From: Acidimicrobiales bacterium
GTDB taxonomy: Bacteria > Actinomycetota > Acidimicrobiia > Acidimicrobiales > VFJN01
DNA length: 64,000 bases
Direction: 5' to 3'
Assembly: GCA_040902805.1 (NCBI GenBank)
Contig: JBBDWQ010000019.1
Coordinates: forward strand, 65,774 to 129,773
This document shows positions 1 to 64,000 of the stretch, one piece after another (the first letter of the stretch is position 1; every line of letters starts with the position of its first letter). Made by a program: the position numbers and the translations under genes. Below the pieces are notes generated by a model, which was not told the origin of the DNA, ran no database searches, and saw only the letters and a list, made by a program, of their open reading frames with translations.

Positions 1-995
1 TCAGCGACACGATGCTGGGCCACGGTGATGGTCATGCCGACGTCGCGGACCTCCGGTACGAGGTCATGTACTTCCTCGAGGCCTCCGACGAGGCGATCCC
101 CGCGTTCAAAGACGTCTGGGCGGGCATTGGTGACTCGATCGTGGTCGTGGGCGGCGACGGCATCTGGAACTGCCACATTCACACCGATGACATCGGGGCC
201 TCGATCGAAGCAGCCATCGAGATCGGCAAGCCCACGAAGATCCGCGTCACCGACCTCATCGAACAGGTGGAGGAGGAGCGCTGGGTACGTGACGCCGTCG
301 ACGCAGGTGCAAGCGTGCCGCACGAGCTGCAGACCCCGGTCACCTGCGCCGTTGTCGCTGTTGCGACTGGCGACGGGATTCGTCGCATCTTTCACTCGCT
401 CGGCGTGCAGGGGATCGTTACAGGCGGCCAGTCGATGAACCCGTCGACGGCGGAGCTCATTGCGGCGGTCGAGAGCGTTCCGGCCGATCATGTCGTCATC
501 CTCCCCAACAACAAGAACATCATTCCGGTGGCGGAGCAGGTCGACGAGCACACCACCAAGACCGTCGTCGTTGTCCCGACGAAGGGCATCACCGAAGGGT
601 TCGCCGCCCTGCTCGCCTACGACCCGGGGGCAGAGGGACCGGCCAACGCCGTGGAGATGGCCGAAGCGGCAAGCAACGTGGTCGCGGGCGAGGTCACGCA
701 AGCGGTGCGCGACTCGAGCTGTGACGTCGGTCCGATCGCCACGGGCGATTGGCTTGGGATCGCACGCGATGGCATCCGGTCGGTCGAGCCCGCGCTGGCG
801 GATGCGGCGACGGCATTGCTGGCCGTGCTCGTCACTGACGAGCACGAGATCGTGACGGTCATCGAGGGCGAAGGTTCGTCGGCGGCCAGTACCCGTCACA
901 TCACCGAATGGCTGGGGGAGCACCGACACGGCGCGTCGGCGGAGGTGCACCACGGCGGACAGCCGCTGTACCCCTATCTCTTCGGCATCGAATAG
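1..995 (+). CDS. DAK2-domain protein YloV/FakA-like, C-terminal part (5' end cut by window edge)
   Basis: The reading frame is open to the window edge with no stop before the first ATG at 12. It lies directly upstream of recG, as yloV does in Gram-positive genomes. The family call is from remembered similarity to the C-terminal half of DAK2 fusion proteins. Confidence 0.75.
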   Translation, partial: SDTMLGHGDGHADVADLRYEVMYFLEASDEAIPAFKDVWAGIGDSIVVVGGDGIWNCHIHTDDIGASIEAAIEIGKPTKIRVTDLIEQVEEERWVRDAVDAGASVPHELQTPVTCAVVAVATGDGIRRIFHSLGVQGIVTGGQSMNPSTAELIAAVESVPADHVVILPNNKNIIPVAEQVDEHTTKTVVVVPTKGITEGFAALLAYDPGAEGPANAVEMAEAASNVVAGEVTQAVRDSSCDVGPIATGDWLGIARDGIRSVEPALADAATALLAVLVTDEHEIVTVIEGEGSSAASTRHITEWLGEHRHGASAEVHHGGQPLYPYLFGIE

Positions 996-3145
996 TGGCC
1001 AAGCGCCTCCGCGATCTTGCCCAGCTGGGGGCGACGGAGCTGACAGGGGTGGGTCCGGAGCGGGCCAGGGCGCTCGCTCAGGTTGGCATCACGTCGATCC
1101 TCGACCTCCTCACCCACTATCCGCGTCGCCACATCGACAAGACAAAGCAGGCCGCGATCCGCGATCTGCGCGTTGACGAGTCGGTCTGGGTGTTCGGCCG
1201 TGTCGTGTCTTCGAGCTCAGTGCCAGGGCGGGGTCGGGGGCGAGCGCGAACGGAGCTCCGCATCAGCGACGGGTCGGGCTACCTCCGGGTCACCTTCTTC
1301 AACCAACCCTGGCGCACGCGACAGTTTCCTGAGGGATCCGAGGCCATGTTCTTCGCCAAGGTCACGGAGTACCGGGGACACCTGCAGATGGCCAATCCAG
1401 AGATCGACCTGCTCGACGAGGCCGACCGGTTGCAGATCACCGCCATCTACCCGCAGTCGGACAAGCTGCGCATCTACTCCAGGGATCTTCGCGGGTGGAT
1501 CGGTGAGTCCCTCCGTCGCACGCGTGAGCTGGTGGAACCGCTGCCGGACTGGCTGCTCGACGCCCACGACTTCGTTCCGCGGATGTCGGCCTTCCAGGGC
1601 ATCCACCTGCCGGAGTCGATGGCAGAGGCTGAGGAGGCCCGCCGTCGCCTGGTCTTCGATGAGCTGCTGCGAATTCAGATGGCGCTCGTCATGCGCAAGA
1701 GGCGCATCGAGGCGACGAGTCAGGGAATCGAGCACACAACCTCTGGCGAGCTGGTGAGCCGGTTCATCGAGGCGCTGCCGTTCGAGCTCACCGAAGATCA
1801 GCGGTCCGTGATCGCGGACATCTCCGCTGACCTCGCTCGCCCGGTGCCGATGCATCGGCTCCTGCAGGGCGACGTGGGGTCCGGGAAGACCGTGGTCGCT
1901 GTCGCCATGCTGCTCACGGCGGTGCAAGGTGGGCACCAGGGCGCCTTCATGGCACCCACTGAGGTGCTGGCCGATCAGCACCATGCGTCGATCCGACCTC
2001 TCCTCGACGGCGTGACCGTGCCCGACGATGGCAGCTCGCTGTTCGGTGAGCGCCCCCTCACCGTGGAGCTGCTGACCAACAAGGTCACCGGGAAGGAACG
2101 CCAACGCGTCCTGAGTGCGCTGGCAGCCGGCGAGGTGGATCTTCTGATCGGCACCCACGCGCTCATCCAGGAGGCTGTTGAGTTCAAGAGTCTTGGCGCG
2201 GTGGTCATCGACGAACAGCACCGCTTCGGCGTAGAGCAGCGTGCCGCGCTGAAGGACAAGGCGGGCGGCGGTGCGGTGCCCGATGTGCTTGTCATGACGG
2301 CCACGCCGATCCCACGCACGGCGGCCATGACCGTCTACGGCGACCTCGACATGTCCCTGCTGCGACACAAGCCCGTCGGTCGCAAGCCGATCGCCACGAC
2401 GTGGGCCAGGGGTGACGACGACGCGGCACAGGTGTGGGAGCGGGTGCGCTCGGAGGTCGAAGCCGGTCGGCAGGCATACGTCGTCTGTCCGCTGATTGGT
2501 GAGAGCGACAAGCTCGAGGCCGCGGCCGCCGAGACGACCTTTGAACGCCTCGAGGCTGCCGAGCTCTCGGGGCTCTCGCTTGGGCTGCTGCATGGGCGAC
2601 TGGCGGGCGCCGAAAAGGAGGCTGAGATGACTGCCTTCCGAGAGGGTAGGACCCAGGTGCTGATCGCGACCACGGTCATCGAGGTCGGCGTGGATGTGCC
2701 GAACGCCACCGTGATGGTGATCCTTGACGCGGATCGTTTCGGCATTGCACAGCTGCATCAGCTTCGGGGACGTGTGGGTCGGGGCGCGGATGAGTCGTAC
2801 TGCTATCTGGTCACGGAGGTTGGCGGCGCCGATGGTGACGAAGACGAACGGGCGCAGAGAAATGCGCGGTTGGACGCAATCGTGAAGTCGGAGGATGGCT
2901 TCGAGCTCGCCGAGGCCGACCTCGAGATCCGCGGGGAAGGGACCATCTTCAACGAGCGTCAGAAGGGTCGCAGTGACCTCAAGCTGGCGTCATTGCGGCG
3001 AGACCGCAAGGTCGTGGAAGATGCGCGCGCGGCGGCGGAGCAAATCATCGATGCTGACCCCGACCTCAGCGAGAATCCCGAGCTCGCGGACGAGCTCCGC
3101 CTGTTTCTCGATCCGGACGACGAAGCTTTCCTCTTCAAGAGCTGA
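995..3145 (+). CDS. recG: ATP-dependent DNA helicase RecG
   Basis: Walker A GDVGSGKT, DEQHRFG box and motif VI QLHQLRGRVGRG are present. An in-frame GTG at 995 overlaps the upstream TAG (ATAGTG). The N-terminal wedge-domain-like region begins VAKRLRDL. Confidence 0.95.
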   Translation: MAKRLRDLAQLGATELTGVGPERARALAQVGITSILDLLTHYPRRHIDKTKQAAIRDLRVDESVWVFGRVVSSSSVPGRGRGRARTELRISDGSGYLRVTFFNQPWRTRQFPEGSEAMFFAKVTEYRGHLQMANPEIDLLDEADRLQITAIYPQSDKLRIYSRDLRGWIGESLRRTRELVEPLPDWLLDAHDFVPRMSAFQGIHLPESMAEAEEARRRLVFDELLRIQMALVMRKRRIEATSQGIEHTTSGELVSRFIEALPFELTEDQRSVIADISADLARPVPMHRLLQGDVGSGKTVVAVAMLLTAVQGGHQGAFMAPTEVLADQHHASIRPLLDGVTVPDDGSSLFGERPLTVELLTNKVTGKERQRVLSALAAGEVDLLIGTHALIQEAVEFKSLGAVVIDEQHRFGVEQRAALKDKAGGGAVPDVLVMTATPIPRTAAMTVYGDLDMSLLRHKPVGRKPIATTWARGDDDAAQVWERVRSEVEAGRQAYVVCPLIGESDKLEAAAAETTFERLEAAELSGLSLGLLHGRLAGAEKEAEMTAFREGRTQVLIATTVIEVGVDVPNATVMVILDADRFGIAQLHQLRGRVGRGADESYCYLVTEVGGADGDEDERAQRNARLDAIVKSEDGFELAEADLEIRGEGTIFNERQKGRSDLKLASLRRDRKVVEDARAAAEQIIDADPDLSENPELADELRLFLDPDDEAFLFKS

Positions 3146-3230
3146 GGCCGGCTCAAGTCGATGCGCCGATCGGCCGATACGCGGGGATGGCCACCGATGG
3201 GGTCTCCGCGACCCCTGAGGGGCGTCCGCG

Positions 3231-4574
3231 ATGAGCCGGGGCGAGTTCGCGGCTGCAATCGGGGATGCCGTCGATCCCACGTCATTGTTGCGGCGCATCG
3301 CGGACCGGGCACTCGAGCTTGTCCCCAGCGCTGACAGCGTCTCCATCGCACTGGTCGACGATGTCGGGATGCGCACCGTGTGTGGCGCCGGAGTGGGTGT
3401 GTCTGGGGTAGGCACCAGAGCGGAGCTAGGGGCCAGCCTCAGCGGGCTAGCGATCGAGACCGGTCGGGTCGTGCGCTCCAACGACACGTCGTGCGACCCA
3501 CGAGTGGATGCGGTCACCTGCCGACGTCTCGCGATCGCATCGCTGGTCTGTGTGCCTCTGTCACGGTCCTACGAGATGTTTGGCGTGCTCACCGTCAACT
3601 CGGCAAGCCCGCAGGCTTTCACCGACGTGGACGTTGCGGTGCTGACCCGCGTCGCCGACATCGTCAGCATCGCGGTGGGCGCGGCATGCGACCTACATCG
3701 AGCAGGAGATCAGCTGCGCCGCCTCGGTCACCCGGCCGAGGGAGCACTGAGCGCGGTCGATGGAGGCCGCGCGACGGGTCGGTACATGACCAACGCCCTC
3801 AGTCCCGACGCCGTCGCGCGCATCGACGCGCGTCTGCGTGTGCAGCGCGTGCTCGAGGACCCGGAGGTCCTCTCGTTGGCGTTCCAGCCGATCATCGATC
3901 TCAGCTCGGGTGCTGCCGTCGCCGTCGAGGCGCTCGCCCGCTTCAACGTCACTCCTGTTCGGCCGCCTGACATGTGGTTCACCGATGCCCACGCCGCCGA
4001 TCTGGGCGTCGACCTCGAGATGGTCGCGGTAAGGCGTGCGCTCGATCAGATCCCGCTGCTCCCCGATGGGGTCGCGATGTCGATCAACGTGGGCCCCGAG
4101 ACGATGGTGAGCTCGCAGCTTGCACAGGCAGTCGCGCACGTCAGTCCGGGACGAGTCGTGCTCGAGCTCATCGAGGACAAGGCGTTCCACGCCTACCCGA
4201 AGCTGCCGGCCGCGCTGCTCGCGCTGCGCAAACGAGGTGTTCGGGTCGCCGTCGATGATGCAGGTTCGGGTGGGTCACGTCCGACGAGGATGCTCAACCT
4301 CGCTCCCGATCTCATCAAGGTCGACCGCGAGCTCATCTTCGGGATCGATCTCGACCCCGTGCGTAGGTCCCTCGTGGCATCACTGGTTCGCTTCGCCTCC
4401 GAGACCGGCGCGGAGGTGCTGGCCGAGGGTGTGGAGACGCGCGACGAGCTCGATGCCGTACGGGCCCTCGGCGTTCGTTACGGCCAGGGCTACTTCTTGG
4501 GCCGACCCGCGCCCCTCGACGTGCTCGATCTCAGCCGCGCTGTGCCCCTCGATCCGCTGGAGCATCACCGATAG
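3231..4574 (+). CDS. GAF domain + EAL domain protein (putative c-di-GMP phosphodiesterase)
   Basis: The N-terminal ~170 aa is GAF-like. The C-terminal half carries the EAL-domain motifs EAL (AVEALARF), N (SINVG), ELIED, DDAGSG, KVDRE, EGVE and QGYFLGRP. Confidence 0.85.
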   Translation: MSRGEFAAAIGDAVDPTSLLRRIADRALELVPSADSVSIALVDDVGMRTVCGAGVGVSGVGTRAELGASLSGLAIETGRVVRSNDTSCDPRVDAVTCRRLAIASLVCVPLSRSYEMFGVLTVNSASPQAFTDVDVAVLTRVADIVSIAVGAACDLHRAGDQLRRLGHPAEGALSAVDGGRATGRYMTNALSPDAVARIDARLRVQRVLEDPEVLSLAFQPIIDLSSGAAVAVEALARFNVTPVRPPDMWFTDAHAADLGVDLEMVAVRRALDQIPLLPDGVAMSINVGPETMVSSQLAQAVAHVSPGRVVLELIEDKAFHAYPKLPAALLALRKRGVRVAVDDAGSGGSRPTRMLNLAPDLIKVDRELIFGIDLDPVRRSLVASLVRFASETGAEVLAEGVETRDELDAVRALGVRYGQGYFLGRPAPLDVLDLSRAVPLDPLEHHR

Positions 4575-4613
4575 ACGGGCTCAGGGCCCCGGCGTCCTGA
4601 GCTCGTCGACGAT

Positions 4614-4742
4614 CTATGTGAGCCGGGTGATCTCCGATTGGGCCGAGGCCAGATCGGTTCGCAGCGTGTCGGGGACGGTGCGCTCCTCCTCGAGCTGGCT
4701 GCCCATCACGCGCCGCTCGACCGGATCGAGCTCGAGGTGCAT
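4614..4742 (-). CDS. Possible small ORF (42 aa, MHLELDPVERRVMGSQLEEERTVPDTLRTDLASAQSEITRLT)
   Basis: An ATG..TAG ORF fills an otherwise empty 222-nt gap and has a helical-looking sequence. The codon-position GC pattern does not discriminate it from the + frame. No family recognised. Confidence 0.25.
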   Translation of the reverse strand: MHLELDPVERRVMGSQLEEERTVPDTLRTDLASAQSEITRLT

Positions 4743-4796
4743 TGCGGCACCGTAGGACGGCCCAGCACCCCCGAGGCCGCTGCCTACGATGGGGTG

Positions 4797-5567
4797 ATGT
4801 CCCCCTTGCTCGTGACGCTTGCCGTTGTCACCGCTCTTGCCGCCGCCATGCGATCCACTTGGTCCCCGTGTGGGCTTTCGATGCTCTCCACGATCACACC
4901 CATCGGTGAGCGTGGACGCAGGAACCGGTATCACGTCACCGCGCTCTGGTTCGTGGTGGGTGCCTTGCTCGGTGGCGCAACGCTCGGCGCTGCGGCCGCT
5001 GCGCTTGCCGCCGGGGTCGCACTCGTCGAGCTCTCACCTGATGTGCTTGCCGGAGCAGCGGCTGTGTGCGGAGCGGTGACCATAGCGTCGGACCTGTCGA
5101 TCGGCGGGTTCCGCCTTCCAACGCACACTCGACAGGTCAACGAGACCTGGCTCGATCAATACCGGAGCTGGGTCTATGGAGGCGGGTTCGGCTGGCAGAT
5201 CGGTGTCGGGCTCGCGACCTACGTCACCACATCGGCGGTGTACCTGCTGATCGTGCTCGCGGCCCTCACGGCCTCTCCGCTGGCTGCGTTCTACGTCGTC
5301 ACCGGGTTCGGTCTGGTGCGGGGGCTCGCCGTGTACCTCGGACGTTCCCTCACCACCCCGGAGCGCATGATGGCGCTGCACCGACGCCTCGACGAGCTGC
5401 TGCCCGCCGCGCAGCGCTTGATCGTGCTCACCCAAGCGGCCGTGGTGACCGTGGCTGCCGCCGCGGCGTGGGGTCCCGCGCCCGCGGTCGCGATCGCGGC
5501 GGCGGCGGGGGTCACCGTCGTCCTTCGGCAACCGCGGCCGGCAACCAGGGTGGCGCGGCCCGCCTGA
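4797..5567 (+). CDS. Integral membrane protein, family unclear (possibly DsbD_2/CcdA-like)
   Basis: ATG 4797 gives the N-terminus MSPLLVTLAVVTALAAAMRSTWSPCGLSML, followed by about 6 hydrophobic segments. The longer ORF from 4638 adds a non-membrane-like leader. Confidence 0.7.
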   Translation: MSPLLVTLAVVTALAAAMRSTWSPCGLSMLSTITPIGERGRRNRYHVTALWFVVGALLGGATLGAAAAALAAGVALVELSPDVLAGAAAVCGAVTIASDLSIGGFRLPTHTRQVNETWLDQYRSWVYGGGFGWQIGVGLATYVTTSAVYLLIVLAALTASPLAAFYVVTGFGLVRGLAVYLGRSLTTPERMMALHRRLDELLPAAQRLIVLTQAAVVTVAAAAAWGPAPAVAIAAAAGVTVVLRQPRPATRVARPA

Positions 5568-5774
5568 TCACTCGCTGGGGACGTCGCCCCGCCCGTCAGA
5601 GACGGTCTCGTCGAGGTCATCTTCATCGACCTCGAGATACCACATGTCCAGGCAGTCCTTGCAGCGATAGGCGACGATGTCGCCCACCGCCCACCCCAGC
5701 TCGGGCGCTTCGAACGGGGACCGCTGACACTGGCCGCCGCAGTCCACGCATTGGATGGTGTCGGCAACGCCCAT
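5568..5774 (-). CDS. Small zinc-ribbon-like protein with acidic tail (68 aa)
   Basis: The sequence MGVADTIQCVDCGGQC...YRCKDCLDMWYLEVDEDDLDE has two CxxC pairs. ATG 5774 was chosen over the upstream ATG 5828. Confidence 0.6.
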   Translation of the reverse strand: MGVADTIQCVDCGGQCQRSPFEAPELGWAVGDIVAYRCKDCLDMWYLEVDEDDLDETVSDGRGDVPSE

Positions 5775-5845
5775 GCCTCCAGTGTGGCTCACCAAGGGCG
5801 GTGCTCCTCGCCTCGCTGTCCTAGCCACCGCGTATCGTCCGGACC

Positions 5846-6361
5846 ATGCCGAACTTCGAAGAGCTCTCTGCAGCCGCCCCCACGATCGCGTCGTTCTTCG
5901 GCGAGCGGGTTGCCAGCACCGGGCTCACGTTCGTGGCCACGATCCGCATTGACGGGTGGCCTCGCGTGAGCCCCATGGAGCTGTCGATCTACGAGGGACG
6001 GCTCTACGTGGGGAGCATGCCCGACGCGGTGAAGGCGCAGGATCTGCAGCGAGATCCCCGGTGCTGCGTCGTCACGTCGCTGGCCGACAAGGACGATGTG
6101 GCGGGCGAGGCGAAGCTGTTCTGCGTGGCGCGCGAGGTGGTGGAGGCTGATGAGTGGGCCTCGGTGCGTGCCCTCTGGCTCGACAAGATCGGGCTCGACA
6201 TCGGTGAGCCCGGCGCATCGCACATCTTCGAGCTCGAGATCGTCAGCGCGGCCTGGCAGCGCGTGGAAGGCGACACATGGCGGACGTCGTCGTGGGTGGA
6301 TGGTGGGGACGTGCGTGAGCGAGTGCGCATCGGTGCCACGGGCCTCTCTCAGGACCTCTGA
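5846..6361 (+). CDS. Pyridoxamine 5'-phosphate oxidase (PPOX)-family / F420-binding-like protein
   Basis: 171 aa with a split-barrel-like pattern (TFVATIRIDGWPRVSPMEL...GRLYVGSMPDAVKAQDLQRDPR), typical of actinobacterial PPOX-class proteins. Confidence 0.75.
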   Translation: MPNFEELSAAAPTIASFFGERVASTGLTFVATIRIDGWPRVSPMELSIYEGRLYVGSMPDAVKAQDLQRDPRCCVVTSLADKDDVAGEAKLFCVAREVVEADEWASVRALWLDKIGLDIGEPGASHIFELEIVSAAWQRVEGDTWRTSSWVDGGDVRERVRIGATGLSQDL

Positions 6362-6370
6362 TCGATTGGA

Positions 6371-7105
6371 CTAACGATCGCGGGCGGCTTGATGGTCGTT
6401 GAAGCGGTCGACCCCTGCGGAAAACCCCTCGGCGAAGATCGTGTCCTTGCCCAGCTCCTCCTCGACCTGCAGCGCCTCCTCGAGGGTGCGGCCGAGCCCC
6501 GCGTAGACGCTTGTGCGGTCGTTGACCACAGCGCGCCACGGGAACGACGCGATCTCCGCGGCGAGCGCGACCGCTGAGCTGAGCGCGTCACCGTCCGGCA
6601 CGACGCGCGTCAAGAAGCCGATCCGCTCGGCCTCGTCCGTACTGATCTCTCGGCCGGTGAGGATCAGGTCGAGGGCTCGCCCGAGTCCGACGATCTGCGG
6701 CAACCGGTAGGTGCCCCCGTCGATCAGTGGGACGCCCCATCGACGCTCGAGACACCCGATGCGAGCGGAGCGGCCAGCGACTCGCAGATCACACCACGCG
6801 GCCAGCTCCACGCCTCCCGCAACACACCATCCCTCGATGGCGGCGATCACCGGCTTGGACAGCTGGAGGCGGGTTGGGCCAAGCGGTCCGCTGTCTCTTA
6901 GCCGCGGGAGGTCGCGCAGGTTGGCGCCCGCGCAGAAGGCTGCAGCGTCACCTGTGAGCACAGCCACCCGTGCGTCTGCGTTCGCATCGAACGCCTCGAA
7001 CGCGTCGTGGAGGCGGGCGGCGGTCTCGGAGTTGATCGCGTTGCGGACCAGCGGCTGATCGATGTGGATCACCACGACACCGGCGGGAAGAGGGGGATCG
7101 GTCAT
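6371..7105 (-). CDS. Enoyl-CoA hydratase/isomerase (crotonase) family protein
   Basis: Crotonase fold motifs are present: NAINSE, VAVLTGDAAAFCAGANL, AAIEGWCVAGGVELA. Confidence 0.9.
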   Translation of the reverse strand: MTDPPLPAGVVVIHIDQPLVRNAINSETAARLHDAFEAFDANADARVAVLTGDAAAFCAGANLRDLPRLRDSGPLGPTRLQLSKPVIAAIEGWCVAGGVELAAWCDLRVAGRSARIGCLERRWGVPLIDGGTYRLPQIVGLGRALDLILTGREISTDEAERIGFLTRVVPDGDALSSAVALAAEIASFPWRAVVNDRTSVYAGLGRTLEEALQVEEELGKDTIFAEGFSAGVDRFNDHQAARDR

Positions 7106-7125
7106 GGCTGGACGGTACCGTCGCC

Positions 7126-7662
7126 GTGATGCGCGTGATCTCGGGAAGCGCTCGGGGACGGCGACTGGTCGCTCCCGAGGGACCTACGACTCGGCCCACC
7201 CCCGATCGGGTGCGGGAGGCGACCTTCAACGCGTTGGGGAGCCTGGGCGCCATCGTGGGAGCGACCGTGCTCGACCTCTACGCCGGGAGCGGCGCCATGG
7301 GCATCGAAGCCCTGTCGCGGGGGGCAACCCACGTGACCTTCGTCGACCGAGATCGCGCCTCGTTGGCGGCCATCGAGGCCAACCTCGACACCACGGGTCT
7401 CGCAGACCAGGCCAGCGTCGTCGCCAGCACTGTTGAGCGGTTTCTCGCCGGTGTAGGGCAACGTCGTTGGGATCTCGCACTCATCGACCCGCCATACGAG
7501 CACGACCAAGAGGCGTGGCTCGTCCTCCTCGATCGCCTGCCGTCGGATCTTGCGGTGCTGGAGTCGAATCGCCCGGTTGAATCGCCCTTTGGGTGGGAGG
7601 TGCGCCGATCCAAGCGCTACGGGCACACTCACGTGACGATCACCGAGCGGCATCCGATCTGA
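7126..7662 (+). CDS. rsmD: 16S rRNA (guanine966-N2)-methyltransferase RsmD
   Basis: Carries MRVISGSARGRRL..RPTPDRVREATFN, SAM motif LDLYAGSGAMGIEALSRGA and DPPY. Lies upstream of coaD as in other bacteria. Confidence 0.9.
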   Translation: MMRVISGSARGRRLVAPEGPTTRPTPDRVREATFNALGSLGAIVGATVLDLYAGSGAMGIEALSRGATHVTFVDRDRASLAAIEANLDTTGLADQASVVASTVERFLAGVGQRRWDLALIDPPYEHDQEAWLVLLDRLPSDLAVLESNRPVESPFGWEVRRSKRYGHTHVTITERHPI

Positions 7663-7718
7663 CGGGCTCGGAGCCATGGGTGGCGAGCGACCCTGCAGTC
7701 GGCGGTAGCGTGACACCA

Positions 7719-8198
7719 ATGACCAAGGTTCTGTATCCGGGCTCGTTCGACCCGATCCACCTGGGCCATCTCGACATCATTGAGGTGGCGGCCAGGCGGT
7801 TCGACGAGGTCGTTGTCGCGGCCGTCCGAAACCCGCAGAAGGGCAAGACGCTGTTTGATCTCGAAGAGCGTCAGGCGATGATCGCCGAGTCAGCAGCCCA
7901 CCTCCCGAACGTCACCGTCACGCTGTTCGCCAGCCTCGTTGTGGACCTCGCACGCGAGATCGAGGCCGACTTCATCGTGAAGGGCCTGCGAGTGGTGTCC
8001 GACTTCGAGTCCGAGCTGATGATGGCGCAGATGAACCACGCCGTGTCAGGAGTCGACACGCTGTTCATACCGTGCGGGTCAGCGCACTCGTTCCTCGCTT
8101 CCAAGCTCATTCGAGAGATCGCCCACTTCGGTGGCGACGTCACCAGCATGGTGCCCGCCCCTGTCGCAAAGCGCCTGGCCGAGAGGTACGGATCCTGA
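7719..8198 (+). CDS. coaD: Phosphopantetheine adenylyltransferase
   Basis: Begins MTKVLYPGSFDPIHLGHLDII (HxGH nucleotidyltransferase motif). ATG 7719 was chosen because the ORF N-terminus from 7593 overlaps rsmD. Confidence 0.95.
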   Translation: MTKVLYPGSFDPIHLGHLDIIEVAARRFDEVVVAAVRNPQKGKTLFDLEERQAMIAESAAHLPNVTVTLFASLVVDLAREIEADFIVKGLRVVSDFESELMMAQMNHAVSGVDTLFIPCGSAHSFLASKLIREIAHFGGDVTSMVPAPVAKRLAERYGS

Positions 8199-8794
8199 TG
8201 TCCGACCACGATGACGACGACCTCGAGCGGGCGGAGGCTGAACCACGCCCGCGCCTTCCAGGCACCGATTCGGAGCAGATGCTTCGTCGGCTCCACGAGA
8301 TGGTGGCCTCTGCTCGTCCCATGCCCCTGTCCACCTCCGTGATGGTGAACCGTGACGAGATGCTGGATCTTCTCGACGAGACGATCGAGCGGCTGCCCGA
8401 GGAGCTTCGCGCCGCTCGTTGGTTGTTGAAGGAGCGGGAGGAGTACCTCGCCAAGGTGCGACGTGAAGGTGAAGAGATCCTCGACCAAGCTCGCACCCGC
8501 GCCGAGCGGATGGTGCAGCGCACCGAGGTCGTGAAGTCCAGTGAGGCGCGAGCCCGAAAGATCGTCGAGTCGGCCAAGGACGAAGCGAGTCGTCTCAAGA
8601 ACGAGTGTGAGGACTACTGCGACCACAAGCTCGCCAGCTTTGAGATCGTCCTCGAGCGCACGCTCAAGATGGTCGGGGCGGGTCGCGCCAAGCTGCAGGG
8701 CCCGGGCGGGTCCTCGGGTTCTCCGGAGGACGGTGCGGAGACCGACGACGACGGTCTCGACAACCCGGCGGTGTTCGACCAGGACCTGGGCTAG
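8198..8794 (+). CDS. Coiled-coil protein, DivIVA-like (position-equivalent to mycobacterial Rv2927c/SepIVA-type proteins)
   Basis: The ATG overlaps the coaD TGA (TGATG). It has acidic termini, a central charged helical region and a VMVNRDEMLDLLDE segment reminiscent of the DivIVA N-domain. It lies upstream of yceD. The family assignment is tentative. Confidence 0.7.
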   Translation: MSDHDDDDLERAEAEPRPRLPGTDSEQMLRRLHEMVASARPMPLSTSVMVNRDEMLDLLDETIERLPEELRAARWLLKEREEYLAKVRREGEEILDQARTRAERMVQRTEVVKSSEARARKIVESAKDEASRLKNECEDYCDHKLASFEIVLERTLKMVGAGRAKLQGPGGSSGSPEDGAETDDDGLDNPAVFDQDLG

Positions 8795-8798
8795 TTCG

Positions 8799-9311
8799 TT
8801 GACCCGCTCCGTTCTGCGGATCGGGGTGATGGAGCTCCGGCGCCGCCCTGGTACTCAGCGTGAGGTGCATCTGGCGACCCCGTTGCCTGGCCTCGCCATC
8901 ACGTCGGCCCACGTTCCCGATGACGCCGATGTGCGGGTGGACGGTGTGTTGGAGGCGATCGAGGGAGCGGTCACGATCAGTGGGACCGTCACTGCCCCCT
9001 GGGTGGGGGAGTGCCGCCGGTGCCTCGACCCCGTCAGCGATCTGATCGAGGCAACGCTCAGTGAGGTCTTCGAGACCAGTCCGGTCGAAGGCGAGACGTA
9101 CCAGCTCGACGGCGACGAGGTCGATCTCGAACGTGTCGTGCGCGACGCGGTGCTGCTCTCATTGCCGCTGGCGCCGCTGTGCCGCCCGGATTGCCCCGGT
9201 CCGGCACCCGAGACCTTCCCCGCCCGGGTGGCTGACGCCGAGCAGGACGAGGCGGCCGAGCGGTCCCCGGATCCCCGCTGGGCTGGGCTGGATGAGCTGA
9301 AGTTCGACTGA
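8799..9311 (+). CDS. YceD/DUF177 family protein (large-subunit rRNA accumulation protein)
   Basis: Carries ECRRCLDP and CRPDCPG Cys motifs and a DPRWAGLDELKF C-terminus, and lies upstream of rpmF. Start is uncertain: TTG 8799, GTG 8826 or ATG 8829. Confidence 0.8.
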   Translation: MTRSVLRIGVMELRRRPGTQREVHLATPLPGLAITSAHVPDDADVRVDGVLEAIEGAVTISGTVTAPWVGECRRCLDPVSDLIEATLSEVFETSPVEGETYQLDGDEVDLERVVRDAVLLSLPLAPLCRPDCPGPAPETFPARVADAEQDEAAERSPDPRWAGLDELKFD

Positions 9312-9413
9312 CCCGGTTCGACGGTCCCGCGGGGAGGCCGCTACGATCCACCGGCTGTGCTGCAGGCCACATCGGCCAGCGCAACCCACCCTCTCGCAAC
9401 GAGGATCACCGTC

Positions 9414-9593
9414 ATGGCTGTCCCCAAGAAGAAGACCAGCAAGGCCAAGAGCCGCAGTCGTCGTGCCAGCGCATGGCGCCTCGCTCTGCCCTCACGCAGC
9501 CTGTGCCCGCGCTGTGGCTCCACCAAGAAGCCCCACATCGTGTGTGGCAACTGTGGTTGGTACGGCGGCCGTCAGGCCATCGACGTCGATTGA
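9414..9593 (+). CDS. rpmF: 50S ribosomal protein L32
   Basis: Begins MAVPKKKTSKAKSRSRRA and has CPRCG...CGNCGWY zinc-ribbon cysteines. Confidence 0.95.
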   Translation: MAVPKKKTSKAKSRSRRASAWRLALPSRSLCPRCGSTKKPHIVCGNCGWYGGRQAIDVD

Positions 9594-9600
9594 TCCACTG

Positions 9601-10593
9601 ATGCTGCCTGTGGCGTTGGACGCTATGGGCGGGGACAAGGCGCCGGACGAGATCGTTGCCGGGGCGCATCGGGCAGTCGCTGAGCTCGGGGTTCCCGTCG
9701 CTCTTGTTGGCCAGCCTGACGTGCTCGGCTCCCTCGCCGGGGACCTCGAGATCATCCCTGCCTCCGAGGTGATCCCGATGAGCGCCGATCCTGGCGCCAG
9801 CGTGCGCCGGATGAAGGACAGCTCGCTGGTGCGCGCTGCGGAGGCGGTGCGAGACGGCAAGGCGTTCGCCATGATCTCGGCTGGCAACACGGGAGCCACG
9901 ATGGCGTCTGCGCTGTTGCGGATGGGACGGATCAAGGGCGTCTCACGACCCGCGATCGCCACGCCGATCCCAGTGCCTGGCTTCAACCCCACTGTGCTGC
10001 TCGACGCGGGGGCCAATGCCGAGTGCCAACCAGAGTGGCTGCTGCAGTTCGCGCAGATGGGCGCCGTGTTCGCACGCGATCGCTATGGGATCGCAGAGCC
10101 ACGGATCGGCTTGCTGTCGATCGGGGAAGAGGCAAGCAAGGGCACCCCGCTGGTGAAGGACACCCACGCTCTGCTCTCGGCATCGGATGCGCTCACGGCG
10201 GCGGGTGCGACCTTCATCGGCAACGTCGAGGGCCGCGATGTGATGACCGACGAGGTCGATGTGGTGGTCACGGACGGCTTCACTGGCAACGTCGTGCTCA
10301 AGACGCTCGAGGGTGGGATGCGCACCCTCGTGTCCGCCATCTTCGGTGCCTTCGGTACGAGCCCCGAGACGCAGGCAGCGGGCGAAGTGCTGATGCCGGC
10401 CCTCATGCCGCTCTATGGAACGCTCGATCCCGACAACACCGGTGGGGCCATGCTCCTTGGCGTCGACGGGCTGTGCCTCATCTCGCACGGGTCGAGCTCC
10501 GCCACAGCGATTGTGAACGCCATCCGGGTGGCCAAGGAGCTGCACGACCACGAGATCGTCGAGCGTCTCCGGGTCGCCGTGGCGCCGGCGTAG
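9601..10593 (+). CDS. plsX: Phosphate acyltransferase PlsX
   Basis: Carries MLPVALDAMGGDKAP, the VVTDGFTGNVVLK motif and ISHGSS. The rpmF-plsX linkage is conserved. Confidence 0.95.
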   Translation: MLPVALDAMGGDKAPDEIVAGAHRAVAELGVPVALVGQPDVLGSLAGDLEIIPASEVIPMSADPGASVRRMKDSSLVRAAEAVRDGKAFAMISAGNTGATMASALLRMGRIKGVSRPAIATPIPVPGFNPTVLLDAGANAECQPEWLLQFAQMGAVFARDRYGIAEPRIGLLSIGEEASKGTPLVKDTHALLSASDALTAAGATFIGNVEGRDVMTDEVDVVVTDGFTGNVVLKTLEGGMRTLVSAIFGAFGTSPETQAAGEVLMPALMPLYGTLDPDNTGGAMLLGVDGLCLISHGSSSATAIVNAIRVAKELHDHEIVERLRVAVAPA

Positions 10594-10758
10594 CCAGCCC
10601 CGTCGGAGCAGCCAGCTCACCGTTGCTCCCGTCGTTTGGGATCTTCACTCGTGCACAAGCGCACAAAGTCTCGGCGACGGTATGCTCCCGGACGCCCTAG
10701 ACCGCCGCGTGCAGGAGTGACCGTGCCCGCCGAGACCCACGTCGAACGAGGACAACCC

Positions 10759-11013
10759 ATGGACCGCCAGCAGGTGTTCGAGCTCATCCGTGACCGACTG
10801 GCCGACATCCTGGAGGTTGAGCCGGGCACGATCGTCGAGGGCGCGAGCTTTGCCGACGATCTCGAGGCCGACTCCCTCGCCCTCATCGAGCTGGTCGAAG
10901 CTCTGGAGGAGGAGCTCAGCGAGCGCTCAGTCGGGTTTCGCATCGACGACGAAGACCTCGAAGACCTGAAGACGGTGCGCGATGCCGTCGACTACGTCGT
11001 CGGCCGACTGTAG
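10759..11013 (+). CDS. acpP: Acyl carrier protein
   Basis: 84 aa with a DLEADSLALIELV phosphopantetheine-attachment Ser (DSL). GAGGA lies 7 nt upstream of ATG 10759. Confidence 0.85.
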   Translation: MDRQQVFELIRDRLADILEVEPGTIVEGASFADDLEADSLALIELVEALEEELSERSVGFRIDDEDLEDLKTVRDAVDYVVGRL

Positions 11014-11106
11014 AAGGCCGTCATCGCCCTCCCGGTACCCGGCCTGCCACGCCTGATCGAGCGCCTCCGACTCGACCTTGATCCTGCGCTTCTCGCGCCT
11101 GCGCTC

Positions 11107-11757
11107 GTGCACAGCTCCTGGTGCGCGGAGCACGCCGGCCATCCCTCCAATGAGCGCCTGGAGTTCCTCGGCGACTCCGTGCTCGGCGTGGTGATCACCG
11201 ATCACGTGTATCGCACCCACCACGATCTCCCCGAGGGTGACCTCACCGAGATCCGAAAGACCGTGGTGAACTCGGTTGCCCTTGCTGAGGTCGCTGAGGA
11301 GCTCGGCGTCGGACAGCACTTGCTGCTGGGCAAGGGCGAGGAGCTCTCCGGCGGGCGCGAGAAGCCGTCGATCCTGGCGGACGCCATGGAGGCGATCATC
11401 GGTGCCGTCTACCTCGCCCAGGGCCTCGAGGGCGCCGCCAGCCTGGTGCTGGGGATCCTCGGCCCCCGGCTTGCCACTGCGCAGGAGGACGGGGCCGACC
11501 ACAAGAGCCGCCTCCAGGAGCTCGCCGCCCGCGATCTTGCCAGCGCACCTCGCTACGAGGTGGAGGCCACCGGCCCCGACCACGCACGCACGTTTCACGT
11601 CACCGTCACCATCGACGGGGAGCCCCACGGCACCGGGGTCGGCCGCTCGAAGAAGCAGGCCGAGCAGAACGCCGCTCGTAGCGCCATCGACGCACTGTCC
11701 GACACCAACGACGGCAGCGATGTCGACGACACCCTGAGGGAGATCCACCATGGCTGA
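11107..11757 (+). CDS. rnc: Ribonuclease III
   Basis: Carries the NERLEFLGDSVLG signature, EAIIGAVYL and a C-terminal dsRBD (KSRLQELA...GVGRSKKQAEQNAA). The first canonical start is GTG 11107, but homology appears to extend upstream (see finding). Confidence 0.9.
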   Translation: MHSSWCAEHAGHPSNERLEFLGDSVLGVVITDHVYRTHHDLPEGDLTEIRKTVVNSVALAEVAEELGVGQHLLLGKGEELSGGREKPSILADAMEAIIGAVYLAQGLEGAASLVLGILGPRLATAQEDGADHKSRLQELAARDLASAPRYEVEATGPDHARTFHVTVTIDGEPHGTGVGRSKKQAEQNAARSAIDALSDTNDGSDVDDTLREIHHG

Positions 11758-12586
11758 GCTGCCCGAGCTGGAGACGGTTCGCCGGGAGCTGGAGAAGGAG
11801 GCCGTGGGCAAGCGATTCAAGGTCCCTGAGGTCACCGGCGCCAAGGTCGTGCGTCACAACGGCAACAAGAAGGTGTTCCAAGCCCGTCTCGAGGGGGCCA
11901 AGGTCAAGTCGGTCGACCGCAAGGGTCGGCTTCTCGTCGGCAACCTCGACAACGGGGAGCTGTTGGTCATCGACCTCGGCGAAGGCGGCCGACTCGAGAA
12001 GTTCGCGCCCAAGGATCCGCCCGCCAAGCACACCTTCGTGGTGTTCTCGTTCACGCAGGGCGGGCAGATCAGGCTCGTGGATCCGTCTGGCACCGCGCAG
12101 GTCTTCGTCGTGGCCAACGACGCGCTGGCCGACGAGGTTCCCTCGGTCGCCTCCGCTGGGCTCGACCCCGTGGCCGACACGGTGTCATGGACGTCGTTCG
12201 CCCGTCTGATCCTCAGCAAGAACGTGAAGCTGAAGGCGCTCCTGATGGACCCCACCGTCGTCGCCGCCATCGGGCCCATCTACAGCGACGAGATCCTCTG
12301 GGAAGCCGGGTTGCGCCATGACCGCATCTCCAGCGAGCTGTCCAGCCAGGAGATTCGCCGGCTGTTCCGGGCCCTCGTGGAGACCCTGCACGATGCCGTC
12401 AAGCACCGCGGCAGCACGGTCGACGAGTTCCCGTTCGTGGACCTCTATGGCAAGCCCGGGGACCACCAAGATGAGCTGAGGGTGTTCGGACGGGAAGGGG
12501 AGCCGTGCCGCAGATGCCGGGCTCCGATTGCCAAGGCCCGGTACGCCAACCGGCCCCTCTACTACTGCGAGGAATGTCAGGTCTGA
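11750..12586 (+). CDS. Fpg/Nei-family protein (formamidopyrimidine-DNA glycosylase homologue with substituted catalytic residues)
   Basis: The N-terminus MAELPELETVRREL aligns to the canonical MPELPEVETVRRGL. It has an H2TH region (LLMDPTVVAAIGPIYSDEILW) and a C-terminal CxxC-x16-CxxC zinc finger. It is syntenic with fpg next to rnc. Confidence 0.85.
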   Translation: MAELPELETVRRELEKEAVGKRFKVPEVTGAKVVRHNGNKKVFQARLEGAKVKSVDRKGRLLVGNLDNGELLVIDLGEGGRLEKFAPKDPPAKHTFVVFSFTQGGQIRLVDPSGTAQVFVVANDALADEVPSVASAGLDPVADTVSWTSFARLILSKNVKLKALLMDPTVVAAIGPIYSDEILWEAGLRHDRISSELSSQEIRRLFRALVETLHDAVKHRGSTVDEFPFVDLYGKPGDHQDELRVFGREGEPCRRCRAPIAKARYANRPLYYCEECQV

Positions 12587-12604
12587 GGGTGCTCAGACCC
12601 TCAG
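12583..12604 (+). terminator. Hairpin overlapping the fpg stop codon (8-bp stem CTGAGGGT/ACCCTCAG, 6-nt loop)
   Basis: A perfect inverted repeat is read directly from the sequence. It has no U-tract. Confidence 0.35.
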
Positions 12605-12630
12605 CGCGCGACCACTAGGTTCGGGTCCGG

Positions 12631-15600
12631 ATGTTCCTCAAGACCCTCACCCTGAAGGGCTTCAAGTCCTTCGCCGACACCACCGCCCTCGAGCTCGAAC
12701 CCGGCGTCACCGTCGTCGTCGGACCGAACGGGTCGGGCAAGTCCAACGTCGTCGACGCCATCGGCTGGGTGCTCGGCGCGCAGGCCCCCTCAGCGGTGCG
12801 CTCCCAGAAGATGGACGACGTCATCTTCGCGGGCACGTCCAAGCGCCCCGCCCTCGGCCGGGCCGAGGTGTCGCTCACGATCGACAACTCGGCAGGGTTG
12901 CTGCCGATCGACTTCACCGAGGTCACGATCACCCGCACCCTTTTCCGCACCGGCGACAGCGAGTACGCCATCAACGGTGTGCCGTGCCGACTGCTCGACA
13001 TCCAGGATCTGCTCTCCGACACGGGGGTGGGCCGCCAACAGCACGTGATCGTGAGCCAAGGCCAGATCGACGGGGTGCTCAACGCCCGCCCGGAGGATCG
13101 TCGGCTCATCCTCGAAGAGGCGGCAGGCGTCCTGAAGTACCGCAAGCGCAAGGAGAAGGCGGAGCGCCGTCTTGCTGCCACGGAGGGCAACCTCACCCGT
13201 CTCGGGGATCTGCTGCGCGAGGTCCGTCGCCAGCTCCGCCCGCTCGAGCGGCAGGCTGACGCGGCTCGCCGGCACGGAGACGTCGTGGCCGAGCTGCGAG
13301 CGCTGCAGGTGTTCCTTGCGGGCCGCGAGCTCACGACGCTCAAGCGGCGTCTCAGTGATGGCGGCGCCGCACGAGCAGAGCTTGCAAACGAGGAGACACT
13401 CATCCGCAAGACCCTCGCCGAGCTCGACTCGGCAGTGCTCGTCGCTGAGTCGGAGCTCGGCACCATCGGCGGCGATGACCTTGGCGACGCCTTGGTGCGC
13501 TTCGAGTCGCTTCGGGAGAAGGCCCGTGGTCTCGCGGCGGTGCTCACCGAACGCCGCCGGGGCATCGATCGAGAGCGAGGAGCCTTCGTCGACCAGGCCG
13601 TGATCGCGTCGCTCGAGGCGGAGGCGTCCCGACTCGGCGCGGACCTGGCTGAGGCGGACGCGGAGGCCGAGCTGCTGGCCCCGCGCGCCGAGGAGCTGGC
13701 CCGAGCCGAAGGTGCCCTGGCCGAGGCCCGCACCACGTACGAGCAGCAGTGGTCAGAGGGCGTGCCCGCGCCGACAGGGCGGGCCGCGGAGGCTCGTGGC
13801 GAGCTGGCTGCGCTGCGCGCCGGGGTCGAGCGGGGGGAGGCAGAGGTCGGTCGCTCTCGAGCGCGCCTCGGGGTGCTCGACGAGAAGGTCGAACGGCTCA
13901 CGGCCGAAGCCGAGCGCCTGCGAGGCGAAGCCGCAGACGCCGAGCAGGCTGAAGGCCCCCTCGTCGAGCGCCTGCAGGCCGCAGAAGCGGCGCGGAGTGA
14001 GGCCGAGGGACAGGTCGGGGATGCTGAGGAAGCACTGCGAACCGCCGACGCCGATCGTCACGCATGGACGGCACGCGCTGAGGCGTTGAGCCTGGCCCTC
14101 GATGAAGCGCGCTCACGCGCTGGCGCCGAGCGTCTCACGGCGGTGGCAGGCGTCGTCGGCACGCTGCTCGACCTCGTGCAGATCGATGACGGCTGGGAGA
14201 CTGCAGTCGAGGCCGCCGCCGGCGAGGCGCTCGCCGCTGTTGTGGTGGACGGCGTCGACGCGGCGCGCTCAGCAATCGCGGCTCTGCACGACGGTGACGA
14301 CACGGTGGGCGGAGCCGTCCTCGCGCTGGGCGCCACACGCACCGGTCCGGCAGCGCCGCCGATCGGCGAGCCCGTCCGCAAGCACGTCCGTGCGTCGCGT
14401 CCTGATGTCGAAGCGCTCCTCGATGCGCTCCTGGGCTCGGCCGTGGTGGTGGACGGTGGCTGGTCGGCGGCTGTCGACGCCGCGCTGGCCCACCCGGATG
14501 CCGTCGTGGTCACTCGCACGGGCGGTCGCTTCGGGCTGACCGGTTGGCGAGTCGGCACCGCGTCCACCGGCGCCACGGGCGCAGCGCTCGACGAAGCTCG
14601 GGAGCGCGCCGACGGGGCGACCACACTGGCCAACCACGCCGAGTCGAGCCTGCGCGGTGCTCGATCGCTCCTCGACGAGGCCCGCCAGGTCGAGGCCGCG
14701 CTGGCCCGCCAGCTCGACGAGCACGACGGCCGACTCTCTGCGGCCACCGATGGCCTGCGCCGTGTCGACGCCGATCACCGAGACGCCACCACAGAGGCCG
14801 AGGGCCTGCGTGGGCACGCGGACGAGATCGCCGAGCGACTCGCACGGGAGCAGGCGCGTGTCGCAGAGCTCGAGCTCACCCTGCCGTTGCTCGAAGCCGA
14901 AGAGGTCGATGCGGCGGAACGGTCCCGCGCCATGGCCGACGCCAAGGCTCACCTCGACGAGCGGGCTGCTGCGGTGGGGTCGCTGCGCACCGACCTCGAG
15001 GTGCAAGGCGCCGGGCTCGAGGAGCGGCGTCAGATGCTTCGCCGCCGCCAGGCCGAGGTGGAGGCCCGTCTCGAGGGGTCGATGGAGGCGCGGCGCGGCG
15101 CCGAGGAGCGTCGGATCGAGCTCGACGGGAAACAGGCGGCGGTCGATCGACTCGGAGCACTAGTCGCCGATCGGCTGGCGACCGTGGAGGGCGAGCTCGC
15201 TGACCTTCGTGAACGCCGCCGCCGTCAGAGCGAAAGCCAGCGCGCCGCCGCGACACGGCTCGATGGCCTGCGGCGCGAGCGTGTGGAGTCGGAGCGCAAG
15301 CTCGAGGAGACACGAGAGCGGGCTCGACGTGCCGAGCTCGACGAGGCAGAGGTGAAGCTTCGGCTCGAATCGGCGGTGGAGTCGCTCCGCCGCGATCTCG
15401 ACATCGACCCGGACGCGGCGATGTCGACCGAGCTTCCCGAGATCGCCGAGGGCACCACGCCCACAGCTCGCGTGCGCGAGCTCGAGCGCGACCTCCGCCT
15501 GATGGGTCCCATCAACCCGCTGGCGCTCGAGGAGTACAACGCCCTCCAGGAGCGGCATGAGTTCCTTGAGGCGCAGCTAGAGGACGTGAAGTCGTCGCGG

Positions 15601-16107
15601 CGAGATCTCAGCAAGGTGATCCGCGCCATCGACGCCGAGATCGTCAACGTGTTCGCGGGCGCGTTCGCGGATGTGTCCCAGAACTTCGAGCATCTCTTCC
15701 AAACGCTGTTCCCGGGTGGCACAGGTCGCCTGCGGCTCACCGAACCCGACAACCTGCTCGAGACGGGCATCGAGGTCGAGGCCAAGCCCAGCGGCAAGAA
15801 CGTTCGCAAGCTCTCGCTGCTCTCCGGTGGCGAGCGGTCGCTCACCGCGCTGGCGTTCCTGTTCGCCGTGTTCCGCAGCCGGCCGTCGCCCTTCTACGTG
15901 ATGGATGAGGTCGAGGCTGCCCTGGATGACATGAACCTGCACAGGTTCCTGGATCTCGTTCATGAGTTCCGCCAGGAGGCGCAGCTCATCATCGTGAGCC
16001 ACCAGAAGCGCACGATGGAGGCCGCCGACATCCTCTACGGCGTCACCATGGAGCCTGGTGGTTCCAGCAAGGTCGTCAGCGAGAAGGTCACCAGCTTCAC
16101 GGGTTGA
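12631..16107 (+). CDS. smc: Chromosome segregation protein SMC
   Basis: Has Walker A GPNGSGKSN, long coiled-coil arms, a hinge, the signature LSGGERSL and Walker B FYVMDEVEAALD. Confidence 0.95.
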   Translation: MFLKTLTLKGFKSFADTTALELEPGVTVVVGPNGSGKSNVVDAIGWVLGAQAPSAVRSQKMDDVIFAGTSKRPALGRAEVSLTIDNSAGLLPIDFTEVTITRTLFRTGDSEYAINGVPCRLLDIQDLLSDTGVGRQQHVIVSQGQIDGVLNARPEDRRLILEEAAGVLKYRKRKEKAERRLAATEGNLTRLGDLLREVRRQLRPLERQADAARRHGDVVAELRALQVFLAGRELTTLKRRLSDGGAARAELANEETLIRKTLAELDSAVLVAESELGTIGGDDLGDALVRFESLREKARGLAAVLTERRRGIDRERGAFVDQAVIASLEAEASRLGADLAEADAEAELLAPRAEELARAEGALAEARTTYEQQWSEGVPAPTGRAAEARGELAALRAGVERGEAEVGRSRARLGVLDEKVERLTAEAERLRGEAADAEQAEGPLVERLQAAEAARSEAEGQVGDAEEALRTADADRHAWTARAEALSLALDEARSRAGAERLTAVAGVVGTLLDLVQIDDGWETAVEAAAGEALAAVVVDGVDAARSAIAALHDGDDTVGGAVLALGATRTGPAAPPIGEPVRKHVRASRPDVEALLDALLGSAVVVDGGWSAAVDAALAHPDAVVVTRTGGRFGLTGWRVGTASTGATGAALDEARERADGATTLANHAESSLRGARSLLDEARQVEAALARQLDEHDGRLSAATDGLRRVDADHRDATTEAEGLRGHADEIAERLAREQARVAELELTLPLLEAEEVDAAERSRAMADAKAHLDERAAAVGSLRTDLEVQGAGLEERRQMLRRRQAEVEARLEGSMEARRGAEERRIELDGKQAAVDRLGALVADRLATVEGELADLRERRRRQSESQRAAATRLDGLRRERVESERKLEETRERARRAELDEAEVKLRLESAVESLRRDLDIDPDAAMSTELPEIAEGTTPTARVRELERDLRLMGPINPLALEEYNALQERHEFLEAQLEDVKSSRRDLSKVIRAIDAEIVNVFAGAFADVSQNFEHLFQTLFPGGTGRLRLTEPDNLLETGIEVEAKPSGKNVRKLSLLSGGERSLTALAFLFAVFRSRPSPFYVMDEVEAALDDMNLHRFLDLVHEFRQEAQLIIVSHQKRTMEAADILYGVTMEPGGSSKVVSEKVTSFTG

Positions 16108-16153
16108 GCAGGGTTAGGCGCTCACAGCGGCTCCCTCTACGCTGCCAAGCGCC

Positions 16154-17293
16154 ATGGAACCGCTCCTGATCCTCCTGCTCGTCCTTCTCGTCGTTGCCGC
16201 CATCGGAGGCGTCGCCTTCGTCGCAACCCGGCGGGGCGCCGAGTCGACACTCGAGCCGCCCGTTGAGACGCTGGAGGAGACTGCGGCTGACACCGCGGTC
16301 GCGCCCGAGCCGGTCGTCGAGCTGGAGCAGGACCTCACCCCACAGCCGGCCGTCCAGGTCGAGGAGCCCCTCGCCGAGCCACATGCGGAGAAGCCGAAGC
16401 TGCGAGATCGCCTCGTACGGGCTCGTTCGACGATCTCGGGCTACGTCGGCTCGGTCCTGTCACGCGAGAAGATCGACGGTGAGACGTGGGACGAGCTCGA
16501 GGAGGCGTTGATCCTTGCGGATGTCGGCGTCGCGACGACAACGGACATCCTGAACCGCTTGCGAGCGACGGTTGACCTCGTCGGCATCACCGAGCCCAGC
16601 GCGTTGCTCGATGCGCTCAAGGAGCAGCTCAAGGTCGATCTCAGCTCCGGTGACCGCTCGCTGCGCTACGAGCCGGGTGCCCCCAACGTCTGGTTGTTCG
16701 TCGGAGTGAACGGCGTCGGGAAGACGACCACGATCGGCAAGGTCGGCAAGCAGCAGGCTGATGCGGGTCGTTCGATCGTCATGGCTGCTGGCGATACGTT
16801 CCGCGCCGCTGCAGCTGAGCAGCTGGCGACGTGGGCCGAGCGTTCCGGGGCGGACTTGGTGCGCGGCGCGGAGGGAGGCGATCCGAGCTCGATCATCTTC
16901 GATGCGGTGCAGCGCGCAGCCGCGCGGGGAACCGACCTCGTGCTGGCCGATACCGCAGGCCGACTGCACACGAAGGTCAACCTCATGGAGGAGCTGAGCA
17001 AGGTACGTCGGGTCGCCGACCGTGAACCGGGCAAGGTGACCGAGGTGCTTCTCGTCCTCGACGCCACCACCGGGCAGAACGGCCTGGTACAGGCCCGGCA
17101 GTTCACCGATGCCGTCGAGCTGACCGGAGTCGTGCTGACAAAGCTCGACGGATCGGCGAAGGGCGGCATCGCCATGGCGATCCAGTCGACACTCGGGATC
17201 CCCATCAAGCTGGTGGGCCTCGGAGAGAGCGTGGACGACTTGATCGAGTTCGATCCGGACGAGTTCGTCGACGCGCTGTTCGCCGAGGGCTGA
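16154..17293 (+). CDS. ftsY: Signal recognition particle receptor FtsY
   Basis: Has an N-terminal TM segment plus acidic region, and an NG domain with GVNGVGKTTT, DTAGR and TKLDGSAKGG. Confidence 0.95.
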   Translation: MEPLLILLLVLLVVAAIGGVAFVATRRGAESTLEPPVETLEETAADTAVAPEPVVELEQDLTPQPAVQVEEPLAEPHAEKPKLRDRLVRARSTISGYVGSVLSREKIDGETWDELEEALILADVGVATTTDILNRLRATVDLVGITEPSALLDALKEQLKVDLSSGDRSLRYEPGAPNVWLFVGVNGVGKTTTIGKVGKQQADAGRSIVMAAGDTFRAAAAEQLATWAERSGADLVRGAEGGDPSSIIFDAVQRAAARGTDLVLADTAGRLHTKVNLMEELSKVRRVADREPGKVTEVLLVLDATTGQNGLVQARQFTDAVELTGVVLTKLDGSAKGGIAMAIQSTLGIPIKLVGLGESVDDLIEFDPDEFVDALFAEG

Positions 17294-17321
17294 AGCCGCC
17301 AGCCGGGTCTACGCTGGGGTC

Positions 17322-17777
17322 ATGTTCACCCTTCTCCGACTGATCTTCCTGCCCGCCAGGCTGGGCGTGGGCACGACGAAGCTCGGCGTGAAGGCGGGCT
17401 ACCACACGGGTCGGCTGCTGGGCTACCGGCGCTTGTTCGTGTTCGCTATGGGTGTTGGCGTGGGGTTGCTCATCGCTCCGATGACGGGACGCGAGGCACG
17501 AGCGAAGCTGCAGCGCCTGCTGGAGGAGCGTCGCAACGGCGGTACCACTGACGTCGCTGATCGAGTGCGCTTTGAGCTTTCGCACGCGCCGCGCACCTGG
17601 CACCTCCCACAACCCACCGTTGAGGTGCAGGGCGGCACGGCGATCCTTCGGGGGACCGTTCCGGATGAAGCGGCCCGGGTCGACCTCGAGCGCACCGCAG
17701 CCGCGGTTGCGGGCGTGGTAGCCGTCGACAACCACGTAGCCGTCGGTGGACCGTTGGGAACAAACGGACACCACTGA
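17322..17777 (+). CDS. Membrane-anchored YtxH-like/BON domain protein
   Basis: Has a hydrophobic N-terminal segment and a C-terminal BON-like pattern (VEVQGGTAILRGTVPDEAARVDLERTAAAVAGVVAVDNHV). Confidence 0.65.
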   Translation: MFTLLRLIFLPARLGVGTTKLGVKAGYHTGRLLGYRRLFVFAMGVGVGLLIAPMTGREARAKLQRLLEERRNGGTTDVADRVRFELSHAPRTWHLPQPTVEVQGGTAILRGTVPDEAARVDLERTAAAVAGVVAVDNHVAVGGPLGTNGHH

Positions 17778-17836
17778 TCGTCCCCCGCAAGGCTGACTGA
17801 GGCCCGGGAACGGGTCGCCGCTAGCATCGGTCGCTC

Positions 17837-19249
17837 ATGTTCGACGCACTCTCTGACCGGTTCGACGGGATCTTCAAGCGCCTTCGCGGCAAGGGCAAGC
17901 TCAGCGACGCTGATGTCGACGAGGTCCTCCGAGAGATCCGTGTCGCGCTGCTCGAGGCCGACGTCAACTTCCAGGTCGTCAAGGGGATGCAGGCCCGCAT
18001 CCGTGACCGAGCCATCGGCGTGGAGCTCGCTGAGGCCCTCAACCCTGCCCAGCAGGTCATCAAGATCGTCCACGAGGAGCTGATCAACGTCCTCGGCGGG
18101 GCGACGATGAAGATCACGTACGCGTCGAAGCCGCCGACGGTGGTCCTCATGGCGGGCCTGCAGGGCTCCGGAAAGACGACGAACTCGGCCAAGCTCGCAC
18201 GCTGGTTCAAGCAGCAGGGTCGCAACCCGCTCCTCGTCGGCACCGACCTCCAACGACCGGCGGCGGTCGAACAGCTCCGCATGCTCGGCAAGCAGATCGA
18301 TGTCCCCGTCTTCTCGCAGCCGGGCGACCCGGTCGCCACGGCAGCCGCGGGTCTGGCCGAGGCGCGGCGACTTGGCCGCGACGTGCTGATCGTCGACACC
18401 GCCGGTCGTCTCGCCATCGACGAAGAGCTCATGGAGCAGGTCCGGCAGATCTCTCTGGCCACGACCCCCGACTACACATTCCTCGTCATCGACGCCATGA
18501 CCGGCCAGGACGCTGTCACTGTCGCCGAGTCGTTCAACAGCACCCTCGCTCTCGACGGGGTGATCCTCACCAAGCTCGACGGTGACGCTCGCGGCGGTGC
18601 GGCGCTCAGTGTGAAGGAGGTGGTCGGCAAGCCGATCGCCTTCGCATCGACGGGCGAGAAGCTGGGCGACTTCGAGCCCTTCCATCCCGATCGCCTCGCC
18701 GGACGCATCCTCGGCATGGGCGACGTCCTCACCCTCATCGAAAAGGCCGAGGAGGTCTACGAGAAGGACGCCGCCGAAGAAGCCGCCGCCCGGCTGATGG
18801 ACGGCCGCTTCACCCTTGACGACTTCCTCGACCAGATGCAGCAGCTCAAGAAGATGGGGCCGCTGTCCGGGCTCGTCGGAATGATCCCGGGCATGCCCAA
18901 GGAGCTCAAGAACGCCCAGATCGAGGACGGTCAGATCGCCCGAATCGAGGCGATCATCCGCTCGATGACCCCGGCTGAGCGGGCCGATGTCGATCTGATC
19001 GACGGGTCTCGCCGAGCGCGCATCGCCAATGGCTGCGGGGCTGACCCGGGCGAGGTCGGTGCGCTGGTCAAGCAGTTCAAGGAGATGCAGAAGCTCATGA
19101 AGCGGATGCCGGGCCTGTCAGGCACGAAGAAGGCCCGGGGCAAGGGCGCGAAGGGCAAGAAGGGGAGTGGCGGTGGCCGGGTCACCGTCGCGCCGAAAGT
19201 CCCCCCTACGACCCCCAAGCAGCCCTTCACCCTGCCCGGGTTGCAGTAG
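17837..19249 (+). CDS. ffh: Signal recognition particle protein Ffh
   Basis: Has [14 protein letters not shown] and [10 protein letters not shown], a Met-rich M domain ([14 protein letters not shown]) and a basic C-terminal tail. Confidence 0.95.
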
Positions 19250-19319
19250 CAGCCGTCCAGGGACCACCATGGTCCGCCGCACACGGTGCGGGTACACCCT
19301 CGATAAAGGACGAATTGCA

Positions 19320-19604
19320 GTGGCCGTCAAGCTCCGCCTCATGCGCATGGGCAAGAAGAAGCAGCCGACCTATCGCGTCGTGGCTGCCGACTCCCGGTCG
19401 CCGCGCAACGGCCGTTTCATCGAGATCATCGGCACCTACGACCCGCGGCATGATCCGTCGATCGTGAAGATCGACACGGAGCGTGCTGCCGACTGGATCA
19501 GCAAGGGCGCCCAGCCCACTGAGACGGTCGCCCGTCTCATCAAGGTGGCTGAGTCTCAGCCCGCCGTCGTCGAGCCTGCGGCCGACGTCGCCGCCGACGC
19601 ATGA
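19320..19604 (+). CDS. rpsP: 30S ribosomal protein S16
   Basis: GTG 19320 gives (M)[34 protein letters not shown]. Confidence 0.9.
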
Positions 19605-19969
19605 GCGACGATCAGCTCGACCAGGACCTGGACGAAGCGGACGTCAACCGCATCGACGACGCCGACGACGCCGACGATGCCAATGACGACGAAAGAGATG
19701 ACGACGACAGCAACGATGCCGACGAGCCCGCTGGCACCGCCATCTCGGTGCTCGACCTCCTCGTGACGTCGCTGGTCGACGACCCCGATGCCGTACGCAT
19801 CGACCCGATGGAGCAGCGCGACCGCGTGCGCCTCGAGGTGCGAGTCGGTCCCGGCGACATGGGCCGCGTGATCGGCAAGCGAGGACGCGTTGCCAACGCC
19901 ATCCGCACGGTCGTGCGCGCCGCCGCGGTACGCGACGACGTGCAGGTCGACGTCGAATTCGAGGATTGA
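19601..19969 (+). CDS. KH-domain RNA-binding protein (YlqC/Rv2908c-like) with acidic N-terminal extension
   Basis: The GXXG motif is in [16 protein letters not shown]. The ATG overlaps the rpsP stop (ATGA). It lies between rpsP and rimM, as in other bacteria. Confidence 0.8.
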
Positions 19970-19973
19970 CCCA

Positions 19974-20435
19974 CTGCTTGAAGTTGGGCGTATCACGAAG
20001 GCGTTTGGGTTGCGGGGCGAGGTGCTCGTCGCTCTGAGCTCTGACCGGACGTCACGCCTGGATCCCGGTTCCGTGCTCATGACGGACCGAGGCGACCTCA
20101 CCGTGGTGTCTTCGGCCCAGCACGCCGATCGCTGGATCGTGCAGTTCGATGGCGTGTACGACCGTGACGTCGCCGAGACGTGGCGGGGGGTCGTGCTGCG
20201 GGCCGAGCCCATCGAGGACGATGAGGACGAGACCCTGTGGGTCCATGAGCTGATCGGTGCCACCGTCGAGCTGTTGGACGGATCTGTGGCCGGAACCATC
20301 GTCGAGGTGCAGGGCAACCCCGCGAGTGACCTCCTGGTGCTCGACAACGACGCCCTCGTGCCGGTGGCCTTCATCACCGCTCATGTCCCCGGCAAGGTCA
20401 CCATCGACCCGCCCGAGGGCCTGTTCGACGTCTAG
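19974..20435 (+). CDS. rimM: 16S rRNA processing protein RimM
   Basis: Carries [17 protein letters not shown] and a PRC-barrel C-terminus. The start is given as CTG 19974 (best fit to the family N-terminus, with GAGGA 8 nt upstream). The only upstream canonical start is TTG 19890; downstream alternatives are TTG 20010 and GTG 20022. Confidence 0.85.
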
Positions 20436-20454
20436 CCCTACGCTCAGTCTCGTC

Positions 20455-21174
20455 ATGCGCATCGACGTGTTCACCATCTTCCCCGACATGGTCACGGGGT
20501 TCGCTGGCCACAGCCTTCTCGGCAAGGCGCAGGCCGCTGGCGCCATCGACCTGCGCGTGCATGACCTTCGAGCGCATGCGACGGGCCTCCACCGCCCCGT
20601 CGATGACTCTCCCTTTGGGGGAGGAGCGGGGATGGTGCTCATGGCCGAGCCGGTGTTTGCCGCTGTCGAGGCCGTCGACCCACCCCGTCCGCTGCACTAT
20701 CTGAGCCCCGCCGGACGGCGCTTCGACCAGGCGCAGGCGCGAGTGCTGGCGGAGGGGCCAGGCTTCAGCCTGCTGTGTGGTCGGTACGAGGGGCTCGATG
20801 AGCGCGTGCGCGAGCACCTGGTGGACGAGGAGCTCTCGATCGGCGACTACGTGCTGGGCGGGGGAGAGGTGGCGGCGATGGTGGTGCTCGAAGCGGTGAC
20901 GCGCCTTGTGCCGGGCGTCATGGGCAATGACTCGTCCGCGGACGACGAGTCCTTCAGCGACGGCCTGCTCGAGTACCCGCACTACACGCGTCCCGCAGAC
21001 TTCCGCGGTTGGGACGTGCCACCGGTGCTGCGATCGGGCGACCATGCACGAATCGAGCGCTGGCGCCGAGCCCAGGCTCTGGCCCGCACCGTCGAGCGGC
21101 GCCCCGACCTGATCGCCGCTCGGGGTGGCCTCACCGTTGACGAGCAGGCGCTCCTGGACGAGCTGGAGGGCTGA
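20455..21174 (+). CDS. trmD: tRNA (guanine37-N1)-methyltransferase TrmD
   Basis: Begins [13 protein letters not shown] and carries [20 protein letters not shown] and [10 protein letters not shown]. Confidence 0.95.
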
Positions 21175-21275
21175 CGGGCCTGGTCCGCGGGTTCGACCGG
21201 TGAATGGTCTCCCGCCTAGTCTTTCCTGTCCTACGGAAACCTCCGCTCACCCCCGGCTCTCGGAGCGAATCAGCC

Positions 21276-21623
21276 ATGCAACCCACCGATCTCGTCGACC
21301 AGTCCAGCCTGCGCACGGACATCCCGGACTTTGGTCCGGGGGACACCCTCAAGGTCCACGTCCGCGTGGTCGAGGGCTCGAAGGAGCGGCTGCAGGTGTT
21401 CCAGGGCGCCGTCATCGCCCGCCAGGGTGCTGGTCTGCGCGAGACGTTCACGGTCCGCAAGGTCTCCTACGGCGTGGGCGTGGAGCGCACCTTCCCGATG
21501 CACGCACCAACGATCGGCAAGATCGAGGTCGTCAGCCGCGGCGACGTGCGACGGGCCAAGCTCTACTACCTCCGAGATCGGGTGGGTAAGGCCGCCAAGA
21601 TCAAGGAGAAGCGCGACCGCTGA
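21276..21623 (+). CDS. rplS: 50S ribosomal protein L19
   Basis: Carries [28 protein letters not shown]...RRAKLYYLR. Confidence 0.95.
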
Positions 21624-22231
21624 CCGCGGCTCCGATTCTTCACAAGCGCCTGAAGGCGCTTCTCGAGCTCCCGCTCCTGGTGATCGCGGCTCTGGTGATC
21701 ACCCTCGTGGTGAAGGCCTTCCTCGCGCAGGCATTCTTCATCCCAAGCGCGTCGATGGAACCTCAGCTGCGCGAAGGCGACCGCGTGGTCGTCTCGCGGA
21801 CTTCGTATCGCCTGCACGACATCAATCGCGGGGACGTCGTTGTCTTCCCGTCGCCGGCGGTGCCGGCCGAGAAGGAGGGGCTCGCCATGCGGCTCGTGCA
21901 TGACGTGCTCGAGAGTGTGGCGCTCCGCGATCCCGGTGATCGGGAGCTGATCAAGCGGGTCATCGGCCTCCCCGGCGAGACGATCGAGGGGCGCGATGGC
22001 CATGTGCGCATCAACGGCAGTCGCCTGTTCGAGCCCTATCTGACGCTCGATGTCGTCACGAGCGACTTCGGTCCTGTCGAGATCCCCGAGGGTCGCGTCT
22101 TCGTCATGGGTGACAACCGGACGAACTCTCACGACAGTCGATTTCCCGATATCGGGACGATCGACGTCGACACGCTGGTCGGCAGGGCCATCGCACGGGT
22201 CTGGCCTCCGGCTCGCACTGCCTTCCTCTGA
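21620..22231 (+). CDS. lepB: Signal peptidase I
   Basis: Has the Ser box IPSASMEP, the Lys box KRVIGLPGE and [11 protein letters not shown]. The first canonical start is GTG 21680. Start is given at CTG 21620 (CTGA overlap with the rplS stop) because the basic-then-hydrophobic N-terminus [19 protein letters not shown] lies upstream of the GTG (see finding). Confidence 0.85.
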
Positions 22232-22257
22232 GCGCGCCTGGCGGTAGCGTGGCCTGC

Positions 22258-22551
22258 ATGTCGACCGAGGACCTCGAGCGATACGAAGCGGAGATCGAGC
22301 TTCAGCTCTACAGGGAGTACAAGGACGTCGCACCGATGTTCTCCTTTGTGGTGGAGACCGAGCGGCGCTTCTACCTCGCCAACGAGGTCAGCAAGACCGT
22401 CCGAAACGAGGATGGTCGCACGTACGTCGAGCTCCAGATGCGCGACGCGTGGGTCTGGGACATGTATCGCACCACCCGCTTCGTCGCCGCCGTGTCCATC
22501 GTGACCTTCAAGGACGTCAACATCGAGGAGCTCCCCAAGAAGGAGCTCTGA
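22258..22551 (+). CDS. DUF2469 family protein (actinobacterial conserved)
   Basis: The pattern MSTEDLERYEAEIELQLYREYKDV...AWVWDMYR is recognised from actinobacterial DUF2469 (Rv2901c-like). The syntenic position is after lepB. Confidence 0.85.
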   Translation: MSTEDLERYEAEIELQLYREYKDVAPMFSFVVETERRFYLANEVSKTVRNEDGRTYVELQMRDAWVWDMYRTTRFVAAVSIVTFKDVNIEELPKKEL

Positions 22552-22554
22552 GCC

Positions 22555-22899
22555 GTGGCCGATGGGCGACGCGCACTAGGTGCTGCGGGCGAGAACCGGG
22601 CCGCCGCGTGGTACGAGTCGAACGGCTACACGATCGTGGAGCGCAACTGGCGCTGCCGCGATGGCGAGCTCGATCTCATCGTCAGCCGCGGCCGCGATCT
22701 GGTCTTCGTCGAGGTGAAGACACGCACGTCGGATCGGTTCGGCCTTCCCGCCGAGGCAGTGACCGCCACCAAGCAGCGTCGGATCCGGAAGCTGGCCGGT
22801 CGATACCTGGCAGAGACGAGCTCGGTCGCAGGTGGCCTCCGCTTCGATGTGGTGGCAATTCTCGGTGATCAGCTCGAGGTGATCGAAGCGGCGTTCTGA
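22555..22899 (+). CDS. YraN-family endonuclease (UPF0102)
   Basis: Carries GENRAAAWYESNGYTIVERNWRCRDGELDLI...VFVEVKTR. Confidence 0.85.
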   Translation: MADGRRALGAAGENRAAAWYESNGYTIVERNWRCRDGELDLIVSRGRDLVFVEVKTRTSDRFGLPAEAVTATKQRRIRKLAGRYLAETSSVAGGLRFDVVAILGDQLEVIEAAF

Positions 22900-22906
22900 C
22901 GTCGGC

Positions 22907-23017
22907 TCAGCCGAGGATCGCCCACAGGATGAGCACGATGCAGGCCAAGACGGCACCGACAACCATCAGGTAGTCGGCGGCGGAGCGTCGGTGCTGGTGG
23001 AACGGGTTCAGGCCCAT
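22907..23017 (-). CDS. Possible small membrane protein (36 aa, MGLNPFHQHRRSAADYLMVVGAVLACIVLILWAILG)
   Basis: Found by manual translation of the 130-nt gap. It has ATG..TGA, a basic N-terminus followed by one clean TM helix, and G/C-rich third positions. It is below the ORF-track length cutoff. Confidence 0.35.
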   Translation of the reverse strand: MGLNPFHQHRRSAADYLMVVGAVLACIVLILWAILG

Positions 23018-23037
23018 CGGTTAAGTATCGTGCCGCG

Positions 23038-23811
23038 ATGGACACCTTGCAGGTCGAGCGAGCCGATGGGACCGTCACGATCACCTTGGATCGGCCCCGG
23101 AAGAAGAACGCCATCAACCACGTCATGTGGGACGAGCTCCTCGAGGTCGCCTCAGCGATCGTCCGTTCCTCCGACGATCGCTGTGTCGTGATCACGGGCG
23201 CCGGCGGAGACTTCTGCTCGGGCGCGGACCTGAGCGGTGATGGCGGTGCGGGCGCAACCCACCAGCTCGCCAACATGCGCGCGATCAACGCGGTGCTGCA
23301 GGCGTTCCACGAGCTGCCGCAGCCGACGATCGCCAAGGTCAACGGCGTGGCGGCAGGAGTGGGGCTCAGCCTTGCGCTGGGCTGCGATCTCGTGGTGGCC
23401 ACCGAGGAATCGCGGTTCTCCACGATCTTCGCCAAGCGGGGCCTGTCGCTCGACGGTGGACAGTCCTGGCTCCTGCCCCGCATCGTAGGCATGCACCGCG
23501 CCAAGGAGCTGGCGCTGCTTGCCGATGTGCTGCCCGCAGCAGAGGTCCTCGCGATGGGGCTGATCAACCGCGTGGTGCCCGCAGCCGAGATCGACGATGT
23601 GGTGGCGGACTGGGCGACTCGTCTCGCCGCCGGGCCACCGATCGCGCTGGCGATGACCAAGCGCATGCTCAACCGCGCCTTCGAGCAGAGCTTCGAGCAG
23701 GCCCTCGATGACGAGGCCCGCTGTCAGACGGTGAACTTCAGCACGCAGGACACGGCCGAGGCCATCACCGCGTTCCTGCAGAAGCGAGATCCGAAGTTCA
23801 TCGGTCGCTGA
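23038..23811 (+). CDS. Enoyl-CoA hydratase/isomerase family protein
   Basis: Carries PRKKNAINH, VVITGAGGDFCSGADL and AKVNGVAAGVGLSLALGCD. Confidence 0.9.
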   Translation: MDTLQVERADGTVTITLDRPRKKNAINHVMWDELLEVASAIVRSSDDRCVVITGAGGDFCSGADLSGDGGAGATHQLANMRAINAVLQAFHELPQPTIAKVNGVAAGVGLSLALGCDLVVATEESRFSTIFAKRGLSLDGGQSWLLPRIVGMHRAKELALLADVLPAAEVLAMGLINRVVPAAEIDDVVADWATRLAAGPPIALAMTKRMLNRAFEQSFEQALDDEARCQTVNFSTQDTAEAITAFLQKRDPKFIGR

Positions 23812-23939
23812 GTCCCGACCGTCGCCCGCCCAGCGCGAACTGACCCTTTCGCAGCGTCAGCCGGACTGCCTACTCTCCTAGGAGCGCCTCGATGGCCGGC
23901 GCCTGACGGCCTCCTCATCGCCCGTCACCCTCCCACGGG

Positions 23940-25487
23940 GTGCTTGCCAGAGGAGCAGCCGTGCTCGGCCTCGTCCCCTCCGCATCCTTGCTCGGCGTCG
24001 ACGGCCACGCCGTAACCGTTGAGGTCCACATCACCACGGGTCTGCCCTCGTTCACGGTGGTGGGGTTGCCCGATGCGTCATGCCGCGAGGCGCGCGATCG
24101 CGTCCGTGCCGCGCTGCAGTCGAGCGACTGCGAGTGGCCGATGCGGCGGGTCACGGTGAACCTGGCCCCACCCACGGTTCGCAAGGTCGGCTCTGGCCTC
24201 GATCTGGCCATCGCTGTCGCGATGCTCGTTGCCTCAGGGCAGGTTCGACAGCAGCAGGTCGGGTCCCGGGCCTTCCTCGGTGAGCTCGGCTTGGACGGCA
24301 CCGTCCGAGGCGTTGCCGGCACGATCTGCTTGATCGACGCCACCGGCAACGGTCCGTTGGTGTTGAGCGCCGACGGTGTCGAGGAGGCACGACTCGTGGG
24401 CACTCGTGTCCTCCACCCGGTGCGAACCCTGCGGGAGGTGGTCGCCTGCCTGCGAGACGAGGAGCCATGGCCCACCCCTGGCCCCGCACTCTTGACCCCA
24501 CCCGCCCCGGAAATCGCTGACCTGGCGGATGTGCGCGGTCAACCCGTGGCCCGCTTCGCCCTCGAGGTAGCTGCGGCCGGCGGCCACCACCTCTTGATGT
24601 TCGGTCCGCCCGGGTCGGGAAAGACCATGCTCGCAGCCCGCCTCCCCGGCCTCCTGCCGCCGCTCGATGATCGTCAGGCCCTCGAGACCACCCGCATCCA
24701 TTCGGCCGCGGGCCTCTCGATCCCGCGCGGTGCCCTCGTGCGCCATCCACCATTTCGTGCCCCCCACCATGGCGCTTCCTCCGTCGCCTTGGTGGGGGGC
24801 GGCACGGCGCTCATGCGACCGGGCGAGATCAGCGCCGCCGCCAATGGGGTTCTGTTCCTGGACGAGCTGGCTGAGTTCGCACCCCACGTGCTCGATGCCC
24901 TCCGCCAGCCGCTCGAGGAGGGCGTGGTGCGCGTGGCGCGAGCGGCCGCCACCGTGGCGTTCCCAGCGCGCTTTCTACTCGTCGGCGCCATGAACCCGTG
25001 TCCGTGTGGGTATGGAAGCCAACCGGGCGGATGTCGCTGCACGGATGGTGCCCGCCTTCGCTACCAGCGCCGCCTGTCCGGTCCGTTGCTCGATCGATTC
25101 GACCTGCGCGTCGAGGTCAGCCGTCCTCGGGTGGAGGATCTCCTGGGCCACGAGCGGGGTGAGTCGTCGACTGCAGTCGCCGCCCGCGTGGTGGAGGCAC
25201 GAGATCTCGCCGTCATGCGAGGGGTGCGCTCCAACGCCGAGCTCCCCGTCAGCGACCTCGACGCCGTCGCGCCGCTCGTCGACAGTGCGGCGACGCTGCT
25301 CGAAGACGCGTTGCGTTCGGGTCGCCTCTCCGCGCGGGGGCTCCACCGGGTCCGACGAGTCGCCCGCACGATCGCCGACCTGCAAGGTGCCCCGCACGAG
25401 CTCACCCCAGCTCATGTGGCGCTTGCGCTCAGCTTGCGAGCCGATGCGTCGACGGTCGCGTCCGCTTCGCAGGAGCTGACGGGGTGA
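23940..25487 (+). CDS. comM: Mg-chelatase-like AAA+ ATPase YifB/ComM
   Basis: Has an N-terminal Lon-protease-like domain, Walker A GPPGSGKTM, Walker B VLFLDELAEF, and the C-terminal CPCG...C Cys cluster typical of the family. Confidence 0.9.
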   Translation: MLARGAAVLGLVPSASLLGVDGHAVTVEVHITTGLPSFTVVGLPDASCREARDRVRAALQSSDCEWPMRRVTVNLAPPTVRKVGSGLDLAIAVAMLVASGQVRQQQVGSRAFLGELGLDGTVRGVAGTICLIDATGNGPLVLSADGVEEARLVGTRVLHPVRTLREVVACLRDEEPWPTPGPALLTPPAPEIADLADVRGQPVARFALEVAAAGGHHLLMFGPPGSGKTMLAARLPGLLPPLDDRQALETTRIHSAAGLSIPRGALVRHPPFRAPHHGASSVALVGGGTALMRPGEISAAANGVLFLDELAEFAPHVLDALRQPLEEGVVRVARAAATVAFPARFLLVGAMNPCPCGYGSQPGGCRCTDGARLRYQRRLSGPLLDRFDLRVEVSRPRVEDLLGHERGESSTAVAARVVEARDLAVMRGVRSNAELPVSDLDAVAPLVDSAATLLEDALRSGRLSARGLHRVRRVARTIADLQGAPHELTPAHVALALSLRADASTVASASQELTG

Positions 25488-26641
25488 GCGAGGCGGACGA
25501 GCAACGGGGTGCCGCGATTGTGCTGGCGGGTCTCCCGGGCATGGGACCGCGCCGCCTTGCGGCGCTGCTCTCTGCTTGGGAGCCCTCCGACGCACTTGCC
25601 CGCGTCGCCTCCGGACGCGCTGATCGTCTCGTGCTCCCGGACGGGTCGCCCGTGCTGGCCGACGCCAACCCCGGCCGTCTCGACAACATTCGCACCGCCT
25701 GGGCCGCCGCTGCGTCCGACGCGGACCCAGTCGCGGCTCGAGCCGCGCACGCGGCGCTGGATGTGGCGGTCATCCTGCGCGACGACCCGCGCTACCCGGA
25801 CGCCCTGGCTGACGACGTTGAGCCGCCGTCTGTGCTGTTCGCTCTCGGTTCCCTGGAGTGCCTTCACCACCCGCGGGTCGCGGTGGTGGGAACCCGTCGC
25901 TGTACAGGCGCCGGAGCCGGGGTGGCGCGGGAGCTCGGCCGCGATCTCACGATCGCCGGGGTGGCGATCGTCTCCGGGCTTGCGCTCGGCATCGACGGAG
26001 CCGCGCATCGCGGAGCCCTCGATGCCAGCGCGGATGGGCAGGCCACCGGCGCACCGGTTGGCGTCGTGGGCTCCGGCCTCGACGTGGTGTACCCAGCTCG
26101 GCATCGCGACCTATGGAGCGCGGTGTCTGCGGCGGGGGTGCTGCTCAGCGAAACACCTCTCGGGGTGCGTCCCTCGGCCTGGCGGTTTCCCGCCCGCAAC
26201 CGCATCATCGCCGCGCTGGCCGATGTGGTTGTCGTCGTGGAGTCGCACGCGGCCGGGGGGTCCCTCCACACGGTCACCGAGGCCGAGCGCCGCGACGTAC
26301 CCGTGCTCGCGGTCCCGGGCTCGGTGCGCAGCCCGTCAGCCGCTGGCACCAACCAGCTGCTCGCCGATGGGTGCCACCCCGCCCGCGATGCGGACGATGT
26401 GCTGGTAGCGCTTGGTCTCACGCCAGCAGCCCGACGCAACGGCTCGGACCGTCGGCCGACGCCGGACGTGGCCGGTCGGGCCCTGCTGGATGCGTTGGAC
26501 TGGGAGCCGGCCACCCTCGAGCAGCTGGCCCTCCGCAGCGGTCACGCGCTGGGATCGTTGGCGTTGACCCTCGAGGGTCTGGTCACGCAGGGGTGGGTGG
26601 CGGTGCGAGGAGGGTGGTACGAGAGGCTGGCGCCCCGATGA
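25484..26641 (+). CDS. dprA: DNA-processing protein DprA (Smf)
   Basis: Has a Rossmann-like core (VAVVGTRRCT..G...A..L...GV.IVSGLALGIDGAAHRGAL, PARNRIIAAL). The GTG overlaps the comM stop. Confidence 0.9.
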   Translation: MSEADEQRGAAIVLAGLPGMGPRRLAALLSAWEPSDALARVASGRADRLVLPDGSPVLADANPGRLDNIRTAWAAAASDADPVAARAAHAALDVAVILRDDPRYPDALADDVEPPSVLFALGSLECLHHPRVAVVGTRRCTGAGAGVARELGRDLTIAGVAIVSGLALGIDGAAHRGALDASADGQATGAPVGVVGSGLDVVYPARHRDLWSAVSAAGVLLSETPLGVRPSAWRFPARNRIIAALADVVVVVESHAAGGSLHTVTEAERRDVPVLAVPGSVRSPSAAGTNQLLADGCHPARDADDVLVALGLTPAARRNGSDRRPTPDVAGRALLDALDWEPATLEQLALRSGHALGSLALTLEGLVTQGWVAVRGGWYERLAPR

Positions 26642-26696
26642 TTCCGCAGACGGCTGGTTCCCGGACGCCGCGATCGCGTGGCGGTACGGTGCAACC

Positions 26697-27578
26697 ATGG
26701 CCTGGCGCGTGCACGAGTTCCTCGAATCGCTCGCGTCGGTCGCGCCTCGCACGGTTGATGCATACAGCAGCGACCTCGAGGGCTTTGCTGCATGGGCTGG
26801 GTCCGAAGGCATCGATGCACCTCAGGACGTGGATCGCCTCCTGCTTCGCCGGTACGTCGCCTATCTCGCGACCAACGGCTACGCGCGTCGATCGATCGGA
26901 CGCAAGGCGTCGACGTTGCGTCGCTACTTCGCGTGGGCGACTCGAACCGGGTTGCTGGCCGCGGATCCAGCCAGCGCGTTGTCGGCCCCGCGGGGCGACG
27001 GTCGTCTGCCCCGCGTCCTGCGCCAAGACGAGCTCAACGTGCTCCTTGATGCCCCGCCCGCCGCGCTCGGCGAGCAGTCTCCGGCGCTGCGAGCCCGCGA
27101 CGATGCCGTGCTCGAGGTGCTCTACGGCAGCGGACTGCGCGTGGGCGAGCTCTGCGGCCTGGCCGTGGGCGATCTCGACCTTGGTCGAGCCCGCGCCGTG
27201 GTGTGGGGGAAGGGCGGCAAGCAGAGGACGGTCCCCCTCAGCGAGCCAGCCGTGGCCGCGCTGCGGGCTTGGGTCGACACCCACCGCGATGAGTTGCACA
27301 GCTCGGAGTCGCCACCAGACGCTGTCTTCCTCAACCAGCGCGGGAAGCAGCTCACTCCCCGTGACGTGCGGCGACTGCTCGACCGTCGGGCACCCTCGCC
27401 CACCCACCCTCATGCCTTGCGCCACACCTTCGCTACCCACCTGCTCGACGGTGGCGCCGACCTGCGTGCGGTCCAGGAGCTGCTCGGTCACGCCGATCTG
27501 TCGACAACTCAGCGATACACTCACGTCAGCCGAGAGAGGCTTCGGTCCGTTTACGACGCCACGCACCCTCGGGCCTAG
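26697..27578 (+). CDS. xerC: Tyrosine recombinase XerC
   Basis: Carries LLYGSGLRVGEL (Arg), HALRHTFATHLL (HxxR) and LGHADLSTTQRYTH (catalytic Tyr). It follows dprA, as in mycobacteria. Confidence 0.9.
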   Translation: MAWRVHEFLESLASVAPRTVDAYSSDLEGFAAWAGSEGIDAPQDVDRLLLRRYVAYLATNGYARRSIGRKASTLRRYFAWATRTGLLAADPASALSAPRGDGRLPRVLRQDELNVLLDAPPAALGEQSPALRARDDAVLEVLYGSGLRVGELCGLAVGDLDLGRARAVVWGKGGKQRTVPLSEPAVAALRAWVDTHRDELHSSESPPDAVFLNQRGKQLTPRDVRRLLDRRAPSPTHPHALRHTFATHLLDGGADLRAVQELLGHADLSTTQRYTHVSRERLRSVYDATHPRA

Positions 27579-27594
27579 GGCGAGAGGCCAATTC

Positions 27595-28377
27595 GTGACA
27601 ACCAACGAGCTCGAACCCGACATCAACCGGCTGTGGGCCGAGTACAAGGACAACGGCGAGCGCGAACTGCGTGACCAGCTCATCGTTCACTACTCGCCGC
27701 TGGTCAAGTACGTCGCCGGTCGTGTTGGTACCGGCCTCCCCCAGAACGTCGATCAGGCCGACCTGGTCTCCTACGGGATCTTCGGGTTGATCGACGCCAT
27801 CGAGAAGTTCGATCTGGAGCGAGGTTTCAAGTTCGAGACGTACGCCATTGCGCGCATCAAGGGCAACATCCTCGATGAGCTGCGGTCCATCGACTGGGTG
27901 CCGCGTTCGGTCCGAGCCAAAGCCCGCGCCATCGAGAAGGCGTACTCGAAGCTCGAAGGCCAGCTCCATCGCACACCCACGGACGCCGAGCTTGCCGACG
28001 AGCTCGACCTCACTGACGAGCAGCTGCAGACCACCCTCGGACAGATCTCCTTCACGGGTCTCGTCGCGCTCGATGAGATGCTCTCCGGTGGTGAGCGAGG
28101 TGACTCGATGACGCTCGGCGACACGGTCGCCGAACCGGGAATGGGACCAGTCGCCGCGTACGAGGTCGAAGAGATGCGGCAGATCCTGGCCGAGGCCATC
28201 AATCGCCTGCCCGACCGGGAGAAGACCGTGCTCACCCTCTACTACTACGAGGGTCTCACCCTCGCTGAGATCGGCTCGATCCTCGGCGTGACGGAGAGCC
28301 GCGTGTGCCAGATCCATACAAAGTCAGTGATCCAGCTGCGCGCCCGCATGGCCGCGTCTGAGCGCGAGCCCGCCTAG
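27595..28377 (+). CDS. RNA polymerase sigma factor, FliA/WhiG (sigma-28) family
   Basis: GTG 27595 has AGAGG upstream. Region 2 is LIVHYSPLVKYVAGRV, DLVSYGIFGLIDAIEKFD. Region 4.2 HTH is LTLAEIGSILGVTESRVCQIHTKSV. Only the last 260 aa of the 839-aa ORF-track entry is real. Confidence 0.9.
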   Translation: MTTNELEPDINRLWAEYKDNGERELRDQLIVHYSPLVKYVAGRVGTGLPQNVDQADLVSYGIFGLIDAIEKFDLERGFKFETYAIARIKGNILDELRSIDWVPRSVRAKARAIEKAYSKLEGQLHRTPTDAELADELDLTDEQLQTTLGQISFTGLVALDEMLSGGERGDSMTLGDTVAEPGMGPVAAYEVEEMRQILAEAINRLPDREKTVLTLYYYEGLTLAEIGSILGVTESRVCQIHTKSVIQLRARMAASEREPA

Positions 28378-28463
28378 CTGCGTCATCCGGCCCCGGCCGA
28401 ACCCTCTTTCCCCCGAACTCCTTCCCCCTTCCTGGTCTGACGCGCCCATGAAGGGGAGGCCCG

Positions 28464-30131
28464 ATGCCTCGCCACGCGATGGTGTGTGCGCTCGCGCTCA
28501 CGGTTGGCACAGTGATGGTGACTGCTGCTCCGGTCGCGGCCGAGTCGCCGCCCCGATATCTCCCACCGGTGGCGGCTCCGGTCGTGGACGCGTTCCGGGC
28601 CCCATCGCAGCCCTACGGGGCGGGCAACCGGGGCCTCGAATACGGGACAAGCCCGGGAACGGAGGTGCACGCGTCGGCGACGGGCGTGGTTACCTTCGCT
28701 GGTGTCGTCGCCGGGTCTCGTCACGTCACGGTGCTGCACGACGACGGCCTCCGCACCTCCTACTCGTTTCTGAGCTCCGTTGCCGTCGTCGTTGGTCAGC
28801 ATGTGCCGCAGGGCGCCGTGGTGGGCACCACGATCGATCACCTGCACTTCGGCGCCAGGTCTGGGGACTCGTATCTTGACCCAGCGTCCCTGTTCGGGGG
28901 CTCCACCGTCCGGCTGGTGCCGTTCGACGACCCGCCAGGCGACGGGCCCGCAGGCGAGCGCAGCGCGATTCGCCAACTCATCGGTGGGATCGGCGGTGCG
29001 ATCACGGGAGCGGTCGGCTCGGTCGCCGATGCGGCAGTAGCCGGCACCGGGGCGACGGCGGACTGGCTGCGTCAGGAGGGGCCGCAGGTAGCGCGCACAG
29101 CGATCCACTACCTGCACGCCGCTGGACCCGGTGGGGCACCGGCGCGACTGCTGCGCGGGGGGATGCGGGCGTGGGCCGCGACGCTGGCGGCTACGCGGGG
29201 TCCGTGTACACCCGGGGGACTGCCGCCACCGGCGCCACCGGTTGAACGGCGGGTCGCTGTGCTGGTCGGTGGACTTGGCAGCTCGAGTGACCGTGCCGCG
29301 ATCGACGACGTAGACACGATGTCCCTCGGCTACGAGCCCTCCGACGTGCTGCGCTTCAGCTACGCAGGTGGCCGCATCCCTGACCCCGCCGACGGTCTGG
29401 CTGCCGTGCCGGCGAGGCCGTATGCACCCCCGGACACCCAAGTTGATCTCCGCGCGTCCGGTGCGCGACTCGCCGACCTCATCGAAGCGATCGCGGATGC
29501 GACGCCAGGCGTATCGATCGACCTCTACGCGCACTCCCAAGGTGGCCTTGTCACTCGCCTCGCGCTGATCGAGCTCGAGGCCAGACACGGTGGTCGCTGG
29601 CTGGAGCGGCTCGGCCTCGTGGCGACCCTCGGCACGCCCCACGGCGGAGCTGATCTCGCAACGGCCCTCTACGCGATCGGGACCACCCAAGCTGGCTCGC
29701 TCGCGCTCGATCTGGTGGCTGGTGCATCTGGCCACGAGCTCGACGAGGACGCCATTGCTGTACGACAGCTCGCAGAGACCTCGCAGGTGATCGCGGATCT
29801 AGCGGAGACGCCGATCCCGCCCGGCGTCCGCGCCGTGTCCATCGCCGCCCGAGGGGATCTGATCGTCCCGGTGCCCCGCACCGAGCTGGCGGGTGCAACG
29901 GAGGTGGTGGTCCCCGTCCAGGGCCTGCACGCCCACGACGCACTCCCAGGCAGCGCTCCGGCGGCTCGGGAGCTGGCCCTGGCACTGGCGGGACGTGCAC
30001 CTATCTGCCGGTCCGTTGGGGGTGTACTGGTCGACCAGATCTTGGGGGAGGGGATCAGCTGGGCCGAGGACTCCCTGGGCGCCCAGGGGTGGTCCGCGGC
30101 GGCAGTTCTGGGCTTCCCGTTGCTCGGCTGA
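28464..30131 (+). CDS. Secreted two-domain protein: degenerate M23/LytM domain + C-terminal alpha/beta (lipase/PGAP1-like) serine hydrolase
   Basis: The signal peptide is MPRHAMVCALALTVGTVMVTAAPVAAE. The LytM core is GNRGLEYG...YSFL...DHLHFG. The C-terminal half has GXSXG (AHSQGG), then GDLIVP (Asp) and HAHDALPG (His). Confidence 0.8.
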   Translation: MPRHAMVCALALTVGTVMVTAAPVAAESPPRYLPPVAAPVVDAFRAPSQPYGAGNRGLEYGTSPGTEVHASATGVVTFAGVVAGSRHVTVLHDDGLRTSYSFLSSVAVVVGQHVPQGAVVGTTIDHLHFGARSGDSYLDPASLFGGSTVRLVPFDDPPGDGPAGERSAIRQLIGGIGGAITGAVGSVADAAVAGTGATADWLRQEGPQVARTAIHYLHAAGPGGAPARLLRGGMRAWAATLAATRGPCTPGGLPPPAPPVERRVAVLVGGLGSSSDRAAIDDVDTMSLGYEPSDVLRFSYAGGRIPDPADGLAAVPARPYAPPDTQVDLRASGARLADLIEAIADATPGVSIDLYAHSQGGLVTRLALIELEARHGGRWLERLGLVATLGTPHGGADLATALYAIGTTQAGSLALDLVAGASGHELDEDAIAVRQLAETSQVIADLAETPIPPGVRAVSIAARGDLIVPVPRTELAGATEVVVPVQGLHAHDALPGSAPAARELALALAGRAPICRSVGGVLVDQILGEGISWAEDSLGAQGWSAAAVLGFPLLG

Positions 30132-30307
30132 GTGGCCTGCGCTGGCCGTACCCTCTGGCGGCCCGCTAGATTCGTCCGTCGGCCCGGCATCTGCTTGGTC
30201 GTTCCATACACACTCTGCACCCGGGCCATCCCGTGGTCGTCCCCTTGGGGGCGCCTGGTCCGGCGTCGGCATCGGCCGGCACAGCGAACCTCGGGAAGGG
30301 AGCCCAT

Positions 30308-31264
30308 GTGGCCGTCGTCACCATGAAGCAGCTGTTGGAGGCCGGAGTCCACTTCGGACACCAGACCCGTCGCTGGAACCCGAAGATGAAGCGGTTCATC
30401 TACGGCGAGCGCAACGGCATCTACATCATCGACCTGCAGCAGACGCTCGGTCGCATCGAGACCGCGTACACCTTCGTTCGCGACCTCGTCGCGGACGGCG
30501 GCACGATCCTGTTCATCGGCACCAAGAAGCAGGCCCAGGATCCCATTCAGTCCTACGCCGAAAAGGTCGGGATGCCGTACATCAACCAGCGCTGGCTGGG
30601 CGGCATGCTCACGAACTTCGAAACGATCGGCAAGCGCGTCGCCAAGATGCAGGAGTACCGCCGCATGCGGGCTTCTGGCGAGTTCGACGCCATGCCCAAG
30701 AAGGAAGCCCTGCTCCTCAGCCGCGAGCTCGAGAAGCTCGAGCGCAACCTCGGGGGCATCGCCCAGATGGAGCGCCTGCCGGACGCAGTGTTCATTCTCG
30801 ACACGAAGAAGGAGCACATCGGCGTCACGGAGGCCAACAAGCTCGGCCTTCCGATCATCGCTGTTGTTGACACCAACTGCGATCCCGACGTCGTCCAGTA
30901 CGTCATCCCCGGCAACGACGACGCCATCCGCTCCGGCACGCTCATGTGCCGCGTCATCGCCGACGCCGTCGAGGAAGGCCGCTACATCGCCTCCCGCCGT
31001 GGCGCAGTGGCGGCCGCGGCGGCCTCCGCGGCCTCCGCGGCCGCTGAGGTTCCGGCGCGCAGCGAGGATGAGGAGGCCAACGTGGCTGCCCAGCAGGCCG
31101 AGGCCCGCCGTCAAGCCCTCCTGGCGCAGCAGCAGCGCGATGCCCGCGTCGGTGGTGCCCCCATCCCGCCGCCCCCGCCTGTCTCCGCGCCGGTGGCCGA
31201 GGCCCCCGCCTCCGAGGCACCTGTGGCCGAAACCCCTGAGGCCGCGGCCGGCGCCGAGGACTGA
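30308..31264 (+). CDS. rpsB: 30S ribosomal protein S2 (with Ala/Pro-rich C-terminal extension)
   Basis: GTG 30308 gives (M)[26 protein letters not shown]. Confidence 0.95.
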
Positions 31265-31300
31265 CCGACCCCCCGATTCGCACTACGAGGAGCAACCCCA

Positions 31301-32086
31301 ATGTCGTTCACCGCCAAGGACGTGCAGGCCCTTCGCCAGGCCAGCGGCGCCGGGATGATGGATGCCAAGCGCGCGCTTGAGGAGTCGGGCGGCGACTTCG
31401 ACGCCGCCGTGAAGTCGCTTCGTGAGAAGGGGCTTGCCAAGTCCGTCGACCGATCGGACCGCGACAACGCTCAAGGCGCGGTTGCCGTCGGCCGGGCTGA
31501 TGGTGTCGCTGCGATGGTCGAGCTCAAGTGCGAGACCGACTTCGTCGCGAAGTCCGATCAGTTCCTCAAGGTGCTCGATGACCTCGTCGCCTGCGTTCTC
31601 GCGACGGGCTCGGTCGACTCGCGCAAGGAGCTGGTCGATGATCTCAAGGTCACCCTGAAGGAGAACATCGACGTAGGCCGAGTCGTGCGGGTCGATGTCG
31701 CCGCCTCGCAGGCTGTCGACACCTACTTGCACAAGCAGGAGGGTCGCGGGGTCAATGCCGTGATCGTGGTCCTCAACGATGGCACCGAGGAGCTCGCACA
31801 CGAGATCGCTGTGTCCGCGGCGTTCAGCAAGCCGCGGTACCTGCGTCGCGACGAAGTGCCCGAGGCAGATGCGGCCACCGAGCGGGACACACTCGTGGGG
31901 ATCACCCGCGCCGAAGGGAAGCCCGAGCAGGCCATCGACAAGATCGTCGAAGGTCGCCTGAACGCCTGGTACAAGGACCAAGTTCTCCTCGAGCAGCCCT
32001 ACGCCAAGGATGACAAGCAGACGATCACCCAGCTCCTCGGAGCGGCGACGATCGCCGAGTTCGCTCAGGTCTACATCGGCTCTTGA
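31301..32086 (+). CDS. tsf: Elongation factor Ts
   Basis: Begins [36 protein letters not shown] (UBA-like N-terminus) and follows rpsB. Confidence 0.95.
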
Positions 32087-32799
32087 GCGACCTCCGGTAC
32101 CCGCGGATCCTGCTGAAGCTCTCCGGCGAAGCGTTCGCCGGAGAGGACAACCCCATCGATGGCAAGGTCGCCGAGTTCGTCGCGGGCGAGATCGTGGAAG
32201 CCCGTGGTCTCGGCGTCGATGTCGCCGTGGTTGTCGGCGGCGGGAACATCTGGCGTGGAATGACCGGTGCCGGATCAGGAATGGACCGGGCGCAGGCCGA
32301 TTACATGGGCATGCTGGCCACCGCCATCAATGCCCTCGCGTTGCAGGACACGCTGGAGCGGTTGGGTCAGCCCACCCGCGTGCAGAGTGCGATCCACATG
32401 TCCCAGGTGGCCGAGCCGTACATCCGGCGTCGTGCGATCCGCCACCTCGAGAAGGGGCGCGTCGTGATCTTCGCTGGCGGCACTGGAAATCCGTTCTTCA
32501 CGACCGACACCGCCGCTGCGCTGCGTGCCGTCGAGATCGAGGCCGACGTGATGCTGCGCGGCACCCATTCCGGGGTCGAAGGGCTCTACACCGACGACCC
32601 GCGTACCAATCCCGAGGCCACGCTCATCCCCGATGTCAGCTATCTCGACGTGCTGAACCGTGGTCTCAAGGCGATGGATTCCACGGCCCTCACCCTGTGC
32701 ATGGACAACGGACTGCCAATCATCATGTTCGACCTGCTCGGCAAGGGAAATGTGCGGTCCATCCTGGAAGGGAAGCCGATCGGTACTGTGGTCCGATGA
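32083..32799 (+). CDS. pyrH: UMP kinase
   Basis: Carries [22 protein letters not shown] and [20 protein letters not shown]. The TTG start overlaps the tsf TGA. Confidence 0.95.
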
Positions 32800-32818
32800 T
32801 CATCGAGCTCGCGCCCTG

Positions 32819-33388
32819 ATGTCTGATGAGCTGATCGCTCTGGTGCTCGACGACGCGCGCGCCAAGATGCACAGGGCCGTGGAGCACGCTCGGGCCGAGT
32901 TCTCCTCCGTGCGCACGGGACGTGCTGCTCCGGCTCTGGTCGAGAAGGTCCTCGTCGACTACTACGGGAGCGAAGTGCCGCTTCAGCAGATTGCCGGTTT
33001 TCAGGTTCCCGAGGCACGAATGCTCGTGATCAGTCCCTACGACAAGGCGTCGCTCGGTGCGATCGAGAAGGCCATTCAACAGTCAGATCTGGGCCTCAAC
33101 CCGAGCAACGACGGACAGGTCATCCGGCTGACGTTCCCGCAGCTCACCGCCGAGCGTCGCAAAGACCTGGTGCGGATGGTGAAGGCCATGGCAGAGGAGG
33201 GTCGGATCGCGATCCGAAACCTGCGTCGCGCCGCCCGCCATGACCTCGAGGCGCTGGAGAAGGACAATGACGCCACCGAAGACGAGCTAGCGCGCGCCGA
33301 GAAGGATCTCGACAAGATCACGCGTGCGCAGGAGGCAGAGGTCGACAAGGCGCTCGAGCAGAAGGAGCAGGAGCTGCTCGAGGTCTGA
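32819..33388 (+). CDS. frr: Ribosome recycling factor
   Basis: Carries [36 protein letters not shown] and IRNLRR. Confidence 0.95.
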   Translation: [189 protein letters not shown]

Positions 33389-33446
33389 ACACGGCTCGGC
33401 GTCTGCCGGGTCGCGGGGGATGCAGTGCTGACGCAAGGAGGTCCCG

Positions 33447-34994
33447 ATGGACCAGGACGAACGACCAGAGGACAAGCGCTCCAAGCCCCCCACAGAGGGT
33501 GTGCGCATCATTGGTGCTGAGGAAGCCGCCCAGGCACTCGAGCGCGGTGACATCGCTCATCGGCGGGGCGAGGATCAACCGCGCTATGGCGACCGTCCGG
33601 ACGCGCCCGGCGGCGACGGCCCGCGGCCGGTGTTGCGGTTCCCGCTCGGGTCGTCCTCGGACCCGCGCGACATCGAACGCTCGGTGGCTGCCGCGCACGA
33701 TCCGATCAGCGAGCAGGTTGAGCTGCCGCACTGGACCGAGCCGGCTACCGGTCAGGTCCCCAAGATCCTCTCCAGCGGGTCCGATCCAGACGACGACCTC
33801 GGCGACTGGGCCGGGGTTGCATCGTCGGGACCGCGCTGGCGTGACGAGTCCACCCGCCGCGAACAGGACGAGGGCTACGACGACGTCTCGACCTGGCGCG
33901 AGGTCGAGGACGACGACCGGCTCGGTGCGCTCGATGACCGCGAGCGGCCGACCCACGACGACTTCTTCAGCTTTGCCGATCTCGAGGAGGCCGTCGTACC
34001 TGGTCGCTCCGTGTTCGCGGACGATGCCGAGGACGTGTTCACACCCTCATGGTCTGATGACGAGGTGGACGAAGAGGCTGAGGCGGCACCCCGGCGTCGA
34101 ACCCCGGCGGCGCGCGCTCGGCGCGCACCCGCCGAGCCCGCGCGAGGCCAGCGAGCCACACGCTCTGGGGGTGGCGGTGGTGAGCGGGACATCGCCATGG
34201 CAGCCATCGTCGGAGTCGGGTTCCTGGCGCTGGCGCTCATCCTGTTCAACATGGGTCCGGGCCCTGCGATGGTGCTGGTGACCGCAGTGGTCGGGCTGTC
34301 GGCCGCCGAGTTCTACGGCGTCGCCCGCCAGGTCGGCTATCAGCCGATCGCGTTGGCCGGAATCGTCGGAGCAGTGGGCCTCGTGGTGGGTGCCTACAAC
34401 TACGGCACGGCGGCTGTTCCCACCGTCTTGTTCCTGAGCGTTGCCGTGTGCCTGTTGTGGTATCTCGTCGGCGCTGGAGGCGAGCACCCGACCATGAACA
34501 TCGGGGTCACGCTGCTCGGACTTCTCTGGATTGGCCTGTTCGGGTCGTTCGCGGCGCTCATGCTCAGCATCGGTGACGGTGGCGTTGGGGTCTTGCTTGC
34601 CGCGGTGCTCGGTACGGTCGGGTATGACGTCGGTGGCTACTTCGTCGGGAAGAACGCTGGTCGTCAGCCGCTGTCGGCAGCTAGCCCCAACAAGACAGTC
34701 GAAGGTCTCATGGGTGGCTGTGCGAGCTCCTTCGCGGTGGTCGTGCTTCTCTCGACGATGTTCGGCCTCGGGCCCATCGACTCGTTCGGTGAGGGCGCCA
34801 TCGTCGGCTTGGCGGTGGCGTTGTTTGCCCCCCTGGGCGACCTGTGCCAGTCCGTGGTCAAGCGGGACCTCGGCGTGAAGGACATGGGGGCGATCCTGCC
34901 CGGTCATGGCGGACTCCTCGATCGGTTCGATGCTCTCCTGTTCGTGCTCCCGGCCGTTTGGCTTCTGGCCACCGTCAAGGACTTCTTCATCTGA
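33447..34994 (+). CDS. cdsA: Phosphatidate cytidylyltransferase CdsA with ~250-aa acidic N-terminal extension
   Basis: The C-terminal ~265 aa is a multi-TM region with SPNKTVEGLMGG and GDLCQSVVKRDLGVKDMGAILPGHGGLLDRFD (CTP-transferase signature). The same frame is open from ATG 33447. Confidence 0.85.
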   Translation: MDQDERPEDKRSKPPTEGVRIIGAEEAAQALERGDIAHRRGEDQPRYGDRPDAPGGDGPRPVLRFPLGSSSDPRDIERSVAAAHDPISEQVELPHWTEPATGQVPKILSSGSDPDDDLGDWAGVASSGPRWRDESTRREQDEGYDDVSTWREVEDDDRLGALDDRERPTHDDFFSFADLEEAVVPGRSVFADDAEDVFTPSWSDDEVDEEAEAAPRRRTPAARARRAPAEPARGQRATRSGGGGGERDIAMAAIVGVGFLALALILFNMGPGPAMVLVTAVVGLSAAEFYGVARQVGYQPIALAGIVGAVGLVVGAYNYGTAAVPTVLFLSVAVCLLWYLVGAGGEHPTMNIGVTLLGLLWIGLFGSFAALMLSIGDGGVGVLLAAVLGTVGYDVGGYFVGKNAGRQPLSAASPNKTVEGLMGGCASSFAVVVLLSTMFGLGPIDSFGEGAIVGLAVALFAPLGDLCQSVVKRDLGVKDMGAILPGHGGLLDRFDALLFVLPAVWLLATVKDFFI

Positions 34995-35015
34995 GACACC
35001 GGTAACCTGACGGCC

Positions 35016-36191
35016 ATGGTGACCACCGTCTCGATCGCTGGGTCCACCGGGTCGATCGGAACGCAGACGCTGGACGTTCTGGCTGGTGAGCCCGACCGGT
35101 TCGAGGTGGTTGCGCTCGGTGCCGCTCGATCGGTCGATCAGCTGGCCGAGCAAGCCCAACGCTGGACGCCCAAGGTCGTGGCCATCGCAGATCCCACGCT
35201 GGCGTCGGCACTCGAGGCTCTCGTGCCGCTGGGTACCGAGGTTGTCGCGGGCCCCGATGCGCTGGCGGACATCGCCGGGCTCGGCGATGTCTGCGTCAAC
35301 GGCGTCGTCGGCTTCGCCGGTCTCGGGGTCACATTGGCCGCAGTGCACGCAGGCAAGCGCTTGGCGCTCGCCAACAAGGAATCGCTGATCGCCGGCGGAC
35401 CCGTGGTGCGCCGCGCCCGCGACGCCGCAGGGGCCGGGGAGCTCGTGCCGGTCGACAGCGAGCACTGCGCAATCCATCAGTGCCTCCGCGCCCAACATCC
35501 GGGCGCCCTGGCGGGGGAGTGGGTCGATCGGATCGTGCTCACCGCCTCCGGCGGACCGTTCCGCGGACGTTCACGGGCCGAGCTTGCCGGCGTGAGCATC
35601 GACGACGCGCTCGCCCATCCGACGTGGTCGATGGGACCGAAGATCACGATCGACTCGTCCACCCTGATGAACAAGGGACTCGAGGTGATCGAGGCCCACG
35701 AGCTGTTCGGAGTCGACTACGACCAGATTCAAGTTGTGGTGCATCCCCAGTCGATCATCCACTCCATGGTCGAGTTCACCGACGGCGCCACCATCGCCCA
35801 GCTCTCGCTACCCGACATGCGGCTGCCGATTGCCTACGCGTTGGCCTATCCCGACCGGATCGGCACGCCGTTCGGACGAATCGACTGGGCCACGCTGCGG
35901 CACCTCGACTTCGAGCCGCCGGACCTCGATGCCTTCCCCTGTCTCGGCCTGGCCTACGCCGCTGGTCGGGCCGGCGAGCTGGCCCCCGCCACGCTCAATG
36001 CTGCCAACGAGGCCGCCGTGGCGTCGTTCCTGAACGGGCGCATCCCGTGGTCGATGATCCCTGCCGTACTCGCCGAGGTCCTCGACCGGCATGATGGAGG
36101 CCCTGCCGACAGCGTCGACGCTGTCATCGAAGCCGATCGGGTGGCCCGATCCATGGCTGAGGCGATCATCGTGGAGAGGCACAGAGCGTGA
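35016..36191 (+). CDS. dxr: 1-deoxy-D-xylulose 5-phosphate reductoisomerase
   Basis: Carries IAGSTGSIGTQTLDV, LANKESLI, PVDSEH and NKGLEVIEAH. Confidence 0.95.
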   Translation: MVTTVSIAGSTGSIGTQTLDVLAGEPDRFEVVALGAARSVDQLAEQAQRWTPKVVAIADPTLASALEALVPLGTEVVAGPDALADIAGLGDVCVNGVVGFAGLGVTLAAVHAGKRLALANKESLIAGGPVVRRARDAAGAGELVPVDSEHCAIHQCLRAQHPGALAGEWVDRIVLTASGGPFRGRSRAELAGVSIDDALAHPTWSMGPKITIDSSTLMNKGLEVIEAHELFGVDYDQIQVVVHPQSIIHSMVEFTDGATIAQLSLPDMRLPIAYALAYPDRIGTPFGRIDWATLRHLDFEPPDLDAFPCLGLAYAAGRAGELAPATLNAANEAAVASFLNGRIPWSMIPAVLAEVLDRHDGGPADSVDAVIEADRVARSMAEAIIVERHRA

Positions 36192-37519
36192 CGGAGATCG
36201 AGGCCCCCGAGTCCCCCGACGGATCGCAGCCCCGCGGGGAGATCGCCGGGGGAGGCTGGCGCATCGCCGCGCTCGTCGCCGCGACCGTCGCCTTCGGGCT
36301 CTACGCGGGCAAGGGCTGGCTCCTCATCATCGCGGCCATCACGATCATGATCTTCCTGCACGAGCTCGGGCACTACGTCACCGCCAGGTGGTCGGGCATG
36401 AAGGTCACGGAGTTCTTCCTGTTCTTCGGACCCAAGCTGTGGTCGTTCCGACGAGGCGAGACGGAGTACGGCATCAAGCTGATCCCGGTCGGGGCCTACG
36501 TGCGCATCATCGGGATGAACAACCTTGACGTGTGTCCTCCTGAGGACGAGCCGCGCACGTTTCGTCAGCAGACCTTCCCGAAGCGATTGCTGGTGGTCTC
36601 CGCCGGTTCGCTGATGCACTTCCTGCAGGCGTTCTTGCTGTTCGTGGTGGCGTTCTCTTGGTTGGGCGTGCCGGCGTACACCGACGAGGCGGAGCGACTC
36701 GGTGGCAGTCCCGTCGAGCCGATCGATTGGACGATTGCGGCGGTGTCGCCCGACTCAGCCGCAGATGCTGCCGGGCTCAGGCCCGGGGATCGGATCGTTC
36801 GCATCGGCGGGGAGCCCGTGACGTCGTTTGCCGATGTCGGGCCACTGATCGCAGGCCGGATCGGCGACTCGGTGCCGCTCGAGGTCGTCCGCGGTGAGGA
36901 GACCGTCGACCTTCAGGCAACGATCGGGCACGCGCCCGACGACAAGAAGCGCGCGCTGCTCGGGATCACACGCGAGCTCCCAGATCTGCCCACCGTCACC
37001 GGCAGCCCGCTGCGCTCAGCGGTCCTTGCAGGCGAGTACACCGCTTCCACGATCAAGAACACCGTGATCGGACTGTCGGGCTTCTTCACCGGCGGGATGG
37101 GTGACTTCGCGTCGAGCGTCGTCGAGGGGGGCCGTCAGGACGGTCCCGCGATCACAGGCGGCGGATCTTCCAGTGGGGGTCGAACCGTTGACGAAGGCGA
37201 CGAGCACCGGCTCGTGAGCATCTACGGCGTGGCCCGGATCGGTGCATCGATGAGCGAGTCCGGCATGAGCCCGTTCCTGTTGCTGCTCGCCTTCGTGAAC
37301 ATCTCGATTGGCGTGCTCAACCTCATCCCGTTGCTGCCGCTCGACGGCGGCCACGCCGCGGTTGCGATCTACGAGCGCCTCCGGTCCATCGGCGGGCGCC
37401 GCTACATGGCCGATGTGTCACGCCTGTTGCCGCTCACCTACGCGGTCTTCATGTTCCTCGTCCTCCTCGGTGCATCCTCGATCTACCTCGACATCGTCGA
37501 CCCGATCGGTCTGGGTTAG
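36188..37519 (+). CDS. rseP: M50 site-2 (RIP) zinc metalloprotease RseP/Rip1
   Basis: Has HELGHY (HExxH), a PDZ segment (DAAGLRPGDRIVRIGGEPV) and NLIPLLPLDGG. Confidence 0.9.
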   Translation: MTEIEAPESPDGSQPRGEIAGGGWRIAALVAATVAFGLYAGKGWLLIIAAITIMIFLHELGHYVTARWSGMKVTEFFLFFGPKLWSFRRGETEYGIKLIPVGAYVRIIGMNNLDVCPPEDEPRTFRQQTFPKRLLVVSAGSLMHFLQAFLLFVVAFSWLGVPAYTDEAERLGGSPVEPIDWTIAAVSPDSAADAAGLRPGDRIVRIGGEPVTSFADVGPLIAGRIGDSVPLEVVRGEETVDLQATIGHAPDDKKRALLGITRELPDLPTVTGSPLRSAVLAGEYTASTIKNTVIGLSGFFTGGMGDFASSVVEGGRQDGPAITGGGSSSGGRTVDEGDEHRLVSIYGVARIGASMSESGMSPFLLLLAFVNISIGVLNLIPLLPLDGGHAAVAIYERLRSIGGRRYMADVSRLLPLTYAVFMFLVLLGASSIYLDIVDPIGLG

Positions 37520-38751
37520 TGGAGATTGGTCAGTCGTCGTTTCCGCGGCGAGTCACGCGTCAGCTGATGGTGGGGTCGGTTCCCGTCGGAGGCGGGGCAC
37601 CGATCACCGTGCAGTCGATGACCATCACCAAGACGGCCGACGTCGAGGGGACGCTTCAGCAGATCTACGCCCTCGCCGGTGCTGGCGCCGACATCGTGCG
37701 CTGCACCTGCAACGACCTCGCGGCCGCCGAAGGGCTTGCTCGCATCGTTCCTCGCTCGCCCGTGCCGATCGTCGCCGACATCCACCATCAGTACAAGATG
37801 GCTCTCGCGGCCCTCGATGCGGGGGTGCACTGTCTGCGCTTGAACCCGGGCAACATCCGCAAGCCGGACCACATCAAGCAGGTGGCCCAGGAGTGCAAGG
37901 ACCGCAACATTCCGATTCGCATCGGGGTGAACGGCGGGAGCCTCGACCCGAAGCTGTACGAGAAGCACGGCGGCAGGGTCACCCCGGAAGCGATGGTCGA
38001 GTCGGCCGAGATCGAGCTGGCGTACTTTCGCGAGATCGGCTTCGAGGACGTGAAGATCTCTGTCAAAGCGTCGTCGGTGCCCCTGATGATCGAGGCCTAC
38101 CGGCTCCTCGCTGACACGGTTGACCATCCGTTGCACCTTGGGGTCACGGAGGCCGGGCCACCTCCGGTCGGACTGATCAAGGCCACCGCTGGGATGGGCA
38201 CGCTGCTGGCGGAGGGCATCGGCGACACGATTCGGTACAGCCTGACCGCCGACCCGGTTGAGGAAGCCCGCGCCGGCCGACAGCTGCTCGAGGTGATGGG
38301 CCTGCGGGAACGAAAGAACGTCGACCTGATCGCCTGCCCGAGCTGTGGTCGGGCGGAGATCGATGTGATCCAGGTCGCCAAGGAGGCGATGGAAGCCTTC
38401 GGTGAGCGGGAGATTCCACTCCAGGTGGCCGTGATGGGCTGCGTCGTGAACGGGCCCGGCGAGGCCCGTGACGCCGACATCGGCATCGCCGCTGGCAACA
38501 AGCGAGGACATCTCTTCGTGAAGGGCCGCAACGTGGCGGTAGTTCCCGAAGATGAGATGGTCTCGACGCTCGTGGAGTGGGCCGAGCTCATCCACACTGA
38601 GGGCATTGATGCGGCAATGGCCCGCGCTGACATCGACAAGGCCGAGCGTGAGGCAGCCAAGGACAGGGCCGCCCTCCTCGCTGAGCAGGGCGAGGACGTC
38701 AATGACAGCGAGCAGCGCGTCGAGCTGCTGAAAAAGCGCGCCGGCGCCTGA
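37519..38751 (+). CDS. ispG: 4-hydroxy-3-methylbut-2-enyl diphosphate synthase IspG
   Basis: Carries PITVQSMT, RLNPGN, ACPSCGR and GCVVNGPGE. GTG 37519 overlaps the rseP TAG by 1 nt. Confidence 0.95.
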   Translation: MEIGQSSFPRRVTRQLMVGSVPVGGGAPITVQSMTITKTADVEGTLQQIYALAGAGADIVRCTCNDLAAAEGLARIVPRSPVPIVADIHHQYKMALAALDAGVHCLRLNPGNIRKPDHIKQVAQECKDRNIPIRIGVNGGSLDPKLYEKHGGRVTPEAMVESAEIELAYFREIGFEDVKISVKASSVPLMIEAYRLLADTVDHPLHLGVTEAGPPPVGLIKATAGMGTLLAEGIGDTIRYSLTADPVEEARAGRQLLEVMGLRERKNVDLIACPSCGRAEIDVIQVAKEAMEAFGEREIPLQVAVMGCVVNGPGEARDADIGIAAGNKRGHLFVKGRNVAVVPEDEMVSTLVEWAELIHTEGIDAAMARADIDKAEREAAKDRAALLAEQGEDVNDSEQRVELLKKRAGA

Positions 38752-38775
38752 CCAACGGCCTGTACCTTCGGCGCC

Positions 38776-39615
38776 GTGCAGCTCACACCGCGATACGACG
38801 GCCCCACGGTTCTCTCCATCGAGGTGCGCGATGAGGGAACGCATCCGGTGATGCGCCAGCGCCGCCGACTCGAGGCGCGACTCCAGGACCTGGACGCCGC
38901 CGACTGGCAGAGGCCGAGCCGCTGCACTGGTTGGACCGTGCAGGACGTGGTCACCCACCTCACCAGCACCAACACGTTCTGGGCGATCTCGATCCAGGCG
39001 GGGCTGGCGGGCAACCCCACTCGGTTCCTTGCCAGCTTTGACCCAGTCGCATCGCCGGCGCAGCTGGTGGAGCAGGCCCGCGGGACGTCGGTGTCCGAGA
39101 CGCTCCGTCAGTTCTCTGAGGGCGTTGACGCGATGGCTGATGCTCTTGATGCAGTCGGCGCCGACGGCTGGGACGTGCTGGCGGAGGCGCCCCCCGGCCA
39201 CCTGCCCATCCGGCTTGTCGCCGATCACGCGCTGTGGGACGCATGGATCCACGAGCGCGACATCCTCCTTCCGCTCGGCCAGGACCCGGCAACAGAGGAT
39301 GACGAGATCCGATGCAGTCTTCGCTACGCAGCCGGCCTCGGGCGCGCCTTCGCTCTCAGCCGGGGTGACCGCGATGCCCGCGCCATGGTGATCGAGACGA
39401 CTGATCCGCCCGATCGGATCGTGGTGGTCGCGGGCGACGACGTCGTGCGGATCCATGGCGGGTCAGCTCCCGAGGGCTCGATGCACCTGTCTGGTGATTC
39501 GGTCGCCCTCGCGGAGCTCCTCAGCATCCGTGAGGTCGATGTGCCCGCGCCGCCCGGCCTGGACTGGCTCACGGCGGGATTGGCGACGGTCTTCGATAAC
39601 GGTGCGCCAGGGTGA
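38776..39615 (+). CDS. DinB_2/maleylpyruvate-isomerase-N-like, mycothiol-dependent-enzyme family protein (TIGR03083-like)
   Basis: Carries WQRPSRCTGWTVQDVVTHLTSTN, typical of the actinobacterial family. The function is unknown. Confidence 0.7.
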   Translation: MQLTPRYDGPTVLSIEVRDEGTHPVMRQRRRLEARLQDLDAADWQRPSRCTGWTVQDVVTHLTSTNTFWAISIQAGLAGNPTRFLASFDPVASPAQLVEQARGTSVSETLRQFSEGVDAMADALDAVGADGWDVLAEAPPGHLPIRLVADHALWDAWIHERDILLPLGQDPATEDDEIRCSLRYAAGLGRAFALSRGDRDARAMVIETTDPPDRIVVVAGDDVVRIHGGSAPEGSMHLSGDSVALAELLSIREVDVPAPPGLDWLTAGLATVFDNGAPG

Positions 39616-39641
39616 GTCGACCCCTCTAGCATCGACCGCCT

Positions 39642-41054
39642 ATGGCCAAGGCTCCGATCCTCACTCCGCAGGGCGAGGACTTCCCCCGCTGGTACCAGGA
39701 CGTCATCACCAAGGCCGAGCTGGCCGACAACGGACCGGTCCGCGGCACGATGGTGATCCGGCCGTACGGCTACGCCATCTGGGAGCGCATGCAGGCGGAG
39801 GTCGACCGGCGCATCAAAGACGCCGGCGCTGACAACCTCTACTTCCCGCTGTTCATCCCGCAGAGCTATCTCACCCGCGAGGCCGAGCACGTCGAGGGAT
39901 TCAGCCCCGAGCTAGCTGTCGTAACGCACGCTGGTGGCAAGGAGCTCGATGAGCCTCTCGTGGTCCGCCCCACGAGCGAGATGGTCATCGGTGAGTACAT
40001 GGGCAAGTGGATCCAGAGCTACCGCGACCTGCCGTTGCTACTCAACCAGTGGGCCAACGTCGTGCGCTGGGAGCTGCGCCCTCGTCTGTTCCTGCGGACC
40101 ACCGAGTTCCTGTGGCAGGAAGGTCATACCGCCCACGCGACCGCAACTGATGCCGCTGCGTACACGGAGCGCATCTTGCACGAGGTGTACGCGGGCTTCA
40201 TGACCGACGTGCTCGCCATGCCGGTGCTGCCCGGTCGCAAGACCGCGGCGGAGCGCTTTCCCGGGGCGGTGAACACGCTCACCGTGGAGGCCATGATGGG
40301 GGACGGCAAGGCCCTCCAGATGGGCACCAGCCACGATCTCGGTCAGAACTTCGCGAAGGTGTTCGACATCTCATACCTGGATGACCAGGGAAGCACCCAG
40401 CTGTGCTGGACGACGTCGTGGGGAGTGTCCACCCGCATGGTGGGCGGGCTGATCATGGGCCACGGCGACGACGCGGGCCTGGTCCTGCCGCCGGCGCTCG
40501 CTCCGACCCAGGCAGTCGTGCTGCTCGTGCGCGACGAGGACGGTGCCGGCGAGGCCGCCGACGCGCTCGTCGTCGAGCTGAAGGCGGCGGGTGTCCGCGT
40601 GCGTCTCGACGCCCAGGTCGCCATCAGCTTCGGACGACGGGCAACAGACTGGGAGCTGAAGGGGGTCCCCGTACGGATCGAGGTGGGCCCACGGGATCTG
40701 GCCGAGGGACTCGTCACAATGGCCTTCCGAACGTCCGGCGAGAAGGTGCAGGTGCCGGTCGGCGAGGTCGCTGCACGCGTCCCCGGTGCGCTCACCGAGA
40801 TCCAGGTCGAGATGCTGGTCAACGCCACCCGCCGCCGGGACGACCGCACCGTCGACGTCGCGTCCCTCGACGAGGCGCTCGACGCGGGAAAGGTCGGGTT
40901 TGCCCGCATCCCGTGGGACCTCCTGAAGGATGGCGGCGAGGCTCGTCTCGCGCAGGATGCAATCAGCGTCCGCTGTCTGCAGGCTGCCGATGGGGGGCTT
41001 CCCGCCGGTGAGGACGCCCCCGATCTCGTGGCCTACGTAGCCCGCAGCTACTGA
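39642..41054 (+). CDS. proS: Prolyl-tRNA synthetase, short archaeal/eukaryote-like architecture
   Basis: The N-terminus is FPRWYQDVITKAELADNGPVRGTMVIRPYGYAIWE. Class II motifs are present (FLRTTEFLWQEGHTAH). There is no editing insertion, and the 470-aa protein ends in ...ARSY. Confidence 0.9.
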   Translation: MAKAPILTPQGEDFPRWYQDVITKAELADNGPVRGTMVIRPYGYAIWERMQAEVDRRIKDAGADNLYFPLFIPQSYLTREAEHVEGFSPELAVVTHAGGKELDEPLVVRPTSEMVIGEYMGKWIQSYRDLPLLLNQWANVVRWELRPRLFLRTTEFLWQEGHTAHATATDAAAYTERILHEVYAGFMTDVLAMPVLPGRKTAAERFPGAVNTLTVEAMMGDGKALQMGTSHDLGQNFAKVFDISYLDDQGSTQLCWTTSWGVSTRMVGGLIMGHGDDAGLVLPPALAPTQAVVLLVRDEDGAGEAADALVVELKAAGVRVRLDAQVAISFGRRATDWELKGVPVRIEVGPRDLAEGLVTMAFRTSGEKVQVPVGEVAARVPGALTEIQVEMLVNATRRRDDRTVDVASLDEALDAGKVGFARIPWDLLKDGGEARLAQDAISVRCLQAADGGLPAGEDAPDLVAYVARSY

Positions 41055-41131
41055 ACCGGCGGCGCTGACGGGCGTCCGGGCGGGAGGTCCTGGTAGGATC
41101 CCCGCCCTGTTCGATCGTTTCGTTGGTTTGG

Positions 41132-41159
41132 AACGGCGTGGGCTTCGGCCCGCGCCGTT
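41132..41159 (+). promoter_or_regulatory. 12-bp stem / UUCG-tetraloop hairpin in the proS-rimP intergenic leader
   Basis: AACGGCGTGGGC-TTCG-GCCCGCGCCGTT contains one G-U pair. It lies 78 nt after the proS stop and 30 nt before the rimP ATG. Confidence 0.4.
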
Positions 41160-41188
41160 GCTATGTCAGGGAGGAGGTGAGGAGTGTC

Positions 41189-41668
41189 ATGAGCACGTCA
41201 GATCGTGTGCGAAGCATCGTGGCGCCCCTCGTCGAAGCCGCCGACTTGCAGATCTACGACATCGACTTGGCGGGCGGGGTTCTGCAGATCCTTGTGGACC
41301 GTCCAGGCGGGGCCGACATCGGCGCCATCAGCACCCTCGCGCGCGCGATCACGCGGGCGCTCGACGAGCACGACCCGGTCGCTGGCGAGTACGCACTCGA
41401 GGTGAGCAGCCCGGGCCTTGAGCGCCCGTTGCGCACCCCCGGGCACTTCGTCGCCGCTATCGGGACCACGGTCAAGGTGAAGACCAGACCAGGTACCGAC
41501 GGCGACCGTCGCATCGAGGGGACGATCACGAGCGCGGACGACAGCACCGTCACCTTGGTCGACGGAACAAGCGTCGAGCACACGGTGGGCTATGAGGACA
41601 TCGAGCGGGCCCGCACCACCTTTGCGTGGGGCGCCGCCAGCAAGACCGAGAGGAAGGCGAAGGCATGA
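41189..41668 (+). CDS. rimP: Ribosome maturation factor RimP
   Basis: Carries VAPLVEAADLQIYDIDL and YALEVSSPGLERPL. GGAGG lies upstream of ATG 41189. Confidence 0.9.
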   Translation: MSTSDRVRSIVAPLVEAADLQIYDIDLAGGVLQILVDRPGGADIGAISTLARAITRALDEHDPVAGEYALEVSSPGLERPLRTPGHFVAAIGTTVKVKTRPGTDGDRRIEGTITSADDSTVTLVDGTSVEHTVGYEDIERARTTFAWGAASKTERKAKA

Positions 41669-42924
41669 GCAACCTCGACATGAGCGAGGCCTTGGTGGCA
41701 TTGGCCCAGGACAAGGGCATCTCGGTGGACACTCTGCTCGGCGCGCTCGCCGACGCATTGGAGTCGGCCTACAAGCGCATGCCCGACGCCCACGAGTACG
41801 CCTGGGTCACCATCGATCCGGCGAGCTTCGAGATCCGGGTGTTCGCCCAGGAGATCGATGAGGACGGTGAGCCCTACGGCCCCGAGCTCGACGTGACGCC
41901 CAACGACTTCGGCCGCATCGCCGCCACGACCGCGCGTCAGGTCATGACGCAGCGCATCCGGGAGGCTGAGCGCGAGCTCAAGTACGAGGAGTACGCCGGC
42001 CGCGAGGGCGACATCGTCACCGGCATCATCCAGCAGACCGACAGCAGGTACACGCTGCTCGATCTCGGTCGGGTCGAAGCGCTCCTGCCTCAGGCTGAGC
42101 AGGTCCCGTACGAGCGTCCCGTGCCCAACACCCGCCTGAAGGCGTACATCGTCGAGGTCCGTCGCACGGCCAAGGGCCCCCAGATCGTCGTGTCCCGAAC
42201 CCATCCGGGGCTCATCCTCGAGCTGTTCAAGCTCGAGGTTCCGGAGATCGCTGATGGCGTCGTCGAGCTCAAGGCCTGTGCCCGTGAGCCAGGGCACCGC
42301 ACCAAGATTGCCGTGTGGTCCAACGATCAGAACGTCGACCCGGTCGGCGCCTGCGTCGGTGCTCGGGGTGCTCGTGTGCGCCAGGTCGTGAACGAGCTCA
42401 ACGGCGAGAAGATCGACATCGTCCCGTTCTCCGACGATCCGTACGACTTCGTCATGAAGGCACTTTCACCCGCCAAGGTGAAAGAGGTGCGCATCGACAC
42501 CGACACCGGCACCGCGACCGTCATCGTGCCTGACTTCCAGCTCTCCCTTGCCATCGGTAAGGAGGGCCAGAACGCCCGACTCGCCGCCCGCCTCACCGGG
42601 TGGCGCGTCGACATCAAGAGCGAGACGCAGATCGCCGACGAGGAGGCCTACCAGGGCGAAGAGTGGGCGCAGGGCGAATGGGTCCTGGATCCCGAGTCCG
42701 GAGAGCAGGTGTGGGTGCCCGCCGAGGGTGGCCCGGCCCTGTCCGCGGAAGAGTGGGCCCACGCTGGCGACGACGAGCCATCGGCTGACGAGCCCGCCAC
42801 GGGCGACGAGGTCGAGGCAAGTGATGACGGGTCCACAGGCGATCCCGCACCCGAAGCCGAAGGTGAGGCCCCGGCGGTAGCGGTCGGGGACGTCATCGTC
42901 GACACAGCCGAGGGGCAGGAGTAG
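41665..42924 (+). CDS. nusA: Transcription termination/antitermination factor NusA (acidic C-terminal tail)
   Basis: Has an ATGA overlap with rimP, an S1 domain (GDIVTGIIQQ) and KH1/KH2 (DPVGACVGARGARV; AIGKEGQNARLAARLTGWRVDI). Confidence 0.95.
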   Translation: MSNLDMSEALVALAQDKGISVDTLLGALADALESAYKRMPDAHEYAWVTIDPASFEIRVFAQEIDEDGEPYGPELDVTPNDFGRIAATTARQVMTQRIREAERELKYEEYAGREGDIVTGIIQQTDSRYTLLDLGRVEALLPQAEQVPYERPVPNTRLKAYIVEVRRTAKGPQIVVSRTHPGLILELFKLEVPEIADGVVELKACAREPGHRTKIAVWSNDQNVDPVGACVGARGARVRQVVNELNGEKIDIVPFSDDPYDFVMKALSPAKVKEVRIDTDTGTATVIVPDFQLSLAIGKEGQNARLAARLTGWRVDIKSETQIADEEAYQGEEWAQGEWVLDPESGEQVWVPAEGGPALSAEEWAHAGDDEPSADEPATGDEVEASDDGSTGDPAPEAEGEAPAVAVGDVIVDTAEGQE

Positions 42925-42947
42925 CGACCCCGCCGATCCGCACCTGC

Positions 42948-43214
42948 GTGGGCTGTCGCCGTCGAGCCGGCCAGGACCACCTCGTCCGGGTTGCTCGCCT
43001 CCCCGACGGATCAGTGCAGGTGGGCCGTACACTTCCCGGTCGGGGAGCGTGGCTCTGCGCGGACGCTCCCCATTGCTTGAAACTCGCAGTTCGCCGCCAC
43101 TCCCTGTCCCGGGCGCTACGGCAGCGGAATCGTGCGAACCCCCGTGTTCGTGCGAGGATGGACGGCCGTAGTGCGCCCATGCTGGGCCGCATCGCGCCCG
43201 CACCGACACCTTGA
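42948..43214 (+). CDS. YlxR/DUF448 family RNA-binding protein
   Basis: Carries GRGAWLC and the RTCVGCR motif straddling the first canonical start (GTG 42948). It lies between nusA and infB. The true start is possibly upstream (see finding). Confidence 0.8.
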   Translation: MGCRRRAGQDHLVRVARLPDGSVQVGRTLPGRGAWLCADAPHCLKLAVRRHSLSRALRQRNRANPRVRARMDGRSAPMLGRIAPAPTP

Positions 43215-43231
43215 AGGACTGAACCAGGAAC

Positions 43232-46099
<2,868 letters not shown>

Positions 46100-46110
46100 C
46101 GGAGGGTGAC

Positions 46111-46491
46111 ATGACCAAGCGCACCCGTAGCCACAGCACCTCGCGCGACTATCCCCGAACCGCGCGCCTCAATCGCCTGTTCCAGCAGATACTTGCGGAG
46201 GAGCTCGAGCTGATCGACGACGATCGTCTCGAGATGGTCACGATCATGATGGTGGACTGCGAAGCTGACCTCCGACGCGCCATCGTCTACTACGACACGC
46301 TCGCCGGAGACGATGACGACGAGTCAGTTCTCGCGGCTCTGGGAGAGGCTCGTCATCGGCTGCAGGGTGCGATCGGCAAGCAGGCACGGGTGAAGCGGAC
46401 CCCAGAGCTGATATTTCGTCCCGATGAGGTCGCCCGGGGAGCGGCGAGGCTCGAGGACGTCCTGCGCTCGATCCGCGACGACGAGGAGTAG
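46111..46491 (+). CDS. rbfA: Ribosome-binding factor A
   Basis: Carries RTARLNRLFQQILAEEL and VYYD. It lies between infB and truB. Confidence 0.9.
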   Translation: MTKRTRSHSTSRDYPRTARLNRLFQQILAEELELIDDDRLEMVTIMMVDCEADLRRAIVYYDTLAGDDDDESVLAALGEARHRLQGAIGKQARVKRTPELIFRPDEVARGAARLEDVLRSIRDDEE

Positions 46492-47390
46492 TGGGCCGCC
46501 GGGGCGGCGCCGATGGTCCTGACGGACTGGCGGTGATCGACAAGGCGGCCGAGTGGACCAGCCACGACGTGGTCGCGAAGGCGCGCGGTCTGCTGGGTAC
46601 TCGCAAGATCGGACACTCCGGCACCCTCGACCCCGACGCTACGGGTGTGCTCCTGCTCGGAGTGGGCAAGGTCACGCGCCTGCTCCGCTATCTGGGACTC
46701 ACCACGAAGCGCTACACGGGCGTGGTCGTGCTCGGCACCGCGACGACGTCGCTCGACGCCTCGGGGGAGGTAACCGGAACCTGGGAGATGTCGCACATCG
46801 GCGTGTCGGAGGTACGTGCTGCGGCCGTCGGATTCACCGGCGACATCATGCAAGTGCCGCCCATGGTGTCAGCCATCCAGATCGACGGACGCCGTCTGCA
46901 CGAGCTGGCTCGTGCTGGCATCGAGGTCGAACGGGAGCCCAGGCCGGTCACGGTGCGCACGCTCGAAGTGGGCGAACCGGTTGCACCCGGCTGCTTCCCG
47001 ATTGACGTGGAATGCACGTCGGGCACCTACATCCGATCGCTGGCAGCCGACATCGGCGAGGCGCTCGGAGGGGGGGCGCATCTGCGAGACCTGCGACGCA
47101 CTGCCGTCGGCTCCTTCTCCCTGGATGAAGCGGTGGCACTGGAGGCAGTGTGCCGGGAGATCCTTCTGTCTCCGGCAGAGGCCATGCGGGATCTCGCAGC
47201 GGTGACGGTCAGCGATGCCGTGGCCACTGACGTGTCCCACGGCAAGGTGCTCGCCGTCGACACCTTCGAGGTGGAGTCCGACGCCAGCGGTCCGTGGGCG
47301 GTACTGGGGCCTGATGGCTCGCTTCTCGCTGTGTACGAGCGTCATGGCGCTGGCACCGCGAAGCCGAGCGTCGTCCTCGTGGGTGCCTAA
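46491..47390 (+). CDS. truB: tRNA pseudouridine(55) synthase TruB
   Basis: Carries GHSGTLDPDATGVLLLGVG (catalytic Asp) and QVPPMVSA. Confidence 0.95.
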   Translation: MGRRGGADGPDGLAVIDKAAEWTSHDVVAKARGLLGTRKIGHSGTLDPDATGVLLLGVGKVTRLLRYLGLTTKRYTGVVVLGTATTSLDASGEVTGTWEMSHIGVSEVRAAAVGFTGDIMQVPPMVSAIQIDGRRLHELARAGIEVEREPRPVTVRTLEVGEPVAPGCFPIDVECTSGTYIRSLAADIGEALGGGAHLRDLRRTAVGSFSLDEAVALEAVCREILLSPAEAMRDLAAVTVSDAVATDVSHGKVLAVDTFEVESDASGPWAVLGPDGSLLAVYERHGAGTAKPSVVLVGA

Positions 47391-47399
47391 CCTCACGCC

Positions 47400-48347
47400 A
47401 TGGAGGTGCTGCGAGACGTCGAGGTCTGCCACCCGGGCGGCGGCAGCGTCGTCACCATCGGCGCCTACGACGGGGTGCATCTGGGTCACCGTGCGGTCAT
47501 CGCGGAGGTACGCCGACGAGCGCAGCGGGCGGGAGTCGCGAGCGCGGTGGTGACGTTTGACCGGCACCCGGCCGCGGTCGTTCGGCCGGAGTCCGCACCT
47601 CGGCTGCTCACCGACCTCGACCAGAAGCTGGAGCTGCTGGCGGACACCGGGATCGACCGTTGTCTGGTGATCGCTTTCGACGAGGCTCGGTCGAAGGAGC
47701 CAGCCGAGGAGTTTGTGCGCGGCATCCTCGTGGAGCGCCTTGGAGCGATCTCGGTGGTGGTGGGGGAGGACTTCCACTTTGGCCATCAGCGCAAGGGAAA
47801 CGTCGAGATGCTCAGGGGTATGGGCGTCGCTCTCGGGTTCGAGGTCGACGGAGTCGCGTTGGTCGGCCCGTCTGGCGAGCCGGCCGCCGCTGGTGAGCGC
47901 GCCTCGTCGACGGCGATCCGTCACGCGTTGGTCGAAGGCGACCTTTCCACCGCCGAACACATGCTGGGTCGGCACCACGAGGTTCGTGGCATCGTCGCCC
48001 ACGGCGACAAGCGCGGCCGGGAGCTCGGCTTTCCGACGGCCAACGTCTCCGTCCCAGGTGACATCCTGCTCCCCGCTGACGGCATCTACGCGGGCTGGCT
48101 CCATCGCTCGGACGGCACCGCGCTTCCATCGGCCCTGTCGTTGGGGCGACGCCCGACGTTCTACGTCGAAGCCCACGCCAGCTTGCTCGAAGTGCATGCG
48201 CTGGACTTCTCCGGGGACCTGTACGACGAGCACGTGCGCGTCACGTTCGTGGAGCGTCTCCGGGGCGAGGAGCGCTTTGAGCAAGTCGAAGACCTGATCG
48301 TCCAGATCGGACAGGATTGTGACCGCGCCCGTGCCGTCTTGGGATGA
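47400..48347 (+). CDS. ribF: Bifunctional riboflavin kinase / FAD synthetase
   Basis: Carries IGAYDGVHLGHR, GEDFHFG, GDKRGRELGFPTAN and RPTF. Confidence 0.95.
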   Translation: MEVLRDVEVCHPGGGSVVTIGAYDGVHLGHRAVIAEVRRRAQRAGVASAVVTFDRHPAAVVRPESAPRLLTDLDQKLELLADTGIDRCLVIAFDEARSKEPAEEFVRGILVERLGAISVVVGEDFHFGHQRKGNVEMLRGMGVALGFEVDGVALVGPSGEPAAAGERASSTAIRHALVEGDLSTAEHMLGRHHEVRGIVAHGDKRGRELGFPTANVSVPGDILLPADGIYAGWLHRSDGTALPSALSLGRRPTFYVEAHASLLEVHALDFSGDLYDEHVRVTFVERLRGEERFEQVEDLIVQIGQDCDRARAVLG

Positions 48348-48440
48348 CTTGGCGCATCTGACCCTTTCAGGTACGTGTCACGAACCGCCGATGCACGGAG
48401 GATGACCTCCGCGGGCTCGTTGACCAGGCAGAATTGACGG

Positions 48441-49625
48441 ATGCGGGAAGACGGCTGGCAGTCAATTGCTGTGCGCGCGGTCGCTGTCGACGACGACGCC
48501 GACGAGGTGTCGGCAAGCGCGGGCAAGGTTCGTCATCTCGCCACCTCCGTCGATCCGATCATCGGTCCAGGTCCGGCGGCCGACGACATCCACGGAGCGC
48601 TGCCTCGACTCGCGCGTCACGAGATCACACTCCCCGACGGTCACCAGGTCGGGGTTGCCATATGCGGCCATGGTGTGCCGCTTGTCGTGGTGCACGGCTT
48701 CTCTGCCGAAGGAATCCTCTACGCCCAGACCTTGTCTCGACTCGTCGATCTCGGGTTCAAGGTGATCGCTGTCGACACGGCCGGACACGGCGGCACCCTG
48801 GGTCTGCCCACCAACGCGCAGAGCATGCAGAGCTACGCACACCTGCTCGGTCGGGTGCTGGACCATCTCGGCGTGCGCGAGGCGGTTCTTGCCGGCCACT
48901 CGATGGGAGGTCGCCTCGTCACTGAGCTCGCTGCTTCGCAGCCCGAGCGTGCGATCGCGGTCGTGCTCCTCGACGCGATCGTCGGCGATACGTGGGATCG
49001 CATGGTGAACGTGTTCCGTCTCTTCCCGCCATTGCTCGTCGGCATCGGGACGACCCTGGTGGTCGACACGATCACCACGGTGCCGTGGTTCCGGGATCCG
49101 CGTCAGGCGCTGAAGCTCGGACGCCTCGTCGCCCCAATCATCGGCGGCCACGTCCGTCGGCCGTGGCGGTTGCTGGGGCCGATGGCCTCGATCCTTCGAA
49201 GTCGCGGAACCAAGGCCATGCTCGACGAGCTTCGCCACGAGAAGATCCCGGTGTTCGCGATCCACGGGGATCGCGACATATCCGTTCCGCTGGCCACGGC
49301 CAAGGACACCGCTCGACGTTCGCGAGGCGATCTCGTGATCGTTCGGGGCGCCACGCACTCCTGGCTGCTCAAGGACCCGGAGTCGCTGCCTGCGATCATG
49401 CATGCCCTGATGCGGGGCCGGCTCGGCACCGCCGTCCTCAAGGCGCGGTTGCATCACGGTCTGGAGCTCGACGCCTCAGACGATGAGGTGGAAGCAGCGC
49501 TGTACGAGCCTGGGGCGCTCGTCCTCGAGCTCACCCCGAGGCAGCACTTCCACGACACCGAGGACCTCCACCGCCCGCCGCGCTACAGGTGGAAGCACCT
49601 CCCGGCGCGCCACGCCACCGACTGA
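48441..49625 (+). CDS. Alpha/beta-fold hydrolase
   Basis: Carries VVVHGFSAEG, the nucleophile elbow AGHSMGGR, HGDRD and GATHSWL. The start codon is uncertain. Confidence 0.8.
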   Translation: MREDGWQSIAVRAVAVDDDADEVSASAGKVRHLATSVDPIIGPGPAADDIHGALPRLARHEITLPDGHQVGVAICGHGVPLVVVHGFSAEGILYAQTLSRLVDLGFKVIAVDTAGHGGTLGLPTNAQSMQSYAHLLGRVLDHLGVREAVLAGHSMGGRLVTELAASQPERAIAVVLLDAIVGDTWDRMVNVFRLFPPLLVGIGTTLVVDTITTVPWFRDPRQALKLGRLVAPIIGGHVRRPWRLLGPMASILRSRGTKAMLDELRHEKIPVFAIHGDRDISVPLATAKDTARRSRGDLVIVRGATHSWLLKDPESLPAIMHALMRGRLGTAVLKARLHHGLELDASDDEVEAALYEPGALVLELTPRQHFHDTEDLHRPPRYRWKHLPARHATD

Positions 49626-49632
49626 CCCCCAC

Positions 49633-49695
49633 CAACCAACGTCTGTGAACGCCCACGTCCGTCATGCGGACGGTTCGCTTCACAGATGTTGGTTG
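49633..49695. terminator. Two-tier hairpin between convergent genes (17-bp outer stem, 6-bp inner stem)
   Basis: CAACCAACGTCTGTGAA pairs with TTCACAGATGTTGGTTG (one G-U pair). The inner stem is CGTCCG-tcatg-CGGACG. It lies 8 nt after the + gene stop and 9 nt after the - gene stop. Confidence 0.6.
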
Positions 49696-49703
49696 TTGTG
49701 GTG

Positions 49704-51809
49704 CTAGTAGGCCAAGAGGGCTCTGGCTGCCTCGGCGATGTCGGAGACCTGGGGGAGGATGGCCTGCTCGAGCACGGGCGCGTAGGCGACGTGGGTGTCG
49801 AGGGCACCGACGCGGCGAACCGGTGCATCGAGGTGCTCGAACACCTCGCTGGCAATCCACGCCGCGACCTCGGCGCCGAACCCGCCCGTGAGCACATCCT
49901 CGTGGACGACGAGAGCACGACTCGTGCGGCGGACCGAGGAGCCGACGAGGTCCATGTCCCACGGGGACAACGTGCGGAGGTCGATCACCTCCACGGAGCC
50001 GGCGCCGTCCGTCTCCAGTTGGGCCGCCGCCTCGAGGCTCTTCTGCACGGTGGCCCCCCATGTGATGAGCGTGAGGTGCTCGCCCGGCCGGCGGATTTCG
50101 CCGTGGCCGAACGGGAGCACCCAGTCCGGCTCAGGGAACGGATCGCTTGCGTAGGGCTGTCGAAGGAGGTGCTTGTGCTCGAGGAACATCACCGGGTCTT
50201 CACATCGGAATGCGTAGCGAAGCAAGCCAGCAGCGTCGCGGGCTCGGGATGGAAACGCGATGAGCAGCCCAGGCACATGGGCGAAGATCGACTCGCCGCA
50301 CTGGCTGTGCCAGATGGCGCCACCAGTGAGGTAGCCGCCGATTGGGACGCGGATCACGGTGGGACAGGTGAAGGTGCCGTTCGAGCGCCAGCGGATCGTG
50401 GCCGCCTCGCTCTTGATCTGGTGCATCGCGGGCCAGATGTAATCGAAGAACTGGATCTCCGGTGCGGGCCGCAGCCCTCGTATGGCCTGCCCGACGGCCC
50501 GCCCGATGATGTTTGCCTCAGCGAGGGGAGTGTTGAAGCAGCGGGCTTCGCCGAAGCGCCGTTGCAACCCGCGCGTGGTGCCGAACACGCCACCTTTGCC
50601 TTCGAGGTCAGCGAGCAACGCCTCGCGAGCGTCGGCGACGTCTTCGCCGAACACGCGGATCCGCTCGTCGGCTTCCATGACCTCATGCAGGGTGCGAGTG
50701 ATGGCCTCGCCGAACATGACGACCTCGCCATCGGTTGACGGTGCCCCCGGCACCTGGACATCGGGGAGTGCGTACACGTGCTGGGTCGCCGACTCTGGCT
50801 TCGGTGTCGGCGCCGCCATAGCGGTCTTGGCCGCCAGCGCGACCTCCGCCGCTGCTTCGGTCTGGATCTGATCGGCCTGATCATCGGTGAGGGCACCGGC
50901 CCCGATGAGGGCAGTGCGCAGCAGCAGGATCGGATCGTGGGCGGCTTCGTCCGCAAGCTCATCGGCCGTTCGGTACTTGCTCTGGGTGTCAGCAGCGGAG
51001 TGCGAGTAGGGGCGTGTGACGGTCGCATGCACCAATGCGGGTCCGGTGCCGGCACGTACGTGAGCCACGGCTCGGGCGCCGACCCGGTGGGCCTCGAAGT
51101 AGTCGCGGGCGTCGACTTTGTAGATGTTCAGCCCTCGGAAGCCGCGCACGAGCTCCGAGATGGGGGCGGGCGACTGGTCCACCTGCGGTACGGAGATGGC
51201 GTATCCGTTGTCGGCGACGACGAACAGCACCGGGAGGTGCAGCGTGCACGCGGTGTTCAGGCTCTCCCAGAACTCGCCCTCGGAGGTTGCTCCTTCGCCG
51301 AGCGATACGTAGGTGAGCTCGTCACCCTGCGCCTCGCATCCGGGTAGGCCGGGTCGCCGGGAGATGTACCGAGCGGCTTCCGCTGAGCCAACCGCACCTA
51401 GGCACTGGGATCCGGTGCAGGAGGACTGGGTGACGATGTGCTTGGCCTGATCGCCCCAGTGGGCAGGCATCTGGCGTCCACCGGATGCCGGGTCATCGGC
51501 TGATCCGACGGCCTGGAGCAGCACCTCGGTGGGAGTGACGCCGAGGCCCAACACGAGGGCGAGGTCCCGGTAGTAGGGGAAGAACCAGTCGTAGCCGGGG
51601 CGGAGGTGACGGGCTAGGGCGAGGAGGAGCGCCTCGTGCCCGGCTCCAGAGATCTGGAAGAACACCCGGCTTTGCTTCTGGAGTGCCATCTCGCGGTCAT
51701 CGATGGCCCGCGAGATGCAGGCGGTGCGGTAGTCGTCCAGGGCGTGCTCGACCGGCACCCCTCGTAGGGTGGGCGGTGAGACGGGCGCTCGTCTGGGCAT
51801 CGCGGCCAC
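49704..51809 (-). CDS. TPP-dependent 2-oxoacid dehydrogenase E1 component, fused alpha+beta subunits
   Basis: The N-half is E1-alpha-like (SLGEGATSEGEFWESLN). The C-half is E1-beta-like (VFGEDVADA, RCFNTPLAEANIIG). 701 aa. Confidence 0.85.
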   Translation of the reverse strand: MAAMPRRAPVSPPTLRGVPVEHALDDYRTACISRAIDDREMALQKQSRVFFQISGAGHEALLLALARHLRPGYDWFFPYYRDLALVLGLGVTPTEVLLQAVGSADDPASGGRQMPAHWGDQAKHIVTQSSCTGSQCLGAVGSAEAARYISRRPGLPGCEAQGDELTYVSLGEGATSEGEFWESLNTACTLHLPVLFVVADNGYAISVPQVDQSPAPISELVRGFRGLNIYKVDARDYFEAHRVGARAVAHVRAGTGPALVHATVTRPYSHSAADTQSKYRTADELADEAAHDPILLLRTALIGAGALTDDQADQIQTEAAAEVALAAKTAMAAPTPKPESATQHVYALPDVQVPGAPSTDGEVVMFGEAITRTLHEVMEADERIRVFGEDVADAREALLADLEGKGGVFGTTRGLQRRFGEARCFNTPLAEANIIGRAVGQAIRGLRPAPEIQFFDYIWPAMHQIKSEAATIRWRSNGTFTCPTVIRVPIGGYLTGGAIWHSQCGESIFAHVPGLLIAFPSRARDAAGLLRYAFRCEDPVMFLEHKHLLRQPYASDPFPEPDWVLPFGHGEIRRPGEHLTLITWGATVQKSLEAAAQLETDGAGSVEVIDLRTLSPWDMDLVGSSVRRTSRALVVHEDVLTGGFGAEVAAWIASEVFEHLDAPVRRVGALDTHVAYAPVLEQAILPQVSDIAEAARALLAY

Positions 51810-51994
51810 GGTAGACCCACGATTGCGGCCCTGACGGGACGTCCTGGTACCCTGGAAGGGTCCTCTGTGGGCGCAACCGCGCGCGCAGGGGTGTTCCGCT
51901 CAACGAACCGCCAGCGGCTCTGACCATGTGTCATCCCAGCGATCGAGCGAGCCGGGCCCCAGTTCCCACCTCCCGATTCGGAGAACCCCAACGA

Positions 51995-52267
51995 ATGTCT
52001 GAGCAGATCGACAAGGCCAAAGCCGGCATCATCGAGGAGCATCGCCTCCACGACACCGACACCGGCAGCCCTGAGGTCCAGATCGCGATCCTCACCAAGC
52101 GGATCAACCATCTGAACGAGCACCTCCAGAAGCACAAGAAGGACCACCACAGCCGGCGCGGCCTGCTGATGCTGGTGGGCCAGCGACGGCGGCTCCTCGA
52201 CTACGTCCGCAAGAACGACGTCGAGCGCTACCGAGGCATCATCGCCAAGATGGGCTTGCGCCGCTGA
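51995..52267 (+). CDS. rpsO: 30S ribosomal protein S15
   Basis: Carries [37 protein letters not shown]. Confidence 0.95.
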
Positions 52268-52276
52268 CAACCGATC

Positions 52277-52313
52277 TGCACCCCGGGCGGTCCATCGAGG
52301 ACCGCCCGCTGCA
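52277..52313 (+). terminator. rpsO-distal hairpin (perfect 9-10-bp GC stem GGGCGGTCC/GGACCGCCC, 5-nt loop, extended by TGCA/TGCA)
   Basis: An inverted repeat starts 10 nt after the rpsO stop and has no U-tract. It is a candidate terminator and/or processing site at the start of the pnp leader. Confidence 0.55.
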
Positions 52314-52465
52314 CATCTAGCGACAACCAATCATCACGGCGGCATGACGGTCAGCTGCCAGTTGCCGATCCCCGAGGGGTGCATCCTTCGGAGGTCGCCA
52401 ACTGGGAACTGGCCAGCCGCCCAACCCGGCCATGGGGAGTCCCAGGCCGGCAAAGGAGACAACAC

Positions 52466-54913
52466 ATGGCTGACGCCATCACCGTGTCGGGGCCGATCTC
52501 CGGCACCGACAAGACCCTCACGTTCGAGACCGGCAAGCTGGCCTTCCAGAGCCAGGGCGCCGTTGTGGCGTCCATCGCCGGCACCAGCGCCCTCGTCACG
52601 GCCAACGCGGCCAAGAGCGCGCGCGAGGGCATGGACTTCTTCCCGCTCACCGTCGACGTCGAGGAGCGCATGTACGCCGCGGGCCGCATCCCTGGCAGCT
52701 TCTTCCGACGAGAGGGTCGTCCCACCGACGCGGCCGTTCTGGCGTGCCGGCTCATCGACCGTCCGCTGCGTCCGAGCTTCGCGGAGGGCTTCCGCAACGA
52801 GACCCAGGTCGTCGCCACGATCATCGGTCACGACCGCGAGAACCCCTACGACGTGCTGGCCATCAACGGCGCCTCGGCGGCCCTGTCCATCTCGGGCATC
52901 CCGTTCTACGGCCCGCTCGGCGCCGTGCGCATCGCCTACAGCGCTGAGGGGACGTGGATCCCGCATCCCACCTTCGAAGAGGTGGAGGACAGCACCTTCG
53001 AGCTCATCGTGGCCGGCCGAGGCGTGGGTGACGACGTGGCCATCATGATGGTCGAGGCCGGTGGCACCGAAAAGGCGTGGGATCACTACGAAGCCGGCGC
53101 GCCGAAGGTCACCGAAGAGGTCATCGCTGATGGTCTCGATGCCTGCAAGGTGTGGATCAAGGAGTCGATCGAGCTGCAGAAGGAGCTCATCGCCAAGGTC
53201 GAAGCCGGCCGAGGCATCATCCCGTTGCCCTTCACTCCGGTGCTCGACTACCAGCAGGACGTCTACGACAAGGTCGAGGCCCTCGCGGGCGATGCCCTCG
53301 GTCAGGCCGGCACCATCGCCGCCAAGGCTGAGCGCAACGCCGCCACCGACGCGGCCATCGCCGTCGCTGTCGAGGGCATGGGCGAGGAGTTCGCTGGTCG
53401 CATCAAGGAGATCAAGGAGGCGGCTCGCAGCATCCAGAAGGGCCGCATCCGTGCCCGCACGGTGAACGAGGGCATTCGCATCGACGGCCGTGGCCCGGCG
53501 GATCTCCGCACGGTCACCTCCGAGGTCGGTGTGATCGGCTCGGCGCACGGAACCGGCCTGTTCCAGCGGGGCGAGACGCAGGTGCTGTCGGTCCTCACGC
53601 TCGGCATGCCAAAGATGGACCAGCTGCTCGACAACCTGGGCGACAAGCCCAAGAAGCGCTACATGCACCACTACAACATGCCGCCCCACGCCAACGGCGA
53701 GACGGGTCGCGTGGGCACCCCCAAGCGTCGTGAGATCGGCCACGGCCTCCTCGCCGAGCGGGCGCTGCTCCCGGTGGTGCCCTCGCTCGAGGAGTGGGCG
53801 TACACGCTGCGAGTGGTGTCAGAGGTGCTGAGCTCCAACGGCTCCACCTCCATGGGCTCGGTCTGCGGTTCGACCCTCGCGCTGATGGACGGCGGTGTGC
53901 CGATCAAGGCACCGGTCGCCGGCATCGCGATGGGCCTCATCTACGACGGTGGCAAGTACACCACCCTGACCGACATCCTCGGCACCGAAGATGCCTTCGG
54001 CGACATGGACTTCAAGGTCGCCGGTACGAGCGAGTTCGTGACGGCGCTGCAGCTCGACACCAAGATCGATGGCCTCCCGGCTGACGTCTTGGCCCAGGCT
54101 CTCCAGCAGGCCAAGGAAGCTCGCCTGACGATCCTCGAGGTCATGGGCAAGGCCATCGCCGAGCCCCGCGCCGAGGTCGGCGACACCGCTCCCAAGGTCG
54201 TGAGCTTCGAGATCCCGATCGACAAGATTGGCGAGGTCATCGGGCCGAAGGGCAAGGTCATCAACGCCATCCAGGCCGAGACCGGCGCAGACATCTCCGT
54301 CGACGACGACGGCATGGTCGGCACCGTCACCATCGGTAGCGTCGACAAGGGCGCCATCGATGAGGCCGAGCGCCAGATCAAGCTCATCCTCAACCCGCCG
54401 ACGGCTGACGTCGGTGCGGTGTACCCGGGGCGGGTCGTGAACATCACCAAGTTCGGTGCGTTCGTGAACATCCTCCCGGGCCGTGACGGCCTGCTCCACA
54501 TCTCCAAGATCGGGCAGGGCAAGCGCATCGACCGGGTCGAGGATGTCTTCAGCCTTGGCGATGAGGTCGAGGTCAAGGTTGACGATGTCGACCCGAACGG
54601 CAAGGTGTCGCTGAGCCTCGCCGGCGCGGTGGAGATCCCCGACAGCGCCGTTTCCAGCGGTGGCGGCGGTCGTGATCGTGATCGCGATCGCGGCCCCCGT
54701 GACCGTGGCCCGCGTGAGAGCCGGGGCGAGAGCCGGAGCGAGAGCAGGGCTCCCCGCGAGGAGGCCTCCAGCGGTGGCGACACCGTGTCCTTCGAGGACG
54801 CCTTCGAGGCAGAGGCTCGCCAGGAGTTCGGCGACCTTGGCCCGTCCACCGGCGGTGACGGTGGCGGCGGTCGTGGTGGCGAGTCACGCGGCCGTCGCGG
54901 CGGCCGGCGGTAG
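52466..54913 (+). CDS. pnp: Polyribonucleotide nucleotidyltransferase (PNPase) with Arg/Gly/Asp-rich C-terminal tail
   Basis: Has two RNase PH domains (FFRREGRPT; GSSMGSVCG-like STSMGSVCG), KH (IGEVIGPKGKVINAIQ) and S1 (GRVVNITKFGAFVNILPGRDGLLHIS). Confidence 0.95.
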   Translation: MADAITVSGPISGTDKTLTFETGKLAFQSQGAVVASIAGTSALVTANAAKSAREGMDFFPLTVDVEERMYAAGRIPGSFFRREGRPTDAAVLACRLIDRPLRPSFAEGFRNETQVVATIIGHDRENPYDVLAINGASAALSISGIPFYGPLGAVRIAYSAEGTWIPHPTFEEVEDSTFELIVAGRGVGDDVAIMMVEAGGTEKAWDHYEAGAPKVTEEVIADGLDACKVWIKESIELQKELIAKVEAGRGIIPLPFTPVLDYQQDVYDKVEALAGDALGQAGTIAAKAERNAATDAAIAVAVEGMGEEFAGRIKEIKEAARSIQKGRIRARTVNEGIRIDGRGPADLRTVTSEVGVIGSAHGTGLFQRGETQVLSVLTLGMPKMDQLLDNLGDKPKKRYMHHYNMPPHANGETGRVGTPKRREIGHGLLAERALLPVVPSLEEWAYTLRVVSEVLSSNGSTSMGSVCGSTLALMDGGVPIKAPVAGIAMGLIYDGGKYTTLTDILGTEDAFGDMDFKVAGTSEFVTALQLDTKIDGLPADVLAQALQQAKEARLTILEVMGKAIAEPRAEVGDTAPKVVSFEIPIDKIGEVIGPKGKVINAIQAETGADISVDDDGMVGTVTIGSVDKGAIDEAERQIKLILNPPTADVGAVYPGRVVNITKFGAFVNILPGRDGLLHISKIGQGKRIDRVEDVFSLGDEVEVKVDDVDPNGKVSLSLAGAVEIPDSAVSSGGGGRDRDRDRGPRDRGPRESRGESRSESRAPREEASSGGDTVSFEDAFEAEARQEFGDLGPSTGGDGGGGRGGESRGRRGGRR

Positions 54914-54921
54914 CCGAATCT

Positions 54922-54972
54922 GGTTCTCTGCGCACTGAGGCACGCATGTCGTGCCTCAGCGCGCACAGAACC
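54922..54972 (+). terminator. Long hairpin after pnp (21 of 23 positions paired, 5-nt loop)
   Basis: GGTTCTCTGCGCACTGAGGCACG-catgt-CGTGCCTCAGCGCGCACAGAACC lies between the pnp stop (54913) and the dapB ATG (54990). Confidence 0.6.
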
Positions 54973-54989
54973 TGTTCTACGCTTCGACC

Positions 54990-55775
54990 ATGATTCGAGT
55001 CGGGGTGTTCGGTGCGGCAGGAAGAATGGGCCGCACCGTGTGCGAAGCCGTTGTCGCCGATCCCGACCTCGAGCTGGTCGCCGCGGTCGATCCGTTGCAC
55101 GCAGGCCTCGATCTGCGACATGTGGCGAAGGTGGCCACCGACCTGCATGTTGCGCCGAGCGCGGACGCGCTCGTAGATGCCGGTGCCGAGGTGGTCGTCG
55201 ACTTCACGGTGCTGGACGCGGCGCGCGAGAACCTCGAGTTTGCGGCGCGCCAGGGCATTCACGCCGTCGTCGGGACGACAGGTTTCACCGATGCAGACCT
55301 CAAGCGCATCGAAGCCGACTTCACGTCAAGCAACTGCTTGATCGCCCCGAACTTTGCCATCGGCGCCGTGCTGATGATGCGGTTTGCCGAAATGGCGGCG
55401 CCCTGGTTCGAGACGGCGGAGGTGATCGAGCTCCATCACGACCAGAAGGTCGACACGCCATCGGGGACCGCGATGCTGACGGTCGAGCGCATGGCCGCAG
55501 CATCGGCGGACTGGGCTCCGGATCCGACAGAGCGCGAGACCATCGCTGGCGCACGCGGCGCGAAGGGCCCTGGCGGCATTCCGGTGCACTCCGTTCGCCT
55601 GCGAGGCCTCGTGGCCCATCAGGAGGTGCTCCTCGGCACCACGGGGCAGAGTCTCAGCATCCGCCACGACAGCTACGACCGGTCGAGCTTCATGCCAGGG
55701 GTCATCTTGGCCGTGAAACAGGTCGCGGACCGCCCGGGGCTCACCGTTGGTCTCGACGCCCTCCTCGACCTGTAG
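54990..55775 (+). CDS. dapB: 4-hydroxy-tetrahydrodipicolinate reductase
   Basis: Carries MIRVGVFGAAGRMG, ELHHDQKVDTPSGTA and HSVRL. Confidence 0.95.
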   Translation: MIRVGVFGAAGRMGRTVCEAVVADPDLELVAAVDPLHAGLDLRHVAKVATDLHVAPSADALVDAGAEVVVDFTVLDAARENLEFAARQGIHAVVGTTGFTDADLKRIEADFTSSNCLIAPNFAIGAVLMMRFAEMAAPWFETAEVIELHHDQKVDTPSGTAMLTVERMAAASADWAPDPTERETIAGARGAKGPGGIPVHSVRLRGLVAHQEVLLGTTGQSLSIRHDSYDRSSFMPGVILAVKQVADRPGLTVGLDALLDL

Positions 55776-55783
55776 CCGCAGCG

Positions 55784-56350
55784 ATGCCGGTTGCTCCCAT
55801 CATCTACGTCCGACATGCGATGGCCATCCCGACCGAGTCGGTCCACCCAACGGCGTGGCACCTCGATGACCGAGGACGTGACGACGCTCAGCGTCTTGCC
55901 GATCGGCTCGAGGTGGCCCCGGGCATTGGGACGCTGGTGACCAGCACCGAGCCCAAGGCCACTGAGACGGCCGCTGCGATCGGCGCGCGTTGGCAAGCGG
56001 TCCCGATCGAGGATGACCGCCTGCGGGAGGTCGGGAGACCATGGATCGGCCCCGGCTACCGTGCCGTGGCGCATCGCTACCTCCGCGGCGAGCTTCCTGA
56101 GGACTGGGAGGCCCACCGCGAGGTCGCGGCCCGAATGTCGGACGCCGTGAGCGACGCGGTTGCATCAGCGGCGGGACAGCCGGTCGTGGTCGTGAGCCAT
56201 GGGCTGGCGCTGGCCGTGCATCTCGGGGACCGCCTTGGCGACGGCTTCGACCGACAGTCGTTCTGGAGCGGGCTCGCCTTCCCGGACGCCTGGGTGCTCG
56301 ACGCCTCAGGGATGTTGCACCGCTCATCGGCGAGCGCCGACGCACCATAG
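55784..56350 (+). CDS. Histidine phosphatase (phosphoglycerate-mutase-like) family protein
   Basis: Carries IIYVRHAMA (RH motif) and VVVVSHGLAL. It is the last 188 aa of the 436-aa ORF-track entry, whose N-part overlaps dapB out of frame. Confidence 0.75.
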   Translation: MPVAPIIYVRHAMAIPTESVHPTAWHLDDRGRDDAQRLADRLEVAPGIGTLVTSTEPKATETAAAIGARWQAVPIEDDRLREVGRPWIGPGYRAVAHRYLRGELPEDWEAHREVAARMSDAVSDAVASAAGQPVVVVSHGLALAVHLGDRLGDGFDRQSFWSGLAFPDAWVLDASGMLHRSSASADAP

Positions 56351-56352
56351 GG

Positions 56353-57039
56353 TCAGCCGATGGGCTCCGGATCGTCAGGTTCGAGGTCGTCGTCAAGGTG
56401 CAACACAGCTTCGATCTCGCTGTCGCCTCGTCGCACCTCCCACAGGCTTGTAGCCGCCACGAGGGCCACCGACACGACGAGTAGGGGGATCCGGTAGTCG
56501 CGTAGGAACCCGAGGAGGTCCTGGATCGGCGCGTCGAACGCCTCGCCCACGCGGCGGATCAGATACAGGCGGACAACTGTCCCGGCCAGATTTGCTGCAA
56601 AGAACGCCGACACGCTCATGCCCGCCGCGCCGGCGAGGAGGCACACGATGTTGTTGGGCGCGACGAACACCAGCAGCAACCCGGCCTTCCCGAACCAGGT
56701 CTCCATCTGGCGCATCGTGCTGCCGAAGCTCCGCGTCCTGCGCTCCATCCACTGCACGGCGGTCTCGCCGTACCAGTACCCAAGCAGGAAGAACAGTGGG
56801 TCGCTGAGCAGCAGTCGCAGCGTGGCAACGCCGTAGAAGCTCAGGGCGTCGAGCTGGTTGGTCACGAGGACGAGGTTTCGGTTGCGCGCGTTGAGCGCAA
56901 TCAGCGTCAGAGGGTGTGTGGTGGCGAGCGTGGTTGCGAGCGCATCGCCAACGTTCGACGCGATGATCAGCACCACGATTGGCGCGATGAGCAGCGTGAG
57001 GCGGTGGCGAGGGGTTCCCACAGCCGATGAGTCTGGCAT
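56353..57039 (-). CDS. DedA/VTT-family membrane protein
   Basis: Multi-TM protein with the LLGYWYG motif. It is convergent with the upstream gene, with only 2 nt between the stops. Confidence 0.7.
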   Translation of the reverse strand: MPDSSAVGTPRHRLTLLIAPIVVLIIASNVGDALATTLATTHPLTLIALNARNRNLVLVTNQLDALSFYGVATLRLLLSDPLFFLLGYWYGETAVQWMERRTRSFGSTMRQMETWFGKAGLLLVFVAPNNIVCLLAGAAGMSVSAFFAANLAGTVVRLYLIRRVGEAFDAPIQDLLGFLRDYRIPLLVVSVALVAATSLWEVRRGDSEIEAVLHLDDDLEPDDPEPIG

Positions 57040-57088
57040 CTCCTAGTCTGCGGTCGGACGCCGTCGACGATTCCAGGGGGAACAGATC

Positions 57089-58720
57089 ATGCAGGGCCTC
57101 ATGCAGAACGTGCCGCTCACAGTGCCCCACCTCTTCGAGAGGGCGGAGCGGCTGTTCTTCGACAAGGAGGTGGTGACGTCCACCGCAGTGGGCATCGAGC
57201 GCACCAACTACGGCACCTGGGCCGAGCGCAGTCGCCGACTCGGCGGCGTGCTCGACGATCTCGGCGTCGGCGACGGCGGGCGGGTTGCCACCTTCGGCTG
57301 GAACACCGCTCGGCACCTCGAGCTCTACTTCGCAATCCCCTGCACCAATCGGGTGCTGCACACCCTCAACATCCGGTTGTTCCCGGAGCAGCTCGTCTAC
57401 ATCGTCAACCACGCAGAGGACGAAGTGATCTTCGTCGACCGATCGCTCCTTGGGCTCCTGTGGCCTCTGGTGGATCAGTTCGAGACGGTGCGTCACTTCG
57501 TGGTGATGGACGATGGCAAGGGCGAGGTACCGAGCCCCGACGGGGGTCGGCCGATCCATGATTACGAGGATCTCCTGGCCGAGGCATCGCCGGTCGCGTT
57601 CCGGGTGGATGACGAGAACCGCGCGGCGGCCATGGCCTACACGAGCGGCACAACGGGAAACCCGAAGGGCGTCGTCTACTCCCATAGGTCCACCTACCTG
57701 CACACGCTGGGCACGATGACCAGCGGCAGCCTGGGAGTGATGGAGAGCGACGTCATCTTGCCCGTCGTTCCCATGTTCCACGCCAACGCCTGGGGTTTGG
57801 CTCACGCTGCGGTCGCATCGGGCGCCAGCCTGGTCATGCCCGGACCCGATCTGTCCGCACCGGCGATCGCTACGCTCATCGAGCGCGAGCGCGTCACCAT
57901 CGCGGCTGGGGTACCCACGATCTGGATGGGGGTACTGCCCGAGCTCAAGGGGCGGGATACCTCGTCGTTGCGCGCCATCCCGTGCGGGGGCTCGGCGGTA
58001 CCGCGGGCGCTGTCTGAGGGGTACCGTCTCCAGACTGGGTTGCCGATCATGCAGGCGTGGGGGATGACCGAGACCAGCCCGATCGCGTCGGTGGGCCGAA
58101 TCAAGTCCACCATCGATGCCGCGCTCGATGATGAGGGGCGGGCCGATTTGCGAACAACCGTTGGCCAGCCCTCGGTCTGCGTCGACGCTCGCATCGTGCG
58201 CCCTGGGAGCACCGACGAGCTGCCATGGGACGGCGAGGGCTCTGGCGAGCTGCAGGTGCGAGGGCCGTGGATCGCATCCGAGTACTACAACGACGAGCGG
58301 TCACCGGAGAGCTTCACCGAGGACGGTTGGCTGAAGACCGGTGACGTCGCAGTGATCGACGCCCACGGCTACATACGACTGGTCGACCGGACCAAGGACG
58401 TGATCAAGTCGGGCGGGGAGTGGATCTCCTCGGTCGACCTCGAGAACGAGCTCATGGGCCACCCAAAGGTCGCCGAAGCGGCGGTGATCGGCGTCGCTCA
58501 CCCCAAGTGGGCGGAGCGCCCGCTCGCCTGCGTCGTGACGAAACCCGGGGAGGAGCTCACCAAGGACGACATCCTGACCTACCTCGATGGCAGGGTTGCG
58601 AAGTGGTGGCTCCCCGACGATGTCGTGTTCGTGGACGAGATCCCCAAGACCAGCGTCGGTAAGTTCTCCAAGAAGGACCTGCGCGACAAGTTCGCTGACT
58701 ACGAGCTGCCGACCATCTGA
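57089..58720 (+). CDS. Long-chain-fatty-acid--CoA ligase / AMP-dependent synthetase
   Basis: Has the AMP-binding motif [12 protein letters not shown], plus GWLKTGD and KSGGEWISS. Confidence 0.9.
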
Positions 58721-58729
58721 TCGAAGGGC

Positions 58730-59650
58730 CTACTCGGCAGCGATCGCAGTCAAGAGTGCTCGGGTGGCGGCCGCGTCGTCGGCCGTGGTGAAGAACTCCA
58801 GTGCCGAGAAGTCGGTGGTCCCAGCCTCCGCGAACGCGGCCAATCCGGCCCGAACCTCGTCCTCCGATCCGATGATCGATACGTCCGCGGGACCGCCCGC
58901 CCCCTCAGTGTCCATGACACCCCTGTACGAGGGCAGATCGTTGTAGCCAGCGAGGATCGAGGCCACGACGCCGCGGACGGCCTCAGGGTCGTCCGTGACA
59001 CAGACAGGCACGCTGGCGACGATGCGCGGCGTCGCGCGGCCCGCTTCGGCGGCGGCCCGATCCAGCGAGGGCTTGATCTGCTCGGCGATGGCCTTCGGGC
59101 CGCTGAGCCAGAGGATCACGCCGTCCGTACGTGATCCGGCTAGGTGCAGCATGCGAGGTCCCATGGCGGCGAGCAGCACTCGTGGCGCGGGAACGGGTGG
59201 ACCTCCGAGCGCCTCGACCTCTGCAGACCAGATGTCGCCGGTGAAGCTCACCTTGCGCTCTGTCAGCGCCGGGAGGAGTACGGACAGGTACTCGTCCATG
59301 TGCTTGGCGGGGGTCGAGAACGGGATCTTGAGGGAGGATTCGACACTCGACTTGTGGGCGAGGCCGATCCCGAGAGCGAGGCGATCGCCAATGGCGTCCT
59401 GCACGGTGAGGGCTTGTCCGGCGAGCATCAGCGGGTGTCGTGGCCAAGTGGGGATGACTGCCGTTCCCAGCTCGATCGTGCTCGTCTGGGTGGCCATCGC
59501 CGCGATCGCTGTTAACGCGTCCGGGGCCCCGAGCTGGGCCAGCCAATAGGAGGTGAAGCCGGCCGCCTCCGCCTCGGCGGCGTGGTCGATGAGCTGGCTG
59601 ACTGGCGCGCCGAGCGCGACGAGGCTGGAGCCGTTGATCCCGATTCGCAT
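58730..59650 (-). CDS. Luciferase-like monooxygenase (LLM) class, probably F420-dependent oxidoreductase
   Basis: Begins MRIGINGSS and carries FTSYWLAQL and a GIGLAHK pattern. ATG 59650 was chosen over the longer ORF start at 59770. Confidence 0.8.
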   Translation of the reverse strand: MRIGINGSSLVALGAPVSQLIDHAAEAEAAGFTSYWLAQLGAPDALTAIAAMATQTSTIELGTAVIPTWPRHPLMLAGQALTVQDAIGDRLALGIGLAHKSSVESSLKIPFSTPAKHMDEYLSVLLPALTERKVSFTGDIWSAEVEALGGPPVPAPRVLLAAMGPRMLHLAGSRTDGVILWLSGPKAIAEQIKPSLDRAAAEAGRATPRIVASVPVCVTDDPEAVRGVVASILAGYNDLPSYRGVMDTEGAGGPADVSIIGSEDEVRAGLAAFAEAGTTDFSALEFFTTADDAAATRALLTAIAAE

Positions 59651-59725
59651 CCGTGCATCATGCCCCGGGTTGCGCGCGTTGCGTCGGTTGGGGACTGGAG
59701 CGGGGGACCTCATAGCCTCACCAAT

Positions 59726-60532
59726 GTGAGCTGGCGCTTTGCACTGACACCCAAGTGGATCGTTCGCCACGCCATGGTCGCGGCACTGATCGCGAGCATG
59801 ATCGCTCTCGGGCTTTGGCAGCTTCGACGCCTCGACGAGAAGCAGACCTACAAGGCGCTGGTCGAGTCCCGGCAGGAGCAGCCGATCGATGAGATCACCC
59901 GAGTTGTGCCCCGGACGGACGCCGTCGACGACGTGCGGGTTACGGAGGTCCTCTACCGGCGGGTGCGGGCCACAGGCACCTACATGACGAAGGACACCGT
60001 CGTGGTGGAGAACCGGACATTCAACGCGGCGCCGGGGGCGTGGGTCCTCACGCCACTCCGCTTGAAAGACGGTTCAGCGGTCGTAGTGAACCGAGGGTTC
60101 ATCGGGTACGGGCGTGCGGGTCTGATCGTCCCCCCTGCGCCTCCGGGAGGGCAGGTCACCGTCGAGGGGTTCGTGTTCCCGAGTCAGGCCCGCGGACGGT
60201 TCGGCCCGACCGATCCAACCGAGGGCCGACTCGAGGTCTTGGCCCGCGTGGAGCTGGGCCGCTACGCAGCCCAGCTCGATTACGACATCCTTCCGGCCTA
60301 TGTGCAGCTGGTGTCGAGTCAACCGGCCGAGCCGCCGGTCGCTGCCGGTGTGCCGGAGCTGGTCGCGCTTGGGCCCCCCGATCCGGATGACGGCCCGCAC
60401 CTGTCCTACGCGGTGCAGTGGGGGATCTTCACGGCCATCGCCTCGGGCGGTTACGTACTGGTGCTGCGTCGCGTGGCCCGGGACGAAGCCAAGCTCCGCA
60501 CCGGAGGGCAGGAAGGGTCCGGGAGCGGCTAA
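59726..60532 (+). CDS. SURF1-family (cytochrome oxidase assembly) membrane protein
   Basis: Has an N-terminal TM segment plus LWQLRRLDEK, a VNRGF motif, and a C-terminal TM segment with HLSYAVQW. Start is GTG 59726. Confidence 0.75.
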   Translation: MSWRFALTPKWIVRHAMVAALIASMIALGLWQLRRLDEKQTYKALVESRQEQPIDEITRVVPRTDAVDDVRVTEVLYRRVRATGTYMTKDTVVVENRTFNAAPGAWVLTPLRLKDGSAVVVNRGFIGYGRAGLIVPPAPPGGQVTVEGFVFPSQARGRFGPTDPTEGRLEVLARVELGRYAAQLDYDILPAYVQLVSSQPAEPPVAAGVPELVALGPPDPDDGPHLSYAVQWGIFTAIASGGYVLVLRRVARDEAKLRTGGQEGSGSG

Positions 60533-62670
60533 CGGTCCGAGTTCGGTGGGGTGTCCGCGTCCCCGCGCTGGCGCGGTGCGGGGCTCTTGCTCGCCACCTT
60601 CTTCTTGCTCACTGCCGTCTTGGTTGTTGCCTTAGTGGCAGCACGCGGCTTCTTCGCGGCTCCGGGTTTGGCGTTGGCCTGTGTGAGCTGCAGTGCGATC
60701 GTGGCGGCCCGTTCGGAAGCGACAGCCGCTCCGTCGACGCGCTCGGTGAGCATGCTCAGCTGCTCGCGCAAGGCTGCGAGGTCTGGCGCCACCTGCTCAT
60801 GCACGAGCGCTCGCGTCTCGGCGGGCGACGGCAGCGCGGCCATGCGCTCCGCGATCACGCGAACCTGGGCTCCCTGCGAATCAAGTTGGGCCAGCACGTT
60901 GACCGTCGACTCGGCCAGAGCGGTTGCGACGGCCTCGAGCTGGGAAGCGCCCGCCGGGCGTACGCGGGTCTCGGAGGTGATCGTTGCGCTGAGCCGGGCC
61001 AGCTGCGCCGCGACGGGACCGAGATCCGGGAGGGGCAAGCCAGCGATCCGATCGTCGATCTCGTGCAGCCGCTCGTGCAGCCGCTCGTGGAGCGGCAGCG
61101 GATCGAGCGGACGGAGCGCGGCGTTGAGTGCTTCGTTCAGGCGTGTCTCGATGTTGCGCAGGCGACCGTCCAATCGCTCGTCAATAGACGCGATCGTCTC
61201 GTCGCCCGCTTCCCGGGCCGCGTTCACCACGGCGCTACGAAGGGTGCCGACTGTCGAGGCGAAGCCGTCGGTGGCTGCGGTGACCCGAGCCACCGCTAGC
61301 GCCTGGGCGTCCGCCGCCTCCCGGCCATCGGTAAGGCTTGCGTCTGCTCGCACCTCGAGGCGGGTGACCGCAGCTCGGATCCCACTGAGCTGGGACTCGA
61401 GCGCCGCGAGCGGCTGAGTCCGATCTGCGACCTCGGCGATCGCGCTGGCGAGAAGAGCGATCTCGCGCTCAACGGTCTCCCGAGTGCTGGCCAGCTCCTC
61501 GATCCGCTCCGTGTGATCCGGTAGGAGCCCGACGCGCTCGTCGAGACGGTCGGTGGCTGCGCCCAACCCGGCCAGGCGGGGAGCGACCGTGGCCGAGAGC
61601 TGGTCGACGGCATCAAGAACGGCCGCCGGATCGGCCGTCGTGCGAATCAACTCCAACGCCGGGCTCAGCACTTCCGCCAGCTGGGCCGGCGTGGGGATCG
61701 CATCGAAGCGGTCAGCCATTGCGGTGCGCAAGCCGTCCAGCTCTGTGGCCAATCGCTGGACCTCCTCGCGTAAGGGGAGGTCGTCGTGGACCGGAATCGC
61801 CTGAACAAGTTCGCCGAGCCTGGCCACTTGGTCGGACACACCCTGGATCTCAGGCGGGGGCGGAAGCGCTTCGACGCTGCGACGAAGGTCGGTGACCTGC
61901 TCGGCTACGCCGGCCACGGAGGACTGCACCGCCGAATCGTCCGGAAACGGCAGATCGCGAACTTGGCTCTGCAATTCGAGCAACTGTGCATGCAGCGGAT
62001 CGAGGTCGACGGGTGGGAGCGCGGCGAGGCCATCGAGCAGCTGTCGAACGTCGGCGTGCATCGGCGCCAGATCGACCATCGGCAACGCGCCGATCTGTGC
62101 TTGGAGCTCGGTCACGCTGGATTGGATCGGTGAGAGGTCCAGTGTGGGTAGCGACGAAAGCGTGTCCCGGATGGACCGCAGCTCCTCGCGCAAATGACTG
62201 TCGTCGGGCGCCGGCAGAGACTCGAGGGCGGCGCCGAGGGCTTCGAGCCGATCGTGGATCGGGCGAAGATCTCGCGTCGCTATGGCGGCGACACGCACGT
62301 GCAGCTGGTCGAGCTGTTCACCGAGTGGTTCGAGGTCGGGGCTGGGTAGTGCGCTGATCTGATCGCGAAGTCGAGTCAGCTGATCCTGGATCGGTTCGAA
62401 CCGGCGGTCGCTCTGCACCTCCGCCAGCGACTGGCGCAGGAGGTCGGCGAGGAGCTCCACGACGGACCCTGTGGTCCTGAGGCGCTCGACCTCGCTGCGG
62501 ATCGATGCCTCCATCTGTGCCATGTGCTGGTCGAAGGCGACGACTCGCGCTTGGCGGCGTAGCTCACCTTCATCCAGCGCCTGCAGCTCAGATCGGAGGG
62601 CTCGGGCGAGGTCGACGACCTCGCCTCCCACCCCCTCGCCGGTCCCGTCCGGACCCTGGCTATCGGACAT
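60529..62670 (-). CDS. Orphan 713-aa helical repeat protein (22-residue Pro-punctuated repeats, Lys-rich C-terminal tail)
   Basis: A long ORF with a coherent, periodic protein sequence and G/C-rich third positions. The alternative + strand ORFs over it give Arg/Ser/Ala junk. No family recognised. Confidence 0.8.
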   Translation of the reverse strand: MSDSQGPDGTGEGVGGEVVDLARALRSELQALDEGELRRQARVVAFDQHMAQMEASIRSEVERLRTTGSVVELLADLLRQSLAEVQSDRRFEPIQDQLTRLRDQISALPSPDLEPLGEQLDQLHVRVAAIATRDLRPIHDRLEALGAALESLPAPDDSHLREELRSIRDTLSSLPTLDLSPIQSSVTELQAQIGALPMVDLAPMHADVRQLLDGLAALPPVDLDPLHAQLLELQSQVRDLPFPDDSAVQSSVAGVAEQVTDLRRSVEALPPPPEIQGVSDQVARLGELVQAIPVHDDLPLREEVQRLATELDGLRTAMADRFDAIPTPAQLAEVLSPALELIRTTADPAAVLDAVDQLSATVAPRLAGLGAATDRLDERVGLLPDHTERIEELASTRETVEREIALLASAIAEVADRTQPLAALESQLSGIRAAVTRLEVRADASLTDGREAADAQALAVARVTAATDGFASTVGTLRSAVVNAAREAGDETIASIDERLDGRLRNIETRLNEALNAALRPLDPLPLHERLHERLHEIDDRIAGLPLPDLGPVAAQLARLSATITSETRVRPAGASQLEAVATALAESTVNVLAQLDSQGAQVRVIAERMAALPSPAETRALVHEQVAPDLAALREQLSMLTERVDGAAVASERAATIALQLTQANAKPGAAKKPRAATKATTKTAVSKKKVASKSPAPRQRGDADTPPNSDR
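61060..61095 (-). repeat. 12-nt tandem repeat x3 (CTCGTGCAGCCG on + strand) encoding HERLHERLHE
   Basis: Two perfect copies plus one copy with 2 mismatches, read directly from the sequence. Confidence 0.7.
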
Positions 62671-62740
62671 GGGGCCGGAGATTAGGGCGCCTCAGCCCGG
62701 TCGGCGACTCATTGTGGTCTTTGGCGCGCGAGTCGCGTTG

Positions 62741-62770
62741 TTGACACTTGCGTGGCTCACTTCTTACCGT
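62741..62770 (+). promoter_or_regulatory. Candidate sigma-70-type promoter (TTGACA-18 nt-TACCGT) driving a leaderless diiron-protein mRNA
   Basis: The -35 element is a perfect consensus and the -10 fits TANNNT. The -10 ends 7 nt before ATG 62778, and there is no Shine-Dalgarno sequence. Confidence 0.4.
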
Positions 62771-62777
62771 CTCGCCC

Positions 62778-63893
62778 ATGAGCACGAACGAAGAGCTGAT
62801 CGGTCGGCAGGACATCGATGACCTCGAGGCAATTCTCGGCGTCACCAACACTGATGTGGGCGAGGTGATCCACGCGGTGAAGGACAACGCCGAAGCGATC
62901 TTCACGTGGGATTACGAGAAGGGCCAGCGCCCGGCGCTCAACCGTCTGTATGAGAAGGCCAAGACCTCGATGTGGAACGGCGAGACCGACCTCCCATGGG
63001 ACACCGAGGTGGATCAGGAGAAGGTGGTTGCCGAGAACGCCATGGCCAACGGTGGCTTCGATGCCGACATCGACGTCGCCGGAACCCCCATGGAGACCTG
63101 GGATGAGCTGAAGTGGCTGGAGTTCGGCATGGAGAGCCAGAACTGGATGTTGAGCCAGTTCATGCATGGCGAGCAGGGCGCACTGGTGTGCACCGCGAAG
63201 ATCGTGGAGACCGTGCCGTGGATCGATGCCAAGTACTACGCGTCCACACAGGTGATGGACGAGGCTCGGCATGTCGAGGTGTTCGCCAAGTACCTCGACA
63301 CCAAGCTGTCCGGTCACTACCCGATCAACGCACACCTCAAGATGCTCCTCGACGACATCCTCGAGGACTCTCGGTGGGACATGACCTACCTCGGCATGCA
63401 GATCATGGTCGAGGGCCTGGCGTTGGCCGCCTTCGGGTTCATGCACCAGATGACGACAGAGCCGCTGCTCAAGAAGCTCCTGCGGTATGTGATGAGCGAT
63501 GAGGCGCGCCACGTCGCCTTCGGTGTCCTGTCGCTCAAGGAGTACTACGCGGAGCTCACTGACGCCGAGATGCTTGAACGCCAGGAGTTCGCCTTCGAGG
63601 CCGCCGTGCGCATGCGTGATCGCTTCTTGCAGCAAGAGGTCTGGGACCGCATGGGCATCGACCCCAAGGTCGCCGCCAAGATGGTCCTGCAGGCCCCTCA
63701 GCGGCAGCTCTTCCAGAGCATGCTGTTCTCGAAGATCGTTCCCAACTGCAAGAAGCTCGGTCTCCTCGATCGCAACGACGGCTGGCTTCGGGGAAAGTTC
63801 ACCGAGTTGGGTGTGATCCAGTTCGAGGACCTCGTCGATACGGGCGAGGAGTACGAGATGTTCGCACTGGCCGAGGGTGAGATCGCGTCGTAA
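62778..63893 (+). CDS. Ferritin-like diiron-carboxylate (oxygenase/desaturase-class) protein
   Basis: The ligand pattern is E...DEARH...E...DEARH (HGEQGA, MDEARHVEVF, MVEGLA, SDEARHVAFG). 371 aa. Confidence 0.8.
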   Translation: MSTNEELIGRQDIDDLEAILGVTNTDVGEVIHAVKDNAEAIFTWDYEKGQRPALNRLYEKAKTSMWNGETDLPWDTEVDQEKVVAENAMANGGFDADIDVAGTPMETWDELKWLEFGMESQNWMLSQFMHGEQGALVCTAKIVETVPWIDAKYYASTQVMDEARHVEVFAKYLDTKLSGHYPINAHLKMLLDDILEDSRWDMTYLGMQIMVEGLALAAFGFMHQMTTEPLLKKLLRYVMSDEARHVAFGVLSLKEYYAELTDAEMLERQEFAFEAAVRMRDRFLQQEVWDRMGIDPKVAAKMVLQAPQRQLFQSMLFSKIVPNCKKLGLLDRNDGWLRGKFTELGVIQFEDLVDTGEEYEMFALAEGEIAS

Positions 63894-63935
63894 CGCGGTC
63901 CCTGCAAAAACGGGCGCGCTGGTAGGGTCCGGACG

Positions 63936-64000
63936 ATGACTGCAGCGTCCGAACCCCGCATGCTGGTGATGCACGGCCTGCGTCTGAAGGGCTTCGCTCA
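63936..64000 (+). CDS. Start of an unidentified ORF (MTAASEPRMLVMHGLRLKGFA..., runs off window)
   Basis: Has ATG 63936 and an open frame to the window edge. It is too short to classify. Confidence 0.3.
   Translation, partial: MTAASEPRMLVMHGLRLKGFA

Follow-up and report, generated by a model that had tools for sequence, protein, structure and literature searches.

What does a long reading frame encode when its product is built on proline-punctuated 22-residue repeats and reaches the cut-off of no curated protein family? We addressed this question for one gene of the window, meaning the whole 64,000-nucleotide stretch of Acidimicrobiales DNA that was analysed:

60529..62670, minus strand: complete CDS of 713 aa plus stop, with an ATG start; WD691_03825

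These limits are exactly those drawn beforehand by a model working from the letters alone (hereafter the sequence-only reading). The GC content at codon positions 1/2/3 is 0.78/0.48/0.78, and the ORF reads as coding. A spurious ORF was rejected on this codon-position pattern together with conserved synteny and conserved sequence islands; absence of the ORF from relatives would have told against the reading, and the frame is conserved in them. We found no signal peptide or transmembrane helix in the 713-aa protein (the maximum 19-residue Kyte-Doolittle mean within the first 60 residues is 0.5), and its body is uniformly acidic, with a net charge of -48 and zero lysine. A promoter and terminator scan of 60300-62900 found none, a scan of this kind being uninformative for a high-GC actinobacterium. 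The gene is real, conserved but fast-evolving, and its product is a long, very acidic, all-helical cytoplasmic protein. It is an uncharacterised structural protein and presents no new kind of biology.

The repeats that make this protein unusual fall in two nested intervals:

61771..62415, minus strand: repeat array, residues 86-300, ~9-10 units (span given by the sequence-only reading)
61954..62349, minus strand: array core, residues 108-239, six consecutive 22-aa units (from the 22-residue register printout)

When the protein was written in rows of 22 residues starting at residue 108, the six core units came out letter for letter as described, and the same register recovered the degenerate copies that flank them (91-107, 240, 269, 292) and the copies described near the C-terminus (545-566, 613). 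The formal periodicity analysis proposed with the original description places the 22-residue period far above chance, with BLOSUM62 self-similarity over residues 85-330 reaching z = 9.6, 7.7, and 7.4 at lags of 22, 44, and 66 (vs 500 shuffles); over residues 330-713 the lag-22 signal is absent from the same measure. With an HMM built from the six core units, 7 units were recovered, 5 of which keep a spacing of exactly 22 residues, plus the isolated unit at 545; the copy at 613 was missed. The core units are mutually only ~27-33% identical, yet the 22-residue spacing is exact through all six. Tandem Repeats Finder gives no period-66 (66-bp) repeat in the DNA, so the copies are old and diverged.

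Each unit consists of a 7-residue Pro/Asp linker (x-L-P-x-x-D-L) followed by a 15-residue helix starting at x-P. In the core, D5 is invariant, P2 and P8 are each present in 5/6 units, and there are 0 lysines and 0 aromatic residues. The most conserved positions are those of the linker (L1, P2, D5, L6, P8) and not those of the helix. Hydrophobic residues occupy unit positions 1, 6, 9, 13, 16, and 20; from position 6 to position 1 of the next unit they are spaced 3-4-3-4-3 and then 5, a heptad a/d pattern, with a Fourier peak for strong hydrophobics at 3.65 residues, equal to 22/6. The unit is three heptads plus one skipped residue, and the extra residue is absorbed by each linker. Only ~27% of helix positions are consistently hydrophobic, and each 15-residue helix has four heptad-spaced hydrophobics.

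Outside the array lie the following parts:

62410..62631, minus strand: N-terminal long helix, residues 14-87 (AF2 secondary structure, conservation)
61705..61731, minus strand: conserved island LRTAMADRF, residues 314-322, directly after the array (conservation in relatives)
61126..61512, minus strand: predicted uninterrupted 129-residue helix, residues 387-515 (AF2 secondary structure)
60970..61038, minus strand: isolated near-invariant repeat unit LPLPDLGPVAAQLARLSATITSE, residues 545-567 (HMM, conservation)
60532..60690, minus strand: disordered basic tail, residues 661-713 (composition, AF2)

The N-terminal helix is well conserved (over residues 17-90, the mean fraction of 6 relatives with the identical residue is 0.52) and contains the invariant island MEASIRSEVERLRTTGSVVE at 53-72; we infer that this helix nucleates oligomerisation. 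A further conserved island, AADAQALAVARVTAATDGFAS at 452-472, lies inside the predicted 129-residue helix. Conservation within the family peaks in the isolated unit at 545-567 (0.83), a candidate partner-binding site.

All 9 lysines of the protein sit in the tail at 661-713, which is Lys/Ala/Pro/Thr-rich and histone-H1-like in composition; residues 661-700 have a pI of 12. The window protein has a weak version, with one AAKK, three KK, and no AKKA or PAKK motif. A Lys/Ala/Pro/Thr tail nevertheless ends every complete orthologue, conserved in composition and not in sequence; in most, the final 60 residues carry a net charge of +11 to +18, and several have AKKA/PAKK motifs (3-4 AKKA and up to 5 PAKK in P0004, P0006, P0011, P0013, and P0072). 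Lys-rich tails are the DNA-binding element of HbhA (PMC10665949) and of Ku and Hlp (PMC3553676), and by analogy this tail probably binds DNA or another polyanion. Heparan sulphate is another ligand of Lys-rich tails, and RNA or polyphosphate could be as well. The sequence-only reading had proposed a coat or scaffold on a lipid droplet, membrane, or nucleoid; an uncharacterised helical-repeat protein is what we find, and a nucleoid scaffold role is plausible because every complete orthologue has the conserved tail.

How far does this family extend? No Pfam or NCBIfam model scored above its curated cut-off; the best, PF04513 (Baculo_PEP_C), reached 32.1 bits (E = 1.4e-7) against a cut-off of 38, so the claim that the protein matches no family was nearly right. 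All 7 aligned members match PF04513 at E ≤ 0.01 (best E 2.2e-15), and this model ranks among the Pfam families with the strongest tendency to give overlapping matches where coiled coils are predicted (PMC3695513). We rejected homology to Baculo_PEP_C, as the score is below gathering and the model promiscuous. Calling the protein an orphan was too strong: a search of 1.84 billion cluster representatives gave 80 matches, ~19 of which share the non-repeat parts and are true orthologues. Where relatives have a named source, it is an Acidimicrobiales/Microthrixaceae MAG, and a scan of GTDB species genomes gave only two loci, both in Microthrixaceae MAGs and neither named Ca. Microthrix. The family has so far been found only in Microthrixaceae-type Acidimicrobiales. 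The unit itself travels more widely. In ~30 proteins from MAGs of Myxococcales/Pseudomonadota it takes a stalk-like position, with a membrane anchor on its N-terminal side and a further module on its C-terminal side, and it also occurs in one protein that matches a phage tape-measure family. The source names of these second-tier proteins are all 'hypothetical protein' or none. To call this an undescribed type is right only in part: the unit turns up in further architectures, and weak matches to it come from several Pfam coiled-coil families.

Across relatives the gene is kept at one housekeeping locus, where the protein is 30-36% identical and the flanking genes are 56-94% identical. The low protein identity relative to the flanking genes suggests constraint on pattern only, and the conserved gene order looks like that of a housekeeping block inherited vertically. 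Gene neighbours in the loci examined gave no functional hint. Unit number ranges from 4 to 19 per protein (n=11 counted), with 19 in P0003 and 7 in P0006; unit lengths are 22-26 but also 33 and 37, with 15-residue half-units in addition, and relatives reach about 1150 aa; L001 carries a recent 180-bp x4 expansion.

Several database assignments could be set aside. The automatic name of P0005 and P0011, SMC or 'chromosome segregation ATPase', was rejected as coiled-coil noise: SMC and Rad50 models match far below cut-off and in their coiled-coil arms only, the Walker A/B ATPase head is absent, and a GxxxxGK[ST] motif is impossible because the body has no lysine. A phage or defence origin was rejected as well, since PHROGs and PADLOC returned nothing relevant (the sole PHROGs match is an SbcC coiled-coil arm at E = 0.001, and PADLOC gave none) and the housekeeping locus is stable.

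AF2 monomer models were of low confidence, with pLDDT 54 and pTM 0.22 for the full-length protein (7-sequence alignment) and pLDDT 60 and pTM 0.38 for the repeat region alone, and secondary structure alone was used from both. The two independent runs give 15-18-residue helices with 4-7-residue linkers between them, bearing out the Pro turn followed by a ~15-residue helix that had been read from the letters. The Foldseek search that had been suggested as a check returned nothing from the PDB at E ≤ 0.001 for either the full-length or the repeat-region model. By sequence, the only significant match to a solved structure is the neck of DC-SIGNR (3jqh_A), with E = 1.6e-6 for the whole protein, 4.1e-7 for the repeat region, and 2.9e-11 (45.8 bits) for the family profile, in an alignment that stays in register across >6 repeats with one gap per unit. 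This score adds up over repeats of similar design, and E-values are known to be inflated for coiled-coil-like repeats (PMC3695513). The match is an analogy of repeat design, not homology. In the DC-SIGNR neck, parallel four-helix bundles with heptad a/d cores follow one another, joined by short Pro linkers, with a rise of 36.7 Å per repeat; the number of repeats is polymorphic (PMC2971551). Judged on sequence design, the 22-mers most resemble this segmented helical-bundle stalk of human DC-SIGNR, rather than apolipoproteins.

We put the probability of our preferred reading at roughly 45%: the gene product may be a cytoplasmic, homo-oligomeric, length-variable elongated rod that is tethered to the nucleoid or DNA. 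Like the chains of the DC-SIGNR neck, identical chains would lie parallel with their repeats in register. Every unit would then contribute a short helical-bundle segment ~3.5 nm long, and the array as a whole would make a segmented stalk whose length would be roughly 30-35 nm in this protein and ~15-65 nm in relatives. The oligomer would be held together by the conserved helix at the N-terminus and by the central one of 129 residues, and the four invariant islands (53-72, 314-322, 452-472, and 546-567) could be contacts for the oligomer itself or for a partner. The basic tail would bind DNA without sequence specificity, and several tails per oligomer could therefore bridge or anchor chromosomal DNA. 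A variable unit length is tolerable for an in-register parallel homo-oligomer.

The alternative that survives best, although we consider it unlikely, is that the protein coats a storage inclusion or tethers it to the nucleoid, like Rhodococcus MLDS or Pseudomonas PhaF, with the 22-mer helices on a lipid droplet, PHA, or polyphosphate granule and the Lys-rich tail on DNA. This is the most concrete form of the surface-coating idea in the sequence-only reading, which had taken the apolipoprotein design as its closest model. MLDS does combine an N-terminal droplet-targeting domain bearing an 'apolipoprotein motif' with C-terminal PAKKA motifs that bind DNA (PMC5504291). The family is limited to Microthrixaceae-type Acidimicrobiales, and Ca. 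Microthrix contains polyphosphate granules and has the potential to store TAG (PMC8267870); the GTDB loci, however, are just two and do not bear that name. An AMP-binding (acyl-CoA-ligase-type) gene is conserved close by, but WS/DGAT, PHA, and ppk genes are not adjacent in any of the loci examined. The repeats themselves fit the apolipoprotein model poorly. Neither PF01442 (Apolipoprotein) nor the phasin models PF05597 and PF09361 match the window protein at E ≤ 10, and no apolipoprotein, phasin, or perilipin model matched any of the 7 aligned family members at E ≤ 0.01. The family profile does reach PDB apoA-I chains at E = 0.018-0.045, which at about 16 bits is not significant and falls ~30 bits under DC-SIGNR. 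The 'xP[LY]' helix starts line up in that profile alignment. Helix amphipathicity is compatible with this alternative, as the hydrophobic moment (0.24-0.60 here, 0.21-0.38 in apoA-I units) and the apolar arc (60-200 degrees here, 120-160 degrees in apoA-I units) overlap in range; neither measure separates the protein from apoA-I or DC-SIGNR, and both were hence dropped as an argument. What argues against a lipid-binding surface is that a non-helical linker with two prolines takes up one third of each unit and that the repeats, devoid of Lys and aromatics, offer only four heptad-spaced hydrophobics per helix. The apolipoprotein comparison as closest model is not supported, given the missing PF01442 match, the far higher DC-SIGNR score, and the differences in linker and composition.

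Less probable again is a monomeric scaffold, either an alpha-solenoid whose helices pack within the chain or beads on a string whose L-P-x-x-D-L-x-P linkers recruit many copies of a partner. The concentration of conservation in the linker would suit such a scaffold, although helix capping and termination explain those residues equally well. Exact 22-residue spacing at such low unit identity would likewise suit unit-on-unit stacking, but orthologous units vary in length (22, 23, 25, 26, 33, and 37), and the few consistently hydrophobic helix positions form a narrow stripe, poor for packing on two neighbours. The AF2 monomer pTM of 0.38 for the array alone can be counted in its favour; model confidence is low, however, and there was no structural match to known solenoids.

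A further reading, which we regard as a long shot, makes the protein a Microthrixaceae-specific cytoskeletal or nucleoid-organising element. Here acidic segmented rods would self-assemble, with basic tails bridging DNA or neighbouring acidic rods to give a chromosome-spacing or anchoring network or a condensate; the repeat number would serve as an evolvable molecular ruler and the unit at 545-567 would dock a partner.

We consider it very improbable that the protein is a surface-exposed or secreted fibrillar adhesin, exported non-classically and holding anionic envelope or cell polymers with its tail, because, although mycobacterial HbhA also combines a coiled coil with a Lys/Pro/Ala tail that binds sulphated glycoconjugates and has no signal peptide (PMC10665949), although evolution much faster than that of the neighbours and variable repeat number are typical of surface proteins, and although Microthrix filaments have a hydrophobic surface (PMC8267870), this protein lacks a signal peptide, TM segment, hydrophobic N-terminal domain (maximum KD 0.5), and sortase or S-layer motif, no secretion genes lie nearby, and the HbhA tail itself also acts on DNA inside the cell (PMC10665949).

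If the protein is indeed a DNA-tethered rod, it would bring to the bacterial cytoplasm a counterpart of a proline-segmented helical-bundle stalk whose only solved example so far comes from a mammalian lectin, and would join it to the histone-H1-like tail found on many DNA-handling proteins of Actinomycetota. It would add one more lineage-specific structural or nucleoid-associated protein in a poorly studied class, the Acidimicrobiia, and the orthologues would provide a natural series of rods, 4-19 units long, for studying how segmented bundles set length. The family is rare (~19 true orthologues among the 80 matches) and opens no long-standing question, and its function as given here is inferred.

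Several known systems come close to this protein. The models PF04513, PF05531 (NPV_P10), DUF7310, DUF7553, DUF2730, and DUF1664 match the same short helix motif; in the case of PF04513, the N-terminal domain of baculoviral PEP is absent here. ApoA-I also has a 22-residue period, helices that open with Pro, and hydrophobic residues recurring every 3.67 residues. Its units, however, are helical throughout, with a single Pro, interfacial Lys, and aromatic residues, whereas here 7/22 residues belong to a non-helical linker that carries two Pro plus an invariant Asp, and the repeats lack Lys and aromatics. In Rhodococcus MLDS, Pseudomonas PhaF, and Ralstonia PhaM, an amphipathic helical part and a histone-H1-like tail tie a cellular body to DNA. 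The window protein differs from these in having no detectable apolipoprotein or phasin domain, in being much longer, in its short and interrupted repeat helices, and in lying away from inclusion-biogenesis genes.

A comparable layout is seen in HbhA, HupB/Hlp, Ku, and TopA, where a helical oligomerising body precedes a disordered Lys/Ala/Pro-rich C-terminal tail through which those proteins bind DNA non-specifically. Fewer canonical motifs occur in the tail of the window protein. HbhA, at 199 aa, has a hydrophobic domain at its N-terminus and an unbroken coiled coil of 81 residues, whereas the window protein has 713 aa and proline-segmented repeats and lacks the ~18-residue N-proximal hydrophobic domain. 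For the array, the closest likeness is the neck of DC-SIGN/DC-SIGNR (CD209/CD209L, 3JQH). Those lectins have a type II membrane anchor and a C-type lectin domain, neither of which is present here (no Lectin_C match). The window protein is bacterial and cytoplasmic, and common ancestry with the neck is not argued for. Here the linker (7 residues, including two Pro and the invariant Asp) is the longer and the helix (15 residues vs ~18) the shorter, so that the segments may pack differently or flex. Both proteins are nonetheless built from tandem units (22 residues here vs 23 there), each with a short helix bearing heptad a/d hydrophobics and a Pro-containing non-helical linker, and in both a stalk of variable repeat number stands between terminal functional parts.

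The protein under study is encoded on the minus strand, and the 22-residue proline-punctuated repeats that the sequence-only reading described in it are confirmed.

60529..62670, minus strand: coding sequence of the window protein (ATG start, 713 aa)
61771-62415, minus strand: repeat array as first flagged (residues 86-300)

With residue 108 as the start of a 22-residue register, the protein matched the six reported 22-aa units letter for letter, and the degenerate flanking copies and two C-terminal copies were also recovered in this register. The periodicity holds formally: BLOSUM62 self-similarity of residues 85-330 has maxima at lags 22, 44, and 66 (z = 9.6, 7.7, and 7.4 versus 500 shuffles), and the C-terminal half carries no signal at these lags. 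An HMM derived from these six units finds seven units, with five spacings of exactly 22 plus an isolated unit at 545, and misses the copy at residue 613. Tandem Repeats Finder reported no period-66 DNA repeat, so these are old, diverged units. The 22-mer repeat occurs in no other ORF of the window. The reading frame is a coding frame, with GC1/2/3 of 0.78/0.48/0.78, similar to adjacent genes; a spurious ORF was rejected on this codon-position GC and on the locus and sequence islands kept in relatives.

Two mutually consistent AF2 runs of low overall confidence (pLDDT 54 and 60) predict a 74-residue N-terminal helix, repeat units of a 15-residue helix and a 7-residue linker, longer helices after the array, including one of 129 residues (387-515), and a tail disordered from about residue 665. 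Within the unit the most conserved positions are L1, P2, D5, L6, and P8, the helix begins at x7-P8, and strong hydrophobics occupy positions 1, 6, 9, 13, 16, and 20 (spacings 5-3-4-3-4-3). The 22-mer amounts to three heptads plus one extra residue absorbed by the linker, and the hydrophobicity Fourier peak lies at 3.65 residues. In the body (residues 1-660) there are 61 Arg, 53 Asp, and 56 Glu but no Lys (net -48, pI 4.6); all 9 lysines are in the tail (residues 661-713), with a pI of 12 for residues 661-700, and Trp, Tyr, and Cys are absent from the whole protein. Outside the 22-mer array lies a small recent duplication at about residues 527-537, where a 12-bp in-frame tandem repeat (CTCGTGCAGCCG; window 61060-61093, 2.8 copies, 95% matches) specifies HERLHERLHE.

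The ORF is conserved in relatives. In every fetched relative it holds the same position, flanked on one side by an AurF-like diiron gene and on the other by SURF1 and an AMP-binding ligase gene, within the housekeeping block ftsK-rnj-dapA ... dapB-pepM16-pnp-rpsO. In these genomes the products of the flanking genes share 56-94% identity with those of the window, whereas the target protein shares only 30-36%, its conservation being concentrated in four islands (residues 53-72, 314-322, 452-472, and 546-567). Both distant relatives have a TetR-family gene between the AurF-like gene and the target (loci L001 9134-9769 and L002 9301-9972); in the window the AurF-like ORF directly adjoins the upstream region of the target (62671-62747), a gap of 77 bp provided that the TTG at 62748 is the real start. 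The target (-) and the convergent SURF1 (+) overlap at their stop codons (60529-60532) with no terminator-like hairpin between them, so their transcripts must overlap at the 3′ ends. The related protein P0007 (L002 10001-13633) is called as a 1210-aa product that continues through the SURF1 antisense strand; tblastn places SURF1 at L002 13588-12806, inside this called gene, and no SURF1 gene is called there. A frameshift or a gene-calling error probably accounts for the final ~270 residues, and the real orthologue is likely to finish in a Lys/Ala/Pro tail at around residue 930. Elsewhere in the window, a 955-aa ORF (43232-46099, plus strand) has a low-complexity stretch rich in Lys, Ala, and Thr close to the N-terminus; judging from its length and its location upstream of the pnp block, it is probably translation initiation factor IF-2.

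An Acidimicrobiales MAG encodes an identical protein, annotated "hypothetical protein". Every Pfam and NCBIfam model scores the window protein below its cut-off; PF04513 Baculo_PEP_C (32.1 bits, cut-off 38) and PF05531 NPV_P10 come closest. PF04513 is documented as one of the families in Pfam with the strongest tendency to overlapping matches where coiled coils are predicted (PMC3695513). When 1.84 billion cluster representatives were scanned exhaustively with HMMER, only 80 proteins were matched at E <= 0.001; by segment-wise comparison ~19 of these, fragments included, are orthologues sharing the non-repeat parts, and ~30 form a different family with only the repeat in common. Scanning 185,579 GTDB species genomes for the pattern gave two loci, each in a Microthrixaceae MAG. 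The proposed orphan status nearly holds with respect to curated families but not to relatives; the family is uncharacterised and lineage-restricted.

All complete orthologues have a C-terminal Lys/Ala/Pro/Thr tail that differs in sequence from one to the next; in most, the last 60 residues carry a net +11 to +18, and several tails have AKKA/PAKK motifs. Eleven proteins counted have 4 to 19 units each, with unit lengths of 22-26 residues plus 15-residue half-units. In the relative P0004 repeat units have recently been duplicated in tandem (180-bp x4, or 360-bp x2; copies 87-94% identical; L001 10353-11073), and the tail is encoded by a 15-bp tandem repeat (KAPAK; L001 13358-13423), which shows ongoing expansion of both low-complexity parts. 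Fast drift with the hydrophobic pattern kept and a variable unit number fit a spacer in which length matters over exact sequence.

The only significant solved-structure match by sequence is the DC-SIGNR neck, the repeat stalk of a human receptor (PDB 3jqh), with E-values of 1.6e-6 (whole protein), 4.1e-7 (repeat region), and 2.9e-11 (family profile) and an alignment in register across >6 repeats with one gap per unit. The DC-SIGNR neck is built of 23-residue repeats, each a ~18-residue helix with heptad a/d hydrophobics, assembled as serial parallel four-helix bundles with short proline linkers between them, a rise of 36.7 A per repeat, and a polymorphic repeat number (PMC2971551). The window protein differs in its 22-residue unit and 15-residue helix, and we treat the match as similarity of design, not common descent. 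Apolipoproteins, whose design the sequence-only reading had invoked, share the 22-residue proline-punctuated period; however, apoA-I reaches only E ~0.02 against the family profile (16 bits, ~30 bits under DC-SIGNR), the Pfam Apolipoprotein and phasin models match neither the window protein nor any of seven relatives, and a non-helical linker with two prolines takes up a third of each unit. Neither Lys nor aromatic residues occur in the repeats. The repeat types are not separated by hydrophobic moment or apolar arc, so a surface coating is physically possible. The earlier interpretation as a whole is partly supported.

The same type of unit also occurs in stalk-like positions elsewhere. It lies between a membrane helix and a C-terminal module in one family of ~30 unnamed proteins from Myxococcales/Pseudomonadota MAGs (P0014, P0016, P0017, P0020, P0021, P0023, P0025, P0027, and ~20 more), which have an N-terminal TM helix, the PxxDLxP-helix repeat as in the target, and a C-terminal GVGPxLxxLLxxxGVFYFWQIAEW module; by NCBIfam models this module is also C-terminal on alphaproteobacterial NuoE, L21, S2, and phasin PhaH. 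A target-type unit likewise sits in a stalk-like place in one protein matching a phage tail tape-measure family.

We propose, with a probability of about 0.45, that the window protein is a cytoplasmic homo-oligomeric rod of parallel, in-register chains with its basic tails on DNA. Each 22-mer would form one short bundle segment of ~3.5 nm, and the array a stalk of ~30-35 nm in the window protein and ~15-65 nm in relatives, lengths extrapolated from the rise of DC-SIGNR. The oligomer would be held together by the long helices at the N-terminus and in the centre, and the invariant islands are putative contact sites. The basic tails would bind DNA non-specifically, as precedent suggests: the Lys/Ala/Pro tail of HbhA is necessary and sufficient for DNA binding (PMC10665949), and those of Ku and Hlp (PMC3553676) and of MLDS, a Rhodococcus lipid-droplet protein (PMC5504291), act on DNA.

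A protein that tethers an inclusion to the nucleoid or coats it, as MLDS or PhaF does, has a documented precedent for its two-part logic, and Microthrix has TAG-storage potential and polyphosphate (PMC8267870). Neither a targeting domain nor linked genes support this reading, which we consider unlikely. A monomeric solenoid or multivalent linker-motif scaffold would suit a unit whose linker is its most conserved part, but is doubtful given the narrow apolar stripe and a unit length that is not constant among orthologues. An HbhA-like surface fibril, although in keeping with fast evolution and variable repeats, is quite improbable for a protein with no export signal or hydrophobic N-terminus.

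The family is a neat structural case with evolvable length, but the evidence holds no pointer to a new principle. The most apt description of the window protein is a variant on known kinds, in which a segmented helical-bundle stalk is joined to a histone-H1-like tail of actinobacterial type.
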